Origin: Octopus vulgaris
Lineage: Eukaryota
Length of the DNA stretch: 64,000 bases
Direction: 5' to 3'
NCBI GenBank assembly: GCA_951406725.2
Contig: OX597839.1
Coordinates: 27,962,001-28,026,000, forward strand
Below, piece by piece: positions 1 through 64,000 of this stretch. The translations under genes and the position numbers were made by a program. The notes beneath the pieces are model-generated. The model did not search any database. It was not told the DNA's origin and worked only from the letters and a program-made list of their open reading frames with translations. The number at the start of each line of letters is the position of its first letter. Positions within the stretch are counted from its first letter, which is position 1.

Positions 1-451
1 TAATCTAAAAGTTGTGGAAAAACTACTAAACACCACACACACACACACACACATATATATACACATCCAGTGTACCAGTTTAAAACTACTAAACAACAAC
101 ACCGTATCTAGTTTACCAATGTACGGGGTGGCCCTGATTTTGTAGGTCAGTTGGGTCATTCGAATCGTATTGATTGGACTGCAGTGTGTAATTTGGTGAA
201 ACTGGAGACTCTGTTGCTTTTTCCCCCTTCGTCACCCACCCACCCACCACTCTTTCTTCTCCACCTCCTCCTCTTTATTCTTCATCTTCTCTTCTTTCTT
301 TTTCATCGTTATCATCTTCTTCATCTTCCTTTTTTTCTTTCCTCTTCAGCTTCTTTACTGTTTTCTTCTTCATCTCCTTCATCGTCTTCTTCTTTTCCAT
401 CTTCGTTGTTTCCTTCTTTCCCTTTGCTCCTGCTTCCCCTTCTCCCTTGCT

Positions 452-525
452 GCTGCTACTGGTGCTACTACTACTACTTCTATTACTACTACGATTATTA
501 CTACTACTATTGCTACCACTACTAC
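452..525. repeat. (TAC)n-like microsatellite
   Basis: Imperfect tac/tat triplet run, seen directly. Confidence 0.9.
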
Positions 526-997
526 AAGACAGTTTTGGGAACACACATGACGTTTATTTATTTATTTATTTATTTATTAGATTGGTCTGGAGGCAAGGTA
601 CTTGTACTCACGGGGGCCCCTACATAACCCTTCTGCCCCCAATCTCCTGAAACCTGAGCTGTGCAATACTTGGTACCAACCAATACAGCTTGTCTTTGAG
701 GCTGGCTGCTTGCTTTAGTTCCACCTTGTCACATTGTGTACCAGTAATTACTTGAGGATGGGAAGAATCATAATAAGTAAAAAAAAAACACCTGTCAGAG
801 TTGTTTCACATCATACAGTCAGTCCATTAATAGTTCTTCAATATGTTGTTATTTTTTTTATATATATTTTTATTTGCTGGGTCCTGGGGGGGCAGAGCAG
901 TTCCACCCATGCATGGCCTTCGTTATACCTCCAAGACCAGTGAGATTGGTGCCATTAATGTTTTGCTTGAAATCATAGCAAATCAACACCTGTTGCT

Positions 998-1020
998 CCT
1001 CTTCTTCTTCTTCTTCTTCT

Positions 1021-1082
<62 letters not shown>

Positions 1083-1160
1083 TTCTTCTCCTCCTCCTCC
1101 TCCTCCTCCTCCTCCTCCTCTTCTTCTTCTTCTTCTTCTTCTTCTTCTTCTTCTTCTTCT
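998..1160. repeat. Compound (CTT)n/(CCT)n microsatellite
   Basis: Seen directly; explains the poly-F/S and poly-E/G/R ORFs. Confidence 0.95.
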
Positions 1161-1410
1161 ATTTGTTACACCTTTAGCAGAATGTTTCTCAACTATTTTT
1201 CCCCTATGGACCCCTTCGATTACTATTTTATTCTGGTGCCCCCCCCCCCCCGCCACTTCCCACATCCATTCATTGTTTAAAAACTAGCTTTATAGAGAGT
1301 TCTTTAAAGTTTCTTATTTTGCTTTCCCTTGTGTTGGCTGAACTAAGTAAAACATCAGAGAAAGAAACTTGTTTTTTCAAAATAAATACATCTAAAGCAA
1401 AATTTTTTCA

Positions 1411-1760
1411 GTGGCTGTGTGTTAAGTAGCTTGCTTACAATCCCCATTGTTCTGTGTTCAGTCCCACTGCATGGCACCTTGGGCAAGTGTCTTCTACTAT
1501 AGCCTCGGGCCAACCAAAGCCTTGTGAGTGGATTTGGTAGACGGAAACTGAAAGAAGCCTGCCGTATATATATGTATGTGTGTGTATATGTTTGTGTGTC
1601 TGTGTTTACATCTCCATAACTTAGCGGTTCAGCAAAAGAGACCAATAGAATAAGTACTAGGCTTCCAAAGAATAAGTCCTGGGGTCGATTTGCTCGACTA
1701 AAGGCGGTGCTCCAGCAGGGCCGTAGTCAAATGACTGAAACAAGTAAAAGAGTAAAAGAG
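1411..1760 (+). mobile_element. tRNA-derived SINE family A
   Basis: Head gtggctgtgtg..aagtagcttgc with B-box-like gttcagtccc, ccttgggcaag core, internal (TA)n(TG)n, tail gactgaaacaagtaaaagag; more than 20 related copies in window. Confidence 0.9.
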
Positions 1761-1779
1761 ACCCAATTTACTATTTCGC

Positions 1780-1848
1780 TTGTGTGAACCCACCAAAATC
1801 TTATATGGACCACAAGGAATCATATGGACCCCGGTTGAGAACCACTGT
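1780..1848. mobile_element. hAT-type DNA transposon terminal fragment
   Basis: Ends ggttgagaaccactg, the reverse complement of CAGTGGTTCTCAACC, a typical hAT/Charlie-like terminus; partner end not found. Confidence 0.5.
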
Positions 1849-2040
1849 TTTAGCATGAGATTCTGTAGCCCCTATTTTAGGTTTTCCACCATTTCTATCA
1901 CTGTGTCCCCTTTCTCCTCACAAGTGACTTCCACTTCAGCCCCTGTTTTTGTATTTGTTGGTTTCCTTGAAGATGACTGATTTGTTTGTGTTTTGTAGCC
2001 CTTCATTTGTATTTATATTTGTATTTTATAACTGTTGCGT

Positions 2041-2354
2041 GAAGACACGTGGCTTAGTGGTTAGGTCATTCAACACACAATCATAACGTCATGAGTTCGA
2101 TTTCTGGCAGCCTTTTGTGTCCTTAAGCAAGACACTTTATTTCACTTTGCTCCAGTCCACTCAGCTGGCAAAAATGAGTTGCAGCTATTATTCAAAGGGC
2201 CAACCATGTCACATTCTGTGTCACACTGAATCTCCCTGGGAACTACATTAAGGGTACGCAAGTCTGTGGAGTACTCAGCTGCTTGCACATTAATTTCACA
2301 AGCAGGCTATTCTGTGGATCAGATCAACTGGAATGTTCCTTGCCATAACCAATG
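2041..2354 (+). mobile_element. tRNA-derived SINE with E-like head/core and F-type tail
   Basis: A box tggcttagtgg, B box gagttcga; core gcaagacactttatttcac..gctccagtccactcagctg as in family E; tail aactacattaagggtac..gatcaactggaa as at 62600-62720. Confidence 0.8.
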
Positions 2355-2694
2355 GGTAAAGGGTAAAGACCCCCTTCGGTCATGAATGACCATGGGATTG
2401 CACCTAGAAAGTTACCCTCCTAGACACAAGTCCGGGCAAGGTTGTTTATGGAAGACCAGCAGTCGCCCATGCATACCGGCCTCCCCTCTCCACGCCACCA
2501 GTGTTATCCAAGGGAAAGACAAAGGTCGATACAGCTTGGCACCAGTGACATCGCAACTCATTTCTACAGCTGAGTGAACTGGAGCAACGTGAAATAAAGT
2601 GCTTTGCTCAAGAACACAACACGCAGCCCGGTCCGGGATTCGAGCTCACAACCTCACGATCGTAAGCTTGACGCTCTAACCACTGAGCCATGCG
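2355..2694 (-). mobile_element. tRNA-derived SINE family E
   Basis: Reverse complement of copies at 7168 and 34443; (TTTACCC)n tail; interrupts the 3' end of the preceding SINE. Confidence 0.88.
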
Positions 2695-3451
2695 GAGTGC
2701 CAATTATATTAATAACTGTTATTCTTTACTCTAAATATCCACAGCCCTGTGTAGGATATTCTGCAATAGTTTTCTCATTGCATAAGGCTTCTATTTTCCT
2801 GCATTTGTGGCAAATATAATCTTTTTATCTCAGAGTTTGGGTGGAGGAATATTTGAAATGCAGTCGAGGGTAGAAATTTATAAAAGGGGTGAACAAGATT
2901 AGGGGACACTCATAACTTTCTTAAAAGACATTTGTGAAACAAGAGACTTGTATTAACGGCCCCAAATTGATGGTTTGCCTTCGTTTTGATAATCAGGAGT
3001 CTTGCTGCTACTTCTTAGACTTTGCTCTGCTTGATAAAAAAAAACAAACATTAAAACAAAAATACAAGAAAAAACAAAATGCTTATGTAATTAAAATTAA
3101 CAGAAAAACAGTAATTAATCGTTGCCCATGACAACACTTTTTTTTGTTGTTTTGTTTTGTTTTGCGAACTGGTAAATTGAAACTATCTCAAATATCATGC
3201 TGGTTGTTTTGTTATTATTTTTAAAATTTTATTCTTCTTATAATCTGGTTGCACAAATCGTGTGTTCAGTCCATTAAAATAAGTCTCGTTTTACAGAATA
3301 AATCTGTTTCATCAACAGTAACACAGAAAACAAACCTTCAAATTCATTATTTGTTTTGCCTCTTGTTCTACACTCACTCGACAAAACATTTCGCAAACTT
3401 GTTTCCCCTTCTCCATGCCACTAATCGCACCAATATATGTACATAACCAAC

Positions 3452-3826
3452 ATCATCATAATCATCATCATTTAGCATCCGCTTTCCATGCTAGCATGGG
3501 TTGGACAGTTCAACTGGGGTCTGTGAAGCCGGAAGGCTGCATCAGGCCCAGTCAGATCTGGCAGTGTTTCTATGGCTGGATGCCCTTCCTAACGCCAACC
3601 ACTCCGTGAGTGTAGTGGGTGCTTTTTACGTGCCACCCGCACAGGTGCCAGATGGAGCTGGCAAACGGCCACAAACGGATGGTGCTTTTATGTGCCACCG
3701 GCATGGGGGCCAGGCGAAGCTGGCAACGGACACGAGCGGATAGTGCTTTTACGTGCCACCGGCACGGGGACCAGGCGAGGCTGGCAGCGGACATGAACGG
3801 ATGGTGCTTTTACGTGCCACCGGCAC
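3452..3826 (-). mobile_element. RTE-clade LINE 3' end (family B)
   Basis: ggcgttaggaagggcatccagcc motif, (GAT)n tail, internal ~57-bp tandem units; the same tail follows RTE-like C-terminal coding sequence at 57270-57390. Confidence 0.8.
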
Positions 3827-3989
3827 ATATGTAAAAACTACTATAATCACCCCAATTTAGTGAGGTCCTCTCCCAATGGTACTTCTCCTTTCACCCTTCA
3901 TGGTACCCTACAGCTGGCACCTGTCTTTACCAAACCCTTCAGTTTTTTTCCTTCCTACAAGAATCTTACTGATCTTTGGAAACATATTG

Positions 3990-4183
3990 GTTTTAAATTT
4001 TGGCACAAGGCCAGCAATTTCGGGGAGAGTGGGGAAGTCAAATACATCAACCCCAAAGTTCAACTGGTACTTATTTTATCAACCCCAAAACATCGGCAGA
4101 ATTTAAACTCAGAACTTAAAGACAGATGAAATGCCACTAGGCATTTCACTCAGCCTGCTAACAATTCTACCTGCTCACCACCT
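3990..4183 (-). mobile_element. SINE family C, degenerate, with target site duplication
   Basis: Homologous to 15845 copy; flanked by atctttggaaa(c/t)atatt on both sides. Confidence 0.75.
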
Positions 4184-4704
4184 TTATCTTTGGAAATATA
4201 TTTCAAAAAGGACCCCTTCACTGGTTACCATAAAGGCCTTCATAGACACAAGCCATAGACCCTGGCCCACAAGTGTGCTGTCTCCTCTTTCAGCCTTTCC
4301 ACTGCTACTATAATGGCCTTTGTTCTTCAGTTACAGCCAGCACCGGCCTTTACCAAACTCTTCAGTACCTCCCTCCTTACATGAGTCTATCCTTATCTTT
4401 GGAAACACATTTCAGCTGGTTGGCATAAAGTCCCACACAGACACACTCTAGATTCTGGCACACAGACATACTATTTCCCCCCCCCTCTATCTCTCTCTCT
4501 CCAACCATTGTTACACAACAGTGGTTAGACTTATGTCACCTTCACTCAAGCACATCTGATCCATTTGTACAAAGATAGAAGACACACACACACAAACACT
4601 CACATATGTAAGGCCTTCTCTTTATAAATGTTCTGAAATCTTTCACAGCCCTTGGATTTTTATCTTATTCTGTTAATTTCATATATATATATATATAAAT
4701 TGTA

Positions 4705-5040
4705 GTTGTGATACCTGTGCTGGTGGCATGTATAAAGCACCATCCGAACGTGGCCAATGTCAGCGCCGCCTTGACTGGCTTCTGTGCCGGTGGCACATAA
4801 AAAGCACCGACCAATTGTGGCCATTGCCAGCCTCCCCTGGCACCTGTGCTGGTGGCACGCAAAAAGCACCCACTACACTCACAGAGTGGTTGGCATTAGG
4901 AAGGGCATCCAGCCGTAGAAACACTGCCAGATCAGATTGGAGCCTGGTGCAGCCCCCTGGCTTCCCAGACCCCAGTCAAACCGTCCAACCCATGCTAGCA
5001 TGGAAAACAGATGTTAAACGTTGATGATGATGATGATGAT
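4705..5040 (+). mobile_element. RTE-clade LINE 3' end (family B)
   Basis: Tandem gtgccggtggcac units, aggaagggcatccagccgtagaaa, (GAT)n tail. Confidence 0.8.
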
Positions 5041-5129
5041 ATATATATATATATAGGAAAATGTGTTGTTGGTAATGCACCTAAATTTCAAAAACTCATA
5101 AATGTTTAAAATACATTTATTTACATATA

Positions 5130-5171
5130 TACCAAACTAGTTTCAGCAATATTTTTTGTTTATCAATGGTA
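5130..5171 (-). ncRNA. Candidate minimal hammerhead ribozyme, U3/A8 core
   Basis: Minus strand: tacca-TTGATAA-acaaaaaatattgct-GAAA-ctag-TT-tggta; 5-bp stem I, palindromic stem III (actagt), weak stem II. Confidence 0.5.
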
Positions 5172-5580
5172 AAAGTTTAAAATTAGAAAAAAACATCTTT
5201 AAAAGTTTCAATGTTGACAAATTAAAATGTTTCAATGTCGACACATTTAAAATGCTCAAAAGAGAAGGGGTAAGTTTGAATGTTAATAGCAGTCAATAAA
5301 ATTAAAAGTTTGTATCAATTTGTTTGAATGTATAAAGTTCATTAATTTTAGTGGTGGTCGACTAGTCATACTGAAAAGAACAAGTGTGGTATGAAAATAG
5401 TAAAAAAAAGGGAATTTGGTTTACAGTTTTTCTGATCCTCTTCTAATAGATGCTTTCGCTTGTAAGTTTCCGATGAACCAATCCCTGGTTCACTGTAGTT
5501 GTGATGATAAGAGTGACAAGGGAGTATCTGAAACTCAGTATAGGGCCATTATCTCAACCTACATCACTATTATTGTTTAA

Positions 5581-5790
5581 CCCTTTAGCATTCAGATTCT
5601 TCTGTCAAATGTAAAGCTTATGTATTCACACCATGTAAAATTAATCTTGCATCATTTCATGGCTTTGAGATTTCAGTGATGTGATTGTTTATTTTTAAAA
5701 TGACACAATAAGGTAGCTATGAATGACCATATCCGACTAGTTTGAGTATAAAATAGGGAGAATATTTTGGCCGGTTTAAACACTAAAGGG
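5581..5790. mobile_element. piggyBac-type MITE
   Basis: TTAA|ccctttag ... ctaaaggg|TTAA; second copy at 39546-39766. Confidence 0.85.
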
Positions 5791-5793
5791 TTA

Positions 5794-6000
5794 AGGCAAA
5801 GAGCTGGCAGAATCATTAGCACGCCGGGCAAAATGCTTTGCGGCATTTCGTCTGTCCTTACTAAGTTCAAATTCTGCCAAGGTCAGCTTTGCCTTTCATC
5901 CTTTCGAGGTTGATGAAAATAAATACTGGAGTCAATGTAGTCAACTTCACCCTTCCCCCAAAATTTCAGGCCTTGTGCCAATAGTTGAAAGGATTATTGT
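5794..6000 (+). mobile_element. SINE family C
   Basis: gagctggcagaatcattagcac..gttcaaattc..gcctttcatcctttcg..gataa-like domain. Confidence 0.8.
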
Positions 6001-6458
6001 TATTATTATCATTGTTGTGGTTATTCAAATTCCGATAATTCTGCAGCAACCATATAATATAATTATTTGCCTGCCACATAATTGTGTTCAAGTGTCAGAA
6101 ATCATTCACGCCAGGCTTTATAGCGTTAACATGAAAAAATGTATATAAAACCAGTTTGAAAAGAATGAAAAAAAGAAAACGAAATTGAAGGTCACATAGT
6201 TTGTTCCTCTCTAAATTTCTCGCTGCTCTAATTCATTTTTTCACACCACAGAATACATTGTTTGGCTTAATTTTTCTCATTCTTCACATTTCCATTTTAA
6301 TCTGTATACACCAGATACCCACACATATACACACACACACACCCTTTACTTTTCACTGACATACATATACATAGTCAGACTCACTTACATACCTTCTCAC
6401 ATACACATGGGCATACATGCTCACACACACACACACGTGCTAACTTACATGCATATAT

Positions 6459-6687
6459 ATTTCTTTACTACCCACAAGGGGCTAAACATAGAGGGGACAA
6501 ACAAGGACAGACAAAGGGATTAAGTCGATTATATCGACCCCAGTGCGTAACTGGTACTTAATTTATCGACCCCGAAAGGATGAAAGGCAAAGTCGACCTT
6601 GGCGGAATTTGAACTCAGAACATAACGGCAGACGAAATACGGCTATGCTTTTCGCCTGGTGTCCTAATGTTTCAGCCAGCTCGCCGC
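6459..6687 (-). mobile_element. SINE family C, full length, 14-bp TSD
   Basis: cttacatgcatata at 6444-6457 and 6688-6701. Confidence 0.9.
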
Positions 6688-7167
6688 CTTACATGCATAT
6701 AGTTGTTCATCTCCCCAACTCCTCACTACTTCTGGTCCTTTAGGTTATCGTACTGTCAAGCATTTTCTATGGCCCTTCCATTGCATGGATAAACAGTCAG
6801 ACAGAAAGAAACAAATATCCTTTACTCCGCGTTTCGAAGGTTAGGACAAGACACAACTTTGTTGAAACAGTCCAACACGGAGTAGATGAAACAGGGACAA
6901 CCGAAGAAGGGGAATATTCTTTATGTTGTATGTCTCGTTTCTCTGTTTTTTCGTTTGAAAAATCGTTTGTTTCTATGTTTTTGTTTTTATGTTTTCATTT
7001 CTCATTATGTTCAACATTTTTTTTTATGTCCTGTACCCATATATACATATATATGTAGGTATGTACATATATGTATGTATATATGCCTTTATTTTTATAT
7101 TATTTATATTATTATATGATTGAATGCCACGCATCCTTTTCCAAGTAAGTTTTATATATATATATAT

Positions 7168-7485
7168 GAAGGTGCATAGCTCTGTGGTTAGAGCGTCAAG
7201 CTTACGATCGTGAGGCTGTGAGTTCAAATCCCGAACCGGGCTGCATGTTGTATTCTTGAGCAAGGCACGTTACTCCAGTTCGCTCATATGTAGAAATGAG
7301 TTGCGATGTCACTGGTGTCAAGCTGTATCGGCCTTTCCCTTGGATAACATCGGTGGCATAGAGAGGGGAGGCCGGTATGCATGGGCGACTACTGGTCTTT
7401 CATAAACAACCTTGCCCTTACTTGTGCCTCAGAAGGTACCTTTCTAGATGCAATCCCTTGGTGATACATGACCAAAGGGGGTCTC
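7168..7485 (+). mobile_element. tRNA-derived SINE family E
   Basis: tRNA-like head gtggttagagcgtcaagcttacgatcgtgagg..gagttcaaatccc; body matches 2355-2694 and 34443-34787. Confidence 0.88.
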
Positions 7486-7633
7486 AGCATATATCTATAT
7501 ATATATACATATATATAGATTCAGATGAATACTGTACTTCAGTTAAGGCACCAGAATTTAGTACGGTATTATCCATACAATTTCAAAATAAGGTGATTAA
7601 AATCAAAATAAGCAACAAGGATATTCAGGGGTA

Positions 7634-7722
7634 ATGCAGTACGATCGTTTCATGCAACTCCATTTAATTGGACAATGCAATCATTACAGCAATTTAAAAT
7701 GTTGAGCAATCTTCAGCTGCAT
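7634..7722 (-). ncRNA. Hammerhead ribozyme, type I topology, long stem II
   Basis: Minus strand: atgcag-CTGAAGA-[~58-nt hairpin]-GAAA-cgatcg-TA-ctgcat; 6-bp stem I, canonical core, palindromic stem III acgatcgt. Confidence 0.75.
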
Positions 7723-7824
7723 ATATATATATAAAGTTAATCCAAACAAGAAAACAAAAACAAAAAAACAACAACACAAGGACGTGGAACAAATAAAGTA
7801 TTATTGGACGCTTGGGAAAGAAGG

Positions 7825-7859
7825 GTTTGACGTTTCAAGCTGAGCTCTTTGTCAGAAAC
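7825..7859 (-). ncRNA. Minimal hammerhead relic (Penelope-type)
   Basis: Minus strand: gttt-CTGACAA-agagctcagctt-GAAA-cg-TC-aaac; G8 changed to A, consistent with CpG decay. Confidence 0.6.
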
Positions 7860-8509
7860 ATAGGAGAAGGAAAGATCCCGAGAAGGGAAGAAAAAAATCG
7901 CTAGTGATACAGACGAAGTTACATACTAAACTATATATATAGTTGTATGTGTATATGTATGTTTGTTGTCCATGTTCTATAATTAGCAGTCAATTTTTTT
8001 ATGCAAACATGAAAATATTTGTTAAAATGATATTATATAGAATGTTTAAAACACATTATATAAAAGAAAATCAAAATTAACTAATGTTTTTTTATTTCAA
8101 ATTACTAATTATCATACTTAATTGTGTTAAATACATACAAGAATTTTTTTTTTTTTAGTCTCTAGAGTTTTCTTGTTTTGGTTTTCTTTGCCTGGGTTAA
8201 CGAGGGAAGTAGTAGAAGTAGTAAGACGATGCCTGGCAGTGGAGAGCGGGGTGGGGGGGTGGGAGAAAGAGCAAGCTCCCGTATTATCAAAAGAGTTTCC
8301 GGTACAAGGAGGAAATGTGAGATTGAGAATCATTTAGGGAGCAATTCTATGACACCCAACACTCTTCTTCTTAACCCCTTTTAATATTCCAACATAATCA
8401 ATCTGTTGCCACCCTGCCCTGCCTTAGAAGGGGGCGAATGTAATGTAGGGGATGTGGACGTGGTGGGGCTGTGGTGTTCATAAGTATGTCGTAGTTGTGG
8501 CTGTTGTTG

Positions 8510-8890
8510 TTGTTGTTTAGCCCCGGGACTAATGATTGAGCAGAAACTATGATCAAATACATTCCAACAGTATCCATCTCATCTACTTTTTAGGTATTGT
8601 GTACCTGAGACTACATTATTTAATGTGTCATTCCTGTGTTTTTTTGTTAAACAGTAAGATATAGTTTGAGGGAGATTTGACTGCTATTTCTAGCATATCA
8701 AGCAACAAGAAAGGCTTCTGTATTGTATCATGTGTTGTCGTTGTTGATTTTGTTGTTTAGCCCCAGGTCAGTAATGATTGAGCAAAACCTATGAACAAAT
8801 GTATTCCAGTGGTGACCACCTCATCTAGTTTTTGGATATTGTATACCTGGGACTGCATAATTTAATGTATCCTTCCTGTGTTTTTTTAAA
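8510..8890. repeat. Unclassified dispersed repeat D, two tandem copies
   Basis: gttgtttagcccc..gattgagca..attcca..gagggagatttgactgctatttctagc; pieces also near 10015, 15686, 17430, 18110 and 56660. Confidence 0.65.
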
Positions 8891-9292
8891 CGCAGAGGAG
8901 TGGCTGTGTGGTAAGTAGCTTGCTTACCAACCACATGGTTCCTGGTTCAGTCCCACTGCATGGCACCTTGAGCAAGTGTCTTCTACTATAGCCTTGGGCT
9001 GACTAAAGCATTGTGAGTGGATCTGGTAGACGGAAACTGAAAGAAGCCTGTCGTATATGTATATATATGTGTGTGTGTGTTTGTGTGTCTGTGTTTGTCC
9101 CCTGCAACATCACTTGATAACCGATGCTGGTGTTGTTTACATCCCTGTAACCTAGTGGTTTGGCAAAAGAGACCGATAGAATAAGTACTCAGCTTACAAA
9201 GAATAAGTCCTGGGGTCGATTTCCTCAACTAAAGGTTGTGCTCCAGCATGGCCACAGTCAAATGACTGAAACAAGTAAAAGAGTAAAGAGTA
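8890..9292 (+). mobile_element. SINE family A
   Basis: Full-length match to family A; inserted in repeat D. Confidence 0.9.
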
Positions 9293-9339
9293 AGATGTAA
9301 TTTGAGGGAGATTTGACTGTTATTTCTAGCTGATCAAGT

Positions 9340-10000
9340 GTAATGGGTGCTTTTTATGTGCCAGCAGCATAGGTGCCAGTTACATGACATGGACATTGGT
9401 CTTGACTACAGTTTCACCGTGGCTTGACAGGTCTTCTCGAGCACAATATATCACCCAAGGTCTGCTAGAAATAGCAGAAATCTGCTAGAAATAGCAGTCA
9501 CTTCCATGAGGCCCAACGTTTGAAGGGTGGTTTTTATGTGCTGCTGGCATGGGTCCCTGTTACATGACACTAGCCTTGGCCATGACTACAGTTTCGCTTG
9601 GCTTGACGGGTCTTCTCAGGCATGGCATAACGTTAAAGGACTTGGTTACTTACCACCTCCATGAGGCCCAACATTCGAAGGGTGCTTTTTATGTGCCACC
9701 AACATGGGTGCCAATTACATGACACCAGCGTTCCGGGAGCAAGCGAGGCACAAATTTTGCTGCAACTCTTTTCATTCGCAATTCCTCGCTCAAATTCCAT
9801 GACTAGGGTTTCACTTGGCTTGATGGACCTTCTCAAGCACCGTATATCACCAAAGGTCTCAGTCATCACTTACCAACCCTGTGAGGCCCAACATTCGAAG
9901 ATCATGCTTCACCCACCTTGTCTCACATCTTCCTGGGTTTACCCCTTCCACAGGTTCCCTCCACAGTTAGAAATTGGCACTTTTTTTACACAGCTATCTT
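9340..10000 (-). mobile_element. RTE-clade LINE C-terminus with triplicated ORF-end/3'UTR segment
   Basis: Minus translation near 9880-9965 resembles VEGTCGRGKPRKM..KHDLRMLGL (RTE-type GRPRKTW C-terminus); a ~160-bp segment occurs three times. Confidence 0.7.
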
Positions 10001-10208
10001 CGTCGATACACAATTGTGTATGTATTACATGTATGTTTGTTGTATAGCCCTAGGTCAGCCTTGAGAAAACAGAACCACTATCAAAGGTGTTCCACTCTTT
10101 ACCATTCAGAGTCTTTGAACATTCCAAATTGTATTAACAGGTTGAGCAACCACATAGAGACTTGTATGCATGGTGGTATATATATATTTGTATGTGTGTA
10201 TATATCCA

Positions 10209-10440
10209 TTTCTTTACTACCCACAAGGGGTTACTACCCATAGGGGGGATAAACAAGGACAGACAAACGGATTAAGCCGATTATATCGACCCCAATACGT
10301 AACTGGTACTTAATTTATCGATCCCGAAAGGATGAAAGGCAAAGTCGACCTCGGCGGAATTTGAACTCAGAACGTAAAGTCAGACGAAATACGGCTACGC
10401 ATTTCGCCCGGCGTGCTAACGTTTCTGCCAGCTCGCCGTC
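10209..10440 (-). mobile_element. SINE family C, 16-bp TSD
   Basis: tatgtgtgtatatatc at 10191-10206 and 10441-10456. Confidence 0.88.
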
Positions 10441-10454
10441 TATGTGTGTATATA

Positions 10455-10840
10455 TCATCATCATCGTTTAACATCCGTTTTCCATGCTAGCATGGGCTGG
10501 ATGGTTCAACCGGAGTCTGGGAAGCCAGGAGGCTGCACCAGTCTCCAGTCTGATCTGGCAGTGTTTGTACAGCTGGTTGCCCTTCCTAACGCCAACCACT
10601 CCATGAATGTAGTGGGTGCTTTTTACATGCCACCAGCACAGGTGCCAGGTGAGGCTGGCAACAGCCATGATTGGTTGGTGCTTTTTATGTGCCACCAGCA
10701 CAGAAGTCAGTCAAGGCGGTGCTGGCATCGGCCACGTTTGGATGGTGCTTTTTATGTGCCACCGGCACAGGTATCACAGCTACAATTTCTATTTGATTTT
10801 TTGATGTTGATGTACTTGACTTAATAGGTCTCCTCAAGCA
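10455..10840 (-). mobile_element. RTE-clade LINE 3' end (family B)
   Basis: Same tail and tandem units as 3452-3826. Confidence 0.8.
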
Positions 10841-10870
10841 CATATGTGTATGTGTTTATTTATGTATGTA

Positions 10871-12131
10871 CAAGGGGCTACCCAAAAGAAGCCGTAATTT
10901 TGCAATATTATTTTATTCACTTAGTTTTACATGTTTACTCTTTTACAACCTTCAAAATATTCTCCGTTTGAAGCAAGGCATCAGTCCAGACACGTTTTTC
11001 CACTATTCAAAGCAGAGCTGGAACTCTTGCGAAGGGATGCCTTTTAACGCCTCCATCGTTGTTCTTCTTCCTCTTTCTTCCACATCTGCAAATTCCGTAG
11101 CACCAGCCTTCGTCACCAGTGATGACCTTCAAAAATAGGTCCGGATCAACTTCCAGCTGGTTTTTTTCAATTCACGTAAAAAGCACCGTCCGTTCGTGTC
11201 CGTTGCCAGCCTCGCCTGGCCCCCGTGCCGGTGGCACGTAAAAAGCACCATCCGTTTCGTGGCCGTTTGCCAGCCTCGCCTGGCCCCCGTGCCGGTGGCA
11301 CGTAGCACCATCCATTCGTGTCCGTTGCCAGCCTCGCATGGCCCCCGTGCCGGTGGCACGTAAAAGCACCCACTACACTCACGGAGTGGTTGGCGTTAGG
11401 AAGGGCATCCAGCCGTAGAAACACTGCCAGATCTGACTGGGCCTGATGAAGCCTTCTGGCTTCACAGACCCCAGTTGAACCGACCAACCCATGCTAGCAT
11501 GGAAAGCGGACACTAAACGATGATGATGATGATGATGATGACACGTATTCAGTCTTGACTGCTTTTAATCTTCCGTGAGCAAGCGAGGCACAAATTTTGC
11601 TGCAACTGTTTTCATTTGCAATTCCTCGCTGAAAATTCGTTGGCAGAAGTTCCAGGACACACCCGTCATATCAACAAGTTTGTCAATTGTTCAGTGACAG
11701 CCCTCCAAGATCAGTTCATGAATTTTCATGATGTTTTCATTTCTTCAGGAGATCAACGGTCATCCTGAACAAGGCTGATCTTCAAGTAACAAGTAACCAT
11801 TCCTAAAGCATGGAAACCACTCGTTTCCATGCTTTAGGCATGGCAGTGTCCTTGTAAGCTGTTTGAAGCATGACAACTGTTTCAGCTGCCGTTTTCCCCA
11901 CCAGAAAACAGGATCTTCCTTCATTTTAGCTCGTGCAAAAATCGACAAACGGGGAAGAAAGAACTGCAGAACAAGGACACACACGACGTGGCAGTATGAC
12001 TCTGGTGAGCGCCACCGGTCAGCAGACTGATGCCTGAAGGTTGCATCAAGTGGCTTCAAACGGTGGAAGCCTGAACTACAACAGGTTTATGTCACAGAAA
12101 ATGTTTTCAATTACTTTTGGGTACCCACTTG
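10871..12131 (-). mobile_element. Internally deleted mariner element with both TIRs
   Basis: TA|caaggggctacccaaaag ... cttttgggtacccacttg|TA; minus-strand relics ..EELQMKTVAAKFVPRLL.. and ..EFQLCFE*WKKR..NGEYFEG. Confidence 0.8.
11171..11540 (+). mobile_element. RTE 3' end (family B) nested in the mariner element
   Basis: Tandem gtgccggtggcacgtaaaa units, (GAT)n tail. Confidence 0.85.
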
Positions 12132-12220
12132 TATGTATGTATGTGTGTGTGTATATATATATATATATCATATATATATTATGTATATATATACATTATA
12201 TACATATATATATGTATATA

Positions 12221-12605
12221 CAGGAATGGCTGTGTGGTAAGTAGCTTGCTAACCAACCACATGGTTCCGGGTTCAGTCCCACTGCGTGGCATCTTGGGAA
12301 AGTGTCTTCTGCTATAGCCCCGGGCCGACCAATGCCTTGTGAGTGGATTTGGTAGACGGAAACTGAAAGAAGCCTGTCGTATATATGTATATATATGTAT
12401 GTATGTGTGTGTGTTTGTCCCCCTAGCATTGCTTGACAACCGATGCTGGTGTGTTTACGTCCCCGTTACTTATCGGCAAAAGAGACCGATAAAATAAGTA
12501 CTGGGCTTACAAAGAATAAGTCCCGGGGTCGATTTGCTCGACTAAAGGCGGTGCTCCAGCATGGCCGCAGTCAAAATGACTGAAACAAGTAAAAGAGTAA
12601 AAGAG
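12221..12605 (+). mobile_element. SINE family A
   Basis: Full-length match to family A. Confidence 0.9.
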
Positions 12606-12863
12606 TTTATATATATTGCTAGCTATAAATCTCTGTGTGTATATATATACTTATATATGTCTCTCCACTCTCTCTCTCTCTCTCTCTCTGCATTTCCTTC
12701 TCCTATATATGTGCATGAGGGGTGGAGGATACATGTAGTATGTCTATGTGTGTGTGTGTGTGTGTGTGATCTATCTGGCTCTGGTTGTTGTCATGATTGT
12801 ACATGTCTTGCAAAATGCATCAGTGACAGTGATTAGTGTTTGCATGTAGTGTGTAGGTGTGCG

Positions 12864-12894
<31 letters not shown>

Positions 12895-13839
12895 TTGTGT
12901 GTGTGCGTGCATATACAACTTCCTTCCTGATCTTCTTTTAACATATGGTTTTCATATATTTTTTCTTTGTGACCCCTTTCTTAAATTACTCTACCTGACT
13001 CCTTTTCCGACCTTTTTTCTCTACATATTGTTTTTTTTTTTGTTTGTTTTCTAATTCATTTATATGTTGTTGTTGTTGTTTTTCTATCTTATATTACAAA
13101 TGGTGAACAATAGCGTCTTTGAGGTAACAGCTATCTTTCAGATCAATCGGTCATTGCTTCCTTGCATCACTGATGCTGAGAGTCAGTCACAAGGAAGTGT
13201 TTGTAACTTGCTGCAGAACAAATATCACAAGGAACCTCATTTAAGAAAATCTGTTTCTTTCTTTTTTTTATTTATGGTTTTCTCAACACAACAAGGTTTG
13301 CATTTCTATGAAAGATACACACAGGCTAATGTACACACAAACAAACAAACAAACACACACACACACACACACACATACATACATACATGGTTGTGTGGTT
13401 AAAAAGTTTGTTTCACAACCTCATGGTTTTGGGTTCAGTTCCACTACAGAGAACTTTGAGCAAGTGCTTTTTATAACCCAAGGCCCGACCTATGCATTGT
13501 GAGGGAATTTGATAGCTGGAAACTGTAGGAAGCCCATTGAATGTGTATGCATGCGTTTGTGTGTGACTATCCATATTCTTCATTTGTCACTGCTTTGGTG
13601 AAGCAATGCTTCATTGATGTTCTTTGTTCACATTATGACCAGACAATCTGTGCTTTTGAAGGCCCCTACAATTCATTTATAAAATTCTTCCCTTAAAAAA
13701 CCCTTAAAAAACAGGTTAGTGACAGGAAGTGCATCCCCATATAATAGTCCCACCTCAAGTAACTCTTCATTCAAAATACCTAAAAATTATTGGTAATATG
13801 GTGACTAACAGAATTCTTACTATTCTAGAACATAATAAC

Positions 13840-13939
13840 TAATAGTACCCCTAAGTAATAGTACCCCTAAGTAATAGTACCCCTAAGTAATAGTATCCCT
13901 AAGTAATAGTATCCCTAAGTAACTAATAGTACCCCTAAG
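13840..13939. repeat. 16-bp minisatellite (taatagtacccctaag), about 6 units
   Basis: Head-to-tail near-identical units, seen directly. Confidence 0.9.
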
Positions 13940-14172
13940 TTGGTTACATGGCAGCCAACAGCACCCTTAATGATAAAAAATTGTAGTACCCTTAATACCT
14001 CATTATAGATAAAATACTATACCATCCTTTTCATTGAAGTCATTGAAAGGGATTTCTGTGTCATTGTCTGACTTGTTGAAAATAACAGCCAAATCTCCTT
14101 CATATCGCACACATTCGTGTAATGTGTCTGTGTGTTATGTGTGCATGTGTGGGACAAGGTTGTGTGCATGTA

Positions 14173-14806
14173 TCAGGTCATCCCATAAGTTCTGTCTGAA
14201 TTTTGAATAAAGAAAACAAAGTGATCAAATGTTATATTTAATTGAAATTTAATCATCAATGTACTTTCCCTGATTATCTATGACTTCCTTCCATCTATTT
14301 ACAAGCTTTTTAATCCCATCAATGTAAAACTCTTTTGGTTTCAAAACAAAGAACTCTGAAATGTCAGTTTCGACCTCCTCCTGGCTTGCAAAAGTTATGT
14401 CCCCCAAATGATTCTGTAAACTACGAAACAAATGGTAGTCTGAAGGAGCAAGGTTGGGAGAATAAGGTGGATGAGGAATTTTTCCCAAACAAGCTCTTCG
14501 ATCTTCTGTGATGTGATCTTTGCAGTGTGGGGTTGCACATTGTCCTGATGAAACATCACTCCTTTTCGATTCACTAAAGCAGGTCTTCTTCTCTTCAAAG
14601 CTTGGTTCAAATGCTCTAATTGCAGACAGCAGACTTGAGCATTGATTGTTGCTAATTAGGTGGTAACAATTCAAAGTGAATTACTCCTTTGCAATCCCAC
14701 CAAACTGAGAGAAGAGCCTTTTTCCCATGAAGTTCCCTTCTCTATTGTGGTTGAGCTTTTTCCCAAGCCAAGGAAATGAGGCCCAATTATCTCATCCACA
14801 GTAATT
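14173..14806 (-). pseudogene. mariner (DD34D-type) transposase C-terminal half with one terminus, frameshifted
   Basis: ORFs 14249-14674 and 14395-14610: FHQDNVQPH and PHPPYSPNLAPSDYHLFRSLQNHL..RWKEVIDNQGKYID; ITVDE-like first catalytic motif near 14790. Confidence 0.92.
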
Positions 14807-15278
14807 GCACACCATACTGTACACTATATGGGCTGCACTTCTCTTTGGTGTGTTGCTCTCAGATTCTCAGATCTTACAAACCATCTTACAAACAATAACT
14901 CTGAGCACCTTTTCAAACTCCACCCGTCTAACACCCGTGGACATGTTTACAAAGTCAGAAAACAGCACAGCTCCCATGACTTTCGGAAACATTTTTTCAC
15001 GCTGAGAGTTGCTGAAGCATGGAACAAACTGCCATCATCAGTTGTTAGTTGTCGGAGCACTGCATCCTTCAAAACTTCCATGCTTCCTGAGATTCGCCAA
15101 CACTACACTTGATTTTCTCCCCTCCATACACACACAGCATGTATCTGACTCATACACTGTTCACTTTCCAGACATTTTTACATTACTGCATGTGCTTTAT
15201 ATGCACTTTTGACAAGTTGTGGTGCACCTGAGCACTGTATACAATAATTCCATTATTATTATTATTATTATTATTATA
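14807..15278 (+). mobile_element. CR1/Jockey-group LINE 3' end
   Basis: ORF 14828-15112 TRGHVYKVRKQHSSHDFRKHFFTLRVAEAWNKLP is a typical CR1-group ORF2 C-terminus; (ATT)n tail. Confidence 0.88.
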
Positions 15279-15685
15279 TCCCCAAAACCAGCAATTTTGT
15301 CTGTTGGTGAAACCATTCAAATGAAAGTGAGCATCATCAGAATTGATCAATTTCTGTGTAAAATTTGGGTCATTTCATGCCAATTCCTGGATTCTGCGCA
15401 TATTGGAGCCTATGTTCATAATCATGGGGCTTCAACTGGTGAACCAACAGTACCTTGTATGGAAAAAGGTTAAGGCTGGTGAGAACCCTTTAAAACCCAA
15501 ACTGCCTGGGCTGCCCTCCAGTCAACATGCCCGGATTTTGTTCAACACTCTCTTACACTCATTCCCTTGCCTCATCGGTTCGGACAGGGTGGGGTCCCCC
15601 ATGTTGTGGGAGGTCACTTCCTGCCCCTTGTTTTTAAAAACAATGAACCAAGTTCCTAATTGTGCTTGCACTTGGGGCATCTCTC
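15279..15685 (-). pseudogene. Tc1/mariner-superfamily (Tc3-like) transposase N-terminal fragment
   Basis: Manual minus translation: LFPYKVLLVHQLKPHDYEHRLQYA, frameshift, then DPNFTQKLINSDDAHFHLNGFTNRQNCWFWG; right boundary uncertain. Confidence 0.8.
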
Positions 15686-15844
15686 ACAGTAAGATATAGT
15701 TTGAGGGAGATTTGACTGGTATTTCTAGCAGATCAAGCAACAAGAAAGGCTTCTGTATTGTATCATGTGTAGCTGTTGTTGCTTGTGTTGTTTAGCCCCA
15801 GGTCAGTAATGATTGAGCAAAACCTATGAACAAATGTATTCCAG

Positions 15845-16075
15845 TGGCGAGCTGGCAGAATTGTTAGCACGTCAGGCGAAATGCTTAGCAGTATTTTGGC
15901 TGCCGTTATGTTGTGAGTTCAAATTCCGCCGAGGTCAACTTTGCCTTTCATCCTTTCGGGGTCGATAAATTAAGTACCAGTTACGCACTGGGGTCGATAT
16001 AATCAACTTAATATCTATGTCTGTCCATGTTTGTCCCCTCTATGTTTAGCCCCTTGTGGGTAATAAAGAAATAGG
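15845..16075 (+). mobile_element. SINE family C, TSD attccagtgg
   Basis: Full-length copy; the empty site is visible in the paralogous segment at 8800-8815. Confidence 0.9.
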
Positions 16076-16233
16076 CATTCCAGTGGTGACCACCTCATCT
16101 ACTTTTTGGATATTGTGTACCTGGGACTGCATCATTTAATGTGTCCTTCCTGTGTTTTTGTTTTAAACGCACAGGAGTGGCTGTGTGGTAAGTAGCTTGC
16201 TTACCAACCACATGGTTCCGGGTTCAGTCCCAC

Positions 16234-16349
16234 GTGTATGTATATGTTGTGCATGTATTTGTTAGTGTTTGTTCATGTGTGTGTGTGGTTGTGCGTGTGT
16301 GTGCTTGCATGCATGTGTGTGTTTATGCATGTCTGTGTACACATGTATT

Positions 16350-16384
<35 letters not shown>

Positions 16385-16935
16385 TTGTTAGTGTGTCTCA
16401 GATTTCTGTACATATTTATGTTGTGACTGAATGCATATGTGTATATGTGTGTTTATGCATGTCTCTGTATGTGTGTGTGTGTGTATGTGTGTTTATGGAT
16501 GTCTGTGAGTGTGTGTACTTATACATATCTGTGTGCGTGTGTTTTTATGCAAGTTTGTGTGTATGTATGTGTGTGTGTATCAGTACATGTTTATGTTGTG
16601 ACTAATTGTGTGTGTGTGTGTGTTTATGTATGTCCGTGAGTGTGTGTGTGTGCTTATGCATGTCTGTGCGTTTATGCATGTGTGTGTGCGTGCATGCATG
16701 TGTGTGTGCGTGCATGTCTCTGTATGTGTGTGTATGTGTGTTTATGTATGTCTGTGAGTGTGTGTACTTATACATATCTGTGTGCGTGTGTTTTTATGCA
16801 AGTTTGTGTGTGCACTTATGTGTATATGTGTGTGTGTGTTTATGTATGTGTGTGTGTGCATGTGTTTATTTATTAGTGTGTGTCTCGGATTTCTGTACAT
16901 ATCTGTGTTGTGACTGAATGCGTGTGTGTGTGTGT
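16234..16935. repeat. Degenerate (TG)n low-complexity tract with internal duplication
   Basis: gtctgtgagtgtgtgtacttatacatatctgtgtgcgtgtgtttttatgcaagtttg occurs at ~16501 and ~16750. Confidence 0.85.
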
Positions 16936-17717
16936 TTTATCACCATAATCCTGTCTACCCAGCTTCTCCATTGCATCTACCCTTGCAACCAGCCAACTAA
17001 CCAGGTTTTGGATTTTTTATATATATATATATATATTTCGTTTTGTTTTTTGTTTGTTTTGTTGTTCTTCATGTTATAACTTTACTATCTGATTACAGTC
17101 CTTGGTTAGATGTAAAAGGGGGGTAAAATGGAAAGGAGCAGTGTGGGGTGGGGGTGGGGGTGGGGTAAGGGTATTGCCCCTGTACAGCTTACTCCTGCTT
17201 CAAACTCCAGGCCAGCATCTCCCTGAACTGTACTGATAAAGTCAGCTTGTCTATCCCTATATCTTAACTATATGTATCACCACCATCACCCCCACATCAT
17301 CATCATCATCATCATCATCACCACCACCACCTTTACTGTGTAGTACTACCACCATACTATCACCACTGCTAGCAATTTATTTTCTGCACATACATCAAAC
17401 TTCATAAGTAGGCAGCTTCTCTGTGGTCATGCAGTCTGCTAGAAATAGACCTAAATTTTCCTTTAACTCATACCCTACCAGCTTAAATATATGTATATTT
17501 ATATGTCTATCTATCTATCTATTTCTCTGTCTGTCTGTTTACTTATCTACTTATTTATCTATCTACACATCTATCTAATTGCCTGTCTATCTTTCTATCT
17601 AACTATAATGATAATGAAATTATTGTGTATAGTGTTCAGGTGCACTACAACTCATCTATCTATTTATCTATCTATCTATCAATCTGTCTGTCTGTCTATC
17701 TATCTCTGTTTATCAAC

Positions 17718-17764
<47 letters not shown>

Positions 17765-17765
<1 letters not shown>

Positions 17766-18027
17766 GCCTTGTGAGTGGATTTGGTAGACAGAAACTGAAA
17801 GAAGCCTGTCGTATATATGTGTGTGTCTGTGTTTGTCCCCCTAGCATTGCTTGACAACCGATGCTGGTGTGTTTACGTCCCCGTCACTTAGCGGTTCGGC
17901 AAAGAGACCGATAGAATAAGTACTGGGCTTACAAAGAATAAGTCCCGAGGTCGATTTGCTCGGCTAAAAGGCAGTGCTCCAGCATGGCCACAGTCAAATG
18001 ACTGAAACAAGTAAAAGAGTAAAGAGT
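17765..18027 (+). mobile_element. SINE family A, 5'-truncated, within (TCTA)n/(TCTG)n
   Basis: Matches 3' two-thirds of family A. Confidence 0.85.
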
Positions 18028-18541
18028 ATCTGTCTGTCTGTCTATCTATTTATAGATAGATAGATCAATAGATAACAGAGTATTAGATTTACGATTCCTT
18101 TAGAAGAATGATCATAGGTCTCCTCAGCCAGGTCTGACCTGGGGCTAAACAACAATCTCCAATATCACAGCATTGAGTGTCGGGGAGGAGCTATGCCTCT
18201 TGTTTACACATCATTTACTTGTTTTAGTCATGAGAGTTTGGCCATGCTGGAGCACCGAGCTGGAGAGTTTTAGTCAATTGAATCAAATCCAGTACTTTTG
18301 TTTTTTAAGCCTGGTATTTATTCTATTGGTCTCAAAACATATATATACATATATATAAGTGTATATATATATTTACGGTGGGCTTCTTTCAGTTTCTGTC
18401 TATTAAACCCACTCACAAGGCTTTGATTAACCTGAGGCTATAGTAAAAGATACTTGCCCAAGGTGTGATGCAGTGGGACTGATCCCAGAACCATCTGGTC
18501 GGGAAGCAAACGTCTTGCAACATATATATATACATATGTAT

Positions 18542-18587
<46 letters not shown>

Positions 18588-18724
18588 GTGTGGCACTTTG
18601 GGTAGGTGTCTTCTACTATAGCCCCGAGCCGACCGGAGCTTTGTGATTGAATTCCGGTAGGTAAGTTACTGCCGTGTGTGTATGTGTGCGTATAGCTACT
18701 CAGTGCCTCTCCGAAAGAGAGAGA

Positions 18725-18768
<44 letters not shown>

Positions 18769-18905
18769 GTGTGGCACTTTGGGTAGGTGTCTTCTACTAT
18801 AGCCCCGAGCCGACCGGAGCTTTGTGATTGAATTCGGTAGGTGGAAGTTACTGCCGTGTGTGTATGTGTGCGTATAGCTACTCAGTGCCTCTCCGAAAGA
18901 GAGAG

Positions 18906-18945
<40 letters not shown>

Positions 18946-19519
18946 TCATCATCATCATTGTTTAACATCCTTCTTCCATGCTGGCATCGGTTGATGGTGT
19001 TGGATGGTTTGACATGGAGCTGGCCAGGCAGAAGACTACACCAGACTTCTGTGTCTGTTTCAGCATGGTTTTTATGGATGGAGATATATATATATCCATC
19101 ATCATCATCATCATCATCATCTATACATATATACTCTCATACACATATATATATATATATAGATAGATACATACATACACACACATATACATATATATAT
19201 ATAAGATATATACACATACATATACACACTTCCTCACTACTTTTGCATTTACTCACCACCATCAAACATTTGTCAATGCTACCACCAACACCACTATGAC
19301 GATTATGCAAACGGGTAGTCATGGTCAGAATGTCTTTGATCGCATTTCTGTTCACTGAGGGTTGACAACAGCATCTCGTCTCCCCCCCCCGACCCCACCC
19401 ACCCACCTTTTACGACCCCCTCCCTGCCCCCTTGCCAGGAAGCATGTGCGCATCACTGAATACCAACATGAAATGCGCTTAATTCTTCCTTCACTCTCCA
19501 TGTGTATGTAACTGGCATC

Positions 19520-19929
19520 GTCATCATGGCCGTCGTCATCACCACCACCAACACCACTGTTCCATTACATAATCATCACCATCATCATCATTGTCGTCAC
19601 CATCACATCATTAGCAGCAGCAGCATCATCACCACCATGATTCCATCTCATCATTGTCATCGTCATCATCTACCATCATCATCATCACCATTGTCATCAT
19701 CACCATCATATCATCTAGCATCTTCATCACTCATCCACCAGCATCACCATCATCATCACTCATCACCATCATCTACTAGCATCGACATCATCATCATCAC
19801 CACCACCATCACATCATTATCATCATAGTCGTCATCCTCCACCAACATCATCATTATTGTTGCCATCATCATCATCATCATCATCATCACCGCCACTAGC
19901 ATCTTGTTTTCTGATCTTTGACACACACA

Positions 19930-19960
<31 letters not shown>

Positions 19961-22900
19961 GCACCGCAGGCCATTTGACCTGTTAGCAGACAAATTTCTG
20001 CAGATTCTTCATGTAGGCGCAGGAGTGGCTGTGTGGTAAGTAGCTTGTTTACAACCACATGGTTTCGGGTTCAGTCCCACTGCGTGGCACCTTGGGCAAG
20101 CGTCTTCTACTATAGCCTTGGGCTGGCCAAAGCCTTGTGAGTGGATTTGGTAGACGGAAACTGAAAGAAGCCTGTCGTATATATGCATATATATATATAT
20201 ATGTGTGCGTGTGTGTATGTGTGTCTGTGTTTGTCTCCTTAGCATTGCTTGACAACCAATGCTGGTGTGCTTACGTCCCCGTCACTTAGCGGTTTGGCAA
20301 AAGAGACAGATAAAATAAGTACTGGGATTACAAAAGAATAAGTCCCGGGGTCGAGTTGTTTGATTAAAGGCAGTGCTCCAGCATGGCCGCAGTCAGATGA
20401 CTGAAACAAAAGAGTAAAAGAGAGTAAAGAGTACCATTTGAAAAAGAATTCATAAAAAAAAAAAGAACGAGGGATGCATGTCAAAACAAAGACTTCTGTG
20501 TCTTATTTAAAAATGGTGGTGGTGGTGGTGGTGGTGGTGGTGGTGGTTATTTCCAGCATTCACACTTTTCCGACTATCTTGTCATCACCACTACCACCAT
20601 TGTCATCATCATCATCATCATTGTTCTGATCACCACCATTGCCATTTCCATCTCCACCACCACCACAAACATCACTTCTGCAATCACCTTTTTTTCCATC
20701 AGCCCCACCATCACCATTACCTCTGCCATCTCCATCACCACAACCACCACCACCACCATCCCATCGTCAGAATTCTTTGACTACCATTACCACAACCAAC
20801 ATCATCCTCGTCTGCCACCACCACCACCACCACCCACCCCTTGTCACCTCGACCCCCTCCCTCATCACCACCTTCGCCTCTAGGTTAACACATGTAGACC
20901 ACCCTCGATCTCTATTATTGCCTCACCACCACGACCACCACCATGGTTTTTAAGAGCAACATGTAGACCCCCCTGTTATTATCCACATTATGTTATAAAC
21001 CACTGCCGCCAATACCAATACTATTACTTTTATTGCCATCACCGTATTAAACCCCCCCCGCCCTCGTTGACACCACCACCACTGTCACGACAGTCAGCAC
21101 CATCATCACCACCACACCCCATCATCTGTCCTCACCACCATCACCATAACATGTAGAGCCGATACCTCTATTACACCACCACCACCACCCCTATCATATC
21201 ATCTAGCATCTTCATCACTCATCCACCAGCATCTAGCATCGCCATCATCATCACCATCAGCATCACTGTTACAACTATCATCACCATCATTGCCACCACC
21301 ACCATCGTCATCATCATAGTCATCATCCTCCACCAACATCATTATTGTTGCCATCATCATCATCATCATCACCATCTCCATCATCATCATCAGCATCACT
21401 GTTACACACCATCACCACCACCACACATCACCACCACTGTCATGACCATCACTACCACCATCATCATCATCTCCATCAGCTTGTTTACACCACCACGGGT
21501 CAGTCCTCCTCTGTCCTCTTGGGCCACCATCATCTCCACTACCACCACCGGGCACCATAACATGTGAGAGGATTTGCGGAGACCCTGTTACACCACCACC
21601 ACCAGCAACCACCACCTGTCGTATATATGTATATATATATATATATGTGTGTGTGTATGTGTTTGTGTGTCTGTGTTTGTCTCCTTAGCATTGCTTGACA
21701 ACCGATGCTGGTGTGTGCTTACGTCCCCGTCACTTAGCAGTTTGGCAAAAGAGACAGATAAAATAAGTACTGGGATTACAAAAGAATAAGTCCCGGGGTC
21801 GAGTTGTTTGATTAAAGGCAGTGCTCAGGCATTAGCTTCGCAGTCAGATGACTGAAACAAAAGAGTAAAAGAGAGTAAAGAGTACCATTTGAAAAAGAAT
21901 TCATAAAAAAAAAAAGAACGAGGGATGCATGTCAAAACAAAGATGATTATTTAAAAATGGTGGTGGTGGTGGTGGTGGTGGTGGTGGTGGTGGTTTCTTT
22001 AAGCATTCACACTTTTCCGACTATCTTGTCACCACCACTACCACCATTGTCATCATCATCATCAACATTGTTCTCATCACCACCATTGCCATTTCCATCT
22101 CCACCACCACCACAAACATCACTTCTGCAATCACCTTTTTTTTTTCTCCATCAGCCCCACCATCACCATTACCTCTGCCATCTCCATCACCACAACCACC
22201 ACCACCACCATCCCATCGTCATTTTCACCACTACCATTACGTCAACCACCACCACCATTTCGTCACCACCACCATGTCGTCACCACCACCACCACCTCGT
22301 CACCACCACCACCATGTCGTCACCACCACCACCACTGTCGTCACCACCACCATCGTCACCACCACCACCACCTTCGCCTCTACTGTCACATGTCACCACC
22401 ACCACCATGTCGTCACCACCACCACCATCATCGTCACCACCACCATGGTGTCACCACCACCACCATGTAGTCACCACCCCTGTTATTATCCACATTATGT
22501 TATAAACCACTGCCGCTACCACCAATCGTCACTTTTATTGCCACCACCATGTCGTCACCACCACCACCATGTCGTCACCACCACCACCATGTCGTCACCA
22601 CCACCACCATGTCACCACCACCAACACCATGTCATTATCACCACCACTACCATCACGTCATCATCACCACCATGTTGTCACCACCACCACCACCCCTATT
22701 AACATTAACGCATTGGTTGATACCACCACCGCTACTAGCATCGCCATCATCACCATCAGCATCACCACCACCACCATGTCAACCACCACCACCACCATGT
22801 CGTCACCACCACCACCATCACCATCACCACCATCCTCACCATGTCCATCGCCATCACATCACCATCATCAGCATCACTGTCACAACCATCACCACCACTG

Positions 22901-23790
22901 TCATGACCATCACTACCACCATCATCATCATCTCCATCATCACCACCACCACGCCCTCCCTCTGTCCTCTCCACCATCACCACCACCACCATCACCACCA
23001 CTGTCATGACCATCACTACCCACCATCATCATCATCTCCATCACCACCACCACGCCCTCCCTCTGTCCCTCTCCACCATCATCCTCCACCACCCGACCCC
23101 CAAATCACCATTTCTACCAGTCCTTCCCTGTTACACCACCACCACCAGCACCACCACCCCTATTAACATTAACACACTGCTGATACCACCACCATCACTG
23201 TTGATACTTTCATTGATGCTGCTGCCGCTGCTGCCGCCACCTCCACCACTCATAATTTTGGCTGCCACCAGCACCAGACACCTTACTACACATTGTTATT
23301 GTCACACACACACACACACACACAAGGCATCATCATGCATACATCATCATCGTTGTCGTCATCATCATTGTTGTCATCACCTCCACTGCCACTATCGCAT
23401 TTCACCAACCACTACCATCACAACCACCCATACATGGACACACATATACCTATCATATTGTCATCACACACACACACACTTACACCATGTACATATGCAC
23501 CATCACCACTATACATATATGTCATATATCCACACACCACCTATACATATATATATATCATCATCACCACCATGTTGTCACCACCACCACCATGTCGTCA
23601 CCACCACCACCACCACCGTGTCGTCACCACCACCACCATGTCGTCACCACCACCACCATGTCGTCACCACCACCACCATGTCACCACCACCAACACCATG
23701 TCATTATCTCCACCGCCAACACCATGTCACCACCACCACCTTCCACGCCATCACCACCATAAACCCTTCCATCCACCACACCACTGCACC
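19520..23790. repeat. Large (CAT)n/(CAC)n low-complexity region with tandem duplication
   Basis: Seen directly; source of the poly-H/T/P/S ORFs. Confidence 0.9.
20015..20432 (+). mobile_element. SINE family A
   Basis: Full length; its 3' half is duplicated at 21615-21882. Confidence 0.9.
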
Positions 23791-24131
23791 TATACATCTA
23801 TATACACATATATACAAAATCACATACACACTTCCCATGCATACACATATACACACACACACTCACACACACACATACAAATTTCCATTCTGGGTTTGTA
23901 GAGGAACTGCTACTGAAAAATATAAAAAAAAAAGACCCTGCTAACTATAAACTCTTCAGGAAGTTGGAAAAGAGGCTTGTCTACCAGTCTGTCTGTTTGT
24001 CTGCCTGTCTGTAACTCTACCTGTCCTCTCTGCCGCAGCATTTGGTTTCTGACTTCTCTCAGATAATGTTTGGAGACTTGGAAGCTGAGAGATGTGCCCC
24101 ACCCCTCCTCTTTCTCCTCCTCCTCCACACA

Positions 24132-24178
<47 letters not shown>

Positions 24179-24201
24179 TGCATACACTCATACATCCATG
24201 C

Positions 24202-24234
<33 letters not shown>

Positions 24235-24771
24235 CATACACACATAGACACCCATACATGGACACACATATACCCATGCATATATACACACACACACACA
24301 CACTTACACTCATACATACGCACACACGCACTCATACATATATGTATATATACACACACACCTATACATATATATATACCAAATCTCCCTCGAATCATGC
24401 ACAACTGTACACACACACACCATACGTACATACATACACATACATATATGTATATACACACACATACACACATATACACACATGCACCTATACATCTATA
24501 TACACATATATACAAAATCACATACACACTTCCCATGCATACACATATACACACATGCACACTCACACACACACATACAAATTTCCATTCTGGGTTTGTA
24601 GAACTGCTACTGAAAAATATAAAAAAAAAAAGACCCCTGCTAACTATAAACTCTGGCTCAGGAAGTTGGAAAAGAGGCCTGTCTGTCTGTCTGTTCAATG
24701 TCCTGGACCTGACACTGCACTGTATTCTTGAGCAGAACACTTCATTTGCACTGCTTGCTTTAATCTACTAT

Positions 24772-25160
24772 GTCTGGCAGTGGTAAGTAGCTTGCTAACC
24801 AACCACATGGTTTCGGGTTCAGTTTTCCACTGCGTGGCACCTTGGGCAAGTGTCTTCTGCTATCCAGCCCCGGGCCAACCACACACAGACAGACAGACAT
24901 AGATATACTTACTCTCTTATATGTGTATATATATGTGTGTGTGTGTGTGTTTGTGTTTGTCCCCCTAGCATTGCTTGACAACCGATGCTGGTGTGTTTAC
25001 GTCCTCGTCACTTAGTGGTTCGGCAAAAGAGACTGATAGAATAAGTACTGGGCTTACAAAGAATTCGCACAGTTGGACAGCAGCTTGATTTGCTCGACTA
25101 AAGGCGGTGCTCCCAGCATGGCCGCAGTCAAATGACTGAAACAAGTAAAAGAGTAAAGAG
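24772..25160 (+). mobile_element. SINE family A, internally rearranged
   Basis: Head and tail match family A; middle replaced by simple repeats. Confidence 0.8.
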
Positions 25161-25456
25161 TATATATATAGGAATCTAAATCGTAGGAGACAGACAGCAC
25201 ACAACCTCACTTTTATATATAATGTATTATTAAAATTTTGTTCTCCTATGTTGAATAGATGAACACATCTATGACAACTGGAACTTCATAAGTGTTAAGC
25301 GCTGATGTTGAACAAGAACCATCAATAAACACCAGTACTAACGCAGATTAACAAATTCTAGGAAAATTCATCGATGTGGAGTTAAACCAGTTTACACCTG
25401 GATGAAATACATCCCTGTGAAAGAGCAGCCTCTTTCCATTCAAAACCTCACATATA

Positions 25457-25509
<53 letters not shown>

Positions 25510-25512
<3 letters not shown>

Positions 25513-26040
25513 CCCGTGGCCTTCTATACAGGATGTAGCCAGTCCACTTATGCATACCTTTCTTTCTTGGGACACAAAACTCTATTTGTGAAGACCTGTT
25601 GAGGCAAGTGAGAATCAGAATCGAAATCGATCAATGGAAATTGCAGCTGAGATACCAGTGCCGGTGGCACGTAAGAGAACCATCCGAACATGGCCATTGC
25701 CAGCGCCGCCCCAACTGGCCTCGTGCCGGTGGCACGTAAAAAGCACCACCCGTTCATGGCCGTTGCCAGCCTCACCTGGCCCCCGTGCCGGTGGCACATA
25801 ATAAGCACCATCCGATCGTGGCCATTTGCCAGACTCGACTGGCACCTGTGCCGGTGGCACGTAAAAAGCACCCACTACTCTCATGGAGTGGTTGGCGTTA
25901 GGAAGGGCATCCAGCCGTAGAAACATTGCCAGATCAGACTGGGCCTGGTGCAGCCTTCTGGCTTCCCAGACCCCAGTTGAACCATCCAACCCATGCCAGC
26001 ATGGAAAGCGGACACTAAACGATGATGATGATGATGATGA

Positions 26041-26043
<3 letters not shown>
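25510..26043 (+). mobile_element. RTE-clade LINE 3' region (family B), longest 3'UTR-type copy
   Basis: Four gtgccggtggcac units, aggaagggcatccagccgtagaaa, (GAT)n tail, flanked by (TA)n. Confidence 0.8.
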
Positions 26044-26087
<44 letters not shown>

Positions 26088-26515
26088 ATGGGTGCAGGCA
26101 TGGCTGCGTGGTGAGAAGCTTGCTTCCCAACCACATTGTTCTGGGTTCAGTCCCACAGCGTGGCACCTTGGACAAGTGTCTTCTACTATAGCCTCGGGCT
26201 TACCAAAGCCTTGTAAGTGGATTTGGTAGATGGAAACTGAAAGAAGCCCATTGTATATATATATATATATATAATAGGTGAGTGTGTGCTAAGAAGCTTA
26301 CTTCCCAGATTCTTCATTATTTTTAACAGAAACATAAAAAACAAAAGACTTTAATATGGTCCAAATTAAATCCTTCCCTCAAAATGTCAAATTAATTTTT
26401 GTCTCAAACACCAAGTTAACAATGATAAAGTTATTTTATTAAATTCTTCATTATTTCCAAAATTTATTGAAACAAAACTACATTTTCAATAGGAATATGG
26501 TAACAATAGTGTTAA

Positions 26516-26773
26516 CCCTTTTGATACTAACCTGGCCAAAACTGGCTCTGGCTCTGTAGTATAAATGTCTTGTTTTCATAAGTTTTTCATTAAAATCTTC
26601 CACCAAACCTTAGTCACAATTTATGATCCTAACAGTAGCTTAATGATAACTAAGTTATTTTACTAAATTCTTTGTTATATATTTTACTAAATTCTTTGTT
26701 ATACTAAATTCTTTGTTATAAAGTAATCGAAAGAAACACAGAGAATCTCAACAGGAATACAGAAATAGAAGGG
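26516..26773. mobile_element. piggyBac-type MITE, second family
   Basis: TTAA|cccttttgatac ... gaaggg|TTAA; near-identical copy at 56383-56604. Confidence 0.82.
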
Positions 26774-27049
26774 TTAAAGTGATCTGATTTAACTTCTTTC
26801 ATCAAAATTCCGTTTAGATTTACGTTCAAAACATCAGCTTAACAATAGCAAAGTTATTTTACTAAGTTCTTTTTTTGTCCCCAAACTGATTGAAGCAAAA
26901 ATAATGTGTTCCAATAGAAATATGGTGACAAAGGCGTTAACCGTTTTGGTCCCACTACATGAGATTGCACCGGGTTTTATGAGACAAACTTCCTGTTTTG
27001 AAGCATTCTAAAATAAATCTTTTTCATTAAGATTTCATGTTCAGTTTAT

Positions 27050-27175
27050 AATAATAATAATAATAATAAACATTTTGTACAGTGCTCAGGTGCACTACAA
27101 CTCATCTAAAGTGTATATATAATCAGGTGTAGTTTTGGCGGATTTCGGAAAGCATGAGGGCCTTAAAGGATGCAT
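27050..27175 (-). mobile_element. CR1-like LINE 3' tail fragment
   Basis: Reverse complement of 60955-61100; shares gtgcacctgagcactgta plus (ATT)n with 15220-15278. Confidence 0.8.
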
Positions 27176-27179
27176 GTTT

Positions 27180-27523
27180 CATTCTTTTATTTGTTTCAGT
27201 CATTTGACTGCGACCATGCTGGGGCACCACTTTTAGTCAAACAAATCGACCCCAGGACTTATTCTTTTATAAGCCTAGTACTTATTCTATCGGTCTCTTT
27301 TGCCGAACTGCTAAGTTAAACACACCAACATCAGTTGTCAAGCAATGGTAGAAGGACAAGCACAGACATGCAAACATAAACATATATACATACGACAGGC
27401 TTCTTTCAGTTTCCATCTACCAAATCCACTCACAAGGCTTGCCCCCAAGGTGCCACACAATGGGACTGAACCTGGAACCATGTGGTTGGTAAGCAAGCTA
27501 CTTGCCACACAGCCACAACGGCA

Positions 27524-27526
<3 letters not shown>
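27180..27526 (-). mobile_element. SINE family A
   Basis: Reverse-complement match with internal deletions. Confidence 0.85.
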
Positions 27527-27564
<38 letters not shown>

Positions 27565-28184
27565 ATAACCCATGTAGCATGGAAAGCGGACGTTAAACGA
27601 TGACGATGATATATATATATATATATACGTTTTACATATGCAGTGCATGTGTGTATATATGTGTGTGAGCATACATACACACATAGATTCCTACTCAGAC
27701 ACACGTACACACACAAGACTACCCTGTGTGACGCTGTCTAAATTCCAATGAAAGAGTTTTGTTTCCAAACTAGAACCCAGTTCTTTCTCCATTGGTGAGA
27801 ATTTTCAAATATGAAACACAAGAAAATGTACATGTGTATGTTTGTATGTGTGTACATGTGTGTGTGTGTGTGTGTACATGCTATGGTGTCCAATACAACA
27901 CCAGCAGCTGCAAGGTTCTTGAGTGAATTATGTTCTCAACAAACCAACCATATATATGTGTGTGTGTATATGTATATATGTATATATATATATATGTGTG
28001 TGCATATATATATACATATAGATACATGCAACTTTGCGTGTGTGTATGTGTATATATATACATGCATATATACATATATGTGTGTATATACATACATATA
28101 TATATATATGTGTGTGTGTATATATATATATGTACATTTATATATATATATATATATATGTTTATACATACTCTACATATACTC

Positions 28185-28231
<47 letters not shown>

Positions 28232-28751
28232 CATACATAAACACATAGACACATATATATATATACATACATATACATTCATATATAGATATATACACAC
28301 GTGTGTATGTGTGTATATATATGTATATATACACGTAGTTTTGCTTGTCTGTCCAGACAACTGCTGTGTGTAGAATGTACGTGCACAACATGCGTAGCTG
28401 AGTGTAATTGTACCTAAATGTTTCCTCGGGGTCTCCAGTGTGAAAACACGACCCAGCCATCTGTCTTGCTTCTACACACTGTAGTTTGTGTATATAACTG
28501 AACATCTTGTTTTCCACTTAAATCCACCCCTCCACCCCTCCCCACCTTCTCCATCCACCCTTTATGCACACCCACACACCCTGATCACGGTGTCACATGG
28601 TGATGAACTTGTTCCTAATCAAACACAATATTATTACAATCTAGGCGAGCATGGTTTCAGACAATGTGTGTGTGTGTGCATATATGTATATGTATGTATG
28701 CATATATATATGTGTGTGTGTATACATATATATATATATATTATGTATATA

Positions 28752-29166
28752 CTCTTTTACTCTTTTAGTTGTTTCAGTCATTTGACTGCAGCCATGCTGG
28801 AGCACCGCCTTTAGTCGAGCAAATCGACCCCGGGACTTATTCTTTGTAAGCCCAGTACTTATTCTATCGGTCTCTTTTGCCGAACCGCTAAGTGATGGGG
28901 ACGTAAACACACCAGCATCGGTTGTCAAGCAATGCTAGGGGGACAAACACACACACACAAACATATACACACACATACATACATATATATATACATATAT
29001 ACGACAGGCTTCTTTCAGTTTCCGTCTACCAAATCCACTCACAAGGCTTTGGTCGGCCCGAGGCTATAGCAGAAGACACTTGCCCAAGATGCCACGCAGT
29101 GGGACTGAACCCAGAACCATGTGTGTGGTAGGCAAGCTACTTACCACACAGCCACTCCTGCGCCTA
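28752..29166 (-). mobile_element. SINE family A, full length
   Basis: Reverse-complement match to family A. Confidence 0.92.
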
Positions 29167-29468
29167 TGTATAAATGTTTATAATATATATACACATATAC
29201 AAAAAATACATACATACATAAATATATATATATAGAGAGAGAGAGAGAGAAATATTAATATTTCTAATTCTCTCTAAAGGAGACTTCGGCAGCGGTACTG
29301 GATATTAATAGTTATCACCAAGCTAACATGGCAGTCCAGAAAAATAGGATGAATGTTGCCACTGATTAGCTCCAAGAGGCCATCGCCTCTAGTTAGCTAT
29401 GTGACACACGAACCTGTGTCCATTATAATCTTCGAACAGGGGAGGTCAGCCGCTTCCCCTTGCTTGTA

Positions 29469-29511
29469 TTTACAGACTAGTTTCGGGGTATTTGACTCTC
29501 ATCAATGTAGA
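29469..29511 (-). ncRNA. Minimal hammerhead motif in the foldback loop
   Basis: Minus strand: tctaca-TTGATGA-gagtcaaatacccc-GAAA-ctag-TC-tgtaaa. Confidence 0.62.
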
Positions 29512-29834
29512 GCAGCCAAACCCAGACCAGCAAGGCGAAGCGGCTGACCTCCCCTGTTCGAAGGTTTTAATGGACACAGGTTCGTGTGTCACATAGCTAG
29601 TTAGAGGCGATGGCCTCTTGGAGCTAATCAACAGCAGCTTTAGTCTTATATTTATGGACTGCCATATTAGTCTGGCAATAACTATTAATATCCAGTACCG
29701 CTGCCGTAGTCTCCTTTAGAGAGACTTAGGAATATTAATATTTATAGTTTTGAAAACCAATGGATGTATTCCACTGAATTTTAAATAATGCTTTGAACAG
29801 ATGGTCAGTCGCGACACCTGCTGGGTTCGGCTGC

Positions 29835-29877
29835 TCTACATTGATGAGAGGCAAATACCCCGAAACTAGTCTGTAGA
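29835..29877 (+). ncRNA. Minimal hammerhead motif
   Basis: tctaca-TTGATGA-gaggcaaatacccc-GAAA-ctag-TC-tgtaga; perfect 6-bp stem I, palindromic stem III actagt, GUC cleavage triplet. Confidence 0.7.
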
Positions 29878-30472
29878 TACCAGACCAGCAAGGGGAAGCG
29901 TTTGACCTCCCCTGTTCGAAGGTTATAATGGACACAGGTTCGTGTGTCACATAGCTAGCTAAAGGCGATGGCCTCTTGGAGCTAATCAACGGCAGCTTTT
30001 GTCCTATATTTATGGACTGCCATATTAGTTTGGCGATAACTTCTCAGACCTACCCTACAATGTCATTCTAAAAATAATTACATTATTGAAATCTCAAAGC
30101 CATGAGATAATACGTGATTAATTCAAGGCAATGTGAAGAAATAAGCATTTCATTTGATAGTAATCTGAATTTTCATTTTCCTTTGGCAGTAATCTCATGT
30201 TGAGCAAAATGTTTGGCAGCATTTCATCCATATTTATTGTTCTGAGTTCAAACTCCACCTGGGCCGACTTTGCCTTTCATCCCCTCAGAATCGATAAAAT
30301 AAGTACTAGTTGAAGACTGGGGTCAACCTAATTGACTAGCTCTCTCTATCAAAAGTGCTGGCCTTGTGCCAAAATTTGAAACCATCATCTCTCTCTCCTT
30401 TTCTCTTTCCATCTCTTTTCCGCTTTCTTTCTCTCCCCCTTTCCACCAATATTCAATATCCAATGTTGATAC

Positions 30473-30697
30473 AGGCGGCAAACTGGCAGAATCGTTAGCA
30501 TGCCGGGCAAAATGCTTAGTGGCATTTCATCTGCCGTTACATTCTGAGTTCAAATTCTGCCATGGTCAACTCTGCCTTTCATCCTTTTGGGGTCGATTAA
30601 ATAAGTACCAGTTATGCACTGAGGTCGATGCAATCGACTTGATCCCTTTTTTGTCCCCTCTATGTTTATCCCCCTGTTGGCAGTTAAGAAATAAATA
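30473..30697 (+). mobile_element. SINE family C
   Basis: Matches 15845 copy; an older copy lies at ~30200-30385. Confidence 0.82.
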
Positions 30698-31159
30698 TGT
30701 TGCTACAGGTTTACTGGATCTTCAAATTAAATATTTTACATTTATGTATTTGTGATATAGAAAATATGAAGAGTTTTCATCAGGATGACTCAAACTAATA
30801 GGTATGCATTCTGAGTGCTCAAATAAGTGTGCCACCAAATTTCCAATTAGAACAGCAGTTGATGTTGTGGTTGTGTGATTATCTTGTTCAAAAACGGCTG
30901 ATGGTGGCATCCCTTTGAGTCAATGGACATTGGTTAAAGTAATGAGGAAAAGCAAACAGTTAGGCAATGCAGGACAAGGAGATTTGATTTCATTGAATTC
31001 AATCTAAAATTTACCTACGTAATGAAAGGTAAACATAGTACCAACTGGTAAAGATAGTCTCTGACAGCTGTTTCTGGGATGTCCCAGCTATTGGAGCATC
31101 GTATCAAGCAAAGGCTCTGTAAGTCAGGTGTTCCATCGTCAGAGAAATATAGATTAGGC

Positions 31160-31470
31160 CAAGGCTGGATTAAGACCCATAGAGGCCCCAAGCACTTGAA
31201 AGGTTTTGGTGCCCTCAAGTATATGTAAATGGTTCAAAATGTAAACAAAAATAAACCATAAAATACATTTTTATTTTTCAAATGAAACCAAATTTATAGA
31301 AAGATGGAAAATAACGTTTGTTTTTGTATTCTTCTATTTTATTTAGATTTGAAAAGATTTCTCCTTCGTTTTTCTTTTCTTTTTTTGCATAGTGTTCGAT
31401 GATATCATTAAAATTAATTTTATGTAAAACTTCTGCTTCTATACTTAGTAGAGATAAGGCATTACAAATA
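31160..31470 (-). mobile_element. hAT transposon 3' end relic
   Basis: ORF 31278-31517 NALSLLSIEAEVLHKINFNDIIEHYAKK resembles the hAT C-terminal dimerisation region; terminus caaggctggattaag. Confidence 0.7.
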
Positions 31471-31842
31471 ATCTTTTCTACTCTAGGCGTGAAATTTCTG
31501 GGAAGGGTACCAGTCAATTAGACCGACCCCAGTATGCAACTAGTACTTAATTTATCAACCTCCGGAAAGATGAAAAGCAAAGTTGACCTCGGTGGAATTT
31601 GAACTCAGAATGTAAAGACAGTTGAAATACCACCAAGTATTTCACTTGGCATGGTAACATTTCTGCCAGCTTAAGGCATTATAAATATTATTTTAGCAAG
31701 TTTAAAGTGATTTCTTTTGTGCTGTAAACCATTTACCATTTCTGTGGTGCCCCTGTCCCTTGATGCTCTGAATGCGTGCTTATTTTGCTTAATGGTTAAT
31801 TCAGCACTGGGTTTGACAGTGGAAAGACTGTTCCTCAACAAT

Positions 31843-32268
31843 GTATTTGTTTTGCAAGATTCTTGATGTGAAATTGTGTATTGAAACAAATATTGTTGTA
31901 TTCGGGGATGGTCGTCTTTTGTCAATTAAACACATGCATTATTTATTTGACCTTCACTTCAGCTTTACAATTATTAGCAGTTGTTATTGTTTATTTGTCA
32001 GAGTTCTTTTGTCACATATTCTGTGACCCCCCCTTCAATGACTGCCTATTCTCCATGTCTCCACTTCTTTCTGATCTTGTCCTGTGAAATAGACAGGACC
32101 AGACCAGAGAGGAGAGGAGACACAAAAACAAAAAAAAACAAAAAAAACAGATAATCACTGAAGAGATCTCAATATGTGATGAAAGAACTTTGCTGATGAA
32201 GTGAAGATCAAATAAACAGTGTGTGTGCGTTCATTGGCAAAATGACCATCCCCAAATATAACGATATC
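31843..32268. mobile_element. Foldback or MITE-like element family G
   Basis: Long imperfect inverted arms (atattgttgtattcggggatggtc / gaccatccccaaatataacgatat) centred near 32088; relatives at 35070 and 37390. Confidence 0.65.
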
Positions 32269-33459
32269 AAATTTTATAATTACTTACATAATCAGACTTT
32301 AGCAACAGGAGAAGCAGTGGCAGCAGCTATATGCAGTCAAAAAATGGTGCCCCAGTAAAAAGATGCCCTTCCTTGTCTCGGTGATTCTGTCATTAAAATG
32401 GTTGAGATGGGGATTAGGAGTGATTAAGGCTGCTCTCTATTATACAAGTTGGGGTTAACCTTCAGCATTTAAGTTTACTGAGTGTAGAGAGCGGTGGGGA
32501 ACGGTGGCGCCTTGTTCTGCCTGGTTGCTAGTAATAACAAAAACAGTACCCCCTGGGGGTGGAAGTTTTGTCTGGAAATGAGTCGTAGTTGTAATGGTGG
32601 TGGTGGTGGTATTAGTGTTTGTAGCAGTCGTAGTAGTGATGCTTTTAAGTTAGTCAAGGCCTGGGACAACTCTGGCCGAAACTGATCTGAGTAGTTGTAG
32701 TGATGATCATAGTGATGGTGGTGGTGGGGGGGGGGAGCTGTTGTTGTTGTGGTGGTGGTGGTGGTGGTGGTGGTGGTGGTGGTGGTGGTTTGTAGTACTG
32801 TGTTTGGGTTGATTTCTCGCACCAACACAAAGCTATACATTTTCAGGGAAAGGCATGCAGTCAACCAAATCAACTTGCACCCAGGAATATGGCTGGTTCT
32901 CATTTTTACTGACCTTGGATGAGATTTTTGTTTTGTTTTCTTTTTTGTTCTCTTTTATATCCATTTTTTTCCTTCTTTTTGCCCAACCAACCTGCTTCAC
33001 ACAAACATATTACTGAAGCACTGCTTTACAGCTGGATGCACTTCTTTTCCTTTTCTCCAACTTTTGCTTCTTTATCGAGGAAGGATTAACTGGATAAGAT
33101 ATAAAGGGTGGATAAGGGAGATGGTCATGTCATGCAGGCCTGGGTACTACAGGAGGTATACAACTGGCCACCCCTGAAGAGCAGAGACTTTGGTAGTAGT
33201 GGTGGTAGTCCTTGTCGTATATTTCCAGATGGTAGCTGTACTCTTAGATGCACATATCCAAGTGATTGCTGTCATCCTTGATATATATGTGCAGGTGCCT
33301 AGAGTCGAAAAGAATATTTGGGCTGTATATGGCCTGTTTCTATACTAAAAGTTTTAGTTAAGAACAGGACACATTGCCCAGTCCAGGAATTGAAACCACA
33401 ATCTTACAATCATGAGTCCAACACTGTTGTAATGTAATTTGTTACATACAATAAATATG

Positions 33460-33846
33460 GATGGAAGCACTCCGTCGGTTCCGACGACGAGGGTTCCGGT
33501 TGATCCGAATCAACGGAACAGCCTGCTCGTGAAATTAACGTGTAAGTGGCCGAGCACTCCACAGACACGTGTACCCTTAACGTAGTTCTCGGAGATATTC
33601 AGCGTGACACAGAGAGTGACAAGGCCGGACCCTTTGAAATACAGGTACAACAGAAACAGGAAGTAAGAGAGAGAAAGTTGTGGTGAAAGAGTACAGCAGG
33701 GATCACCACCATCCCCTGCCGGAGCCTCGTGGAGCTTTTAGGTGTTTTCGCTCAATAAACACTCACAATGCCCAGTCTGGGAATCAAAACCGCGATCCTA
33801 CGACCGCGAGTCCGCTGCCCTAACCACTGGGCCATTGCGCCTCCAC
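33460..33846 (-). mobile_element. tRNA-derived SINE family F, full length
   Basis: Minus head ggaggcgcaatggcccagtggttagggcagcggactcgcggtcg; matches 62029 and 62347 copies. Confidence 0.88.
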
Positions 33847-34272
33847 TATACAATAAATAAGATAACCAGACAACAGTAAAAACAATGTAACGAACTAACA
33901 AATCTCTTTACCAACCAACAATCAATATTTCTTGTGAACCAACCCACACCTTCCGACTTCACTCAACTCCAAACCCTGAACCTTGAACTTGCTCAGATCA
34001 TTACTATTTATACTTCACTTGGACCAGTCTATCTCTTGCAAGGGGGGTGTCGTAAATCTCATCACAACAAAACACCCTAACCACTAAGCCACGTGACTCC
34101 ACTACGGTTGGCTTTGCCTTTCATCCATTTGAGCCCGATAAAATAAATACCAGTCAAGTACTGGGGTTAATGTAACCAACTTCCCCCCTCACCCCCCTCA
34201 AAAATTGCTGGCCCTGTGCCAAAATTTGAAACCATTTTTAATACCTGTTTTCTTCTTCTCTTCTTTCCACAG

Positions 34273-34400
34273 GTAAGTGCAACATCACTTGTCAACGACA
34301 TTCTCCCTAAGAGCGAAACACCAATGGTGCACCATCTGCACAAAAAGAAGGCGAGTATGCGCATGTGCATGTATCGTGCAGCCCTGTGTATGAAGATGAG
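34273..34400 (+). other. Candidate exon or recursive-splice exon of an unidentified host gene
   Basis: About 25-nt pure pyrimidine tract plus CAG, 128 nt of unique sequence open in frame 0 (VSATSLVNDILPKSETPMVHHLHKKKASMRMCMYRAALCMKM), then AG|gtaaag; no recognised homology. Confidence 0.4.
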
Positions 34401-34442
34401 GTAAAGGTGAACTTTTGTTTTCTAAACATATTTCTATAATGT

Positions 34443-34787
34443 TGAAGGCACATGGCTCAGTGGTTAAAGCGTCAGGCGCACAATCATGAGATAGCGAGTT
34501 CAATTCTCTGGGCAGGCTGTGTGTTGTGTTCATGAGCAAGTCTTTTTCTCACAGTTTCCAGTTCATTCAGCTGTAGAAATGAGTTGCAGCATCATTGGTG
34601 CCAAGCTGTATTGGCCCCTTTTTCTTTTCCCTTGGATAACTTTAGTGGTGTAGAGACAGGAGTCTGGTATGCATGGGCAACACCTGGTCTTCTATAAACA
34701 ACCTTGCCCAGACTTGTGCCCCTGAGGGGAACTTTCTAGGTGCAATTCCATGGTCATTCATGACCAAAGGGGGTCTTTACCCTTTAA
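34443..34787 (+). mobile_element. tRNA-derived SINE family E
   Basis: A box tggctcagtgg, B box gagttcaattc, tail ggtctttacccttt. Confidence 0.88.
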
Positions 34788-34940
34788 GATATATATATAT
34801 ATTATATTAAATTAGAGATAAAACCACTATTAGGCAAATCAAACAATGAAAAACTTAAGCCAATATATAAAATAAATTAATTTATATTATTTTAAATATA
34901 TATCAAAAGTATTAAAAGTTTAATAAAAGATAATGAGTAA

Positions 34941-35014
34941 AACACTACGATCGTTTCATGGCTGTCCAATTCGTAATAATTCGAGTTATGGTTACAGTCA
35001 ATCTTCAGGTAATT
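34941..35014 (-). ncRNA. Hammerhead motif with long stem II
   Basis: Minus strand: tac-CTGAAGA-ttgactgt..acagccat-GAAA-cgatcg-TA-gtg; canonical core, weak stem I. Confidence 0.62.
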
Positions 35015-35069
35015 GAAATATTTATCTTAGCGAGGTTTAGCAATGAACTATATATATATGTACGTTTAT

Positions 35070-35331
35070 ATATTTGTTTTGCAAGATTTTTGATGTGAAA
35101 TCGTGTGTTGAAACAGATATTGTGTTTAGGAATGGTCATTTTGCCAGTTCAGCCAATAAAAACACACGCACTATATATAAGAAAGAAGAAAGCAAAGGAC
35201 CACAGATGAGGTCACAGAAGTGTGACGAAAGAACTCTGGCCGAAAAATAAATAACGCTGAAGCAAAGTAACACCAAATATATATAGTGTGTGTTTTTATT
35301 GGCTAAACTGGCAAAATGACCATTCCTAAAT

Positions 35332-35341
<10 letters not shown>
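35070..35341. mobile_element. Foldback or MITE-like element family G
   Basis: About 60-bp inverted repeat tttaggaatggtcattttgccagt..gccaataaaaacacac (35118-35178 vs 35277-35340). Confidence 0.7.
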
Positions 35342-35382
<41 letters not shown>

Positions 35383-35385
<3 letters not shown>

Positions 35386-35610
35386 CTTTACTACCCACAA
35401 GGGGCTAAACACAGAGGGGACAAACAAGGACAGACATACGGATTAAGTCGATTATATCGACCCCAGTGTGTAACTGGTACTTAATTTATCGACACCGAAA
35501 GGATGAAAGGCAAAGTCGACCTCAGCGGAATTTGAACTCAGAACATAACATTAGACGAAATACGGCTACGCATTTTGCCCGGCGTGCTAAAGTTTCTGCC
35601 AGCTCGCCAC

Positions 35611-35612
<2 letters not shown>
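35383..35612 (-). mobile_element. SINE family C inserted in (TA)n
   Basis: Full-length reverse-complement match. Confidence 0.9.
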
Positions 35613-35697
<85 letters not shown>

Positions 35698-35846
35698 AAA
35701 AGCAATAAAGATTCAAGTTAATTTAAATGAATTTACTTGAATATGGTACTTAACTTAGATGCACCAAAACAAAAACTATACTGATTTAACAATACAGTAA
35801 TGTGGGGTGATTATAATCGAGAAAGAAGCAACAAGAATGGATAGGT

Positions 35847-35937
35847 TTTTAGTACAATCGTTTCATACAAGGACAGGCTTTATTAAAAGTTGCAAAAATT
35901 ACAGCATATAAACGTGTCCCGTACTCATCAGCTAAAA
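35847..35937 (-). ncRNA. Hammerhead ribozyme, canonical core, long stem II
   Basis: Minus strand: ttttag-CTGATGA-gtacgggaca..tgtccttgtat-GAAA-cgattg-TA-ctaaaa; 6-bp stem I, about 10-bp proximal stem II. Confidence 0.8.
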
Positions 35938-37282
35938 TACATGTAAGTTCTCTAGACATCCTAGTGGTTGAGGCTATACTCATGAAGTAATGTAGATAAT
36001 TATATATATATACTATGAAGTAATGTAGATAATAATATATATATGCCTTTCCCTTGGGCAACGTCGATGGTGTGGAGAGGGGAAGCTGGTATGTATGGGC
36101 GACTGCTGGTCTTCCATAAACAACCTTGCCCAGATTTGTGCCTTGGAGGGTCACTTTCGGGGTGCAATCTGATGGTCATTCATGACCGGGGGCTGGGGAG
36201 TCGTTACTTTTACAATAATGTGGAAATGACAGCTGTGTAAAGCAGAGTACAGTATTATGTGTTGTTTAATAATGCAGTAAAGAGGAACTGGGTAGAAATA
36301 TGGTGTAGGTACAGGGTAGGAGTGTGTTAATGTGTATTGATACAAGCACGTTCTCTATAAACACCCGGGTAAAAATAACTCTTGGTTAACAACATTCTTT
36401 TCCCTGAAATAAACCTCTGACTGCCAGGTGTCGATCAGTCTTTACATGAAAATTTGTATGGACTTGTACCTGGGTAAGCAATATCTCTTTCTATCTCTCT
36501 CTCTCCATATACACACACACACACCTTTATATATATACTTATTCACACAGGTGAATACATACGCACACACATACACACCTACACTGCACTTGTAAATGTT
36601 TCTCACACATCTCTATTGTGTGTGTATGTGTGCGTAAATACGCAGCAGGTGGCCTGTGTCAGTATTGCAGACTAGGGAGTTCCTATGGTGGTTGAGTAAC
36701 TGAAATCATTCCAAACTCTAATCCTCAGCTTAGAGATTTGGCCATGAATCCAGCAAATGAAGACCAGTACTTCTTTTAATGTGGGATGTTAATTGTAGAT
36801 TTTCTCTCAAAAGACATAACTTCCTCTTTCCATTCAAGTCTTGTGAAAATTTTGGTCTCTCAGACCGATAAAATAAGCACCACTCTTTGAAATAAAAGAC
36901 CTGCCATTGTACCCCCACCATCGCTTGCCAACCAATGTTGGTGTGTTTACATCCCCGTAACTTAGCAGTTCAGCAAAAGAGACCGATGGAATAAGTACTA
37001 GGCTTACAAAGAATAAGTCCTGGGGGTTGATTTGTTCAACTAAAGGCAGTGCTCCAGCATGGCCACAGTCAAAAAACCTCCGCAGAAATAATTAAAATCT
37101 ACAAAAATCTAAATACCTATCAGCTGCAGAAACCCACAACATACTGAGGAGCCTGTTATATAAATTTACGTATATTAGCCAGAAAAATCTGGGATGTACC
37201 GAGTGCACGATAGGGGAACCACAATGTACCGAGTGCGCAATAGGTGAACCGTGATGTGGCAAGGGTTTACTATATATATACA

Positions 37283-37387
<105 letters not shown>

Positions 37388-37552
37388 CGTTTTTGGATTT
37401 GGTTTGCAAGATTCTTTATATGAGTTCGTGTGTTGAAGCATATTCTGTTGTGTCTGGGGAGAGTAATTTTCTTTTTGTGCCTTATAATTTTACACACTCA
37501 CCGGTAAAATTTCCACTTGCAAGACACAACGAAAATTTTAGGAAAATAGAAA

Positions 37553-37974
37553 TCTCCCTATATATACACGGCAGTTTGTCTGTCTGTGTGTCTGTCAGGT
37601 TGTACCCTCACCCTGACCATGGCTTTCAATTGATTCTGATGAAACTTGACACACACATAGCCCAATGTCATAATTCAAAACTAACGCAGCGAAAATTTTG
37701 AAAAGTTCCCCCAGTTCTGAAAAAAATCGATAAATTCAACATGGGGTAGAGAATCTAAGCTTTTCATATGCAACACATTTTCTGTTGTAGTTTTCGCAAC
37801 TTGCAATCGGGAGACAGCTAGGAACATCGTATACACAGAAGTATTCGAGTGAAGAGAAGACATTGCAACCTACACATGCGCCTTCGTTCCCTAGAGGGAA
37901 AGGACTAGATTGGGATTAGTCGTTGCCTACTAGGGGCTCTTACATACCCGGGCAACGCCGGGCTATGGTGCTAG
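37553..37974 (+). mobile_element. Non-autonomous Helitron
   Basis: A|TC start (tctccctatatata), subterminal GC hairpin cccgggcaacgccggg at 37947-37962, CTAG|T end, no TSD. Confidence 0.85.
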
Positions 37975-38284
37975 TAAGAAATAAGTGGAAATTTTACCAG
38001 TGAGTATGTTAAATTATAACCTGTCCAACCCATGCCAACATGGAAAAAAGGATGTTAAATGATGATGTTGATGATGTCCAGTGTTCTTGCTGTTGTCTGC
38101 TGAAACAGGGAGTGCACTGGTTGTATTTCACTTCGATTTTATTGTCAATTAATTAGTTTTAATATCAATCAAATAAATAATTAGTTTAATAATTATTTTA
38201 TTTAATTGATTCAGTGTTTTATCAAAGTTCTTTCAGCACACCTTGATACATGGACTTTTTCTTTGCTCTGAGTACAGTAATAGA

Positions 38285-38650
38285 CACGCACACACTCACA
38301 CATATACACTCACACACACACACTCACACATAAACACACACATTCACTCACACATGTACATTCATTCACATTCACACACATTCACTCACACATACACACA
38401 TTCACTCACACACATTCACTCACTCATACACACACATTCACTCACTCACACGCATTCACTCACACACATACATTCATTCACACATACACATTCATTCACA
38501 CACATACACTCACTCACACACACATTCACTCACACACACACGCATTCACTCACACACACAAATTCACTCACACATTCACTCACACACACATTTACTCACA
38601 CACGCATTCACTCACGCACACACATTCACTCGCACACATTCACTCACACA
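38285..38650. repeat. (CA)n/(CATT)n compound tract
   Basis: Seen directly. Confidence 0.9.
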
Positions 38651-38656
38651 CTTTTA

Positions 38657-39500
38657 TACAGGGTGCGGCAGAATTAACACCATTTTTATTTAATTTTTAC
38701 AGTACAAAATTTGTTTTCTTTACTAAATTTTATTCTATAAAAATTTATTACAGGAATTAAAGAAACGTAAAAATATGAAATAATTAAAATAAATTGCCAT
38801 AATTTCAAGAAATTTATTAAATATTGCTCCATCAAAACAGCTTAATTCATTAGGATAAAAAATTTAATCAACAGGCGCAGGAGTGGTTGTGTGGTAAGTA
38901 GCTTGCTAACCAACCACATGGTTCCGGGTTCAGTCCCACTGCGTGGCATCTTGGGCAAGTGTCTTCTGCTATAGCCTTGTGAGTGGATTTGGTAGACGGA
39001 AACTGAAAGAAGCCTGTCGTATATATGTATATGTATATATGTATGTATGTGTGTGTGTTTGTGTGTCTGTGTTTGTCCCCCTAACATTGCTTGACAACCA
39101 ATGCTGGTGTGTTTACGTCCCCGTCACTTAGCGGTTCGGCAAAAGAGACCAATAGAATAAGTACTGGGCTTACAAAGAATAAGTCCCAGGGTCGATTTGC
39201 TCGACTAAAGGCGGTGTTCCAGCATGGCCGCAGTCAAATGACTGAAACAAGTAAAAGAGTAAAGAGTATGTTCAAAACACTCCCCTTCATTTTTACGACA
39301 ATGCTAATTACTTACCAGCAACACTTCTTCAAACCTTTTGACACATTTCCTCGTTAATCGTAGAAAATTTATCAGAAATTGCTTGTTTTAATTCAGGAAT
39401 CGTTTTCAGTTTCAGGGAATAAACAAGATTTTTAAATACACCCCACAAAATAAAGTCAGGTGGGGGTTAAGCCTGGTGATCATGATGGCCACTCAATTGC
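38657..39500 (-). mobile_element. Tc3-like transposon 3' end with terminus, interrupted by SINE A
   Basis: TA|cagggtg terminus; minus relics EWPS*SPGL, PDFILWG, LVYSLKLKTIPELKQAI, EGECFEH (WPxRSPDLTPxDFxLWG-type motif). Confidence 0.78.
38873..39267 (+). mobile_element. SINE family A
   Basis: Near full length; inserted at the last codons of the transposase relic. Confidence 0.9.
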
Positions 39501-39545
39501 TCCACATCATCCTAACCCTAACCTCCCCTCAAAATTAAGATTTAA

Positions 39546-39766
39546 CCCTTTAGTGTTCAGATTACTCTGTTAAATGTAATACTTTTTCACTCAAATTGTT
39601 TTGAATTAATCATGCATTATCTTATAGCTTTGAGGTTTCAATGATGTGATTGTTTATTTTCAGAATGGCATTGTAGGTTAGGAGTGAGAGGCCAGATATC
39701 ACCAGTTTGAATATAAAACATGTAGAATATATTGGGCTGGATTTGGTCGGTTTAAACACTAAAGGG
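39546..39766. mobile_element. piggyBac-type MITE
   Basis: TTAA|ccctttagtgtt ... aacactaaaggg|TTAA, 12-bp perfect TIR. Confidence 0.88.
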
Positions 39767-40029
39767 TTAACCATTCCCTTCCCTTAATCGACTTAATCCC
39801 TTTCCCCAATTCTCAGGTTTTGTGCTTCCAGTAAAAAGGAAAAATTAAGTACCAGTTGCATACTGGGGTCGATGTAATTGACTATCCCCCTCCCACAAAT
39901 TACAGGCCTTGTGCCTATAGTAGAAAAGTTTGTTGTTGTTGTTGTTGTTGTTATTCCAAGATGTCCTGATAGCATTGGAAGCTGGTCCTAGTGGAGCCAG
40001 GAGGAATGCAAAACAGTTTGGATATTTGG

Positions 40030-40258
40030 CATCGAACTGGCAGAGTCGTTAGTGTGCTGGACGAAATGCTTAACAGTATTTCGCTGATTGCTACGTTCTG
40101 TGTTCAAATTCCGCTGAGGTTGACTTTGCCTTTCATCCTTTCGGGGTCGATAAATAAAGTACCAGTTACGAACTGGGGTCGATGTAATCGACTTAATCCG
40201 TTTGTCTGTCCTTGTTTGTCCCCTCTGTGTTTAGCCCCTTGTGGGTGGTAAAGAAATA
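40030..40258 (+). mobile_element. SINE family C, 15-bp TSD
   Basis: agtttggatatttgg at 40015-40029 and 40259-40273. Confidence 0.9.
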
Positions 40259-40430
40259 AGTTTGGATATTTGGAGAAGGCTTGTCGCCTGTTGTGCTAAC
40301 AACACTGGAGTATCTAAGAGCTAAGGTAAGGGCCCCATGGTGAATCCCTTTGAAACGCCTGTTGGAGAGTTGAACTTGAGATCTGTGCACTGGTAGCCTC
40401 CTAACGCTTCATCCATTCCTCTATGCATCA

Positions 40431-40539
<109 letters not shown>

Positions 40540-40643
40540 TGTTACACCATTGCTCTTCATGCTACTCTGCCGGCTGCTTGCTTGTTGCCATGCAACACAC
40601 AACAGCAGCAGCAACAACAAAACTGTGAAAGATAAAACAAACA

Positions 40644-40688
<45 letters not shown>

Positions 40689-40743
40689 ATGTATATATAT
40701 ATACATACATACATACATATGTATATATATGTATATGTATATA

Positions 40744-40783
<40 letters not shown>

Positions 40784-41094
40784 TATGTATGTATGTATGT
40801 ATGTATATATATATATAAATATATATATATATACATATATATGTATGTATATATATATATATATATATATTTATGTATATATATATATAGCATAAAATAA
40901 ACAGCATGTAACAGGGGGGAAAGGTAAAGAGAAAAAATAACAGTAAAACACTAAAAACTATTTTTTCTAATGCAATCCCACTGAATACCTTCACACCACC
41001 ACTGCCACCTCCACCTCCACTGACATCATCACCCTACTATTTATTGTCTTTCCACCATTTTAGCTTTCTTAATGTGTCAGGTCTGATAAAACTG

Positions 41095-42060
41095 GCATCA
41101 TCATCATCATCATTACTATCACCACCACCACCACCACCATCATCATAGTCTTCATCATCATCATCATCGTAGTCATAATTATAGTCATTATCGTTATCAT
41201 TGTCATCACCATCATCACCACCATCATCATCATCACCATTGCAATCACCATCATCATCATCACCACCACCATCATCACACCATCACCATCATCACCACCA
41301 CCACCATCACCACCACCACCATCATCACCACCATCATACCACCATCATCACACCATCACCACCACCACCACCATCACCACCACCACCATCACCACCACCA
41401 CCATCACCACACCATCACCATCACCATCATCACACCACCATCACCATCATTATCATCATCGTTATCAACTTCATAGTTATCTTCTGATCATCATAGTCAT
41501 CACCATCATCATCACGATCGTCATCATCAATCTTCATCACCGTTGTCAATGTCATCAATCATCAGCCATCACTCCTGTTTACAGAAGGGGTGAAGTTCTT
41601 TCTAAACAAACTACAGTCACTCAGCTATTTACGATATCCATTCCCACCACCTCCACCGCACTCCCGTCCATGTCATGCTACTGCACCACCGTACCAATCT
41701 ACACCACCCATAACTCCTCACCCTAACTACGGCCCTTATTGCACCCACATACCACACCGCCTTCATATACACTGTTAATGCATTACTGTGCCCTGTACCA
41801 CCCCAGGAACAGCCACACACCACCACACCGACAACACCCACAAACACCAACACTCCCGCACCACCAACACTGCACCACCAACACCCCCATACCGACAACA
41901 CCACCACACCAACACTCCCACACCACCACACTACCAACACCCCCATACCAACACTCCCACACCACCACACTACCAACACCCCCATAACACCCCCATACCA
42001 TCAACACCGCCACCCTACCGACTTCAGCATCACATACCACCCACCTCTGCATCCGTCCAC
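41095..42060. repeat. (CAT/CAC)n and CA-rich low-complexity tract
   Basis: Seen directly; includes a ~39-bp unit accaacactcccacaccaccacactaccaacacccccat repeated near 41909-41990. Confidence 0.85.
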
Positions 42061-42439
42061 TGCATCTCCTAGCCTTTCCGTCTCCTCACCATGTGCACCC
42101 TCACTAACCATCCCTCTTCAGCATCCCGCCTCCCCGCCGAATTCACCAAACACCACCCACTCCACATTCCTCCACTGCGCCTCCTTGTTTTTCCAACCCC
42201 TTGCCACATGCCCTTGCTACCAGCCCTCCACACCACTGCACTTTTACATCATTCCCTCCACAAGGCATATCACACCAAATACTTCACCACAACGCCAACG
42301 CCATTCTACTAGATTAGACCAGCAGCCCCCACACATATTTTACTCAGATCCCTTATATGATTTCCAAAAAAACAAAATCACAGAGCCCCTACCTTTATTC
42401 TACAGACAACCATCAACACCTTAATTTTAACAACATTAA

Positions 42440-42645
42440 TTCTCTTTTAGTTGTTTCAGTCATTTGACTGTGGCCATGCTGGAGCACCGCCTTTAGTCGA
42501 GCAAATCGACCCAGGACTTATTCTTTGTAAGCCTAGTACTTATTCTATCAGTTTCTTTTGCCAAACTGCTAAGTTACGGGGACATAGACACACCAGCATC
42601 GGTTGTCAAGCAATGTTGGGGGGACAAACACAGACACAAACATAT

Positions 42646-42680
<35 letters not shown>

Positions 42681-42869
42681 CATACATATATACATACATA
42701 TATATGATGGGCTTCTTTCAGTTTCCATCTCCCAAATCCACTCACAAGGCTTTGGTCGACCCGAGGCTATAGTAGAAGACACTTGCCCAAGGTGCCATGC
42801 AGTGGGACTGAACCCAGAACCATCTGGCTGGTAAGCAATCTACTTACCACACAGCCACTCCTACGCCTA
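42440..42869 (-). mobile_element. SINE family A
   Basis: Reverse-complement match. Confidence 0.9.
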
Positions 42870-42965
42870 TTTCTGTTGAAATACACTGCTTTCATTTCAA
42901 TTAATTTTGAAAATATTGAGGAATTTAGTCAAATATTTTTGTCGTTATTATTAAATAGGTATGTG

Positions 42966-43181
42966 AAGGTGGAGAGCTGGCAGAATCATTAGCATGCTGG
43001 GCGAAATGCTTAGCAGTATTTTGCCCACCATTACGTTCTGAGTTCAAATTCTGCCGAGGTTGACTTTGCAGTATCACCCTTTCAGGGTCGATAAATTAAA
43101 TACCTGTGAAACACTGGCGTCGATGTAATCAACTAGTCTCCTCACCCCAAAATTACAGGCTTTGTGCCTATAGTAGAATGG

Positions 43182-43219
<38 letters not shown>

Positions 43220-43721
43220 CATTATTAAGGTGGTGAGCTGGCAGAGTTGTGAGCACACCGGACGAAATGCTTAGCGGTATTTCATCTGCCGCTACGTTCT
43301 GAGTTCAAATTCCACTGAGATTGACTTTGCTTTTCATCCTTTTTGGGGTCGATTAAATAAGTACCAGATGAACACTGGGGTTGATATAATCGACTCATCC
43401 CCCACCTCCCCCAAGCTGCCCTTGTGTCAAAAATTTGAAATAATTATTAAATAAGTATGTAAGACGGAAAGCTGGCAGAATTGTTACCATGCCATGCAAA
43501 ATGCTTAGCGCCATTCCGTTCGTCTTTATGTTCTGAGTTCAAATGTCGCTGAGGTCGACTTTGCCTTTCATCCTTTTGGAGTCAATAAATTAAGTACCAG
43601 TTATTAATTAGGTCGATGTAATCAACTGATCCCTTCCTCCAAATCTCAGGCCTTGTGCCTATAGTAGAAAGGATTATTAAATAAGTATTTATTCTGCCAT
43701 GGTTGACTTTGCCTTTCACCC
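42966..43721 (+). mobile_element. Head-to-tail cluster of SINE C copies
   Basis: agctggcaga heads at ~42975, ~43236 and ~43470, each followed by ttctgagttcaaat..gactttgc..taccag; a fourth partial copy is split by the solo LTR. Confidence 0.82.
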
Positions 43722-44154
43722 TGTTGTATAGTAAAACTGTATACCCCTCCCAGTAAAAAGTGGTAGGAGTCAGCCATTATAAATAGACCAGTAGCCAGTC
43801 ATCAAGAGTGGGTCGAGAGTCGAAGAGTTGACAGTTCTAGTCAGAGTCCTGTGAAGTTATCAGTGATAGCTAGATAGAAGAAGTTAGTGTATTACGATTC
43901 CGGTATGAAGAGATACAACGGTATCCGATAACTCTTTACTCTTTCTCTTTTACTCTTTTACTTGTTTCAGTCATTTGACTGCGGCCATGTTGGAGCACCG
44001 CCTTTAGTCGAGCAAATCAACCCCGGGACTTATTCTTTGTAAGCCCAGTACTTATTCTATCAGTCTCTTTTTGCCGAACCGCTAAGTGACAGGGACGTAA
44101 ACACACCAGCATCGGTTGTCAAGCAATGCTAGGGGGACAAACACAGACACACAA

Positions 44155-44185
<31 letters not shown>

Positions 44186-44437
44186 CACGTCAGGCTTCTT
44201 TCAGTTTCCGTCTACCAAATCCACTCACAAGGCATTGGTCGGCCCGGGGCTATAGCAGAAGACACTTGCCCAAGATGCCACGCAGTGGGACTGAACCCTA
44301 AACCATGTGGTTGGTAAGCAAGCTACTTACCACACTGCCACTCCTGCCATAACTATTATGGCTACTAGCATAAAACAGCAACTACAGGACAACAGCAGTC
44401 ACACATCACACCAATGGGAAGAACCCACTTCACAACA
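43722..44437 (+). mobile_element. Solo LTR (~295 bp net) containing a SINE A insertion
   Basis: TGTTGT...ACAACA termini; 5-bp TSD caccc/catcc splitting a SINE C motif gcctttcatcctttc; TATAAATA at 43778-43785. Confidence 0.78.
43934..44348 (-). mobile_element. SINE family A, 6-bp TSD ataact
   Basis: ataact at 43928-43933 and 44349-44354. Confidence 0.92.
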
Positions 44438-44875
44438 CATCCTTTCAGGCTTGATGAAATAAATACCAGTCAAGCACTGGGATCGATGTCATCAACTGCC
44501 CCCATCCCCCAAATTTCAATTCCTTGTGTCTTGTTCCTTATTAAATTAGCATTTGGAACATGAATTAACATGACCTTTTAATGGAAGGTTTTCGTTTAGA
44601 TCACTTTAACTCTTTTGTTACCATATATCTGTTGAAATACACTGTCTTTGTTTCAATTAATTTTGAAAATAATGAAGAATTTAGTCAAATAAATATGTCG
44701 TTATTAGTGAACTAGTAATAGGTGGGGCAAACCGGCAGCATCATTAGCACATCAGGGAAAATGCTCAGCATCATTTCTTCAAACTTTCCATTCTGAGTTC
44801 CTTTTCTGCCAAGATCAACTTTGCCTTTCATCCTTTAGGGGTCAGTAAAATAATATCACTACAACACACACTGCT

Positions 44876-45432
44876 TACCAGGGTCTCCAGAGAAATTTGG
44901 CCCAGTGAAACCAGACTGCTTTTGAACCCAAAGGAGATGGTGGTGGGGAAGGGGTCCTCGTGATTCAAGATGGATTATGAGGTTTTTATTTTCATAGACA
45001 AGAGCCCAGCAGATAATCAAGGGTCGCTACCAGGGTCTCCCAAGAGAAATTTGGCTCAGTGAAACTGGACTAATTTTGAACCCATGGAGATTAGGTGGTG
45101 GGGCCTCTCCTGATTCAAGATGGATTATGAGGTTTTTATTTTCATAGACAGGAGCCCAGCAAATAATCAAGAGTCACTACCGGGGTCTCCCAAGAGAAAT
45201 TTGGCTCAGTGAAACTGGACTACTTTTGAACCCATGGAGATTAGGTGGTGGGGCCTCTCCTGATCCAAGGTAGATTATGAGGTTTTTATTTTCATAGACA
45301 GGAGCCCAGCAAATAATCAAGGGTCACTACCAGGGTCTCCCAAGAGAAATTTGGCTCAGTGAAACTGGACTGGGGTGGCCTCTCCTGTTTCATTTTCATA
45401 GACATGGGTCCAGCAGATAATCAAGGGTTCCT
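44876..45432. repeat. 150-bp tandem satellite, about 3.7 units
   Basis: tacc(a/g)gggtctcc starts at 44876, 45028, 45178 and 45328. Confidence 0.92.
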
Positions 45433-45788
45433 ACTTAGATCTCCAAAACCAACCCCTGTCTACCGCTACCCCTACCCCACTCCACACCACCAATACATTA
45501 GCAGTGCTAAACTATAACAGTAACTACAACACTGCTACACTGCCACCACACTTTGATGCACTATGCTAACCCTCCCACTCTCTACTACCCCCACATCTCT
45601 ATTCTTATTATCTGCCCCTGCATCTTAAACAACAAATGGAGATGGTGATAGGGTTTCAATCTTACCTCTGAAGATGTTTACAAGAAAAGAAAAAAAAGGG
45701 TTTCTTTCTTGGGTTCCTTGTGTTTCTCTCATGTTTCTCCAATTTTCTTGAGACTCGACTCCACCCTCTTCCTCTACCCCACCCCACT

Positions 45789-45820
<32 letters not shown>

Positions 45821-46639
45821 GACATACCCTCCAGTACCATGTGACTTTCATGAATCAGATATTGTCTATTGATAGTTTATTAGGAACTGCGTGGCAAGGG
45901 TAGGGGAGGGGATGGAGGGGGAGGTAGAGAGAAGTGATTGGAGACGGATAGAGGGGGGTGGGGGGTTAAAGGTCACGTGTGCCTTTAATTCCTGCCTTTG
46001 TCTCTTGTTATTAAAAAGAAAAGAAATAATTGTTATTGTCACGGGCACACTTCAGCAGAGGACTCGGTGTGTGTGTGTGTGTGTGTGTGTGTGTAGGCAT
46101 GTGTGTGTGTGCATGGATGTGTGTGCATATGTGTGTTTCTGTGTGTGCACATGTGTGTGTATGTTTCTGTATGTGCAAGTGTATGTGCGTGTGTATGCTT
46201 ATGTGTGCACGTGTGTGTATGATTCTGTGTGTGCAAGTGTATGTGTGTGTGTGTATGTTTCTGTATGTGCATGTGTGTGTGTGTGTTCCTGTGTGTTCAT
46301 ATATGTGTGTGTGTCTGTGTGTGCATGTTTCTGAATGTGCTGATGTGTGCTTTTATGTATGCATATGTGTATGTTTGTGGTTCTGTGTGTTCATCTGTGT
46401 GTGTGTATGTGTGTATTCATAAGCATCACTGTGCTCGCATATGTTTCTCTGTGTGTGTGTGTGTGTGTTTCTGTGTATACACATGCAAGTGTTTACATAT
46501 AAGGCAGGGTGGGGGAAGAGGGGGGACTGGGTGTAGCGTGTGAGGGTATGTGTTTGAGACAAACCTGTTTGCAACGTTCTAGCCAATCACATGATGGTTT
46601 ACCTGTAAAAGTCTTTCTGACCTGGAGTCTTTCATAATT

Positions 46640-47230
46640 GTCATCACCACGACCACCACCACCACCACCATCATCATCATCACTATCATCACTGTCATCA
46701 TCATCATCGTCAACATCATCATCATCATCAAGACAACCACCACCATGACCGCTACCACCATCATCATCATCATCATCACTATCATCACCACCATCATCAC
46801 CGTCATCATCATCATCATCGTCAACAACATCATCATCATCAAGACAACCACCACCATGACCGCTACCACCACCATTGTAATCATTGTTATTATCGCCATC
46901 CTCATTATCACTGGCAGCACAAATGAAAACCAATATCGTCATCACCTTCATCGTCATCACCATCACCTTCCTTTCTGTCTATTACCATCATCATCATCAT
47001 CATCATCTTCACTATGATCCCCATCACCTTCATCACCATCTCCTTCCCCAGTAATATCGTCATCATCATCATCATCATCGTCACCGTCTTCACCCTCCTC
47101 CTTATTGTAATTGCCATCACCATCCTTGCAACCATCATCAGCATCATCATTGTGTTATTACCCCTTAACTGATTTTGTGCTATTCATCATCACCATCATC
47201 ATCACCATTATCATCATCATCGTCATCATC
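46640..47230. repeat. (CAT)n low-complexity tract
   Basis: Seen directly; explains poly-D/M ORFs. Confidence 0.9.
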
Positions 47231-48045
47231 ACTTAGCATCCATTTTCAATGCTGCCATGGGTTGGATGGTTCGACAGGGTCCGACAAGTCAGAATACTGC
47301 ACCAATGCCTGCTGACTGTTGAGGCATGGTTTCTATGGCTGGATGCCCTTCCTAATGCCAACCACTTCACAGAATCTTATCATCATCTTCAAGGTCAGTG
47401 AGTTGACAGATTTTGTAGTAGTAGTAGTAGTAGTTGTAGTAGTAGTAGTGATGGTGGTGGTGGTGGTAGTAGTAGTAGTGGTGGTGGTGGTAGTAGTAGT
47501 GGTGGTGGTAGTGTTAGTAGTAGTGGTAACAGTAGTAGGGGGGGCCATGCCCTGTAACTGTGCATCCCTGCATCCACCATTTGTTGGTGGTTCCTTACTA
47601 CCCTTGGCAGATGAGACCCTTGCACCACTCAGGCAACAATCCCCCTAACCCTTGGGTCTGTATGGTTTTTGGTAACTGTTGCTGGTGAGGGTTTTACAAG
47701 GTCAGAGTGCAAACCCTACCTCAACCTCTTATAAGTTGCCTTTGTGAAACACAGAGGAAATGTTGGGTTTATTCTTTGGCATGCAGATCCCCACACAACA
47801 AGGGATATTGTAGTAGTGGTGGTGGTGGTATGGGAGTATCGCAGCATCCACCACATGCACGGCTATTCTAGAAACAGCTGTAAGAGCCCTTACCTATTAT
47901 TTCTTAATCCCTTATTTACCCTAATTAATCTGCAATTAGGTTTGAATCATAAATTACATCCCCTAAAGTGATACCACATGTTTTGCTTGTCGTTTATTTC
48001 TAATAAAAGATCTTTCTATCTGTCTATCTTTCCAACCATCCATCT

Positions 48046-48079
<34 letters not shown>

Positions 48080-48395
48080 TAGTTATACAGGCATTATTGT
48101 GCATCTACAGATGTTGATGCATGTGCATATACGTGTGCAAGTGTTTCCATGTGTTTGAATGTGTTACACTTGTGAGTAAATGTGGTAAGCAGAGACTGTA
48201 TGTGTGTGTGTTTTGTATATATATATATATATATACACTCTCGGAGTGGTTGGCGTTAGGAAGGGCATCCAGCTGTAGAAACTCTGCCAAATCAAGACTG
48301 GAGCCTGGTACAGCCATCTGGTTGCCAGCCCTCAGTCAAAATCGTCCAACCCATGCTAGCATGGAAAACGGACGTTAAATGTTGAATAAAAAATA

Positions 48396-48436
<41 letters not shown>

Positions 48437-48798
48437 GTGTGTATATGTGTATCTTTTTTTTTTCATTTGTTTCCGTCATTAGACTGTGGCCATGCTGGAG
48501 CACCACCTTGAAGAATTTTTAGTTGAACGCTTCAACCCATGTACTTCTTTTTAAAATCTGGTTCTTGTTCTATCAATTGTTAAGTGGGGCCGAGCACACA
48601 CACATGTACATATATATCTACATATATACAATGGGCTTCGCTCAGTTTCCATCTAACAAATCTACTCACAAGGCTTTGATAGGCCCAAAGCTACAGTTGG
48701 AGACACTTTCTCAAGGTGCCATACAGGGGGACTGAACTCAGAACCATGTGGTTGGAAAGCAAGCTTCTTAGCACACAGCCATGCCTGCACCTATATAT

Positions 48799-49215
48799 AC
48801 TCTTTTACTCTTTTACTTGTTTCAGTCATTTGACTGCGGCCATGCTGGACCACTACCTTTAGTCGAGCAAATCGACCCCAGGACTTATTCTTTGTAAGCC
48901 TAGTACTTATTCTATCAGTCTCTTTTGCCAAACCGCTAAGTTACGGGGACGTAAACACACCAGCATCGTTTGTTAAGCGATGTTGGAGGGACAAACACAG
49001 ACACACAAACATATACACACACATACACATATATATATATATACATATATACAACGGGCTTCTTTCAGTCTCCGTCTACCAAATCCACTCACAAGGCTTT
49101 GGTCATCCCAAGGCTATAGAAGAAAACACTTGCCCAAGGTGCCACGCAGTGGGACTGAACCCGGAACCATGTGGTTGGTAAGCAAGCTACTTACCACACA
49201 GCCACTCCTGCGCCT
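48799..49215 (-). mobile_element. SINE family A
   Basis: Full length; an older copy in the same orientation lies at ~48460-48792. Confidence 0.9.
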
Positions 49216-49420
49216 ATATATATGTATATATATTTCAAAAGTTTATCAAAAACATAACAAACAGAAAATTCATAGCTAATTCATCATCAGTCAATGTCCA
49301 AAAGATCATTACAATTTCATGCCTTTAACGTTGGTGGCGCCAGTAGCAAAAAGTCACTGGGAATAGCTAACAAATGTACAGGACAATGACAAAAACAAAC
49401 AACAAAATAAAACATACATA

Positions 49421-49796
49421 TAGGCACAGGAGTGGCTGTGTGGTAAGTAGCTTGCTTATTAACCACATGGTTCCAGGTTCAATCCCACTGCACAGCACCA
49501 TGGGCAAGAGTCTTCTACTATAGCCTTGGACCGACCAAAGCCTTGTGAGGGGATTTGGTAGACGGAAACTGAAAGAAGCCTGTCGTATATATGTATATAT
49601 ATATGTGTATGTGTGTGTATATGTTTGTGTCAGTGTTTGTCCCCCCAACATCGCTTGACAACGAATGCTGGTTCAGCAAAAGAGACTGATAGAATAAATA
49701 CTAGGCTTACAAAGACTAAGTCCTGGGGTCGATTTGCTCGACTAAAGGTGCTGCTCCAGCATGGCCGCAGTCAAATGACTGAATAAGTAAAAGAGT
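49421..49796 (+). mobile_element. SINE family A
   Basis: Near full length with a small internal deletion. Confidence 0.9.
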
Positions 49797-52700
49797 ATAC
49801 AACAAAAAAAGCTGCGCAGCCGCAAGACAGATTGACATGGAGTGATGCAAGCCGTTAATCTTTATTCATTTTGCTCTCTCTCCGTTTTGTCATTCTCTCT
49901 CCATTTTATTTTCCTCTCCTTCCTTTCTCTCAAAGAGTTTAGGCTCAAAACGCCATTATTTGGGGACCCCCCAAAAAATGCTGGTGTCACACAGGGCCAG
50001 CTCAAGGTACCAGTAACTTGGGCAGTCACCTGGGGTGCCATGTGTTTTTTTTAGGCTACACTTTCAGTTTTTCTCCGTGTGAAAGTTTTTTTAAAAATTA
50101 TACTTGTAAGGACGCTGAAGTTCAGCATACCCGGGGTGCCAGCAACCCTAGAGCCAGCCCCTGGTGCCACATAAAAAGCACTGGTGCCATGTAACAAGCA
50201 CCCAAGATACTATGTGAAGTGGTTGCCATTAGGAAGGGCTGAGAAGAGAGCCTGGTGCAGTTCTCTGGTTTGCCAGTTCTTGGTGGGAGGCGGATGATGA
50301 TGGTGGTGATGATGGTGGTGATGTTGGTGGTGGGGGGTCGGGATGAATTTCTACCATAGATGTATGTGTCGTGTATATGAATGCGTATGCATCTGTGTGT
50401 GTATACACGTATATGTGTGTGTGTGTGCTTGTGTGTTTATATGCATGTATGTGTCTACATATGACTGTTGTATGTGTTCATATGTGTGTCTGTGTTTATA
50501 CATGTGCGTGTGTGTATGTGTGTGCGTGTGTGTGTGTGTAATTAGTTGGTGAACCTTAGGACCCAACTCCCTCCCCACCCTACCACATGTGACATTTCCC
50601 TCTGCAGTAGTAATAATGATGATGATAATGATGATGATGAAAAAATGCTGACCCCTGAAGGATGATGGATTGCCCCTTGAACTATCAAATTTGGTAGCAG
50701 CATGGGAAACACTTCCTGTTTCCACACAAATCCCCACTCCCAGCTCTTCTCTGCACACACACACACACACATACTTACACATGCACACACACCTCTCTCA
50801 GGGTACACCACCATCAGCACCACTCTGTGTGTGTACGGGTGCGGGTGCGTGCGCTAGCTGCCTCCTCATCACTCCAAATGATGTTGCTGGTTCGGCTGCG
50901 GGGTGGCGGGGAAAGATGAGTAGGGAGACGGGTGGGGGTGGGGTGGGGGTGATTGTGATGCCTGGGAAGAAATCGCTGTATCCTGTAGGTCTTCCTGCTT
51001 CACTTCAATCCCAGCTTCTCATGTCTGGTGTCCAGCGATGGTGGTGGTGGTGGTGGTGGTGGTACTGATGGTGGCAGTGGTACTGATGGTGGCAGTGGTG
51101 GTGCCAATAGCAATAGTGCTGGCAGTGGTAGTGGTGGTAGTGGTGGTGGTGGTAGTAGTGGTGGTGGTGGTGGTGGTAGTAGTGGTGGTGGTGGTAGTGG
51201 TGGTGGTGGTGGTAGTAGTGGTGGTGATTAACATAGTGTGTGTGTGTATGAATAATAGTTGTGTTCAATCCACAGCTGTGTTATTAGGGAGCAGGCATGG
51301 CTGTGTGGTTAAGCAGTTTGCTTCCCAACCACATGATTCCGGGTTCAGTTCTACTGTAAAGTACCTTGGGAAAACATCTTTTACTATAACCTCAACCTCA
51401 CTTAAATTTTGTGACTGTATGTAAGGTGGACGCTGCCATATATCATCATCATCATCATCATCATTTAATGTCCATTGCCCATGCTGGCAAGCTGGAGGGG
51501 GGGTGGAGGCTGCAACAGACATGTATGTGTGTATTCTTACAAAACTTCCCACTCTGTCCCCTTGCCCCACTCACCCTGTCTAATCGTCTGTATCAGTTCA
51601 CCTTTATTTTCCCTTCCACTGTACGTTGAGGGTGTGTCTTGACACATCTCCACCACCATCCCGCTCACTATCACTCTATTTCTCCTTAAGTCTCGCTTTC
51701 TCTCCTATCTTTCCCCCCTGGGGCATCCTTGTTTCTTTTTTACAACATGACCCCTATCTCAATCCCTCTATTATTCCTTTAACACCTCATCAACTGGCTC
51801 AAAGCCATCTCCCTCAATACTATTTCCTCTCTCGATCGAGGGGCCTTTGTCTTGCGAGTTACATGGTGACCTCACCGGTGCTTGGGCCATACAAAAAGCA
51901 CCCAATGTGCTCTGTAAAGAAGTTGACATTAGGAAGGGCACAAAGCAATGGAAACCATGCCAAAGCAGACAGCAGAGCTTGGCAGGGTCTTCTGGTTTGC
52001 CAGTTCCTGCAAAACCATCCAACCCATGCCAGCATGGAAAACGGTGGTTAAATGATAATGACAATTTTGAACAGATAGATAAACAGCTAGACAGACAGAC
52101 AGACAGTTTTCATTTGCCAAGTCCACTCATGAGGCATCGGTCAGTCTGTTGAGTTGTGTGTGTGTTTGTGTGTTTATGTCCACATTTGTGTTTTGTGTGT
52201 TTGACACAACTCTGTTGACCTGACATAAAAAAAAGCAGTACAATGTCCAAAAAGTAATTTTGCCATTTGATGAAATAGATGAAGAATATTTCTTGGAATT
52301 TAGCAGTTTCAGTAGAGCAGCATTTGTAATACGGAATCATATTCCAAATGAATTGCAAACTACTTCACCAAACTTACCCAAGGCACAGTTCTTATGACCA
52401 AAGTTCTCTCAAAGAACTTTCAAATTTCAAGCCAGTTTCAGTGGAAGCTATTCTACCCTTTCAAATCAAATTCCCATTTTGAATTATCGGATCTACAGCA
52501 ATAGCATCATTGAAGTATTGCCCTGCCCAGCTTTTATGTAAACTGCATGCATCACTGGAGACAAGGTCCTTATGCTTTCAGTCCCTATTCTAAAGAGATC
52601 TCAGAAGGCTTTCTTTGTTGATATTTAGACATTGGCTAAGGTTGTAGCACTTATAGAGAATCTTTGGTGGGGAAGTCAGTGCAGTATCCTTTGATAGAAA

Positions 52701-52804
52701 AACAGATCAATTTAAAGCTAAATTAAATTAGCAATAAGGAGTCAATATCTGCATCACTTTGGAAGAATGATACACATTAGCTTCTACATTATTGATAAAA
52801 AAAG

Positions 52805-53210
52805 ATAGCAAGCTAGCAGAATCGTTAACACGCTGGACGAAATGCTATAGGCAGCGAGCTGGCAGAAACGGTAGCACGCCGGGCGAAATGCTTAGCGGTA
52901 TTTCGTCTGCGTTACGTAGTGAGTTCAAATTCCGCCGAGGTCGACTTTGCCTTTCATCCTTTCGGGGTCGATAAATTAAGTACCAGTTACGCACTGGGGT
53001 CGATATAATCGACTTAATACCTATGTCTGTCCTTGTTTGTCCCCTCTATGTTTAGCCCCTTGTGGGTAGTAAAGAAATAGGTATTTCACCAGTTGCTACG
53101 TTCTGAGTTCAAATTCTGCTGAGGTCAACTTTGCCTTCCATCCTTTCGGAGTCAATAAAATAAATACCAGTTGAACACAAGGGTCCATGTAATTAACTTA
53201 TACCCCCCTC
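52805..53210 (+). mobile_element. SINE C nested inside an older SINE C
   Basis: Outer head agctagcagaatcgttaac..gaaatgctatagg, complete inner copy ~52850-53080, outer body resumes tatttcaccagttgctacgttctgag. Confidence 0.82.
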
Positions 53211-53311
53211 CCCCCGCCTCAGAAGTTGACCTTTTAATACAATTAAACTTTGACCTTTTAATACCAATGATCAACTTGTAATTGTTAATTGTTGCTCCAT
53301 TTCTTTTCTTA

Positions 53312-53351
<40 letters not shown>

Positions 53352-53355
<4 letters not shown>

Positions 53356-53760
53356 CGCAAGAGTGGCTGTGTGGTAAGTAGCTTGCTAACCAACCACATG
53401 GTTCCGGGTTCAGTCCCACTGCGTGGCACCTTGGGCAAGTGTCTTCTACTATAGCCCCGGGCCGACCAATGCCTTGTGAGTGGATTTGGTAGACGGAAAC
53501 TGAAAGAATCCTGTCGTATATATTTATATATATATATGTGTGTGTGTGTTTGTGTGTCTGTGTTTGTCCCCCTAGCATTGCTTGACAACCAATGCTGGTG
53601 TGTTCACGTCCCCGTTACTTAGCGGTTCAGCAAAAAAGAGACCGATAGAATAAGTACTGGGCTTACAAAGAATAAGTCCCGGGGTCGATTTGCTTGACTA
53701 AAGGCAGTGCTCTAGCATGGCCACAGTCAAATGACTGAAACAAGTAAAAGAGTAAAAGAG
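53352..53760 (+). mobile_element. SINE family A in (TA)n
   Basis: Full-length match. Confidence 0.92.
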
Positions 53761-54027
53761 TATATATATATATATATATAATGGGCTTCTTGCAGTTTCC
53801 ATCTTCCAGATTCCTTCATAAGGCATTGGTCAGCCCAGGACTACAATAAAAGACACGTAGCCAAAGTGCCACATGTTGGGACTGAACCCCAAACCACAGT
53901 GTTGCTAGGCAAACTTCTTAACCACAAAGCTATGTGTTATATCTACACCACTTCAATATTTATGAAACAGGAAAAAACATTAAAAAAAAACAGATCAAAA
54001 GTATTGATTATTAAATTTTGGTTAGGA

Positions 54028-54058
<31 letters not shown>

Positions 54059-54079
54059 ATATATATAAATATATATATA

Positions 54080-54128
<49 letters not shown>

Positions 54129-54540
54129 CTTTTGATATTTTAAATGCGAATACAATAAAGGATTTGGTTTCAAAGAGAATGTTTTGTTCTCAGTTGAGAT
54201 GGGGGGTGGTTAAAAAAAGACCATCAGGATTTTTGATGTTGTATCAATATTTTAATCAATTTATCTCGCTTGCATCCATCCTGTATTATGACCAGACACA
54301 GTTTTGAAGAATAGAAACAGCAAATAATGAGGTCTGGTGGGTGGGGTGGGGGAAACAAACTGGAAACCAGTGGTGTGGGCACGACTGGAATAACCAGTCC
54401 TGTCTTTTATGAAATAGTAAGTACTTCCAGTGAAATGGTTTTAGTCTCACTGCATGGCACCACAAGCATCTTCTACTATAGCCCTAGGCTGACCAAAGCT
54501 TTGTGAGTGATTTAGCGGAGAGAAACTGAAAGAAGCCCAT

Positions 54541-54948
54541 CAGGCATGGCTGTGTGGTAAGAAGCTTGCTTCCCAGGCACATGGTTCCAGGTTCAGTCCC
54601 ACTGTGTGGCACCTTGGGCAAGTATCTTCTACTATAGCCTTGGGCCAACCAAAGCCTTGTGAGTGGATTTGGTTGACGGAAACTGAAAGAAGCCCATCAT
54701 ATATATATGTGTGTGTGTGTGTGTTTGTATGTATATGTTTGTGTGTCTGTGTTTGTCCCGGCCACCATTGCTTGACAACCGATGTTGGTGTCTTTACATC
54801 CCTGTAACTTTGCTGTTCAGCAAAGGAGATCAATAGAATAAATACTCGGCTTACAAAGAATAAGTCCTGGGGTTGATTTGTTCGACTAAAGGCAGTGCTC
54901 CAGCATGGCCACAGTCAAATGACTGAAACAAGTAAAAGAGCAAAAGAA
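54541..54948 (+). mobile_element. SINE family A
   Basis: Full-length match, preceded by a degenerate 5' half at ~54410-54540. Confidence 0.88.
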
Positions 54949-55199
54949 TATATATATATATATATATATATGATATTTGATTAATAAGTGAGACAGAAAA
55001 TGAAAGACATGAGAATGTTTATTACTCATTACAGATGTTTCAACTCGTCCAGCATCAATCCCTCATGAGTGAAATACTGAACGACTAGTTTAGAAATGCC
55101 TTTATTATCCATGAATTTATTCCATATATTTTTCTTCATTCAACTTCACCCATATTATCCTTTGTGGAACTTAAAATGTCTTTTGTGGCCTCCGTTAGA

Positions 55200-55760
55200 T
55201 TTGCAGACCTTCTGGCATATACTGCTTTCAAAAGTGTGCACAGACCTATAAGCAGAATAGTTGGTGGAGGTTCGTTTTCCATGGGTTCGCAAATAAGATT
55301 TGAGCCCAGCAGATTTGGTTATCACAAGACACATTGACCTGAGGAATTTCCTCCTGACTTGATCTTTTCAGAGCATTGACTGCAGCACAGACCGCTTCCT
55401 GGTTTGCTCTAATCTCAAGTTCCAACCAAAGATAATGCATTCGCCAAGCCCCCCAGGCAAGCAGTGCCTCAACACTACCGCAACCCAACAACCAACAAAG
55501 ATACATTCTTCAAGACACTAGAAAATGCCCTTCTTGCAGACCCACCAGAAGGCAATGTTCAGCAGAAATGAGGCTCTCTCGGTGACATCATCCATAGCAC
55601 TGCACAGTGGGCCTTTGGGAAGATGAGGAGGAGGAAAATGACACATGACTGGTTTGAGGCAAATGTGAAAGAACTCAATACACCCATGGAAGAGAAGTGT
55701 ATTGCTCTGCTGAAGCATAAACACCTACCCACGAGAGGAATGCTGCAAGCATGGGCAGAT
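55200..55760 (+). pseudogene. RTE-clade LINE ORF fragment (APE endonuclease C-terminus plus linker)
   Basis: Manual translation DLVITRHIDLRNFLLT*SFQSIDCSTDRFLVCSNLK resembles the APE S/TDH motif region; ORF 55623 gives HDWFEANVKELNTPMEEKCIALL. Confidence 0.7.
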
Positions 55761-55971
55761 TTCATATTTTGTCTTTTTTTTTATGTCCTGCAAGGTACTT
55801 GTTGGTGTTGATGCCTCATGTACCCAGTCTGCTCTATAAAGTGGTTGGCATTAGGAAGGGCATCGAGCCATAGAAACCACGCCAAAACACACGGAGCTTG
55901 GTATGGCTTGCAGCCTTGCTAGCTTCTGTCAAACCTTCCAACCCATGATGACAATGATGATGATATATATA

Positions 55972-56007
<36 letters not shown>

Positions 56008-56382
56008 TGTATATATAAAACCTGCCCAAACCAGGACAAGAAATGTGAGCTCTTGCAAATAGGTTTATGCATAGCCTTGCATGTTAAGTAACTAACTTTG
56101 CAGAAGAAATTTATGGGAATTAAATTTGTTTTTAATAAAGCTTTGTTGTGAAGGCATCCTGTCGGTCTTTGGTTTGAAAACGATGCAGGAATTGATAAGA
56201 ACATCTCAGACAGATTGTAATGAAAGACAATTATAGAAATACTGGAATGAAATGCTACAAATGTGTGTATCTCTGTGTATGTGTGCATTTGTGTGTATGT
56301 ATATGTGTATGTGTGTATGTATATGTGTGTTTTTCTGTGTATGTGTGTCTGTGTGTGCACATCACACATTTTACCATCTTAA

Positions 56383-56604
56383 CCCTTTTGATACCAACCC
56401 GCATGAAACCGCCTCTGGCTCTGTAGTACAAATGTCTTCTTTTCATAAGTTCTGAATTAAAATCTTCCACCAAACCTTAGTCACAATTTATGTTCCTAAA
56501 ACTAGCTGAATGATAACCAAGTTATTTTACTAAATTCTTTGTTAAATTTAAAATGAATTGAAAGAAACACAGAGCATCTCAACAGAAATACAGTAATGAA
56601 AGGG
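56383..56604. mobile_element. piggyBac-type MITE, second family
   Basis: TTAA|cccttt ... aaaggg|TTAA; homologous to 26516-26773. Confidence 0.85.
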
Positions 56605-57024
56605 TTAATAAAGAAGGACACTTTTGACAATGTTGTCCTAGCTCTACCCTTTTTCCTGAAAGGACAGGATGGTCATGGTTGGAATGCCTCTGGCCATAGG
56701 TATGCTCAATCAGAGCTGGCTAAATAACAACAACAATCAAGTGAAGTCTGGTATGTAGGGGGAAGTTACATTGCACATCATCGCCATCATCCTCATCATC
56801 ATCATCATCATCATCACCACATTATGCTTAAAAGTTATAATTAATGTTATTGCATAAGTGTGGCTGTGTGGTATGAAGTTTGCTTCCCCACCACATGGTT
56901 CCGAGTTCAGTCCCACTGCATGGTACCTTGGGCAAGTGTCTTCTACTATAGCCTCAGACGTGACCAAAGCTTTGTGGCTGGATTAGTAGATGGAAACTGA
57001 AATAAGCCCGCCACATACATATAT

Positions 57025-57390
57025 CATCATCATCGTCATTTAGCATCCGTTGTCCATGCTGGCATGGGTTGGACAGTTTGACTAGGCTGATAAGCTGGAA
57101 AGGCTGCACCAGGCTCCACTCTGATTTGGCGTGGTTTTCTATGGCCGGATGCCCTCCCTAACACCAGCCACTCCGAGAGTGTAATGGATGCTTTTACTTG
57201 CCACCGGCATGCCATTTGCGTGACACTGGTATCTGCCATACCTGAGATTTTGCTTGGCTTGATGGGTCTTCTTCTCAAGCACAACATAATGCCAAAGGTC
57301 TTGGTCATTGCGTCTGTGAGACCCAACACTTGAAAGGAACTCAGCCACCTTGCCTCCATGTGGCCCAGGAGCTTGGTCACTTTGCCACCT
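57025..57390 (-). mobile_element. RTE-clade LINE 3' end including last codons
   Basis: Minus frames VLGLTDAMT and DQDLWHYVVLEKKTHQAK followed by the family B tail and (GAT)n. Confidence 0.78.
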
Positions 57391-57869
57391 CCCTTCCAAT
57401 GAAAGAAAACCAAAAGAAAAAACATATTTCAGTATATACATGTGTGTGTGTTTGCCCCACATGGCATCTTGACAACCGGTGTTGGTATGTTTATGGTCCA
57501 TAACTTAACAGTTCAAACAAAGAGGTTAATAATGTAAGTACCAGGCTTGCAAAAATGTAAGGACTCAGAGTTGATTCATTTGAGTAAAATGTCTTTAAGG
57601 TGGTGCCCCAGCATGGCCCCAGCCTAATGACTGAAACAAGTAAATCATTCCCTATCTTATAAAAAATCTAATGCTCTTAGCTTAGACTTTTTGGGGAGCA
57701 ACCAGATTGAACAGTCTCAGGTGTAACTGCCCGAAACTGTAAGGACATCTGGTAACTTGACTGACGAAAGGAGGCCACAAATGATCCGTTCTTTTTTTCC
57801 TGTCTGCCTTTGTATCGTTTATCTGTCCAGATGTTTTATTGTCCTCTTGTGTGTTTGTTCCATTCATAC

Positions 57870-57948
<79 letters not shown>

Positions 57949-58102
57949 GTGAATCCAAACAAAGAAGGAACCCACAAGAGTAAGCAAGAGAGACAGAGAC
58001 AGGCAGAAACAAGGAAAATACCCCTTGTATTTGAATACTATGCAAATATTCTTTAAAAAAACGTTTCTTTTAATTTTTCCAAAACTTAATTGTTTTCCAT
58101 AC

Positions 58103-58144
58103 TTACAGTTGACAAAGTCTCAATGACTGAAACCGGTACTGAAA
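58103..58144 (+). ncRNA. Minimal hammerhead motif, U3/A8 core
   Basis: ttacag-TTGACAA-agtc tcaat gact-GAAA-ccgg-TA-ctgaaa; perfect 4-bp stem II, palindromic stem III accggt. Confidence 0.62.
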
Positions 58145-58210
58145 TGTTTTTTATAAAATTATTTTAGCATTTTCTACCTTGACCGTTTTTCCATATACAA
58201 ACACATTTAT

Positions 58211-58575
58211 ATAGGCACAGGAGTGGCTGTATGGTAAGTAGCTTGCCTCCCAACCACATGGTCATCTACTATAGCCTCAGGCTGACCAAAGTCTTGTGAG
58301 TGCATTTGGTAGTTGGAAACTGAAAAGAAGCCCATCATATACATATATATATGTGTGTGTGTGTGTATGCGTATGTTTGTGTGTCTGTATTCATTCCCCC
58401 ACCGTTGCTTGACGACCAATGTTGGTGTGTTTACCTCCCTCTAACTCAGCAGTTTGGCTAAAGAAACTGATAGCATAAGTACTAGGCTTACAAAGAATAA
58501 GTCCTGCGGTCGATTTGTTCAACTAAAGGCGGTGCTCCAGCATGGCTGCAGTCAAATGACTGAAACAAGTAAAAA
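58211..58575 (+). mobile_element. SINE family A with internal deletion
   Basis: Head and tail match family A. Confidence 0.85.
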
Positions 58576-58709
58576 TAAAACAATATATATATATATATAT
58601 ATTGTTTTATTTTTTACTTGTTTCATATATATATATATATATACCAGAGTAAACACATAAATGTGAAACAAGGTGGAAAAAAGAGTACTCAAATACCAGT
58701 GGTAGAGTA

Positions 58710-58877
58710 ATATGCTTTATTTAAAGCAGCAGAAAATTCAACAAAACCTGTTACTCTGAGTTTCCCGTTGCCGTTCGTCGGACAGTTTTTGCTAGCAAAA
58801 ACTGTCCGATGAACGGCAACGGGAAACTCAGAGTAACAGGTTTTGTTGAATTTTCTGCTGCTTTAAATAAAGTATAT
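58710..58877. mobile_element. 168-bp spacerless palindrome carrying two opposed hammerhead-like motifs
   Basis: Centre gct|agc at 58793/58794, two mismatches over 84-bp arms; embedded between (TA)n tracts. Confidence 0.85.
58797..58844 (+). ncRNA. Hammerhead-like motif with variant core (CCGATGA)
   Basis: aaaaactgt-CCGATGA-acggcaacgg-GAAA-ctcagag-TA-acaggtttt; stem I 8 of 9 bp, GCAA tetraloop in stem II; mirror copy on minus strand at 58743-58790. Confidence 0.58.
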
Positions 58878-58886
58878 ATATATATA

Positions 58887-59265
58887 TAGGCGCAGGAGTG
58901 GCTGTGTGGTAAGTAGCTTGCTTACCAACCACATGGTTCCGGGTTCAGTCCCACTGCGTGGCATCTTGGGCAAGTGTCTTCTGCTATAGCCCCGGGCCGA
59001 CCAAAGCCTTGTGAGTGGATTTGGTAGACGGAAACTGAAAGAAGCCTGTCGTATATATGCATATATATATATTTATGTGTCTGTGTTTGTCCCCTTAGCA
59101 TTGCTTAACAACTGATGCTGGTGTGTTTACGTCCCCGTCACTTAGCGGTTCGGCAAAAGAGACCGATAGAATAAGTACTGGGCTTACAAAGAATATGTTC
59201 CGGGATCGATTTGCTCGACTAAAGGCGGTGCTCCAGCATGGCCGCAGTCAAATGACTGAAACATG
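58887..59265 (+). mobile_element. SINE family A
   Basis: Full-length match. Confidence 0.9.
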
Positions 59266-59640
59266 TATAAAAACAAAATATATATATATATATATCATCA
59301 TCATTGTTTAATGTCCGTTTTCCATGCTAGCATGGGTTGGATGAACATGCTATCATGAATATGAGCATTGGTGCAAAAACACATGCTATCACTTAGCCCC
59401 ACACACACACACATCCAAATAAAAGATTATCTCTTCCCAACATGAGCACACACACACAACTCAGTTCTCAAGTGTGCCTCCGCTTGGCAGCCAGCTGTCA
59501 GGAAACTTTCAAAATAAGATAACAATGAAATATATGTCCCACACACCACTTACACCAACAACTCTCTCACCCTCAAGAAGAAGCTGCAGGAATGAACCTG
59601 TGTGTGTGTGTTTGTGTATGTTGATCTGTGTGTCTGAGTC

Positions 59641-59671
<31 letters not shown>

Positions 59672-60186
59672 GTGTGTGTGTGTGTGTATGTGTGTTGATC
59701 TGTGTGTCTGTGTTTGTGTGTATCTGTGTGTGTGTTTGTGTGTGTGTCTGTGTGTGTCTGCGTCTGTGTGTGTGTTTGTACCTGTCCGTGTGTTTGTGCA
59801 TGTGTCTGTGTGTGTTTGTGTATGCATGTAGATGTGTAGGTATGTGTATCTCTGTGTCTGTATGTGTGTGTATGTATAGATGTGTGTGTGTGTTGGGATG
59901 GGGCACACACATGTAATATCCTGAAGTTTTCAAAATTGAATTTAGGGAAGAAAGAAAGAAAAAAAAAAAGTGTTGGGAAGAGGGAAGACTTTGGCGGCGG
60001 GGGGGGGTTGTTGTTTTCTGTTTTATCTTATTTTATTTATTTATTTATTAAAATTCAAGTCTGAAGGATTCAGTAAGTTACAGACCTGCATACACACTTA
60101 CATACACACATCTGTGTGTGTGAGTGTGTGTATAAGAGTGTGTACATGTATATACATGTATAAGTGTATGTGTGTATACAAACATT

Positions 60187-60224
<38 letters not shown>

Positions 60225-60227
<3 letters not shown>

Positions 60228-60602
60228 TCTTTTACTTGTTTCAGTCATTTGACTGTGGCCATGCTGGAGTACCTTCTTTTTAGAGAAACAAATCGACCCC
60301 AGGAACTTATTCTTTATAAGCCTAGTACTTATGCTATCGGTCTCTTTTACCGAACTACTAAGTCACGGGGGTCAAGCAATGGTGGGGGGGAGGACAAACA
60401 CAGACACAGAAACATACACACACGCACACATATTATATATATACGACAAGCTTCTTTCAGTTTCCATCTACCAAATCCACTCACAAGGCTTTGGTCAGCC
60501 TGAGGCTATAGCAGAAGACACTTGCCCAAGGTGCCACGCAGTGGGACTGAACCCGGGACCATGTGGTTGGTAAGCAAGCTACTTACCACACAGCCGCTCC
60601 TA
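60225..60602 (-). mobile_element. SINE family A
   Basis: Reverse-complement match with deletion. Confidence 0.85.
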
Positions 60603-60949
60603 CACACACAACAGAAGTTTATTATTGTGATTGCTTTTGGAATGGACCCTTTCTAGTAACAAGTAACAATAACAAGTTGATAATATTAAGCAGGGTCCCT
60701 AAAAATATTCTGAATGCATTTGGGACCCTTTCATTTCAGCAACAATAAAACATTTGATGACATCAAATTCTAACGAACCACATCCTCCAAATATTTATAT
60801 TTCTAGCTCGTCACATTTACAATTATCATTTTATTGTGCAATTAATTAATTTCATTGGTCAGTTGCCAGATTAATTCATTAACTGCCTGATTAAATAGCT
60901 TGATTGGTTAATTGCCTGATTAATCAATTTAACTGCCATGACTGCCATG

Positions 60950-61057
60950 ACACTGCATCCTTTAAGGCCCTCATGCTTTCCGAAATCCGCCGAAACTACA
61001 CCTGATTATATATACACTTTAGATGAGTTGTAGTGCACCTGAGCACTGTACACAATG

Positions 61058-61102
<45 letters not shown>

Positions 61103-61103
61103 T
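60950..61103 (+). mobile_element. CR1-like LINE 3' tail
   Basis: actgcatcctttaaggccctcatgctttccgaaatccgcc..gtgcacctgagcactgta plus (ATT)n; homologous to 15058-15278. Confidence 0.8.
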
Positions 61104-61838
61104 TAACTGCCTGGTTGGCTGATTAGTTGATTGTCTTGTTAATTAACCTGATTGGCTGGCTTGATCACTGGTTACCCGATTGGTTAATTGGCTGATTGGT
61201 TAGCTATTTCTCATTGATTGTCTGATTGTTTGTTGGCTGCTTGCTTGCTTGGTTTGTTGGCTGGTTGTCAAGTTGCCTTAGTTCACTTGCTGGCTGGCTG
61301 GGTGGATGGCTGGCTGTATGGATGGATGGGTGGGTGGATGGATGGATGGATGGATGGATGGGTGGGTGGGTGGGTGGATGGATGGATGGATGGTTGGTTG
61401 CTTGGTTGCTTGGTTGGTTGGATAGCCGGATGGACAGAATACCCAGCAGACTGTGTTACCTTGCTGAGACCTTTCTCTGCCTTAGAAAACTAAAAGTATT
61501 CCTGTATCTAAGAAAGAAATCATTATGCCTTCCTAACACTCTTATTCCGTCTTCATTTCACCCTTTTTCTACCCTTATACCAGCCTTTTTCTTTCTCAGT
61601 TTGATGGAATGATGCCGATAGTGGGATAAAAGATAAGCAGGTAATCAGAGATAGATAAACTGGCTGGATAAGACTGTGAAGGAAGCAACGGTGGGGATGA
61701 AGATTAGGGGTACCTGCCCCCTCTACCCATCCACCCCTGACTTCCTTAAAGTCTGGCGATGGAAGCAGAATGGGGAGTGTACTTGAAAGTGTGACGGTGT
61801 GGGTGCTTGTGAGCATTTTTGTCTGTGTGTGTATATAC

Positions 61839-61946
<108 letters not shown>

Positions 61947-61977
61947 GTGTATATATATATATGTGTATATATATATA

Positions 61978-62026
<49 letters not shown>

Positions 62027-62028
62027 GT

Positions 62029-62315
62029 GGAGGCGCAATGGCCTAGTGGTTAGGGCAGCGGACTCGCGGTCGCAGGATCACAATTTCGATTCCCAGACCG
62101 GGCGTTGTGTGTGTTTATTGAGCGATAACACCTAAAAAGCTCCACGAGGCTCCGGCAGGGGATGGTGGTGATCCCTGCTGTACTCTTTCACCACTCTTTC
62201 TTCTCTTGGCCTGCTCGCTTAGCCAGTGGGGTGGCGTCATTCGAAGGCTAAAACAAGGCGAACGCATTGTGACCAGCGATGTGTAACAACATCTGATGGT
62301 CTGGTCGGTCACGTG
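62029..62315 (+). mobile_element. SINE with family F head and a different tail
   Basis: Head and body match family F up to gtactctttcacca, then diverge (gcctgctcgcttagccagtggggtggcgtcattcgaagg..). Confidence 0.82.
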
Positions 62316-62341
62316 ATATATGTGATATATATATACACATA

Positions 62342-62722
62342 GAGACACAATGGCCCAGTGGTTAAGGCACCGAACTCGCGGCCATAGGATTGCAGTTTCG
62401 ATTCCCAGACTGGCTGTTGTGAATGTTTATTGAACGAAAACACCTAAAGCTCCATGAGGCCCTGGCAGGGGGTGGTGGTGAACCCTGCTGTACTCTTTCA
62501 CCACAACTTTCTCTCACTTTTTCTTCCTATTTCTGTTGTACTCGTGATTTCATAGGAACCAACCTTGTCACATACTGTGTTACGCTGAATCGCCCCCAAG
62601 AACTACGTTAAGGGTACACGTATCTGTGGAGTGCTCAGCCACTTGCATGTTAATTTCATGAGCAGGCTGTTCCGTTGATCGGATCAACTGGAACCCTAGT
62701 GGTCATAACCAACAGAGTGCCA
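62342..62722 (+). mobile_element. SINE family F
   Basis: Matches reverse complement of 33460-33846. Confidence 0.85.
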
Positions 62723-62746
62723 CAATATATATGTATGTGTGTATAA

Positions 62747-62779
<33 letters not shown>

Positions 62780-62783
<4 letters not shown>

Positions 62784-63182
62784 CGCAGGAGTGGCTGTGT
62801 GTTAAGTAGCTTGTTTACTAACCACATGGTTCCGGGTTCAGTCCCACTGCGTGGCATCTTGGGCAAGTGTCTTCTGCTATAGCCTCGGGCCAACCAAAGC
62901 CTTGTGAGTGGATTTGGTAGACGGAAACTGAAAGAAGCCTGTCGTATATATGGGTATGTATGTATGTGTTTGTGTGTCTGTGTTTGTCCCCCTAGCATTG
63001 CTTGACAACCGATGCTGGTGTGTTTACGTCCCCGTCACTTAGCGGTTCGGCATAAGAGACCGATAGAATAAGTACTGGGCTTACAAAGAATAAGTCCCGG
63101 GGTCGATTTGCTCGACTAAAGGCGGTGCTCCAGCATGGCCGCAGTCAAATGACTGAAACAAGTAAAAGAGTAAAAGAGAGAG
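62780..63182 (+). mobile_element. SINE family A in (TA)n
   Basis: Full-length match. Confidence 0.92.
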
Positions 63183-63821
63183 TATATATATATATACATA
63201 CATATATGTGTGTGTTTGCACGTCATTGTGTGTGTGTGTATGTGCCTGGAAGTGCTTATGTTATTTATTAGTATGTATTAGTTTTTGTTTGATTTTGGGG
63301 GTGATTATATGCATGTGTGGGTGCATGTGTGTGTTTTTATTGGTTAGAAACTGTTGCATTTATATGTAGTTGTGTGTGTGTGTGTGCGCACGTATGAGTG
63401 TGTGTCTGTGTATGTGTGTGTGCACATATGAGTGTGTGTGTGTGAGAAGAGGGAACGTTCCTGCTTAGATTACGTTGAAAAAAGAGAGGTGGAAAGACAG
63501 ACAGACAGACAGAGAAAGAGTGAAGGAGAGAGAGAGAGAGAGAAATAATCCTTGTCAGTCCTTCGAAGGCCCCCCCTGATGAACTCCCTGCCAACACCAT
63601 AACCCCTTTATTGCCCCAGCCACTCCCCGTTACCACCGTCACCCTCATCACACCCTTCGTCCCGTTAATCAAACAAACAAACCTTATACATCATCAATAC
63701 CTGCCCTATCTCCATCTAATCTACAATGTTACACAACTTAAGAACACAAATACATTCGGGGGGGTTTCTGTTTACGTTTGCACTGGGACTAGTTTCTCAA
63801 AGTTTCCTGAATTTATAAAGC

Positions 63822-64000
63822 CACCACCACCATCATCATCATCATCATCATCATCATCACCATCATCATCATCACCACCATCATCATCATCACCATCATC
63901 ATCACCATCATCGTCATCATCATCATCATCAATCATCATCATCAATCATCAATCATCATCATCATCATCAATCATCATCAATCATCATCATCATCATCGT
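63822..64000. repeat. (CAT)n microsatellite
   Basis: Seen directly. Confidence 0.95.

What the first reader, a model, noticed from the sequence alone, without database searches (positions are those of the whole stretch)
7634..7722. Hammerhead with ~58-nt stem II sharing a distal motif with the 35847 ribozyme
Seen: canonical CUGAAGA/GAAA/GUA core and 6-bp stem I. Its stem II contains tgctgtaatgattgca, and the 35847 ribozyme contains tgctgtaatttttgca, although their stem I and proximal stem II sequences differ. Flanks also share ggtgatta.aatc and agcaacaag. Inference: one diverged family in which stems covary but a distal stem II motif is conserved, possibly a tertiary contact or protein-binding site. 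Penelope-type hammerheads usually have very short stem II, so this architecture is unusual.
Basis: partly seen in the sequence, partly recalled or inferred. Interest (0 to 1): 0.75.

Follow-up and report, generated by a model that had tools for sequence, protein, structure and literature searches.

The report
Long-armed hammerhead of Penelope-like jumping gene
This is the clipped tail of a common jumping gene that carries a predicted self-cutting RNA with an unusually long side arm; the 'shared motif' is kept only within one lineage of these elements, matches perfectly here partly through a one-off mutation, and is likely just the hairpin that caps the arm.

Summary
Real, but narrower than proposed. 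7634-7722 (minus strand) is a type I hammerhead with a 58-nt stem II at the 3' end of a 5'-truncated Penelope-like retroelement inserted in (TA)n. The 35847 ribozyme belongs to the same lineage (RTs 69% identical); full-length relatives carry the Hydra-clade motifs. The shared 16-mer is the arm's apical hairpin. It covaries and is the most conserved window of stem II (1 of 46, p=0.02, post hoc). But it is no more conserved than the downstream flank and occurs in only 1 of 27 long-armed lineages sampled. The window's C in UGC is private: 39 of 40 family copies have A. Long arms are the rule in this genome: at least 25,393 exact long-spacer cores against 4,801 short. Published Hydra-clade hammerheads have 3-7 bp stems. 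A palindromic stem III points to cleavage as a dimer; cleavage is untested. Side lead: AAUAAA or AUUAAA lies 23-26 nt before the cut in 14 of 14 subfamilies, but is not enriched across lineages. This scan already reported long-armed Hydra-clade hammerheads on other DNA of this genome.

The parts
7517..7722 (-). 5'-truncated 3' end (pseudo-LTR piece) of a Penelope-like element, family A, between (TA)n runs; ends about 123 nt past the predicted cut (the long-end class)
   Evidence: RT-bearing relative L201
7717..7722 (-). stem I, 5' strand (first two bases shared with the TA run)
7710..7716 (-). catalytic core CUGAAGA
7652..7709 (-). 58-nt stem II span: U.U at the base, covarying proximal helices, labile middle, apical hairpin
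7663..7668 (-). AUUAAA hexamer (AAUAAA or AUUAAA in 14 of 14 subfamily consensuses, 23-26 nt before the cut); possible poly(A) signal, untested
7657..7657 (-). U six nucleotides before GAAA, invariant between two variable paired positions; better-placed candidate for a contact with stem I (inference)
   Evidence: 14 of 14 consensuses, 160 of 161 copies
7640..7651 (-). GAAA, palindromic stem III CGAUCG, UA; predicted cut between 7640 and 7639
7634..7639 (-). stem I, 3' strand
7592..7619 (-). conserved flank words CUUGUUGCUU (7619-7610) and UAAUCACC region, bracketing the short 3' end of insertions (+35 to +40 from the cut)
35696..36002 (-). 5'-truncated 3' end of the young sister family B; hammerhead 35847-35937, motif 35891-35906, AAUAAA 35884-35879

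Best explanation
The stretch is the 3' end of a truncated Penelope-like retroelement with Hydra-clade protein motifs, carrying a type I hammerhead predicted to cut as a dimer, and the shared motif is likely just the hairpin that caps its long stem II. Shown: the core, the covarying stems, the palindromic stem III, the link to RT/GIY-YIG elements, TA targeting and two fixed 3' ends. Inferred: two hammerheads (for example the two pseudo-LTR copies of one transcript) pair through ACGAUCGU to form stem III and cut slowly or with protein help. Uncut RNA serves as the template for insertion, with reverse transcription starting about 35-40 or 120-155 nt past the cut site. Stem II grew into an irregular rod that points away from the core and is kept for its fold. 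The apical hairpin is inherited within one lineage and lies too far (about 20 nt up each arm) from stem I to make the usual loop I-loop II contact. If such a contact exists, the invariant U five pairs up stem II and the AC-containing bulge after stem I are better candidates. This copy is a dead fossil with destabilising private changes.
For: High-copy repeat with fixed 3' end, variable 5' truncation and inverted 5' copies. Full-length B copies have a 980-aa ORF with RWK, DKT, LYRDD, CxCX5C, CxxC and CxH, the features listed for Hydra in PMC8557442 section 11; database relatives share them. Family A's 3' UTR follows the EN in L201, RT 69% identical to B. Over 16 subfamily representatives 87.6% of cells pair, with 43 double changes against 14.9 shuffled; apical pair 52-66 is CG 8, AU 3, UA 2, other 3, and pair 55-63 is UG 7, UA 5, CG 4. 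RNAalifold predicts the same hairpin on its own. Stem III is GAUC, GAUU or AAUU in all 14 consensuses; duplex -5.8 to -10 kcal/mol, no hairpin. Motif in 1 of 27 long lineages; a further lineage caps its arm with a different, often UUCG, hairpin. Arm length varies continuously among families. 3' ends are bimodal, as for the anole element PAc, where uncut RNA is the template (PMC11167929).
Against: In family A itself the shared register has low predicted pair probability (0.05 in the window copy, 0.12 in the consensus); a slipped hairpin is preferred. The window copy folds no better than shuffles (z 0.25). Five of the ten apical stem positions... more exactly U-A 53-65 and A-U 56-62 never vary, and the first loop U is invariant, which leaves room for a sequence-specific role. 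The shuffle control ignores relatedness, and only one apical pair has a double change. No full ORF hit Pfam RVT_1 or a solved structure; GIY-YIG scored below cut-off (E 0.0018). No genomic sign of cutting: none of 31 alignments (26 distinct RT-bearing copies) starts at the cut.
Confidence: 0.75

Rival explanations
1. The arm hides the element's polyadenylation signal. UGUA in the apical hairpin, AAUAAA/AUUAAA in the 3' arm and the GU-rich CUUGUUGCUU downstream frame a poly(A) site that coincides with the ribozyme cut. Folding of stem II would partly mask the signal in the upstream pseudo-LTR so that transcription can read into the ORF.
For: Hexamer in 14 of 14 subfamily consensuses at 23-26 nt from the cut, with AUUAAA in two separate branches (A/A1b; B3/B4) and no other variant at consensus level. 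The sister lineage I also has AAUAAA, 17 nt before the cut. The spacing and the UGUA/GU-rich roles are recalled textbook knowledge, not from a call.
Against: Noticed post hoc. Hexamer columns are not significantly more conserved than the rest of stem II (p=0.095). Across long-armed lineages 3 of 27 have it in range against 1.3 expected (p=0.15). UGUA is absent in 3 of 14. Part of the hexamer is base-paired, which explains some conservation. Polyadenylation there would remove the downstream 3' ends that insertions retain.
Confidence: 0.12
2. One reading: the apical motif is a sequence-specific tertiary contact or a binding site for the element's own protein, which would help the ribozyme fold.
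For: Most conserved 16-column window of stem II (1 of 46, p=0.022). Several apical positions are invariant. PAc's hammerhead needed protein to cut (PMC11167929).
Against: No covarying partner for the loop (low power with 14 sequences). Loop and 5' triplet vary. Not above the downstream flank. Absent from 26 of 27 long lineages, including lineage E with a related RT. In PAc the RNA needed by the protein lay downstream of the ribozyme.
Confidence: 0.1
3. The arm has no function: it is tolerated growth of loop II in a ribozyme that the element barely needs, and the motif is plain shared descent.
For: Deletion variants exist in the genome (clusters lacking half the apical hairpin). Spans run from under 25 to 86 nt. 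Hammerhead mutants did not affect PAc insertion in vitro.
Against: Compensatory changes along the arm. Stem II spans fold better than shuffles in most long lineages (median z -1.72; z<-1 in 17 of 27). So at least the fold is selected.
Confidence: 0.08

Closest known systems
Hydra-clade Penelope-like elements, including Hydra-1_Obim of Octopus bimaculoides (Craig et al. 2021, PMC8557442; passages, section 11 text and part 2 of the supplement read)
   Same: C-terminal GIY-YIG, RWK, DKT, CxCX5C linker, CxxC/CxH, (TA)n targets, 3' type I hammerhead. Family A's stem II base (U.U then UGC/GCA) matches the Penelope_HM rows of File S2.
   Different: All Hydra rows of File S2 have a 3-7 bp stem II with a 3-10 nt loop; here the span is 57-60 nt. 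Elements are about 4.7 kb with 835-1091-aa ORFs and a long 3' UTR, against generally <3 kb.
Metazoan PLE hammerheads (Cervera and de la Pena 2014, PMC4209133; parts 1-2 of 4 and passages read)
   Same: Type I, in pseudo-LTRs, short palindromic helix III, predicted dimers, mostly solo truncated copies.
   Different: Helix II there is 4-8 bp; no long arm described in the parts read.
PAc Poseidon element of Anolis (Frangieh et al. 2024, PMC11167929; parts 1-2 of 4 read)
   Same: Two fixed 3' ends downstream of the ribozyme (tail); no genomic sign of ends at the cut site.
   Different: Other clade; there the ORF starts inside stem II, here the ATG lies 209 nt past the cut in family B.
Spike-moss PLE-X1 hammerheads (File S2 of PMC8557442)
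   Same: Long stem II span (9 bp plus a 35-nt loop in PLE-X1_sMoe), flagged as deviating from canonical: a precedent for long arms in a PLE.
   Different: EN-minus plant elements in 28S rDNA; unrelated sequence; single families rather than a genome-wide radiation.
Non-LTR retrozymes (bioRxiv 10.64898/2026.07.22.740005, part 1 of 5 read; PMC7229834, listing only)
   Same: Type I hammerhead, derived from PLE pseudo-LTRs.
   Different: Tandem non-coding units; this copy is a solo truncated end of a coding element.

Membership tests
Type I hammerhead ribozyme | Core CUGANGA / GAAA / UH in order, with open stem I | tested here: met
   at least 4,381 exact cores of this stem III class against 0 control
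Type I hammerhead ribozyme | Three helices supported by covariation | tested here: met
   stems I and II covary; stem III is 2 bp with a palindromic loop
Type I hammerhead ribozyme | Match to a curated Rfam hammerhead model | tested here: not met
   0 matches at gathering score in the window (the long arm is the likely reason; not tested)
Type I hammerhead ribozyme | Loop I-loop II tertiary contact | tested here: inconclusive
   no partner for the apical loop; invariant U near the base of stem II and a TACC/AACY bulge after stem I
Type I hammerhead ribozyme | Self-cleavage | not testable with these tools
   no raw RNA reads; no pile-up of copy 5' ends at the cut
Hydra-clade Penelope-like element | Single ORF, RT followed by C-terminal GIY-YIG | tested here: met
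   PF01541 E 0.0018, below cut-off; RT identity from motifs and a weak alignment to an RVT_1-positive PLE ORF; no direct RVT_1 hit
Hydra-clade Penelope-like element | RWK and DKT motifs | tested here: met
   (family B and close subfamilies); family A's own ORF is seen only as a broken copy (L201)
Hydra-clade Penelope-like element | CxCX5C linker, CxxC and CxH near the end, no CCHH | tested here: met
   absence of CCHH judged by eye
Hydra-clade Penelope-like element | Insertion into (TA)n; pseudo-LTRs and inverted 5' copies | tested here: met
Hydra-clade Penelope-like element | Short element (<3 kb) with a canonical short-stem hammerhead (typical, not diagnostic) | tested here: not met
   about 4.7 kb between hammerheads in L193 and a 57-60 nt stem II, against File S2
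Hydra-clade Penelope-like element | Phylogenetic placement with the published Hydra reference proteins | not tested
   the tree holds only genome copies and 8 of 68 unnamed database relatives
Non-LTR retrozyme | Tandem non-coding units each with a hammerhead | tested here: not met
   solo truncated end; family linked to an RT/EN ORF
Naiad PLE | N-terminal endonuclease, no canonical hammerhead | tested here: not met
   EN is C-terminal and the core is canonical
Metazoan poly(A) signal (definition recalled) | AAUAAA or AUUAAA 10-30 nt before a 3' end, GU-rich element after it | tested here: inconclusive
   present in 14 of 14 subfamilies; not enriched across lineages, 3 of 27, p=0.15; 3' ends of RNA not observable

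The most novel reading that the evidence does not exclude
In this lineage the lengthened stem II is a regulatory insert that carries the element's poly(A) signal. The host's cleavage-polyadenylation machinery and the dimer-dependent ribozyme aim at the same spot, and folding of the arm decides between a terminated mRNA, read-through into the ORF and the uncut template used for insertion. That would give a function to Penelope hammerheads, whose role is still open.
Probability: 0.12. Interest if true: 0.75.

Novelty: new variant of a known kind. Interest (0 to 1): 0.36.

Why it matters
The role of hammerheads in Penelope-like elements is unresolved. This genome holds at least 25,000 copies with a 42-70 nt stem II, which Rfam did not detect in this window. 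A young family with intact 980-aa ORFs and a graded series of 14-16 subfamilies gives a ready natural set for testing what a long arm does to dimer cleavage. The specific motif flagged is a minor, lineage-limited feature.

Tried and rejected
Rfam scan: nothing. Expression: no RNA holder listed on record. Two layings of contigs show the family B end, with both TA-joined 3' ends, in runs labelled as three organisms, but cannot show strand, ends or level; no splice joint or poly(A) loose end was listed, which is no evidence either way. The non-coding 3' UTR looked like a decayed ORF; a Pfam test of one piece found nothing and the real ORF lay further upstream. Pfam and PDB on full ORFs: no RT hit. 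Apical loop as a self-complementary dimer seed: AAUAUU is palindromic in some subfamilies but not in A, A2, A5, A6 or B; rejected. Cut-site pile-up of 5' ends: about 3 of 31 distinct TA-joined fragments, read by eye from the first 100 of 498 redundant matches, start within 2 nt of the cut, and 0 of 26 RT-bearing copies; no enrichment. The zero changes in CUUGUUGCUU are partly circular, because that word was used to collect copies. The downstream-flank numbers came from a bug and are replaced. Lunse et al. 2017 is not held; what I know of it is recalled or from the review PMC6765202 (passages). Schostak 2008 (PMC2377424, passages) has no mention of polyadenylation. Perreault 2011 (PMC3088659, passages) notes U10.1.U11.1 as a tolerated natural variant.

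Full report
Observation. The finding lies on the minus strand. Stem I is 7722-7717 with 7639-7634, the core CUGAAGA is 7716-7710, the stem II span is 58 nt (7709-7652), and GAAACGAUCGUA is 7651-7640. The 35847 ribozyme has a 60-nt span. The 16-mer occurs twice in the window and never in 100 shuffles. The long-spacer core pattern occurs 4 times against 0.05 expected. Rfam finds nothing at gathering score. The window copy folds no better than shuffles (z 0.25).

What it is. Both ribozymes sit in high-copy repeats of a 2.8-Gb animal genome (3,891 and 2,027 first-look candidates, 40 scored each). An octopus is likely: a 68%-identical protein piece is named from Octopus sinensis. Copies share a 3' end beside (TA)n, are variably 5'-truncated and often have an inverted 5' copy. 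Longer copies lead to an ORF. Family B has many intact 980-aa frames with RWK, DKT, LYRDD, a CxCX5C linker, a C-terminal GIY-YIG and terminal CxxC/CxH, the features that Craig et al. list for the Hydra clade (PMC8557442 section 11). Family A, the family of this finding, is tied to a broken ORF in L201: its 3' UTR follows the endonuclease and an inverted copy adjoins the RT; the RT core is 69% identical to B. Profile support for the RT is weak: no RVT_1 or PDB hit, GIY-YIG below cut-off, a 19%-identity alignment to an RVT_1-positive PLE ORF. 68 database relatives at E<=1e-10 are mostly 600-800-aa proteins on 2-3-kb contigs, many with PF26215 (I recall that family as the PLE thumb region); five of six inspected show RW[KR], DKT and CxCX5C.

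One lineage. I collected 176 distinct copies with the flank word and grouped them into 31 clusters. I kept 14 clusters with at least two copies, dropping four multi-copy indel or near-duplicate variants of A and A3 and all singletons; two singletons were added for the 16-row tool alignment. The ribozyme tree and the RT tree agree in grouping B with B2, B3 with B4 and A with A2 (the last weakly).

The motif. In family A, 39 of 40 copies read UGA-UGUAAU; only the window copy has C. Its perfect match to B is partly luck, although C is the commonest state in the lineage. Across subfamilies the motif is the apical hairpin of the arm. The named structure pairs in 87.6% of 396 cells with 43 double changes (shuffled 77.5% and 14.9; slid controls 26-51% paired). 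That control ignores relatedness. RNAalifold finds the same hairpin unprompted. Pair 52-66 is CG, AU or UA in 13 of 16; pair 55-63 is UG, UA or CG in 16 of 16. The loop is U followed by variable bases. The 16 columns are the most conserved window in stem II (1 of 46; p=0.022, chosen post hoc), but not more conserved than the 103 columns downstream of the flank word (0.94 vs 0.86 changes per column; 57 of 88 windows as good or better; 12 subfamilies). No column covaries convincingly with the loop. Against my reading: in family A the energy model prefers a slipped register (0.05-0.12 for the shared one, against 0.8-1.0 in the six other subfamilies tested), and two apical pairs never vary.

How general the long arm is. 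Exact-core counts: 4,381 with a 50-68 spacer and GATY stem III (control 0), 21,012 with a 42-70 spacer and ANNT (control 64), 1,647 with 20-49 and GATY, 4,801 with 8-25 and RNNY (control 74). The patterns differ, so the ratio is rough. 242 hammerheads in my loci fall into 39 lineages, a sample biased to long spacers by my patterns. Of 27 lineages with spans of at least 42 nt, one has the motif; two more match with two mismatches, one of them possibly a distant relative. Only lineages A/B, I and E were tied to Hydra-type ORFs; the others are assumed. Published Hydra hammerheads, including Hydra-1_oBim, have 3-7 bp stems and 3-10 nt loops, while spike-moss PLE-X1 has a 53-nt span (File S2). Seven full-text searches found no description of long-armed hammerheads in cephalopod PLEs; most subscription papers and Lunse et al. 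2017 were not searchable, and I read only part 2 of 59 of the Craig supplement plus search hits.

Mechanism. Stem III is two pairs closed by four bases that cannot form a hairpin but form an 8-bp intermolecular duplex; all 14 consensuses keep it self-complementary. This is the dimer type described by Cervera and de la Pena, which cut poorly in vitro. Insertions end at +35-40 or +120-155 from the cut, so the template ran past the cut site uncut, as shown for PAc, where reverse transcription starts at two internal sites and ribozyme mutants still insert. The usual tertiary contact joins loop II to a loop in stem I close to the core (PMC3088659). The apical hairpin starts about 22 nt up the arm. 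An invariant U six bases before GAAA (14 of 14; 160 of 161 copies), usually bulged, is better placed. It is paired in B3/B4, and the contact is untested.

Side lead. AAUAAA or AUUAAA lies 23-26 nt before the cut in all 14 consensuses, with UGUA upstream in 11 of 14 and a GU-rich word downstream. It is not significant by column test (p=0.095) or across lineages (3 of 27, p=0.15). I give it 0.12.

Verdict. A genuine, undescribed-looking variant of a known ribozyme in a known retroelement clade. The flagged motif is a lineage-limited hairpin. Earlier notes of this scan reached the same general identification on other DNA of this genome; I had reached it before looking. Interest 0.36.

Noticed in passing
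window 34946-35008 (-): A third long-armed hammerhead (44-nt span, lineage E). Its relatives range from 36 to 69 nt, apparently by small internal duplications; one is tied to an RT 45% identical to family B (L144).
   Followed up: partly
window 31063-31142 (-): A fourth hammerhead, 61-nt span, CAGCUG palindrome, unrelated arm sequence; family not identified.
   Followed up: no
window about 7173-7250 (+): By eye, a tRNA-like SINE head upstream of the finding; not tested with a tool.
   Followed up: no
L091:3083-4540 and opposite strand: Tandem 359-bp units with a canonical 13-nt stem II hammerhead (retrozyme-like), in two opposed arms.
   Followed up: no
G000:C1:5011305-5012441 (L296) and C1:33099609-33105375: Tandem arrays with periods of about 534 and 545 bp, each unit with a hammerhead (50-nt and 26-nt spans).
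   Followed up: no
L226, L227, L238, L121 (lineage J): A very abundant long-armed lineage whose apical hairpin is often closed by UUCG; AAUAAA or AGUAAA follows the cut within 3-8 nt in 8 of 9 subfamilies.
   Followed up: partly
L192:6230-6280 (-), just before the ATG: A conserved ACUUAAY, pyrimidine run and AG directly before the start codon in B, B2, B3 and A5, like a branch point and 3' splice site; other PLEs have a 5' UTR intron. No splice joint seen in contigs.
   Followed up: partly
L191:2026-4965: Family B's ORF has a long Asn-rich insert between RT and endonuclease (980-1091 aa against about 700 aa in most database relatives).
   Followed up: no
L105:2293-2329: A Hydra-type endonuclease followed by a short-armed hammerhead (18-nt span), so both arm types occur in the clade in this genome.
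   Followed up: partly

Follow-up and report, generated by a model that had tools for sequence, protein, structure and literature searches.

Animal non-LTR retrozymes are described as non-coding units of 150-450 nt (PMC7229834; preprint 10.64898/2026.07.22.740005), those of mussels measuring 350-390 bp (PMC7229834), and a copy is counted as 'active' when two hammerhead units follow each other (preprint 10.64898/2026.07.22.740005). According to PMC4209133, the canonical metazoan type I hammerhead needs a second copy of the motif to form a stable stem III. The helper that mobilises animal retrozymes is presented in these sources as a proposal only (PMC7229834; preprint 10.64898/2026.07.22.740005).

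Penelope-like elements (PLEs) are the other system to which the locus described here can be compared. Their copies end at two internal start sites of the reverse transcriptase (RT), which bound an optional tail of 30-40 nt, and the PLE protein, a predicted dimer, acts on AT-rich DNA, where it cuts both strands and extends them (PMC11167929). PLE insertions typically have an inverted, 5'-truncated copy at their side (PMC8557442, PMC3846280); the origin of these inverted and tandem ends has been termed undefined (PMC8557442), and self-priming on an antisense template has already been proposed for head-to-head junctions (PMC3846280). PLE-associated minimal hammerheads have a long stem II and a short stem I, and the earliest description of cores with a U3-A8 pair concerned PLE-linked motifs in Schistosoma (PMC4209133). 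This pair is a natural covariant for which activity in vitro was reported (PMC3088659). The Schistosoma hammerhead described in PMC2632901 carries the loop 2 CAAAUA and uses a 5' U together with an extrahelical pyrimidine of internal loop 1. A literature search through titles and abstract openings, with the supplement of PMC7229834 and one file of PMC4209133 lying outside it, found no report of a cephalopod hammerhead or retrozyme, nor any relevant work on PLEs that deals with fold-back or twin priming; the main text of the O. vulgaris repeat paper contains 0 occurrences of hammerhead or ribozyme.

Here, we describe a locus found in a stretch of 64,000 nt of Octopus vulgaris DNA (contig OX597839.1, positions 27,962,001 to 28,026,000), hereafter designated as the window. 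With a probability of about 75%, we read this locus as a non-coding, ~360-nt non-LTR retrozyme that uses the RT and endonuclease of a PLE.

Organization of the locus and its surroundings

Two inverted arms (29250-29467 and 29526-29743) of 218 nt, 89% complementary and 58 nt apart, frame the left part of the locus (Table 1). The foldback reported in the initial annotation, with arms of ~215 bp and a 64-nt loop, is therefore real, and its dimensions have been remeasured. The 358-nt period proposed at the same time is borne out by a direct repeat of 162 nt (29522-29683 and 29880-30041), with 93% identity and exactly this spacing. Two hammerheads on opposite strands had also been claimed, and a type I hammerhead scan run independently over both strands of the 64-kb window returned exactly these two, the minus-strand match spanning 29471-29509 before the outer stem I positions are counted. 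The reverse complement of 29821-30041 corresponds to the left arm with its loop (29310-29525), with 88.7% identity over 221 columns. In order, the locus comprises a leftward inverted copy (29525 to 29250), a 4-nt overlap, and a rightward direct run of 520 nt on the plus strand, equivalent to 1.45 units with a single hammerhead; the 3' ends of the inverted copy and of the direct run both point outward. No further copy of the ~360-nt unit occurs elsewhere in the 64-kb window. Because it has just one sense-strand hammerhead, the copy at the locus is unable to release a monomer on its own. The locus probably represents a single old insertion, the local copy being an inactive relic with no evident host function.

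Table 1. Features of the locus, with positions counted from the first nucleotide of the window
Feature	Position	Strand	Basis or remark
Left flank: (TA)n(GA)n microsatellite after SINE-like repeat	29218..29249		AT-rich target
Left arm L and loop, inverted 5'-truncated copy	29250..29525	-	starts at the equivalent of 29821, crosses the hammerhead, stops at the equivalent of 29743
Apparent mosaic of two sequence variants in left arm L	switch near the equivalent of 29630	-	family alleles
Decayed type I hammerhead	29469..29511	-	U3·G8 core, stems I and II mismatched; predicted cut 29475/29474
Head-to-head inversion junction	29522..29525		microhomology CCAG, 4 nt; equivalents of 29821-29824 meet 29880-29883
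Complete circularly permuted monomer, 358 nt, non-coding	29522..29879	+	repeat period, contigs, folding
Stretch bounded by two family 3' ends, read as optional PLE-type 'tail'	29691..29743	+	52 nt
Upstream arm of the interrupted 29-pair stem closing the hammerhead	29790..29824	+	folding
Type I hammerhead	29835..29877	+	motif scan, family letters
Downstream arm of the 29-pair stem	29885..29922	+	folding
Partial second unit R2	29880..30041	+	stops at the equivalent of 29683, 8 nt before the second family 3' end
Right flank: 128 nt from the interior of a TTAA-ended ~230-nt MITE-like repeat	30042..30169		without either MITE end

The window contains several other repeats. A MITE-like repeat of ~220-230 nt with TTAACCCTTTAG inverted ends occurs at 5576-5794 and 39541-39770, the full copies being 74% alike, and similar TTAACCC/GGGTTAA pairs delimit 26512-26777 and 56379-56608; the TTAA ends resemble those of piggyBac. 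An endless fragment of the MITE-like repeat abuts the retrozyme on its right. A deletion of target DNA from this repeat was considered and set aside, as the piece lacks both ends and its shortening is not attributable to the insertion. A SINE-like repeat with an internal microsatellite is found at 28755-29182 and 27177-27543, in pieces 83-94% alike, and many more copies are spread across the window. Dispersed repeats with an internal tandem of 58-67 nt, repeated 2.5-3.4 times, lie on both strands (3618-3826, 10615-10772, 11173-11370, and 25658-25872). Tandem arrays occupy 44876-45371 (150 nt x 3.3, 91%) and 18550-18943 (181 nt x 2.2, 97%), and the hammerhead scan found none inside them. Two ORFs, 14249-14680 on the minus strand and 14780-15112 on the plus strand, had no Pfam match; by eye, we take the former to resemble the C-terminus of a mariner transposase and the latter that of a LINE ORF2.

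An abundant non-coding family and its hammerhead

One period (29620-29977) was compared with the contigs of four of the 24 listed sequencing runs. Matching contigs numbered 2581 in X1 (organism A), 4092 in X2 (organism B), and 1013 in X7 (organism D); a further 130 came from X16 (organism B, RNA by guess only) and are silent on expression or circles. Small word shares in runs from organisms C and E were left out of account. No piece resembling the locus itself was present among the contigs listed. The part of the unit that is unique at the locus is bridged by other copies in X1 (29673-29920), X2 (29678-29863 and 29738-29977), and X7 (29662-29900), contigs from three organism labels span 29743-29821, and in all three runs contigs wrap from 29977 to 29620. 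The unit is thus closed all round, and the earlier proposal that 29523-29880 is one permuted monomer holds. Arrays with at least two complete hammerhead units did not appear; of the contigs listed none covers the entire 29620-29977 stretch, contigs of this kind being too short to reveal arrays, and those continuing into unlike sequence make up 0-1% in X1, X2, and X7. In pattern scans, the metagenome, viral, and prokaryotic genome contig sets each had 0 matches.

Summed contig depth, which is not equivalent to copy number and falls where the local copy diverges from the family, amounts to ~30k (X1), ~50k (X2), and ~1.8k (X7) over the spacer at 29752-29775, and to ~67-80k, 18-24k, and 3k, respectively, over the 5' half of the hammerhead. 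These values are of the same order, indicating that hammerhead copies largely continue into their own spacer and not into an ORF. A dip at 29776-29799 arises from loose ends (29781-29782) that match the unit past a small deletion in the local copy. The 3' ~200 nt of the unit account for most of the family depth, so that most copies appear to be shorter than one unit. Stops occur in all three sense frames 3' of the hammerhead and are common to copies. By eye, no RT or GIY-YIG ORF was recognised among the 120 frames of at least 100 aa in the window, and Pfam gave no match in 18 selected frames, a weak negative since two control frames, mariner- and LINE-like by eye, also went without a match. 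The unit is non-coding, and the ~360-nt sequence represents a very abundant, high-copy, closed family.

The family varies between organisms: the dominant subfamily of organism B differs from that of organisms A and D at 29650-29749 and 29882-29894. Together with the ends found at 29691 in organism B, this subfamily hints at lineage-specific bursts with different use of RT start sites. Single contigs carry internal deletions in which the hammerhead is lost (29779/29781 to 29889/29905, and 29831 to 29905); in two of these, the ends fall within or next to the two arms of the long stem, a pattern resembling a skip of the hairpin by the RT.

The plus-strand hammerhead has a stem I of six pairs (29835-29840 with 29872-29877), a core beginning at 29841, and a stem II of four positions (29848-29851 with 29858-29861) under the cap loop CAAAUA. 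GAAA (29862-29865) is followed by the palindrome ACUAGU (29865-29870), within which two pairs make up stem III, and the predicted cut falls after C29871. In both local hammerheads, U replaces C at core position 3 opposite G8, giving U3·G8, and stem II contains an A·C mismatch; the minus-strand motif has one additional mismatch in stem I and one in stem II. Since, moreover, folding did not return the motif as the minimum-energy structure in its sequence context, the local hammerheads are probably weak or dead. A pattern derived from the motif had two matches in the window vs 0.00 expected (100 shuffles), a comparison that is not independent, the pattern having been drawn from the motif itself. 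At its gathering score, Rfam gave 0 matches in the whole window and missed both hammerheads; at E<=10, a search of 29200-30100 returned no hammerhead family, only two irrelevant weak matches (E 2.5 and 7.2).

The family letters, whose frequencies describe organisms A, B, and D and not the window's own genome, draw a more regular ribozyme. Position 29846 is A in 99%, 98%, and 99% of the depth in X1, X2, and X7, which gives a U3-A8 core, and 29849 is G in 83-88%, which completes stem II. The stem I partners 29838 and 29874 are replaced by G and C, an A-U/G-C swap, in 36% and 35% of the depth in X2 and in 4.5% and 5.5% in X7; in X1 the two frequencies are unequal (2% vs 18%), and such tallies carry no phase of double changes. 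Counting against tidy conservation is U at 29861 in 47-64% of the depth, where G10.1-C11.1 becomes G·U. None of the 40 variant rows listed, out of 71, falls at 29841-29845, 29847, or 29862-29873. Far from being lost among copies, an outcome that would have contradicted the initial annotation, the hammerhead is retained in the family with changes of a compensatory type. Judged by its sequence, its geometry is that of the canonical metazoan type I, or retrozyme, hammerhead; with 6 bp in stem I and 4 bp in stem II, it departs from the PLE minimal form. By their placement, which is as in the Schistosoma ribozyme, U29878, C29834, and A29857 are candidate contact residues. A step in depth at the cut site (48k, 137k, and 218k in X1) was examined as a mark of cleaved RNA ends and discounted, three local differences confounding it.

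Folding of one 358-nt period gave a z of -5.3 for the linear form (0 of 100 shuffles) and -4.8 for the circular form (0 of 60 shuffles). In the fold, the hammerhead caps an interrupted stem of 29 pairs (Table 1), which the family letters mostly repair. Among those listed on stem pairs, four remove a mismatch or wobble and one pair changes from C-G to A-U in part of the depth; a single listed letter, at 29796 (2-45% of the depth), breaks a pair.

Seen against published descriptions, the family resembles animal non-LTR retrozymes in unit size, in a single canonical type I hammerhead per unit, in head-to-tail continuity, in a GC content below 50%, and in its self-paired fold; a short palindromic stem III is likewise reported for the axolotl retrozyme family. 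It differs from them by a U3-A8 instead of a C3-G8 core and by copies that appear mostly dispersed and below one unit, with PLE-type 3' ends and inverted heads. With the insertions of endonuclease-bearing PLEs, it shares the partial tandem with a head-to-head inverted, 5'-truncated copy (PMC3846280, PMC8557442, PMC11167929), as well as AT-rich or microsatellite targets, microhomology at the 5' junction, two 3' ends, and a target site duplication (TSD) that need not be present. In contrast to those elements, it has no RT/GIY-YIG ORF, its tail measures 52 nt vs 30-40 nt, and its hammerhead is canonical rather than minimal. Among the hammerheads reported for Schistosoma mansoni, the canonical type I motif matches the octopus one in loop 2 and in the candidate contacts of internal loop 1 (PMC2632901), and the minimal variant of the Cercyon PLE has the same U3-A8 core pair (PMC4209133); the octopus motif, unlike either, unites both features, and its stem III consists of two pairs and a palindromic loop.

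Ends, flanks, and class assignment

The main family 3' end corresponds to 29743, where loose ends were found in 25 (X1), 60 (X2), and 17 (X7) contigs and where depth drops 10- to 30-fold. Past this site, the contigs run on into long AT-rich stretches that do not resemble one another (agreement 0.49-0.56). Across the unit, none of the 24 loose-end rows listed, out of 556, continues into shared new sequence. A second 3' end lies 52 nt upstream, at 29691, in 27 contigs of X2 and three of X16, that is, among the listed rows, in runs of organism B only. At the locus, the first of these ends is exactly that of the left arm, and R2 stops close to the second (Table 1). Strand switches account for seven of the 15 joints listed (34 more joints exist) and occur at variable places; all seven have one side within 29873-29934, just downstream of the cut site, and three of them, given their lengths, would have to be head-to-head. 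The insertion ends of the locus show no TSD of at least 4 nt, the element has no poly(A) or simple-repeat tail of its own, and no tRNA gene occurs within 28000-32000. The end of R2 resembles one of two host copies, but too weakly for a priming homology to be claimed. In sequence terms, the two 3' ends, AT-rich flanks, inverted joints, and 5' truncation match the marks of PLE insertion.

The initial annotation had named the locus a retrozyme-like or Penelope pseudo-LTR (pLTR) unit, and the 'or' resolves toward a retrozyme bearing PLE insertion marks. On the retrozyme side stand the 358-nt non-coding unit, the conserved type I hammerhead, the head-to-tail continuity, and the stable self-paired monomer, the locus having one sense hammerhead in place of the two consecutive complete units of an 'active' copy. 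On the PLE side, the inverted 5'-truncated copy adjoining a partial tandem is a mark of Penelope-type insertion, and no ORF with RT and GIY-YIG, as expected between the pLTRs of an autonomous element, was recognised by eye in the window. It is unlikely, but conceivable, that an autonomous PLE simply left truncated pLTR ends here, with a short internal-deletion derivative or a local cDNA join accounting for the 358-nt period and no retrozyme cycle involved. The concentration of depth in the 3' ~200 nt would fit such ends, as would the tail, inversion, and AT-rich targets, which are PLE features (PMC11167929, PMC8557442, PMC3846280), and the U3-A8 pair first known from PLE-linked Schistosoma motifs (PMC4209133); yet the closure of the unit through 29743-29821 and its wrap-round under three organism labels speak against this reading. 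With 24 of 556 loose-end rows listed, a low-copy, ORF-bearing parent is conceivable. The listed rows have no shared continuation, 0-1% of contigs run into unlike sequence, the sense-frame stops are common to copies, and the 18 frames without a Pfam match add a weak negative. Nor does the hammerhead show the extended stem II and short stem I that mark minimal PLE motifs. Retrozymes are described as homologous to pLTRs (preprint 10.64898/2026.07.22.740005), and the two readings consequently grade into each other.

LINE insertions, too, are known to be 5'-truncated, to have AT-rich or microsatellite flanks, and to show microhomology at inversions. A hammerhead-bearing satellite or SINE-like repeat moved by a LINE, with the inversion produced by twin priming, recombination, or gene conversion, would hence share these three features, and conversion between repeats could likewise yield a mosaic left arm. 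We consider this improbable even though LINEs have been named as alternative helpers of retrozymes (PMC7229834): the 3' ends point outward, the unit is permuted, with two fixed 3' sites in its interior, and has neither a TSD nor a poly(A) or simple-repeat tail, and the minus-strand hammerhead, which sits in the loop outside the paired arms, nevertheless has rare letters in common with the plus-strand copy. A foldback or MITE-type DNA transposon, with the 218-nt arms as its inverted repeats and the hammerheads there by chance, is largely refuted and barely credible. The inverted arms are long and end in an identical AT-rich terminus, which might recall such an element in a window where MITE-like elements are common, but the right arm runs on into spacer, hammerhead, and second unit, inversion joints differ among copies, and family letters restore pairing in the hammerhead and the flanking stem. 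Fixed paired termini with a constant TSD, which the initial annotation had listed as evidence against its own proposal, are absent as well; the family has one fixed 3' end and unrelated flanks, and the locus no TSD.

Formation of the mirrored copy

For the retrozyme moved by a PLE, the history of the left arm can be approached through private changes. Those of L, R1, and R2 number 3/3/3 in the proximal 105 nt vs 11/5/1 in the distal 53 nt, a contrast with a Fisher p of 4e-4 that is optimistic, the breakpoint having been picked after inspection of the data. The distal letters of L (29650, 29654, 29666, 29671, and 29730) are the prevailing ones in X1 and X7, at 59-100%, whereas X2 has them at 2-47% and mostly carries the R letters at the distal sites; being common in X1 and X7, they are family variants and not the product of decay. 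R1 and R2 differ in a sister-like manner. In the hammerhead, conversely, L and R agree in letters seldom found in X1, X2, and X7, namely G29846 (1-2%), A29849 (12-17%), and A29879 (<4%). From these sequences, the left arm looks like a mosaic of two variants. The inversion junction lies 5 nt, or one CCAGA repeat, off the register of the long stem, and folding predicts that the 3' end of the cDNA strand pairs near this register. Among the seven strand-switch joints listed, two fall within 6-7 nt of the register and five outside the stem; several of the seven have no microhomology.

The following sequence of events would account for these features. Source arrays would be transcribed, and their U3-A8 hammerhead would cut after C29871, with the palindromic stem III probably bringing two copies together as a dimer; ligation of monomers into circles may follow. 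The PLE protein would nick AT-rich DNA and begin cDNA inside the RNA at either of two 3' sites. The right-hand cDNA would cover 1.45 units through an uncut hammerhead and end 8 nt before the next cut site, a course that only a circular or an uncleaved multimeric template would allow. The mirrored left arm would be formed in the same event: the end of the first cDNA would fold back, pairing at the complement of the stem that closes the hammerhead, copy itself through the ribozyme, and then join a second cDNA, of the other variant, primed from the other DNA end. A simple self fold-back alone was rejected, since the left arm extends 60 nt past R2 and the distal family alleles differ. A plain second cDNA would explain L without any fold-back if the octopus's own genome held a subfamily with the same mix of letters.

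Conditional on a PLE-moved retrozyme, fold-back followed by capture of a second cDNA is the most likely route for this one locus, which we put forward tentatively and at a little under even odds. To the self-priming already proposed for PLEs, the present analysis would add the use of cDNA and of the ribozyme stem. The complete picture, in which a PLE protein copies the circular RNA of a cephalopod-type retrozyme whose U3-A8 hammerhead escapes standard ribozyme searches, the ribozyme stem serves as self-priming cDNA hairpin, and a second cDNA completes the insertion, is speculative and rather doubtful as a whole.

That a U3-A8 core was missed by Rfam suggests that counts of retrozymes obtained with C3-G8 descriptors are too low. 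With an abundant family combining retrozyme anatomy and PLE end marks, the questions of the helper and of the inversion become addressable by genome analysis. If the proposed route is true, self-priming on the ribozyme stem would provide a mechanism, predictable from sequence, for the head-to-head inverted repeats of PLEs, and the locus would be direct footprint evidence for the mobilisation of retrozymes by PLEs.
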